This document shows positions 1 to 26,580 of a stretch of DNA of 26,580 nt, piece after piece. The DNA is from Geosiphon pyriformis uo1. Taxonomy: Eukaryota > Fungi > Glomeromycota. Both the position numbers and the translations under genes were made by a program. Where the stretch lies: NCBI GenBank assembly GCA_016748015.1, contig JAAOMT010000635.1:4696-31275 (forward strand). The letters run 5' to 3'. Each line of letters starts with the position of its first letter. Within the stretch, counting starts at the first letter, position 1. The notes under the pieces are model-generated. The model ran no database searches. It worked only from the letters and a program-made list of their open reading frames with translations, and had not been told where the DNA came from.

Positions 1-840
1 GCACAATACAATCTTGCACTTTGTTATGCTAATGGAGAAGGGACGACAAAAAATTCAGAAAAAGCAATTGAACTTTATTCAAAAGCTGCAGAGGTGGGAC
101 ATTTAAATGCACAATACAATCTTGCACTTTGTTATGTTAATGGAAGTAAAACGACAAAAGATTCAGAAAAAGCAATTGAAGTTTATTCAAAAGCTACAGA
201 GGTGAAACATTTAAATGCACAATACAATCTTGCACTTAGTTACACTAATGGAAGTGGAATGACAAAAGATTCAGAAAAAGCATTTGAACTTTATTCAAAA
301 GCAGCAGAGACGGGACATTTAGATGCACAATACAATCTTGCACTTTGTTATGCTAATGGAAGTGGAACGACAAAAGATTCAGAAAAAGCATTTGAATTTT
401 ATTCAAAAACTGCAGAGGTGGAAGATTTAGATGCGCAAAATAATCTTGCATATTGTTATTTAAATGGAAGAAGAATGACAAAAGATTCAGAAAAAGCATT
501 TGAACTTTATTCAAAAGCTGCAGAGGCAGGAAATTTACTTGGACAAATTGCTCTTAGAGCATATCATCAAAATTGATTAGAAATAACAGAAGATCTGGAA
601 AAAGTGGGAAATTTGAGTCCACAAACCTGTATTGGAACGTATCATCGAAAAGGATGAGAAATAGTGAAAAATTTAGAAGAAACATTTCAATTCTATTTAA
701 AAACAGCAGAGGCGGGAAATCAAAATACACAATATAATCTTGGATGGTGTTATCAAAATGGATGGGGAACTACAAAAAACATCCAAAAAGCATTTGAAGT
801 CTATTTAAAAGCAGCAGAAGCAAATAACTTGTGTTATCAA
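1..840 (+). repeat. Sel1-like repeat array, 108-bp (36-aa) unit
   Basis: GCACAATACAATCTTGCA or variants recur at 1, 109, 217, 325, 433 and 541, with further degenerate units to ~840. The consensus is AQYNLALCYANGxGTTKDSEKAFELYSKAAExG. Confidence 0.95.
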
Positions 841-1479
841 AATAATTATCTTGATTTGAATGTCCATAATTTTTCTTTACAGGACCAAAACAATCTGGAA
901 TATTTCATTTTATGATTCCAAAATTGAGGCTTTAAATACCGCAATGATTTGAAAGGAGAATTTTTAAATTTTGAAGCCTTTTTTGACCAGCTTTCAGATG
1001 AATTCAAGTGTTTTAAATGTGGCAACTTGGGTATAATCATTAATGAATCTCCTATATGTCCATTTTGTGATACTAATAAAAGGGATGATACTATTAAAAT
1101 CAGATTGCTGAAATGTCTAGAATGTTATAAAACATCAAAAGATTTGTTTTGGTGTAAATCTTGTGAATATTCACGATTTTACAAAATTTTGGCAACATGG
1201 GATAGTGGAAATGAAAATATTAATCAGTATATTACATATACACAATGTTCTTCTGAAAACTATAGAGGCTGCCTAGAATAGATTTCTCCCAACAAGATTG
1301 AATTTTTAGATAAGGTGGGAGAAGAAAGATTTGGTATTGTTAAAAAAGATAATTGAGAGATAGGCAAAATTCTATTTTGGGAAAAGAAAAGTCAAAAGTA
1401 TGAACAAACTGGGGTTACAAAAGTTGCTTTAAAGTATTTCAAAGATAGCCAGAATATAAAATATATTAATGCAGATGAG

Positions 1480-1547
1480 GTATTTTATTTTAAGAATCTA
1501 TGTGATTTTTATTACTCTTTTCTAACACTAAAACTATATTTGTGTAG
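1480..1547 (+). other. Spliceosomal intron in kinase (after subdomain III Glu)
   Basis: GTATTT donor at 1480, CTAAC branch site at 1522-1526 and TAG acceptor ending at 1547. Removing it joins ...NADE to FISHYQ... in the frame carrying the rest of the kinase. Confidence 0.85.
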
Positions 1548-3928
1548 TTTATTTCACATTATCAAAGTGCCACTTGCAAATACATCCTTGAATGCTATGG
1601 GATCACAAAAGACATTACAACCGATGAATATGTTATGGTTTTACTATTTGTGGAACACGGGGATCTCAGAGCTTTTCTCAAGTTGAACAAAGATATTCTT
1701 ATTTGGGACATGTTTTTTCGTATTCTTTTTCAAATTGCTGGTGGCCTATAATTTATCCATGAATTAAAACTGGTGCATGAGGACTTACATCCTAGAAATA
1801 TCCTTGTTTTGAAAACAAACCCCTTAAAAGTTATCATTTCTGATCTTGGACTCTGTTATCCTGCAGATTACATTCCACAATCTGGGAAAATTAATGGTGT
1901 TCTTAAGTATCTTGCGCCTGAAATTTGCAAGGGAAGTTATCATACTAAGTATAGCAATATATACAGCTTTGCTATGATTTCATGTGAAATTATATTGGGA
2001 GAAAGACCTTTGAATAATACACATCCTATTCATGTATGCTTTGACGTGATTGATGGAAAACGCCCTATAATCAAACAATATACACCTCAATGTATTCGGG
2101 AAATGATTGAAAAAAATTGGCAATATGATCCGTATTGTCGTAATACTGCAGAACAATTCCAACAAAGTGTTATTGCTGCTCATGATCATTGTAATTTAAA
2201 TGAACTTGTCTATGAGAAAAGATTTTATTCTGAAGAGATAAAAGATGCTCAACATGATAAAACAAGATATAAAAGTCAACATATCTTAAACTTTACATGT
2301 TCAATGAGTGGTGAGACCTTCATTATTATATTTAATGTTTAAGAATTTTTCTGATTTAAGTGTCTTTTTTCCAAATCTGAATTCTTCTACTAGCATTAGT
2401 CATATGAATAAAGACACACTTAACCAAATCAGTAAGCACTTTCAATTTATTTTAAAAATGATATTAATTGTTTTTTATCAATATTTAACTATAAAATGGT
2501 TTAAAATATATGAATAATTTGAACAAAAAATTGGTTGTTTATAAAAATTATTATATATAGTTTTATTAGTAAAGGCAATTTAAAACGCATTTATTTAATT
2601 CAAGATTTTGTGGATTGAGAAAACTGGTGTACAAGGCATCGGATATTTTAGGCAAAAAATTTTGGAGCTTAGACTTTGTTTTGCTAGATAGTGTAATCTA
2701 TATTGGCTTGGATAACTGGTCACATGTAGAAAGTGCATGAGCTGCGTTTATTGTAGAACATGTATAAGTTTTGTGTATACATAGGATAGTGGTTGAACTT
2801 GCACACAAAAAATATTAAGAAATTACATATTTTGTTTACTATATAAGTTATACTTGATATGAAATTACCTAAAATTTCAGAATTTCGTAATTTTTTTATA
2901 CTGTATAATAAAAAATTCAAAAATTTAAGTTTAAATTTATTAGCTTTACTTATATGAATTTTCTATTTTGGGTTTAAATAATAATCTGTTTTTTTAATAT
3001 AATAATTTCAATTTTTTCTTTGTGCTTAAAAATGTTAAAATTTTTTTTAGAAAAAAGGTTGTTAATATTTTTTTATTATATTTCTTTAATTGGAATTTGA
3101 AATAATACATTATATTTGTTTTAAAAAGTTTTCTTATTTGAATAATTTAATTAATTTGTGCAATATTTTTATAATTAATTTTCATTTTTGATTTTCAAAA
3201 AACAAAATAACAACTTACTAGTAATACATAATTATTTTAGTTAATCTTTTATTAAAAAAACTTGAAAATAAAAATAAAAATAAAATAAAAAATTACTTGA
3301 ATAAAAAGACAAATATTATTCTTATTTTAAAATTACCAAAAGTAAATAATACTAAATAATACAATTATTTAGTTTTTATTTGTCAATATTATTATAAACA
3401 ATTTCTATTTTTATTGATCAATTATTTTAGGAACAATGCGCAAGTCTGTTTTTGAATTTATAATTAGAATGAAAAAACATAAATTGATATATAAAAAAAA
3501 TACAAGGAATTAAATTATTTGACTTAAACTTTTTATATTTAAATAATTTATGAATTTAGTATTGTTTTGCTGATACTTTTATTATTATTATTAAACTATT
3601 TTTTAAATTATATTGTTTTGTAAAAAAAAAATTTATTATTTCAAGCAAATTAACCAATTTTAGCCTATTAAATATGGTTAGAAAATAAGTATATTTTTAT
3701 TTAAGTGTTAATTAGTCCATCAAAAAGATATCTTGACGAAAGCTTGAAAGGCTGCACCCAAGTTAAAAAGTTTTTTTAAATTTGAAAAATAATTACAGTC
3801 AAAATCAATTTTGAAAAATTATTTTCTATCTTAATGTTCAAAAAAATCATTCTATTTATTACTTTGTAGTTATTTTAACAAGAAATTTATGAATCTGCAG
3901 AAAATTAAAAAAACGTCTTTTACCAATA

Positions 3929-4267
3929 NNNNNNNNNNNNNNNNNNNNNNNNNNNNNNNNNNNNNNNNNNNNNNNNNNNNNNNNNNNNNNNNNNNNNNNN
4001 NNNNNNNNNNNNNNNNNNNNNNNNNNNNNNNNNNNNNNNNNNNNNNNNNNNNNNNNNNNNNNNNNNNNNNNNNNNNNNNNNNNNNNNNNNNNNNNNNNNN
4101 NNNNNNNNNNNNNNNNNNNNNNNNNNNNNNNNNNNNNNNNNNNNNNNNNNNNNNNNNNNNNNNNNNNNNNNNNNNNNNNNNNNNNNNNNNNNNNNNNNNN
4201 NNNNNNNNNNNNNNNNNNNNNNNNNNNNNNNNNNNNNNNNNNNNNNNNNNNNNNNNNNNNNNNNNNN
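3929..4267. other. Assembly gap (N run)
   Basis: 339 consecutive N. Confidence 1.
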
Positions 4268-5879
4268 TAAAATTTATATGTAAAAACTTGAAATATTCTC
4301 ATAAAATCAGTTTAACTCAAATTTTGAATAGTTTGTAAAATTTTTAACCTAATTTTTTTAATTATTTTTTAACAATTGCAAATTAAAAGTTTCTAAAACT
4401 GTAAACAAATAAAGTTTCAACTAAAATAAAAATAAAAAAGGTCAAAAATAAAAGTAAATATAAATAAATATTAAAAAATAAAGTAAAAAATTATATTAAT
4501 ATATATTATAAGTCATATTATAAATAGAAAAGATATATGATTATCTAATTTAAAAATAACATAATTGTATAATTAAGAAATAAAAATAAATGAACTGTAA
4601 AATAAAATATTAATAAAATAATTAAAAAAATTTTAAATAAAAAAAATTACTTTAAAATAATATATATTTTCAATTTATGATTAAGATATTTTTCCCAAAC
4701 GTATAGATTTAAAAAAAGATTTATAAATATAATAGAGTTTTTTTTGATTTTAGATTCTTTTTATTTAAAATTATAACTTTTTTTTGTTATATTAAAATTA
4801 AATTTAAAAAATTTATATTTTTTTTGGTGTTTTATTTTTTTCAAACTATTTTAACAACAATCATATGTTATTTTTAATTTAAAAATTTTTTAACTCTAAA
4901 ATTCAATATTTTATTATATATTTTATCAATATAATAATTATGTAAATAAATACCTTAAACATTTTTTCAATTATAAAATTAAATTATAAAAACAAATAAA
5001 TATGAAATTTTTCTTGGTTTTTATTATTTAATATTTAATTATTCAATAGTTATTTCAACTTAAAGTTTCAAAATCTTTTATATAAAGACAAGAACTCACA
5101 GAAAAAATAACAGAATTTATTAATTTCAACAAAAATTATACATAATACTGTAATAATCTTAAACAAGAATGATTTGATGTAAAACTTCAAAGTCTCAAGG
5201 CTTAAAAATCATAAATTTTGAATTAGCCTTTAATTTTAACTGAATCACATTTTATGGATTTATTTCTTCATATTTCAGTACTTAGATATTAATACACTTG
5301 GTGAAAATTACATTATTGGTTTCAATATACTCAATTTTTTTAAGTAAATTTTACTGATTTTTTTATTAAAACTTAAATTTCTCTACTCAATAAAGTAATG
5401 CTAAATGCATCAAATTTTATAATGAATTTAAAGTATTTATACTTCAAAAATATATAACTTCAAGACAAAGATATACAGGAATTAATTTTTGTAATTAAAA
5501 TTTTATCTAACATATTCAAATATTAATCAATATGTACAAAATTTTAAGCAAAATATTTGCCAAGTGAAAGACAAAGATGATAATTTTGAAAATTTTAATT
5601 TAATGTAAATATTAAGGTAATATCAAGGTTTGGCATTTTTTTTAAAACAAAATCATGAGAATAACTAATTAATTAAATTGGTTTATTGACTTGCTATAAA
5701 CTTTATGCAAAGGAAATATTATTAAATTTGTTATTACTAAACTGGCTAAATCTAATGAAAACCATCTGTAATGTTAGGATTAGATTATATATTTAGAAAA
5801 TTTATCATATTTAGCCTTTTTACATCTTTTACATTTTTATCCATTTAAGCAATATAAATAAAAAAATAAAATAGGTGTC

Positions 5880-8140
5880 TATTTTCAGTGTTTCAGATTT
5901 CTTTAAGGTTTAGTCTTTTCGAAAATGTGATTATAGGTTAAAAAAAACTATTTGCAATCTTGAGAACTAGATTGTAGAATTAAGAAATTTATCAATAAGC
6001 TATTAATAATAACAAACATTGTCAGTTTTTATTACATCTTTGGGTTCCAAAAAATCTTTACCCATTTAAACAATGTACAAAAAAAACATTTATTTTCAGA
6101 ATTTTCTAGTGTTTCAGATTTTTTTAAGACCAAAGCTTTTCAGAAACTTGATTATAAATTAAAATTCTTATTTATTAGCAAAATTAAATACTTCTTTACT
6201 TATCCAAAATATTGGAGGTTTAATAATTCATTTGTGTTGCTACAAAAAATCATGTCTTCAATTTTATTAATTGAAAACACAATTTCATTTTTCACATGGC
6301 TTGAAAAAGCATTAATTGCCATCAAAAAAAATTTGGCCATTTTTTCAGCTAGTGAATATTCAAAAGTTGCTGACTTGGTAAAAAAATATGTTAAATGCAA
6401 TCAAAAAAAACCTAAAAACTTCTTTAATTGCTTAAATAATAAAAGTTTAAAACATTTAATAGACTATATTTTGTTCAGTTTTTTTTTAGAACATGAAATT
6501 AAAACTATTCTTAATTTAAAAAGAACATTTTTAGAATTTTGAAAAGCAGCAAATGCAAACAACTCTTTTGGACAATTTTTTTTAGAATGTTGCTATAATA
6601 ATAGAATCAGCACTAAACAAGATTGAGAAAAAGCATTTGAACTTTATTTAAAAGCAGCAGAGGCAGGAAATTTAGATGCTAAATATAGCCTTGCAGTTTG
6701 TTATAATAATAGAGAAGAAACAACAAAAGATTTAGAAAAAGCATTCAAACTTTATTCAAAAGCAGCAGAGGTGAGACATATAATAACACAACTCAATCTT
6801 GTATTTTGTTATTTATATGGAAGGAAGACAAAAAATTTTGAAAAAGCATTTTAACTTTGTTCAAAAACAACAAAGATGAGACATACAATAGTACAATTTA
6901 ATCTTGTACTTTTTTATGCTAATAAAAAAGAAACAATGAAAAATTCAGAAAAAGCATTTTAACTTTATTTAAAAACAACAGAGGCAGAACATATATTGGC
7001 ACAATACAATCTTGCAGTTTTTTATGATAATGAAGAAGAAACAACAAATAATTCTGAAAAAACATTTCAATTTTATTTAAAAGCAGCAGAGATGAGATAT
7101 ACAACAGTATAATACAATCTTGCAAATTGTTATTTAAATAGAAAAAGAACAACAAAAAATTTAGAAAAAGCATTTGAACAGTTTTCAAAAGCAGCAGAGG
7201 CAGAACATACAAAAACACAATTAAATCTTGCAGCTTGTTATAATAATAGAGAAAAAATAAAGAAAAATTCAGAAAAGCATTTCAACTTTATTCAAAAACA
7301 GCAGAGGCGAGAAACATAACAACACAATACAATCTTGCACTTTGTTATCAAAATAGATGGGAAATAAGAAAAATTTTAGAAAAAGCATTTAAACTTTATT
7401 CCAAAGCAGCAAAGATGAGAGATTTAAAACTACAATTAAATCTTGTAGCTTGTTATGCTAATGGAGAAAAAACAACTAAAAATTAAGAAAAAGTATTTGA
7501 ACTTTATTTCAAAGCAGCAAAGATAGAAAATTTAAATGCACAATTCAATTTTGCTCTTTGTTATGTTAATGAAATAAAAATAACAAAAAATTTAACAAAT
7601 GTCTTTGAACTTTTTTCAAAAACAGCAAAGATAAGATATACAATAACACAATACAATCTTGCAGTTTGTTATATTAGTAGAAAAAATACAACACAAAATT
7701 CAGAAAAAGCATTCAAACTTTATTTAAAAGCAGCAAAAACAGAACATATACTGACATAATATGATTTTGTACTTTGTTATTTAAATAGAGAAAAAACAAC
7801 AAAAAATTTCAGAAAAAGCATTTAAACTTTTTTCAAAAGCAGCAGAAACAGAACATAAAATGACACAATTCAATCTTACAGCTTTTTATGCTAATACAGA
7901 AAAAATGATAAAAAATATAGAAAAAGCATTTAAATTTTTTTCAAAAGCAACAAAGACAGGAGATTTAAATGCATAATACTATCTTGCAAATTGTTATGTT
8001 AATAGAAAAAAAACAACGAAAAATTTAGAAAAAGCATTTGAATTTTATTCAAAAGCAGCAGAGGCAAAATATATACTAACATAATACAATCTTGCACTTT
8101 GTTATTTATATAGAAAAAAAACAACAAAAAATGAGAAAAA
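5880..8140 (+). pseudogene. Heavily degenerate gene: unknown N-terminal region + helical linker + long Sel1 array
   Basis: ORF 6234-6542 (FSASEYSKVADLVKKYV...FLEHEIKT) continues past a stop into KAANANNSFGQFFL and Sel1 units. The linker is homologous to the minus-strand linker at ~25390-25610. There are many stops and frameshifts, and the 5' boundary is uncertain. Confidence 0.75.
6571..8140 (+). repeat. Degenerate Sel1-like repeat array, about 15 x 108 bp
   Basis: AATCTTGCA...TGTTAT...GAAAAAGCATTTxAACTTTATTCAAAAGCAGCAGAG recurs with ~108-bp period. It is the same family as 1-840 but more A/T-shifted. Confidence 0.92.
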
Positions 8141-10647
8141 ACCATTCAAAATAAATAAAAAACTGCAAAAAATCTAAATTGAATACATAAATACACAAAT
8201 TTCAAATCAGATCAGATAAAAAAAAAAATTAATAATAAGCAAAAGAAAATTGAACTTAAAACATTTGATTTTAAGTAAAGTAGTTTATTATAGAATAAAA
8301 ATTAATTCAATTGGTTTATACAATTGATATAAGAAGTAATTTTATAATGTGTTTTTAGTAGAATATGATATAAAAATTGAAACAAAAAATAATACTTGAT
8401 GCTATTTTCTTTATTTTCAGCTTGCTATCTGTTATTTTATTTGGTCAACTACAAAAAAATAATAAATTGTTACAATAAAAATCTCAGTGTTTACCACATT
8501 AAAAATAGAGAATTGTAATACTAGTTAAGTAGTTTAAAACATTTTGGATTTATTTAAAAATTAAATTTGAAAATTATTCATATTGTCATTCATTTTTACA
8601 ACAAAAAGTTGATCAGTTAATAACTTTCTTTAGACAAGTATTACATTAAATTTTTAAAAAATTTTCTATATAATTTTGTTTCAAATTTTAAGAAATTTAA
8701 TAAAAGTATAGTGCAAACCATTTATAGTTATTAAACAATTTATATAATTTTAAATTGTATCTAGTTTTCTAATTTTAATAATATTAAAAAACTAAACCAT
8801 AAATAAAATAGATTAAGTTCTTTTCTTTCACATTTATAGTTTAATTTTTTGAATTATATTATAATTTATAAAGTTATTAAAGTTTAAAATTAGCCACTTT
8901 TATTATTAATTTTTAATTTTTAGATATTGATCAATTAAGTTTTAGTCAATCAGCAATTATTTAAGTTACATTATTATGTAATAAATTATCAAAGTATTAT
9001 TATTTTCAAAAAGGCTTTTAATTAATATTAATCTAATTTTTAGATGGTTATTTTTTTATAAAAATATAATATCTTTCAGTCTACATGTCTTCTGCTAATA
9101 ACATAACACCATTAACTATGAATATTCTATTCACACCACTATTATATTTGGTTGTCATTATTGAAACAAAAACTCAGATATCAATATTGTTTACATCAGA
9201 CATTAAAGAAATTGTAAAAGTACTATAAGTGATTGTTAAAGAATTTAAGAATGTTATTTGTACTTTATTTATAATCTTGTATTATTATAATATGAATACT
9301 TACTTTGAATTCACAAATAACTTTTTAATAACTATAATATTATATTTCAAAAAATTGCTTAAATCTAAGAGATATACAAAATTCTCTGTAATAAAAATTT
9401 CTGGTTAAATTTAATATTTGAATAATAAATTATACTAAAAAAAAATATAATAACTAAAATACCTATTGTGTATTTGACCAAATAATAATCTAGTTTTAGA
9501 ATTGGTTTTCTAGGCTGTAAAAAGAATTTTAATTATTAAATATTTCAACAACTTATTAGAATATAATATATAATAACTTATTACAATAATTAAGAAACTT
9601 ATATCAGTTAGTGTTAATTTAGGAAAATTAGATTAGAATTGAAAGATTTTTGTCTTTATCTTAATTAAAAAAACTGAAATTGTCTTAAAGCCTATAATTT
9701 TGAAAAAATTTTTTTTGTTAATATTATATATTTTCTAATAAGTTTATTTTGATACAAAAAATATATGAAACATATTAGTTCAAGTAGATAAAACTCAGAT
9801 TTTTTTGTAAAAGCCTAATAAACTTCTCACTAGTAAGAATTTGATATCTTTAAAAATATGTGAATTATTATTAAAATACATGGCATTTTCGAAATCAATT
9901 GTAAGTTCTAATCAAATTTATAAATAAATAATATTCTTTTCGAATTTTTTACTAATGTAATATAAAAAACATATGTCAAGTAACCAATAGGAAAGAAGTA
10001 CATAGTATTAATCTCAATCATATTTAAAAATCTTGGCTTTTTGATTACATTATAATATTCTGAATATTTTTCTTTAAATAATAAATTCATAAATAATTTA
10101 GCATATTGTCGATTACTGAATATAAAAATGAGAGATCACAACTAGACTGTAATACTAAAATTGAAACCTATTTCAAATATTCTTACCTACTATTTTTTTA
10201 ATTAACAATTATTTGCAATAAGTTTTTTATTAGCTTTAAAAGATCAGCTTCAATTTAAAAATTAGGTTTCTTTTAAATTAATTGTTTAATTGTTAATGTT
10301 AAACTTTTTTGTCCAAATTTCTTGTCATAAGTCAAAGAGATTTTTGTGGTAACTATTTTTATTAATGTTATCTGAATTTTCAGCTCAAATAATCTCCCCA
10401 ATTTCAATAAAATTTTTTTTTGATAAATACCAAAGGAGTTTTTTTTGATTGCTTCTTATTTAGAACTACAAAACAGAAATTAAAGTTTAAATTAGAACCA
10501 AAGAGATTTAAAGAATAAATATATACCTGAGTTAAAAATGCTATTTTCATTATGATACAATTTTTTTGTACAATTACACAGTTTAAATTTTTTAATTCTG
10601 TTCAAGCACTAATTACACATTAAATTAATATCACATTACATAAAAAA

Positions 10648-12550
10648 ATGCCACTTTATTTTAAAAAAAAGAGAAACTAAAGATCAAGTTAGAAATGCAA
10701 AAAAATCATATAAAAAAACACATTATACTACTTCAATAAATGATCATAATATTGAAGTAAATGAATTTAACAAACTAAATGTTAGTAATAAAGAGTGAAA
10801 CAATAATAATAACAGTAGATAGAATAATACAGAAGATATGGAAGCCACAATTAAAATAAATACAAAATTAAAAAAACTTAGTTTAATATAGAAAAATGAC
10901 AATTATCTAAAAAAAAAAAAGTAAGACTCTTATATGACAAAAAAGATATTAAAGTCAACCTATTATGATAAATATGAACCAAATAGTTTATTTATTAAAG
11001 CAACAGCTGGAACAAAAAAAATTATTACTTTCTTTAATATTAGTAATACTCAAACTACAGATTTATAATAGTGTATGGAAAGCACAAAAAATTTGATATC
11101 TTGTAAAGTATTGGTTGCTTAATAATAAGCTTTTAATATCAAAATATAAAAAACACCAAAAAACAATTAGAATAATTGATAATAAAGACATTGTAAAAAA
11201 ATGTCATATTTGGATTAGAAACCAAAACTTTAATGCCACTTTAGCCATATTTAAAAAATTCATTGAACATGAATTGTTTTCTAATATTAGAATAAAAAAA
11301 AAAACTAATAGTCTTATAACTACAGTAAAATAACTCAAAATTCTTGGTTATTTATTTTAACAATATTATTAAGGCTTATATTATAATAGACATGAAAAAA
11401 ATGATGTTTTGCAATCTCGAAAAAAAATTTTAAAAAAAATATATGAGCATAAAAAATATATGTTAAAGTATGAAGGTAAATTTATGAATTGAATACATTT
11501 TAACTTACTTAATAAAGAAAAAAAAGAGTTTTTGTAGTCCATAATAAATGCATTTTTTATTCAAATAATAGCAAGCATGACATATAGACTTAGCATAAAA
11601 ATTTATCATTAAGAAAAAAAGAAAATAGAAAATTAATTATGATTAGTAAATTTCTAACTAAAATTGATGAACATTTATGTTTACAACAAAATGATATAAA
11701 AAACTATTCTAATATACTAAAAAGCACAATGCTATTTGCAACCTGATATAAATTAAGATGATTATTAAACAGCAGACTATTTTTTTATATAAATTAAATA
11801 TAAAACAATTCCAATTTTCAAGAAATTATATACAGATTGTACAGTAGTATTTGTTTTTAATAATAGCTCTAATTATGCAGCATTTAATAAAAATGCTTTA
11901 ATTGCAAACAGAATGAATTTAAATCTAGATAGAAAGTAATCATTAATACAAGATACTTCTTTTGGATTAAATAATCAATTATAATTAATGATTTTTCTGA
12001 GAACATATTTAGATAAAAAACTTCAAGAATTGCCTAAAAAAATTAAACAAGTATTAATAGAACAAGGAAAATAGTCATCAAAAAAATTAATATTAGAATG
12101 CCAAAAATACAAAGAAAAAATCAAAGATTCTTCAAGAGTTTCTTATTGTGTATATCAAATAATATCTTTGGAATCTGATTTTCTTACTCGAAAAATACAA
12201 TTAAGGAATTAATCAAAAGTATGAGACATAAGTACATTTTTTTTCCAAAATTTTATTGTGATTTAAATTTTATTAGAAAATATTGGGAAGTTACTAAAAA
12301 ATATACATGTAACAAATACAATTATTCATAGAAAAGATTATAAAAAACAGTGCCTAAAAGTTTTAAATCAGTATCTTTAATAACTATTAGACAATTTTTA
12401 AGAAAATGTTGGTGTTATATGAATCTTTATAGAAAAAATTTTAGTGGAAAATTAGTAGAATATGCTATAAAAAAGTATAAATCTCATAGAAGAATTTCAG
12501 ATAATATTTTTGAAGAATTAGACAAATTAAATAATATTCAAACTTTGTAA
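10648..12550 (+). mobile_element. Degenerate DNA transposon, IS630/Tc1/mariner-like DDE transposase pseudogene
   Basis: ATG at 10648. Fragments read KSTYYDKY, KHQKTIRIIDNKDI..WIR, YYNRHEK (YDGHE), VHNKC (VHDEC, D1, ~11540), FNNSSNYA (FDNSSNHA, D2, 11859) and FPKFYCDLNFI (PKFHCELNFIE, ~12241-12278). The C-terminus IRQFLRKCWCYMNLY...KKYKSHRRI stops at 12550. Element ends are not defined. Confidence 0.82.
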
Positions 12551-12700
12551 TACTGTATTTGGTTTTATATTATATAAAATTTAATAAAATTTTATTTTTT
12601 ATTATAAATAATATATTAAAAACATATATATATTAACCAATAAAATTTAATTATATAAATAATATTAAATTAAATTAAGTTAGATTAAATTAAGTTAATG

Positions 12701-12725
12701 TATATATATATATATATATATATAT
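12701..12725. repeat. (TA)n microsatellite
   Basis: About 12 TA units, 150 bp downstream of the transposase stop. Confidence 0.95.
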
Positions 12726-13536
12726 CAATATATTAATTTTAATTTTTTTGACAATAAATTATTTTTCTAAAAAAGTATATTTTAAAATTTAGTAAAAAAA
12801 TTTAAAGAAATAAATAATTTTTTAATTTATGTATTTTATTATTCCAAAAAAAATTGATAAAATCTTTGTATATTATAAATTTTGAAAAAATATCTCTTTT
12901 CAAGTACTTTTATAATTCTTTTACCAATTTATTTCGTTTATTAAGATAATTTCAAAGTTCTTAAATAAAATCATAAAAAAGCTGCTTGATTTTTATGTAA
13001 TGTAATATGCTGTATTGTTTTGATTAATACAGCTTTTAATATAGAATTATTCTAATTAGTTAAGTTTTCATGATAACAAGATTATTTGTGGATTTATGTA
13101 AACATATCTATTGCCAACATTTTTTCTTGGTCATTGTTATTTTGTTTTAAAGAGTTGGAAAATAGATAAATTAATTCATTAAAACAATTGACCAGTTCTT
13201 TTGCTGTAAATACATTTTTGATCTATTTCAATCAAATAAGGGTAAATAATTTCAGTCTTTATATAGCTAAACAAATATATGCTCTTTGATTTCAGAAAGA
13301 TTTTTAAAAACTATTTTCTTATTAAAACAAATTGAATATACATAGTAAATCTTGTTAAACCAAAAATAATTGATCAACTATAATAATTGTTTTTCCTAAT
13401 CTGAAAAATATTTTGAAATATCCAAAAAAAAATTATTTATTTGAAATAAAAGTTTATTTTATTTAGTATTTTTAAACCATTATTTTGTAATTATAGGAAA
13501 CTTTATATAAAAAAAAATTTCATCTGTTGTATTCAC

Positions 13537-14509
13537 TGTTACCAAAAGTTTTTGGTCTCTTTTTTTGAATGTTGTTAACGTTGATTTGCTGTGAATTCAC
13601 GTTTTTCAGGAAGTAGTTGAATCTCTAATAAATGAATTTATCTTCAAATTATCTCCTATAATTTGAACTGCTGGGCTTATAAGTAGAATGACCAATTCTT
13701 TGCCAGTTACTTTATGTAGTTACATTGTAGTAAATGTCAACTTTTTCCTAGAAATTGCTCGTCTAGAAGTTCACTAAAAATGTGTAGTTACTTTGCTGTA
13801 AAAGTCAACTCTTCTACAGAAAGCTTATCTGTAGGCTACTCTAATGATTGTAATAAGAAAATAAAAAAAATATAAAAAAAATATAAAAGAAAATAAAATT
13901 TTGTCAAGAGAAACATTTTTTATCCAGGCTTGGAGTTACTAACAGATTATTGAAATTGGTAGCTAATCAATTTCAAAACGTTAGTTGTGTTGAGAGAATT
14001 TCAAGTATAATAATTTAAGAATTTGGTTTTTGAATATTTAATTTTTATTTAAATGTGTAAAAAGTAATTTGTTTCAATTAAGATATCTAAAGTAGAATAC
14101 TATGGTAAGATACTATAAGAAGATATATTTTTTTAAAGAGAGAAGCTCTTCTTTTATACAACTTGTTGTAGTACTAGTTTTTGAACTTGCATTTTTCTCT
14201 TTGCTATAATTTGGGCAAACTAAAGATACATTTCGGCAAACTACAAGTTATTTCACTGAACTATTAATTATTTCGGCAAATTTTCATTAATTTCGGCGAA
14301 TTTTGATTATGTTAAATAGTTCAGGGTATTGTGTAATTTGATTATCTTAATTTCTAGAGTACAAATCGAATTATTGATTAAGTAATAATATTTGATAATT
14401 TAATTAAATAATAAGTAATAATCAAAATAATAATATTATATGCTAATTAATAATAGGAATTATAAAAGTAATTTCATGCTAATTAATAGTTAAAATTCTA
14501 CTGATAATA
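13537..14509 (-). repeat. Putative 3' LTR of element A
   Basis: Begins right after the purine tract GAAGAGAAGA as TATTATC (TGTTA with G>A). It contains TTTCGGCAAA-like repeats (14211-14300) and TATAAAAG (~14151-14158, minus). A candidate end ...GGTAACA lies at 13537. There is no paired copy, so the distal end is uncertain. Confidence 0.55.
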
Positions 14510-15197
14510 TAATCTTCTCTTCAAGACTGAGCTCTGTCAAAATCCAAGCACTATTTGTAATGTTAAGATAGTGGTCCAAGATAATTGAAGTAATTTGGTC
14601 TGAAAATTGTTGAAATTTTAGTTCTGTGAGTTTTCCAATATATTGAATTTTCATTGAATAAAGTATTGGATTTTGTAGAACGTTTTTACAAGTATTGAAT
14701 AAATTATAGAGTTTAGATACTGCTCTAAGTTTGTAGCAAGTGTTTGTTGGTCTAGCTGCTGTCTTGAATTCATTGTGAATTTGTTTTTGTATAGTCTCAA
14801 GAGTGATGTTGGTTGCTTCAAGTTCCAGTTTTTGTTCATAAACTGTTTTTTCAATATGAAAATATCTATATATAAGAGTATATTCATTGTTCTATTCATT
14901 AAGAAATAGTAGAAGTTTTTGTTGTATTGTGGCATTTGGTGGAATGTCAATAGGGGCAATTAAAAGGTTTTCTTTTAGTGCTTGTTTCAAAAGTTTTGAT
15001 AATTGATTTCCAGAGTGACCTCTTGTTTTTTTTCTATAGAGATAATAGTTTTGAGAATTATTTACTACTGGGACTGTAGTTTCTTTCTAAATATAATTAA
15101 TTTGACTTCTATTAATCGTTATAGATAAGTCAGGAAGTGTTTTTAAGGCTAACATTAATTTTTGGGATATTTGTTGAATATTTTGAGGAATAATTAT
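14490..15197 (-). pseudogene. Element A extra ORF (ORF3) downstream of integrase, unknown function
   Basis: Frameshifted reading: IIPQNIQQISQKL...ITINRSQINYI...YRYFHIEK...RAVSKLYNLF...KLTELKFQQF. It is homologous to element B ORF3. The ORF-track frame (14651-14959) is mostly the wrong frame. Confidence 0.7.
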
Positions 15198-15352
15198 GAT
15201 AAAAATTGACTAATTAATAAAGAAAAAGAATAAAGAAATTATTTTTGGATATAGAGTTTTTATTTGTTTTTGGGTTTGAGTGTTTTTTGTAATTATTTAC
15301 TATTTTTGTTTTTATGTTTGTGTATTTAGAAAGGGTTTGTGAAAATGTTAAA

Positions 15353-16735
15353 TTAAGTGTTCAAGTTTGGTTGTTGTTCTATTATAATTATTGGTTCTAA
15401 ATTTCGGGGAATATCTTCAGAATCAATTAAAGAAGAATGTGTACCAATTTGTAGAATTAATAGTTTAAGATTGTTTCTAGAGTGATTGTGTTTCAATCTA
15501 TCTTCATGTGCAACTTTTGCCAGTACTTTGTTATCAAGTCTTAATTTGTATGATTCATTGCCTAGAATTTTGTGGATATAAAATGGTCCATCTTATTTAT
15601 GTTTAAATTTTCCACTTCATTGTTTTTCAGCCTTAGTTCTGTGTAAAAAAATTTTATTTTCAATCTTAAATTCATTGGTAACTGATGGCAGTTTGTTGTC
15701 ATGCCTTTCTTTTTGTAGGGCTTGAGAGTATTCAATATGAATGACTGCTATGTGTCTTTTTCTTTCCAATGTACTAAGAAGAGTGTAGGCTCTTCTTTGG
15801 AGTGTTTCTTGAAAGTTTTTTTTATTAATTGATTGTACTGAATATGTTTTCACTGTAAAATTAATCGGTAATATTGCTGTCTTTTCATAAGTAAGATCAA
15901 ATGGTATGTGTTTCATAATATCTTGTTTTAGTGTTCTGTATGCTAGTAACACTGATAGAATAAAGATATCCTATTCCTGCTCAAAATCTGTTAAGACTTT
16001 GGCTAAAGATTTACACAATGTTCTGTTGAATCATTCTATAAGTTCATTTGTTTGAGGATGATAAGGTAATGATAGAGGTCTTTTGACATTGAATTGTTCA
16101 CAAATTTCTTGTATCAAGTTGTTCACAAAATGTATTCCTTGATCAGATAAAAGTTCAATTGGGCATTTATGTCTACAAATAATGTCTTTATAAATGAAAT
16201 TTGCTACTGATTTTGCATTTGCTTGGATGGCTCTAGCTTTAGGCCATTTGGTGAGATAATCTACTATAACTGCAATATAATAATTTCTTTGAATTGTGAT
16301 AGATAATGGTCTGACTAAATCAATTTCAACTCTGTTAAAAAGTTGTCCAACTTTGATTGAATTTAAAGATTCTATGGGGTGAATTCCTTCTCTTCTTTGA
16401 CAACTATTACAAGATTTTACATATTGTTAAATGTCTTTTTGCATGTGGAGCCAAAAATAATGTTCAAGAGTTTTTGGAATTGTTTCATTTCTTTCTAAGT
16501 GTGCTGAAGAAAGATCTGTGTACATGTTGTATAAAATTGTTTCTTTTTTATTTTCCTGTACTAATCTGAATAGTTGGTTTGGGTTTTTGCAATTTTTGTA
16601 ATAAATTTTGTTGTGGTATATGAAATATTGTTTGAATTGGTATTGTAATCGATGTTTTTCACTTAAAAACCAATCTTCTGACATGGTTAAAGTCTTCAAA
16701 TAGTTTTTAAGGTTGTTGTAATTTCTAAAATCCAT
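15353..16735 (-). pseudogene. Element A integrase (HHCC, DDE core, GPF/SH3-like C-terminus)
   Basis: Own ATG (MDFRNY) and zinc-binding region (SAHL...CKSCNSC). Core motifs are IDLV, YLTKWPKA, SDQGIHF, YHPQTNELIE and LLAYRT. The C-terminus DGPFYI...IPRNLEPIIII stops at 15353. Confidence 0.9.
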
Positions 16736-16790
16736 GGTTGTTTTGTTGTTTTGTTGGTAGTAGTAAGTTGTGGTGGATTTGTTGTTGGTG

Positions 16791-18504
16791 TTAATCTTGT
16801 CTCATTCTTAAAAAACCATTAACATTGGTGTATAATTTTCTTGGTTTGTGGTGTACAATATACTTGTAGTCTGCTAGAAAATTATTCTATCAAGACTGTT
16901 TGTTCAGTTTTTTTTTTATTGAGCTATTTGAGACCAATATTGTCAGTTATAATATCAAATTTTTTTCCATTTTTCAGATATTGTTGAAAATGTTTAAGAG
17001 CCCAAATAACTGTAGCAGCTTCTAATTCAGTTGAGCCATATTTGAGTTCTGTTGGCTTGAGTGTTCTATTGGCATAAACAATAACTTGTTTTTGGCCATT
17101 TTCATCTAATTGTAATAAGATAATACCAAATATCATATGTAAAGCATTAGTAACTAGTTGGAACTGTTTGTTGAAGTCTGGGTAAACAAAAACTGAAGCT
17201 GTTGTCAATTTTGTTTTGAGGGTTTCAAAAGCTTTTTGTTGTTCTTTAGTCTATTGGTATGGCACATTTTTGTTGATAAGATAATTGAGTGGTTTGGCAA
17301 TTTCTGAGAATTTTTTTATGAATTTTCAATAGTAAGAGACTAATTCTATAAATCCTCATAACTCTGTAGTATTTTTGGAAGTTTGAAAGTTTTTGACAGC
17401 ACTGATTGTTCTAGAATTTGGTTTGATTTCATCTTTGCTAACAATGTGTTCAAGAAAAATTAGGCTTGTTTTTCCAAAGTGATATTTCTCAATGTTCAAC
17501 TTTAATTCTGCTTTCCATAATTGTTGAAAAATTTCTTGCAGATAAATGAGATGGGTTTCAAAGCTTGGTGAGTATATATTGGTATTATCAAGATAAACAA
17601 CTACTGATTGCCATAAAAGCCCTTTATATACAACATTTATAAGTCGCTGAAATATTGCTGGTGCATTGCAGAGTCCAAAAGGCATAACATTGAACTCATA
17701 GTTCCCTTCTTGAGTGGTAAATGCTGTTTTGGATCGATCTTTTGGGTCCATTTCGACTTGCCAGTATCTACTTTCTAAGTCTAAAGTTGAGAAGAACTTG
17801 GCTTTTTCTAAGACATCCAGCATATCATCAATTCTTGGAAGAGATTAGACATCTCCAATTTTCATGCTGTTGAGCTGATAATAATCTACACAGAATCTGA
17901 TTTTTCTGTTTTTCTTTTTAATAAAAACTACTGGTGAGGCTCAAGGACTTCTTGATAGTTGAATCAATTCGTTATTGAGTATTCTTTAGATCTCTTCTCT
18001 GATAAATTAATGGCTAGCAGATGGAACTTGAAAGGTTTGTTGTTGTTTTGGTAGAGCATCTCCTGTATGGATCTGATGTTGAACAATATCAGTTTTTCTA
18101 AAATCATTGTTGTTTTTTGCAAATATATCTGCAAATTCAGCTATTAGTTGTTTTAATTGTCTTTGTTGTTGGGATTCTAAGAGACCCATATTGATTCGAA
18201 AAAGTTTTTCTTCCAACAGATAATAGTTTTCAGTAGTAGGGGTGATGCTTGAATTTGAAAATAGAGTATGTCTTATAATTTCGATGAAATTAGAAACAAT
18301 TTGAGGGTTTTTATCTTGGAAGATATTGCTGTTATTACAAGTGATTATTTGGGGTCTCAAAGCAAATAACAAACCTGTAACTTGATGCTTAGTTGATTTT
18401 GTTGGCATTGATCCCAAGATATTGTTATCTGAAGGTTTTAGTTGAGACCTTTGTATAATGGACAGAGATTTAATAGTTGTTTCAGTAGTTTCCCAGAATC
18501 GCAA
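16791..18504 (-). pseudogene. Element A reverse transcriptase + RNase H
   Basis: RT motifs QHQIHTGDA, FSTLDL..YWQV, KTAFTT, VMPFGLCNAPAIFQR and YLDN (YLDD, 17584-17595). RNase H motifs YANRTL..YGSTELEA and ITDN. NVNGFLR (NADGLSR) is followed by a stop at 16791. Confidence 0.92.
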
Positions 18505-18639
18505 TTCTGTTGAATTTTTTTCTCAGCATGATGGCTGGTAATCCTCCTGGTAAGCTATTCTCAAATCTATGAGTGTTTTACCCTTGTTTCACGGGTCTTT
18601 TATCAGTTCTTATGATGTCTGTACTTCAATGCTTAATCC

Positions 18640-19144
18640 TTAATTAATTAGTAAAACAAAAGAATAACAAAGAAAATAAAACAAATAAAAAGAAATAAGA
18701 AAATAAGCCAAGGCAGTAGTAAGTTAGTATTCCGTTAATAGCTGTGATTAAGAGCTATTGTTCTCATATAGTTAAGTATTAATTACTATTAACATGAAGT
18801 GTTAATAGTGGAAAGTAGATTGAGATAATAAATAATTATTTATTTGTGATGTAGAAGATTGCTTAGATTAAATCTAAACTGAGAGGTTTGTCTTTTCTAC
18901 TTCTAATGCTAATATTATATATATATAATTAAGATTCTTTAATTCCTTAATTCTTTACACCAGAAATCCTAGAATTCCTGGAATCCTGCAATTTTTCTGA
19001 GAAAAATTCTGGAATTCTGCAATTCTGCAATTCTTTGTACAAAAATCTTGAAATTTCTGGAATTTTAGAATTCCACATTTATTATGGTTACTTCTGATTG
19101 GCTAATTTATATGCTATTATACTTCTTATATTCTATAAGTAATA
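18640..19144 (-). repeat. Putative 3' LTR of element B
   Basis: Starts TATTAC (TGTTAC) after the purine tract AAAAGAAGAAAA. It contains GGAATTCTGCA-like tandem repeats (18940-19075) and a TATA run at ~18915-18927. The distal end is either 18800 (..TTAACA) or ~18640. Confidence 0.5.
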
Positions 19145-19157
19145 TTATTTTCTTCTT

Positions 19158-19809
19158 TTAATATTGAGCTTCATTGAGATCTTTTAATTTTAATTCTTTA
19201 TCTTTGAGTATTTTTTGAACTTCTTTCTTAAGAATTACTTGGGCTATCTTGTTCTGTAATTTTTTGAATTGAGTATTGGTTATTTTTCTCATTTGGTTAA
19301 TGGTTATAGAATCTATTTCTGAATCAAGTAAGATCTCTGATCGATCTTGAAATTTTATGTATAGCCAGTAAATAGCTCTTGCTTGTGTAGTCAAATTGTT
19401 CTTTCTCACAAATTGTTCTAGTTGTTGCAATATAATCATGTCAAATAATTGTTTTGTTTTATCTATGTATAAGTTCTGAATGTTCAAGTATTGTCCTAAG
19501 TGAAAGTAACAAAAGTTTTTTGGAAATTGTTATATCCACCAATTCCAAATTTCTATAATTAACTCTTGATATTGAGTAACTTTTGGTTGTGTTTCTATTG
19601 TCAATTTTACTTAAGTGATTATTTTGTTCAGAGTGTTTTCTGTTTTTTTCCATATTTTATCCTGTGGTCTTTTTTTAGTGTTTGTGTATCTAATAGTTTG
19701 TTAGTTAATTGTAATTTCTATCTCTTGTTATTGAATCAGTTAAAAAAGTTGTTGTGCCAGTGAGTGAATGCTGTTAGTAATTTCTATTTTCTGCTGTTTT
19801 TTGTTGCAT
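19158..19809 (-). pseudogene. Element B extra ORF (ORF3) downstream of integrase, unknown function
   Basis: Reads ITNSIHSLAQQLF*LIQ*QEIEITIN*QTIRYT...CYFHLGQYLNIQ...RAIYWLYIKF...KITNTQF. Internal stops are TAA, compatible with CAA>TAA. It ends at the PPT. Confidence 0.75.
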
Positions 19810-19846
19810 ATTTTATGTCTTTATATATCTTTTTGGTTGTTCAATT

Positions 19847-21222
19847 TTACATATTGGGTTCAATGATTATAATTGGTTCTAGATCTCGTGGAATCTTATT
19901 TGGTTTAACTAATATTCTTTGTATTCTTAATTGTGAAATATTACTAATAGATGATAATATTATATAGTGGTATTGTTTTAGTTGATTACCATGTGCTGCT
20001 TTGGTTAAGATTTTGTTGTTCAACCTTAATTTATAAGCTTTATTTCTAAAAAATTTTTCTATGTAAAATGGTCTATCTCATTTGAGATCAAAATTTTCAC
20101 TTCATTGTTTTTCTATTTTAGTATGATATAAAAGTACTTTGTTTCCAATCTTGAATTCAACTGGTTTCTCTGATAGTTAGTTATTGTGTCTTTCTTTTTG
20201 TTTTTTTTGTAACTTTTAGATGTTATTAGCTGCTCTTTGCTGTGTGTTTTCTAATATCTTCATTAAGTCATATGTTTTTCTCAACAATGTTCTTTGAAAA
20301 TTCTTTTCTGTTATTGGTTTTGTTGGATATGTTCATATTTTTATCTCCACTGGTAATATTGCTGTTCTACCATATACTAATTCAAATGGTGTTATTTGTG
20401 TAGTATCTTGTTTCATTGTTCAATAAGCAAATAATACTGATGGTATGAACAAATTCCATTTGTCTTGATTTTTTTGGCTGATTTTGGCAATTGCTTTGCA
20501 CAAAGTTCTATTGAATTTTTCAACTAATTCATTGGTTTGTGAATGATATGGTAATGACAATGGTCTTTTAATTCCAAATTTTTGACTTAATTCTTCTAAT
20601 GTTCTGTTTACAAAATAGATTCCTTGATCTGATAATAGTTTTTTTGAACATCTATGTTGACATATTAAATCTTGATAAACAAATTCAGCAATGAATTCAG
20701 CATCTGCTTTTTGAATGACTTTTGCTTTTGGCCATTTTGTAAGATAATTCATGGCTATAGCAATATATCTGTTGTTTTTACTGGTGATTGTCAATGATCT
20801 GACTAAGTCAATTCCAATACAATTGAATGGTTGTCTTACTTTGATTGGTCTCAATGATTTACTGGGTTTTGTTTTATCTCTTCTTTAACAAGCATCACAA
20901 TTTTGTACATATTGAATAATTCCAGATACATTGATGGCCAATAGTATTTTTTTCTGGTTTTTTTCATGGTTGCTTCTTTATGAAAATGTTCTGCTGTTGG
21001 ATCTGAGTGCATATTGAATAATATTGTCTCTTTCTCTGGTTCTGTAATTACTCTGATTGGTTGATCTGGATTTTTTTTGTTCTTTTGGTAAAGTATATTT
21101 TAATGATTGATAAAATATTTTGATTGTTGTTTTATGTTTCTTTGTTTTTTTTGAGATAATTTCTTCTTGAACAATTGGGTATTTATATAATGTTAGAGTT
21201 GTTGATATTTTTGTATATTCAT
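19847..21222 (-). pseudogene. Element B integrase
   Basis: Own ATG (MNIQKYQQL) and HHCC region (MHSDPTAEHF...CDAC). Core motifs are GIDLV, SDQG, YHSQTNELVEKFN and LFAY. The C-terminus reads DRPFYI...IPRDLEPIIII. Confidence 0.9.
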
Positions 21223-21253
21223 CTTTTGTTATATTTTTGAGTTGAAATGTCTT

Positions 21254-22600
21254 CTAGATTTGTCTTATTCATGACAATCCATTAGCATTTCCATTTTTTT
21301 TTTCTTTTTTGTAATGTACTGTGTAATTAAATAGTGAAAGTTCTATCTTCTATCTGGCATAATAATTATTTGTAAATTTTTGTTTCTAGATTAAAGTCAA
21401 TTCTTTGTGATCAGTGTATATGTCAAACTTTTGACTAAAGTATTTTTTCCATTTGATGACAGCCTAATAGATAGCTAAGTGTTCTAGTGCTGAAGTTCTA
21501 TAGTTCTTTTCCACTGGGCTTAAGCTTCTATTGGCATAAGCTATTGGATGTTCTTTTCTATCTGGTTCTTTCTGTAATAGTACTGCTCTCAATGCTTGGC
21601 CTAATGCATCAGTAGTAATGATGAATGGTTTGCTGTGATCTGGATACATCAACACTAAAGCTTGAATAAGCTTTATTCTTAGTATGTCGAACATTTCTTA
21701 TTGAGCTTCTGTTCATTCATATTTTATATTTTTAGTTTGTAAATGATAGAATGGCTGAGCCAGTTTAGAAAAGTTCTTGATAAAACAGCAATAATAGCCT
21801 GTGAATCCCAAAAATACTCTCAGTTTTGTCAAGTTGGTTGATACTGGAAAGTTTTTTACTATTGCAATTTTGTCTGGATCTGTTTTGATACCATCTTTGC
21901 TTACAACATGTTTCCGAAATTTGAGTTTTGTTTTTTCAAAGAAACATTTGTTTGCATTTAACTTCAATCCTGCTCTTCTCAATCTTTCAAACACTTGTTG
22001 AAGATGATATAGATAATTATCAAATATCTTGGAAAACACATTTGTGTTGTCTAAGTAAACAACTATAGATTTCATAGTAGTCTAGTATAGACAATTTCTA
22101 TGAATTATTGGAATGTGGCTGAAGCATTTATTAAGCTAAATGACATAACTTTGAACTTAAAATTTCTTTCTCATGTTGTGAAAGCTGTTTTTTTTTTATC
22201 TTTTGGTTTCATGGCTACTTGCCAATAACCACTGTCTAGATCTAGAGTTGAGAACCATTTTTTCCCTCCAAAAGCATGAAAAAGTTTTTGGATCTTTGGA
22301 GTTAGATAGCTATCTCCTTTTATTACTCCATTCAGTTTTCAGTAATTCACACAAAAACAGATCTTTCTATTCTTTTTATGGACTAGTATCACTGGTGGTA
22401 ATTATGGGTTCATTGATGATTGAATTAATTTGTTGTCAAGCATCTGATTGATTTCTTGACAAATAATCTCATGGCTGGCTGGTGGTACTCTATATGCTTT
22501 CTGTTTAATTAGCATTGCATCTCCAGTCTTGATTTGGTGTTAAATGATGTCAGTTTTGCCAAATTTGTTTTTGCTGGCAAAAATGTCATTGAAGTTGTTA
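21254..22600 (-). pseudogene. Element B reverse transcriptase + RNase H
   Basis: RT motifs HQIKTGDA, FSTLDLDSGYWQV and YLDN (22046-22057). RNase H motifs TDALG, IAYANRSL..EKNY...LEHLAI and YTDHK. NANGLS* (NADGLSR) is followed by a stop at 21254. Confidence 0.92.
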
Positions 22601-23084
22601 AGTAACATTTTGAGTTGCATACATTGTAATGGATCTAGATTTCCCAAGTTTATCTGTTCCAATTGTTTTGGTTGAAGCAGATAACATTTTTTTTTGTTCA
22701 TATATTGTCTGAGATGTAATATTCACATATCTGCATAGTTGTGAAAAGTCTGGAATGGTGTTTGGTAATTGTTCTTCAATTTCAGTAGTTAAATATCCAA
22801 TGATGATTCTTTCTGGTATCTTAATAATATCTCCCATGTTGTTGTAAATAGGAATTTTGATGTAGTTGTGGTTTTTTGCTGGTATGTGTAGATTAACTAA
22901 TCCAATTTTTTTTGATTCACAAAGGATTGTTTCCACTTCAAAAATTTGAACCTAATTCTTCACTTTTCTTCTTATGGTTACCATGTACTGATTATATGAT
23001 AGAATAAAAATTGGTTGATGAATAAAGATAATTTCTCTCTTGTCAACAATTTTTTTTTCTGCCATATTAACTGATACATCTATT

Positions 23085-23479
23085 CTACTTATGAATCCAA
23101 ATTTTTGTATCTTTCTAGCTGTGATCCCTAATTCTTCCCTGTTTTTTACTGATACTAATTGGGCTATTTTAACCAGAGACAGGAATATTGCCTGTGCTAT
23201 TTTTTTGTTTGAATCTATAATATATGTCTTTTTTGAGTTATTTTGTAGCATTGCAATAATATTTCCTACATATCCTGCATTAATTATTTCTTCTCTGATG
23301 TTGATTCTCTTTTTCACTAAACTACTCCTGGATGTTAGTTGAATCATGATTGTTGCTAAAATTTCCAGTGCTATTTTGAGATCAATGCAGATGTGCAAAT
23401 GGGGTTCCAATTTAATGAGATCTTTTTTTGAATATCTCAAATCAAACCCTGCATTAGTATCATGCACATGTTCTGGCAT
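23085..23479 (-). pseudogene. Retroelement-encoded dUTPase domain (trimeric type), degenerate
   Basis: All five motifs are in order: AGFDL (I), SRSS (II), EEIINAGYVG from GGIIDAGYVG (III), KIAQ (IV) and RKIQKFGF from RGxxGFGS (V). Confidence 0.9.
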
Positions 23480-23549
23480 AATATTCTCATTATTATCACT
23501 GAACTATTTCAGTTCCTGTTCTTTGATAAGGTCAAGAAGTGCAATGTAT

Positions 23550-23660
23550 AAGTTGCCTGGTGATGATACTGCCAGCTAACCCATTATTTAGGATCAGTTT
23601 TATGGCCTGACTATCGACTTTAGCATTAGTGTACATGGCAGTAATGGTTTTTTTCTCAAG
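23550..23660 (-). pseudogene. Aspartic protease N-terminal remnant
   Basis: In AKVDSQAIKLILNNGLAGSIITRQL, the NNG at 23580-23588 corresponds to catalytic DSG after G>A. The sequence then jumps to the pre-dUTPase region. Confidence 0.75.
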
Positions 23661-24254
23661 TGCAACTTTATTAAACAATGGTGTTTGTGATGGTTTTTCA
23701 AATTTGAATGGAAAAATTACTGCTAGCAATTTGTCATTGATTACAGTAGCTGAAGTTATATTGCTGGTAGGTAATTTGTTTTGGTTGGGTTTCCCATTAT
23801 TGGGTGAAGCATCTTCTGGAGTAACCAAAAGACTTAAATAATGTTGGACATTCAAGTTTTGGGTGTATCTGGTGCTCAAATTTCATTGTCAAAATCCTAA
23901 TGGCTGGGTTAAAGAACTGGGGATCAGTTGATAGACTACCATTGATGATCTTCAGCTCTGTTGTGTTAGTCTCAGCCTTTGGGTTCTGTTTTAAGATAAG
24001 TTTTGTGACAGTATTTAAATTTGTTGGGATTGATAGATTACTTGAAACTGCAGCTGATAGATAGGCTGAAACTGTAATTGATAAATTACTAGTGTTATTA
24101 GCTGATAAACTGGTGGTTGATAGATTGGCTGTTGCATTATAAGTAGATAATTTGGTTGATATGGTTCTGGGTTTGATTGATAATTCAGAGTCTAAAATCT
24201 GCAATCAGGGTTTTAATATTAATTTCCCGATTGTTGGTTATCTAGTTTTAACCT

Positions 24255-24707
24255 ACAGTCAATTCTCAAATGTCTTTGTTTACTACAATAGTGGCAAACA
24301 TGTGTCTTCTGCTCCCACTGTTAATTGGTTGAGGACAATGAATATAACTGATTCTGGAAACAATTTGTGGTTCTTTAAGTATTACGTTATTATGGAGGTT
24401 GATAAATTGTTTGATTGTTAGCTAAGTATCTCTCTAATTTTTTATCAATAGAATTACTGAATTGTTTCAGCTTAGAGTTCAATTCAAATAATCTATTCAT
24501 TACTAGATTAATGGTCTGAACATGATTGGCTTTGAGTTTGGCTGCTTCAAAATCTCTGGCATGTATAACTGCGGCTTGGAAGTCTGCTAAATGTATTGGA
24601 CATATGCATTGTAAGAGGCTACTGTATAATTTGCAAATAAACTGATTCAAGATCTGGATTGCAGTAAAGTAATCGACATTAATGGTTTATATTTGGTGCA
24701 GATTTTG
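24255..24707 (-). pseudogene. Gag C-terminal half with CCHC zinc knuckle
   Basis: ILNQFI..L...L..I.P....AAV..ARDFE is a capsid-CTD-like pattern. CHYCSKQRHLRIDC at 24255-24296 matches CX2CX4HX4C. Confidence 0.85.
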
Positions 24708-25105
24708 ATGGGAGCATCTTAAGTAAGATTTTTTATTAAGTCGAACTGAATAAAGGAACTGCTGTTTTGGTAAAGATTTGTAGCTTTAATTAATTCTCTA
24801 AAAATTTATTTTTTACTACTATTTGTCCTCTTATTATAAAAAAGCAATTTTAATCAAAGCATAAAATAGAATTACTTATTTAGAAATAATCTCATTCTCA
24901 ATAATAATATTTCTATCTATCAAATAATGAAACAAAATTAATTCTGAAGCAAAGTATATTTGAAAAGAATTTTTATTTTGATCAGAATAAAAAAACTGCA
25001 ATTATAGAAATTATATTTAAAAATGATATTTATTGTTGCTCATTACAATTTTATAAAAGATTAATAGCATAATGAAATCATCAAAAAAATACTTGGTAAT
25101 TTAAA

Positions 25106-26580
25106 TTAAATGTCTTTTTGTCGTTTCTTTTCTATTTTAATAATACCATCCAAGATTGTATAGTGCATATGTATTTTTCTCTCTGCTGTTTTTGAATAGA
25201 GTTCAAATATTTTTTTTTTATTCTTTATTTTCTTTTCTCTCTTTAGATAGCATGATCTAAGATTTTTTTGTGCATTTATATTATCAGCCTCTGCAGCTTT
25301 TGACCAAAGTTCAAATATTTTAACTCTATCTTGAAAAGTGCTGATTTTATCAAAGTAACAATGGCCCAGAAAAAATTGCCCAAAAGAATCTTCCATATTC
25401 GCTGCTTTCTGAAATTTTATGAATGTTTTTGTTGATTCAATATTTGTTTCAATTTCATGTTTTAAAAAGACAAGTAGAATATAGTGAATGAAACTTTTTT
25501 AATATTGTTATTTAAGCAAACAATAAATTCTCTGAATGTTGTTTTATTGTGTTCAAGATATTTTTTCATCATGTCAACAATTTTTGAATAATTATTAAGC
25601 AGCAAATATTTTTGATGATAATGAATGCTTCTCAAATTCTATCAAGAAATTTATATAATTTATTACTAAAGTCCAAAAGGTTTTCATTATTGAAATTTAG
25701 TTTGCTGAAATTCAAATTACTGGACATTCCCTTGAATTTAATGTTTCTTTGAAAAAAAGAGTCAGATTGTCATTTAATTTTGTTAAGTCGATTAATTATT
25801 TTAATTATATATGGGTGAATTTGTGGTAATATTTCACAACATTCAGTAGGGATGTTTTGAAGTAATTTTTTTGTATTACATTTAGTAATGGGGAATGTCT
25901 ATTTAATAGCTCCCAGAAAAGCATTTCTAATACATATACATCAAATTTTCATCTTGAATATATTCAAGATCCCAAAAACACTGTAGTTCATTATATGCTA
26001 ATTGTTTACAAATCACTGAGACTTTTGCATTAAGTTCTTTCAAATTTTAAGAAGTCCAAAATCCAAGAATTTTATAAAATCATCGTGAATTAGAACATTT
26101 AAAGAATTCTTTATAAAGATTTTAAATATCAAAAAGTTAAAAGATTAAGTGAATTTTAACTTAAATAATAATGTTTTTTGCTTTTTAACTATATTTTTTA
26201 CTTACTAAATTACTATGAATAATAATTTTTTTTATAAAAAGCAGACAATTCTTGGGTTAGCTCTTTTGCAAACTGCAATTTTATTGTGCCATTTATTTCA
26301 GCAAAGTTTGATTTAAGGTATTTTTGTGACACCATAATATTTTCATGATAGCTTAGACTTCTTAAAAATTGCATCTTTATAAAATAAATGTTTATTTTAA
26401 GAGTTATTTTCAATGACAAATATATTTTGAAATTAATAATATAATTGTGTATTTGTACTTCTTTTATAAACTCAAATATATTGTTTTTCATGAATTGTTT
26501 TAACTGTTTCAATGCAAAGTGCAAATTGATATCACCTCTTGTTAACTTGGCACTAAAAACCTTTTCAAATTCACTCTTGC
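25106..26580 (-). pseudogene. TKL-type kinase + linker + Sel1 repeats pseudogene (5' end outside window; introns 26375-26458 and 26109-26205)
   Basis: Reads FALKQL...FIKE, intron GTACAA..AAG, MQFLRSLSYHENI; then IIHSNL, intron GTAAGT..AAG, NSLNVLIH..DFG (26055-26063); then MLFWEL. The linker and FGQFFLGHCY...KAAEADNINAQKNL Sel1 units follow. Confidence 0.87.

Follow-up and report, generated by a model that had tools for sequence, protein, structure and literature searches.

Fungal Ty3/gypsy elements are normally drawn with gag and pol only, and a trans-acting DNA-binding helper encoded by the element itself is known from a retrovirus, the foamy-virus Tas, whose likeness to ORF3, the third frame described here, is one of functional analogy only. 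Sense additional ORFs (aORF-3S) lie between pol and the 3' LTR of Ty3/gypsy elements such as Athila and Bagy2 (PMC7264820). ORF3 resembles them in position, orientation and presence in many copies per family. The aORF-3S, however, occur in plants and insects and often bear a transmembrane (TM) helix in the manner of env, whereas ORF3 is fungal, soluble and without a Pfam sequence match. Maize Grande gene23, other aORF-3R and Boty of Botrytis and Sclerotinia are also accessory genes between pol and the 3' LTR, and GENE23 is nuclear with its own promoter (PMC7264820); they share the placement of ORF3, yet they are antisense. The MDG1 group of Drosophila gypsy elements carries two non-env accessory ORFs, sORF1, a predicted helix-turn-helix protein, and sORF2, a TM fusogen (PMC11952523). 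As described in that source, both are small and generally upstream of gag, unlike ORF3, which encodes 209-240 aa downstream of pol and lacks a TM helix. With the VANC anti-silencing proteins of VANDAL/MuDR, as reported in PMC13547354, the analogy is again functional only, because these are plant DNA transposons.

ORF3 is a sense frame between pol and the 3' LTR that is kept across copies, which is the definition of aORF-3S. It thus fits a known kind of gene, the sense accessory ORF after pol, and differs from the described members in being fungal, soluble and without a family match. A literature search over titles and the beginnings of abstracts returned no description of the gene. For fungal and spikemoss elements, the legend to Figure 3 of PMC2864245 does mention an 'additional ORF with unknown function', which may bear on novelty.

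Two decayed elements and their third frame

The window, a stretch of 26,580 nucleotides from Geosiphon pyriformis, holds two elements, A and B, with the RT-RNase H-integrase order of Ty3/gypsy (Metaviridae). Their features are as follows.

13537..14509, minus strand: putative 3' LTR of A, 973 bp, starting TATTATC and ending GGTAACA
14490..15197, minus strand: ORF3 of A, 235 codons plus stop in one frame, 2 internal stops, start decayed to ATA
about 14522-14513, minus strand: polypurine tract (PPT) of A, within ORF3
14577..14726, minus strand: block 3 of A, the C-terminal half of the conserved, predicted helical core
15198..15352, minus strand: spacer from integrase stop to ORF3 in A, 155 nt, non-coding, 2 G only, no TATA consensus
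15353..18329, minus strand: decayed pol of A with RT, RNase H and a chromodomain-less integrase that ends in SH3/GPY-F
18330..19147, minus strand: putative 3' LTR of B, 818 bp, TAATATTAC...GTAATAACA, abutting pol of A
19148..19159, minus strand: PPT of B, overlapping the ORF3 stop, directly behind ORF3
19158..19787, minus strand: ORF3 of B, 209 codons plus stop in one frame, 5 internal stops, start decayed to ATA
19230..19379, minus strand: block 3 of B, ungapped against A
19788..19846, minus strand: spacer from integrase stop to ORF3 in B, with TATATAAA at 19827-19820
19847..24728, minus strand: decayed gag-protease-dUTPase-RT-RNase H-integrase of B, 5'-truncated within gag
about 23100-23480, minus strand: dUTPase of B

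Gag and protease of B were recognised by eye from known motifs and are presumed assignments. Both elements are 5'-truncated, the window lacks gag and the 5' LTR of A, and neither element shows an LTR pair there; the two LTRs are 3' only and inferred from terminal inverted motifs. The start of LTR A, TATTATC, equals TGTTACC with two transitions, and its termini are the same as in L001 and L002, the window offering no 5' LTR of A for comparison. Other gene models continue from B-type ORF3 into parts of the LTR B interval. LTR B abuts the pol of A, which is consistent with B being nested in A. The dissimilarity of the LTRs remarked on in the preliminary description holds, their sole match being 42 bp of AT-rich sequence.

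That description had also placed a third frame between the integrase stop and the PPT of each element. This is exact for B, but A-type ORF3 crosses the PPT and continues into the LTR, so that its last codons in A overlap both. The coordinates proposed for A and the end of B (19158) stand; the proposed start of B, 19809, is the ATG of another frame. By alignment with intact B-type copies the conserved Met corresponds to 19787, and in A to 15197; the window has ATA at both, and a 10-residue N-terminal extension of some intact B-type copies would reach about 19816 in B. The three aligning blocks thought to emerge after frame repair were all recovered, although neither ORF needs an internal frameshift repair. 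Stops are fewer than expected by chance: shuffled DNA has ~18 per frame, and none of 2000 shuffles was as low as observed. The copies of A and B in the window are dead relics; dozens of copies elsewhere have kept ORF3 whole.

Since pol ends in its own stop, ORF3 would be expressed from a sub-genomic transcript that begins in, or is spliced into, the spacer. The TATATAAA of spacer B has a chance probability of 0.09-0.40 and is not significant. An internal TATA box upstream of ORF3 was rejected, its consensus occurring at chance level (2 of 3 spacers).

Selection on ORF3 and its spread

The two ORF3 sequences align well beyond chance, as the preliminary description had supposed. The Smith-Waterman score of A against B is 108, compared with 41 +/- 7 and a maximum of 83 in shuffles, none of 5000 reaching 108; by itself the C-terminal half reaches 86, where shuffles stop at 66. 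The 14 identities over 50 ungapped residues counted by hand in block 3 were confirmed, 79 slid registers averaging 3.8 and never exceeding 7. Codon-position identity in the ungapped block is 0.38/0.76/0.34, compared with 0.29/0.32/0.34 in the slid control; position 2 is thus conserved and position 3 is at background. Fixed differences between subfamilies A1 and A2 fall on 8 of 100 sites in the core but on 35 of 121 outside it, whereas private changes are evenly spread, at 114 versus 160 (Fisher p=0.004). Retention of the second position, background identity at the third and the paucity of fixed differences in the core together indicate conservation at the protein level. The ORF3 core has been under purifying selection, and the earlier suggestion of a selected accessory gene is borne out.

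One might instead take ORF3 for a captured or hitch-hiking passenger without a current role for the element, or for the mark of a conserved cis-acting DNA region; in A-type elements its 3' end does overlap the PPT and the LTR, and both window copies are broken. This reading is already largely refuted and very improbable: besides the codon-position pattern and the depletion of fixed differences in the core, the other five frame pairs are unalignable (scores of 32-45 versus 107 for the ORF3 frame), and the same motifs recur across about ten subfamilies. Four of these come from metagenomes, and the motifs are shared at a core identity of 14-39% (74% between A1 and A2).

ORF3 has spread with its element into many copies. 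We found 207 homologs for ORF3 of A, 73 of 120 being full length among the matches listed, and 51 for ORF3 of B. Every homolog that carries an organism name is a gene model of Geosiphon pyriformis. An integrase piece is present in 23 of 281 retrieved proteins; it is clearly N-terminal of ORF3 in 13, N-terminal with an overlapping HMM envelope in 8 and C-terminal in 1, and the remaining one has no ORF3 match. The metagenome contig L001 has the order RT/RNase H-integrase-316 nt-intact ORF3-LTR, so that the expected linkage to integrase is seen both in other copies and in the element of another organism. Kinship with an expanded 'RA.KIY.LF' domain of arbuscular mycorrhizal fungi, suggested earlier, found no support: the matches looked up by name included no organism other than Geosiphon. 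Searches of viral contigs, plasmids and phages found no relatives. One accessory gene of retrotransposons most likely accounts for hundreds of Geosiphon gene models that are annotated as host 'hypothetical proteins', which bears on gene counts and annotation in this fungus.

Protein features and the search for relatives

The predicted layout of the protein comprises an N-terminal helix with a beta-hairpin, a disordered basic linker and an all-helical core. The model of the core is soluble and all-helical, with pLDDT 92.7 and pTM 0.85, and so agrees with the helical character proposed beforehand. Conservation is highest at columns of Y, G, L, N, R, F and I; a single acidic column stands at 6/10, and neither a catalytic motif nor conserved catalytic residues were found in ORF3.

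Position downstream of pol and sense orientation could recall env or a FAST- or sORF2-like fusogen serving cell-to-cell spread. We regard such a role as barely credible: a hydropathy scan of 11 representatives found neither a TM helix (best 19-residue Kyte-Doolittle mean <=1.29) nor a hydrophobic leader, the 1-3 Cys have no conserved pattern, and the model is that of a soluble helical protein. ORF3 is indeed no classical env, as had been stated, and a short FAST-like protein with a central TM helix is rejected at 209-240 aa. The accompanying claim that it is not a chromodomain is likewise sustained by the absence of any Pfam chromodomain match.

ORF3 matches no known family. Pfam and PHROGs gave no match above cut-off, PDB sequence searches gave none, and Foldseek returned nothing at E <= 0.001 (full model against PDB and BFVD; core against BFVD). 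An RGS domain that Pfam matched on ORF3 of B, below the cut-off at E 4e-4, was rejected, as just 1 of 21 members showed it again. VIA-align peaked at Z 4.7 with the full model, at 5.9 with the core and at 4.5 in a second look; no chain among 48,161 reached Z 8 with the core. ORF3 therefore offers a confidently modelled helical domain without a significant match among solved structures. ParB/KorB-type helical DNA-binding domains appear as weak structural rows below significance, namely Spo0J (Z 5.2, 90 aligned, rmsd 4.8), KorB (Z 4.2, 54, 2.3) and ParB (Z 4.1, 57, 2.5), as does sigma-F (Z 4.8, 57, 2.5), and the ParB/KorB-type rows (Z 4.1-5.2) are not above unrelated ones.

The resemblance to DUF1016_N (PF17761), put forward earlier, survives as a weak lead. 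Its Y..IG..L and following N.R..R.Y..F helices lie in register with ORF3 over 63 columns, and the profile-profile score of 26 (pairwise E 0.0015, for a family chosen after the fact) was unreached by shuffles (0/60, 0/232 and 0/232). The probability, however, is 16.8%, and in Pfam no more than 3 of 8 A2 copies reach E 0.05-0.12, at 13-14 bits (best 14.1) against a cut-off of 32.8. A single YhcG, the protein in which DUF1016_N is the N-terminal domain and whose PD-(D/E)XK nuclease domain is missing from ORF3, gave no match to the ORF3 profile. DUF6192 and DUF3102 were Atlas leads under 0.9.

An RNA-binding protein that protects or moves the element RNA, whether an RNAi suppressor or a coat- or nucleocapsid-like protein from a filamentous RNA virus, is unlikely. 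The best named Atlas match is Closter_coat (closterovirus coat, PF01785), at 0.92 and 0.93 for two distant members, followed by RegA-type translation repressors, and the top structural row of the core is the helical domain of PNPase (Z 5.9), with the PFV2 capsid at Z 5.0. The Closter_coat matches nevertheless fall short of true family members in shared features (150 and 156, compared with a typical 170) and in recognition values (<2300); the coat family has no Pfam match, and no coat protein stands in the Foldseek top 50 of viral models for either the full model or the core.

A candidate role at the LTR

Our preferred, if tentative, reading is that ORF3 is a separate third gene of a chromodomain-less Ty3/gypsy lineage, kept by purifying selection, and encodes a putative soluble, nuclear, DNA-binding accessory protein for its own LTR. 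The protein would raise transcription from that LTR or counter host silencing; it might enter the nucleus by its basic linker, contact DNA through a ParB/KorB/DUF1016-N-like helical module and co-evolve with the fast-diverging LTRs. In favour of this reading, ORF3 diverges faster than pol, and silencing of transposable elements by methylation and small RNA is described in a related fungus (10.1101/2021.03.30.436303). Against it, no binding site was identified within the LTRs, and Closter_coat, the leading named Atlas match, does not bind DNA. The linkers of 7 among 11 representatives, which are not independent, carry the motif of a PY-type nuclear signal, R/K/H-x2-5-PY as given in PMC2408616 (shuffle rate 0.01-0.06 each), and only 55 of 162 proteins covering the N-terminus have this motif. 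It is absent from the B subfamily including B of the window, from P0275 and P0272 and from the copy in A, and several representatives are not basic, with pI 5.0-5.9 (P0272, P0211, P0206).

A nuclear cofactor of integration, which would import the pre-integration complex or tether it to chromatin in place of the missing chromodomain, would account equally well for the PY/basic linker and for the faint signs of DNA binding. The integrases of A, B and L001 end in SH3/GPY-F, their tails giving weak SH3_Tf2-1 matches only and no Pfam chromodomain, a domain present in most fungal gypsy elements according to PMC3248453, and such roles have been proposed for nuclear aORF proteins (PMC7264820). B is apparently nested in A, yet a single nested insertion says little about targeting. 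ORF3 also diverges much faster than pol (A-B 21% versus 43-56% in the main pol segments), integrase included, which is unexpected in an obligate partner, and we hold this role to be possible but not likely.

A stronger form of the LTR-directed reading, which we consider improbable, would have an old gypsy lineage of mycorrhiza-type fungi take up a DUF1016-N/ParB-like module from a bacterial mobile element and turn it into a sequence-specific LTR transactivator or anti-silencing factor, a counterpart of VANC and a driver of LTR expansion in Geosiphon. A striking LTR expansion is reported for Geosiphonaceae (PMC11952901). ORF3, selected and non-env in expanded families, is a testable candidate for escape from silencing.

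Reading frames, relatives and selection

The AT-rich window holds two decayed Ty3/gypsy elements, A and B, both on the minus strand and each with an extra gene (ORF3) after the integrase:

15197-14490, minus strand: ORF3 of A, a single frame with two internal stops
19787-19158, minus strand: ORF3 of B, a single frame with five internal stops

The presence of ORF3 in both elements, as given in the preliminary description, is borne out by stop counts this low in 0/2000 shuffles, against about 18 expected. The start formerly placed at 19809 in B is withdrawn: the ATG there is out of frame, and the conserved Met aligns to 19787. Gln predominates in intact copies at the sites of both A stops and three of the five B stops, which fits C-to-T decay after insertion.

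The two ORF3 products align locally with a score of 108, compared with 41 ± 7 for shuffled controls (reached in 0/5000), and the remaining A/B frame pairs score 32–45 versus 107 for the ORF3 pair. Block 3, the C-terminal half of the helical core, is indeed ungapped with 14/50 identities, at most 7 being obtained in 79 slid registers. Its nucleotide identity at codon positions 1/2/3 is 0.38/0.76/0.34 (slid registers, 0.29/0.32/0.34); over the whole protein-guided alignment, which partly builds the signal itself, it is 0.38/0.58/0.33 versus an expected 0.30/0.33/0.34.

Homologs of ORF3-A number 207, and all 120 listed are Geosiphon pyriformis gene models, as are all 51 homologs of ORF3-B, with identities to the window copies of up to 84%, which makes Geosiphon or a close relative the most probable source of the window. 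Against 1.84 billion representatives, a profile yielded 110 matches, and another search 15; among 20 proteins whose names were checked, 12 came from Geosiphon and 8 from metagenomes. The tree of 30 chosen sequences contains about ten subfamilies, six of Geosiphon and four metagenomic, sharing 14–39% core identity except for the A-type subfamilies A1 and A2 (74%).

A length of 215–245 aa is found in 73 of the 120 listed A homologs (28 A1, 45 A2). Fixed A1/A2 differences occupy 8/100 core sites versus 35/121 others, whereas private changes are evenly distributed (114 versus 160; Fisher p=0.004 for the contrast), and the fixed changes are more conservative (mean BLOSUM 0.19 versus -0.49, p=0.005), statistics to be read with the caveat that gene models favour open copies. 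As judged from the sequences, such a distribution is what selection acting while the elements replicate, followed by neutral decay, would leave. Conservation of codon position 2 and depletion of fixed differences in the core thus agree with the selected accessory gene proposed earlier; ORF3 is almost certainly real and selected, and its being a passenger is very improbable.

Position in the element

An integrase piece is present in 23 of the 281 retrieved proteins: clearly N-terminal of ORF3 in 13, N-terminal with an overlapping HMM envelope in eight and C-terminal in one, whereas the remaining model has no ORF3 match. Because such models probably join adjacent frames across predicted introns, we read them as adjacency, not fusion. 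Linkage was not found among the retrieved gene models for the Geosiphon subfamilies P0198 and P0274; another model (P0119) joins a dUTPase to an A2-type ORF3. For the metagenome subfamilies, genomic context comes from one of the four, through contig L001, on which RT/RNase H is followed by an integrase with SH3 and then, after a 316-nt spacer, by an intact ORF3 of 230 codons that is 26% identical to those of A and of B.

In L001 and a second contig, L002, an LTR of the form TGTTACC...GGTAACA starts within the last ORF3 codons, after a purine tract, and A shares this layout. As both window elements are without 5' ends, their LTR limits were drawn from terminal sequences:

14509-13537, minus strand: putative 3' LTR of A
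19159-19148, minus strand: polypurine tract (PPT) of B, where its ORF3 stops
19147-18330, minus strand: putative 3' LTR of B, abutting A pol

The B 3' LTR (18330-19147) meets A pol just upstream of RT, and the B 5' LTR and A gag are absent, which suggests that B inserted in A and a deletion followed. A similar DNA motif lies just before the PPT (window 14534-14503 and 19171-19139; L001 3085-3123) and may be a conserved cis element; its frames differ, the A type reading xELxLEEEIML into the LTR (99/283 proteins) and the B type FxGAQY-stop (31/283).

Pol closes with its own stop ahead of ORF3 at all three loci (A, B and L001), and expression of ORF3 would therefore depend on internal initiation or on an RNA of sub-genomic length. 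An internal promoter in the preceding spacer is unsupported, since the TATA consensus, found in B and L001 and not in A, occurs at chance rates (0.09–0.45). Spacer sense strands are very G-poor both in A (15198-15352, 2 G/155 nt) and in L001 (2140-2455, 13 G/316 nt).

Additional ORFs in the stretch from pol to the 3' LTR are an established class, including sense env-like ORFs of plant and insect elements, the antisense gene23 of Grande, which is nuclear, and that of Boty from Botrytis (PMC7264820); in Drosophila, MDG1 elements have accessory ORFs that are not env and for which an HTH is predicted (PMC11952523). Within this class ORF3 is an undescribed protein family, to judge from the titles and abstract openings brought up by literature searches, none of which describes the gene. 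The AMF TE survey reporting LTR expansion in Geosiphonaceae never uses 'envelope', 'dUTPase' or 'additional ORF' in its main text (PMC11952901), and neither 'env' nor 'third ORF' occurs in a fungal LTR survey (PMC3248453).

Predicted protein and possible role

AlphaFold models full-length ORF3 (pLDDT 78) as an N-terminal helix and beta-hairpin, both placed with low confidence, joined by a disordered linker to a helical core; the core alone (pLDDT 92.7, pTM 0.85) is also modelled as helical, as anticipated. The absence of a TM helix is likewise upheld across 11 representatives (best 19-residue Kyte-Doolittle mean <= 1.29), which argues against an env, a role we consider hardly conceivable. No catalytic residue set is conserved. 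The PY-NLS core R/K/H-x2-5-PY (PMC2408616) occurs in the linker of 7/11 representatives (shuffle rate 0.01–0.06 each) and in 55/162 proteins covering the N-terminus, and is missing from the B subfamily and the window A copy. A cofactor of integration or nuclear import, replacing the missing chromodomain, is rather unlikely.

Pfam, PHROG, PDB and Foldseek gave no significant match. In structure comparison of the core by VIA-align, PNPase ranks first (Z 5.9) and the ParB family recurs, with Spo0J (Z 5.2, rmsd 4.8, 90 aligned), which has the broadest coverage of the leading matches, KorB (Z 4.2, 2.3, 54) and ParB (Z 4.1, 2.5, 57), alongside sigma-F (Z 4.8, 2.5, 57). The DUF1016-N resemblance noted earlier has weak support: profiles of the core (20 sequences) and DUF1016-N (9) align in register over 63 columns with a score of 26 that no column or block shuffle reached (0/60, 0/232, 0/232), but at a probability of 17%, and Pfam DUF1016_N appears in 3/8 A2 copies at E 0.05–0.12. 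As the choice of family was made post hoc, and a single YhcG sequence had no match to the ORF3 profile, this putative kinship is a lead; bacterial mobile elements carry DUF1016 genes (PMC4316617). Counting against the DUF1016-N/ParB reading, closterovirus coat protein is first among named clusters of the Atlas (0.92–0.93, 150–156 shared features, low recognition), which would speak for an RNA-binding or coat-like protein, itself an unlikely reading. The top unnamed clusters, Mucoromycota hypothetical proteins, may be the ORF3 family itself.

The likeliest single role, though short of an even chance, is that of a DNA-binding accessory protein: ORF3 would work in the nucleus on the LTR of its own element, as a transactivator or an anti-silencing factor, of which VANC is the model (PMC13547354). 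ORF3 is 21% identical between A and B, against 43–56% in the main pol segments, and their LTRs are unrelated; such fast divergence fits co-evolution with cis targets. TE silencing by methylation and small RNA in the related Rhizophagus (10.1101/2021.03.30.436303) is consistent with an anti-silencing role. The remaining likelihood falls to roles other than these five.

Neighbouring features

A Sel1-repeat/kinase gene cluster and further relics share the window:

23100-23480, minus strand: dUTPase of B (Pfam E 6e-13), with protease on one side and RT on the other
about 10400-12540, plus strand: remains of a strongly degraded DDE transposase, adjoining the A 3' end; the DDE_3 match (E 0.0025) falls short of the cut-off
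1-2342, 5964-8186, 25106-25600: Sel1-repeat/Tyr-kinase-like gene, with two more copies of the Sel1 repeat, both decayed (108-bp period), flanking the two elements
3929-4267: sequence gap

A dUTPase between protease and RT is known in Postia elements, and those of Phanerochaete and Tuber also have one (PMC2864245).
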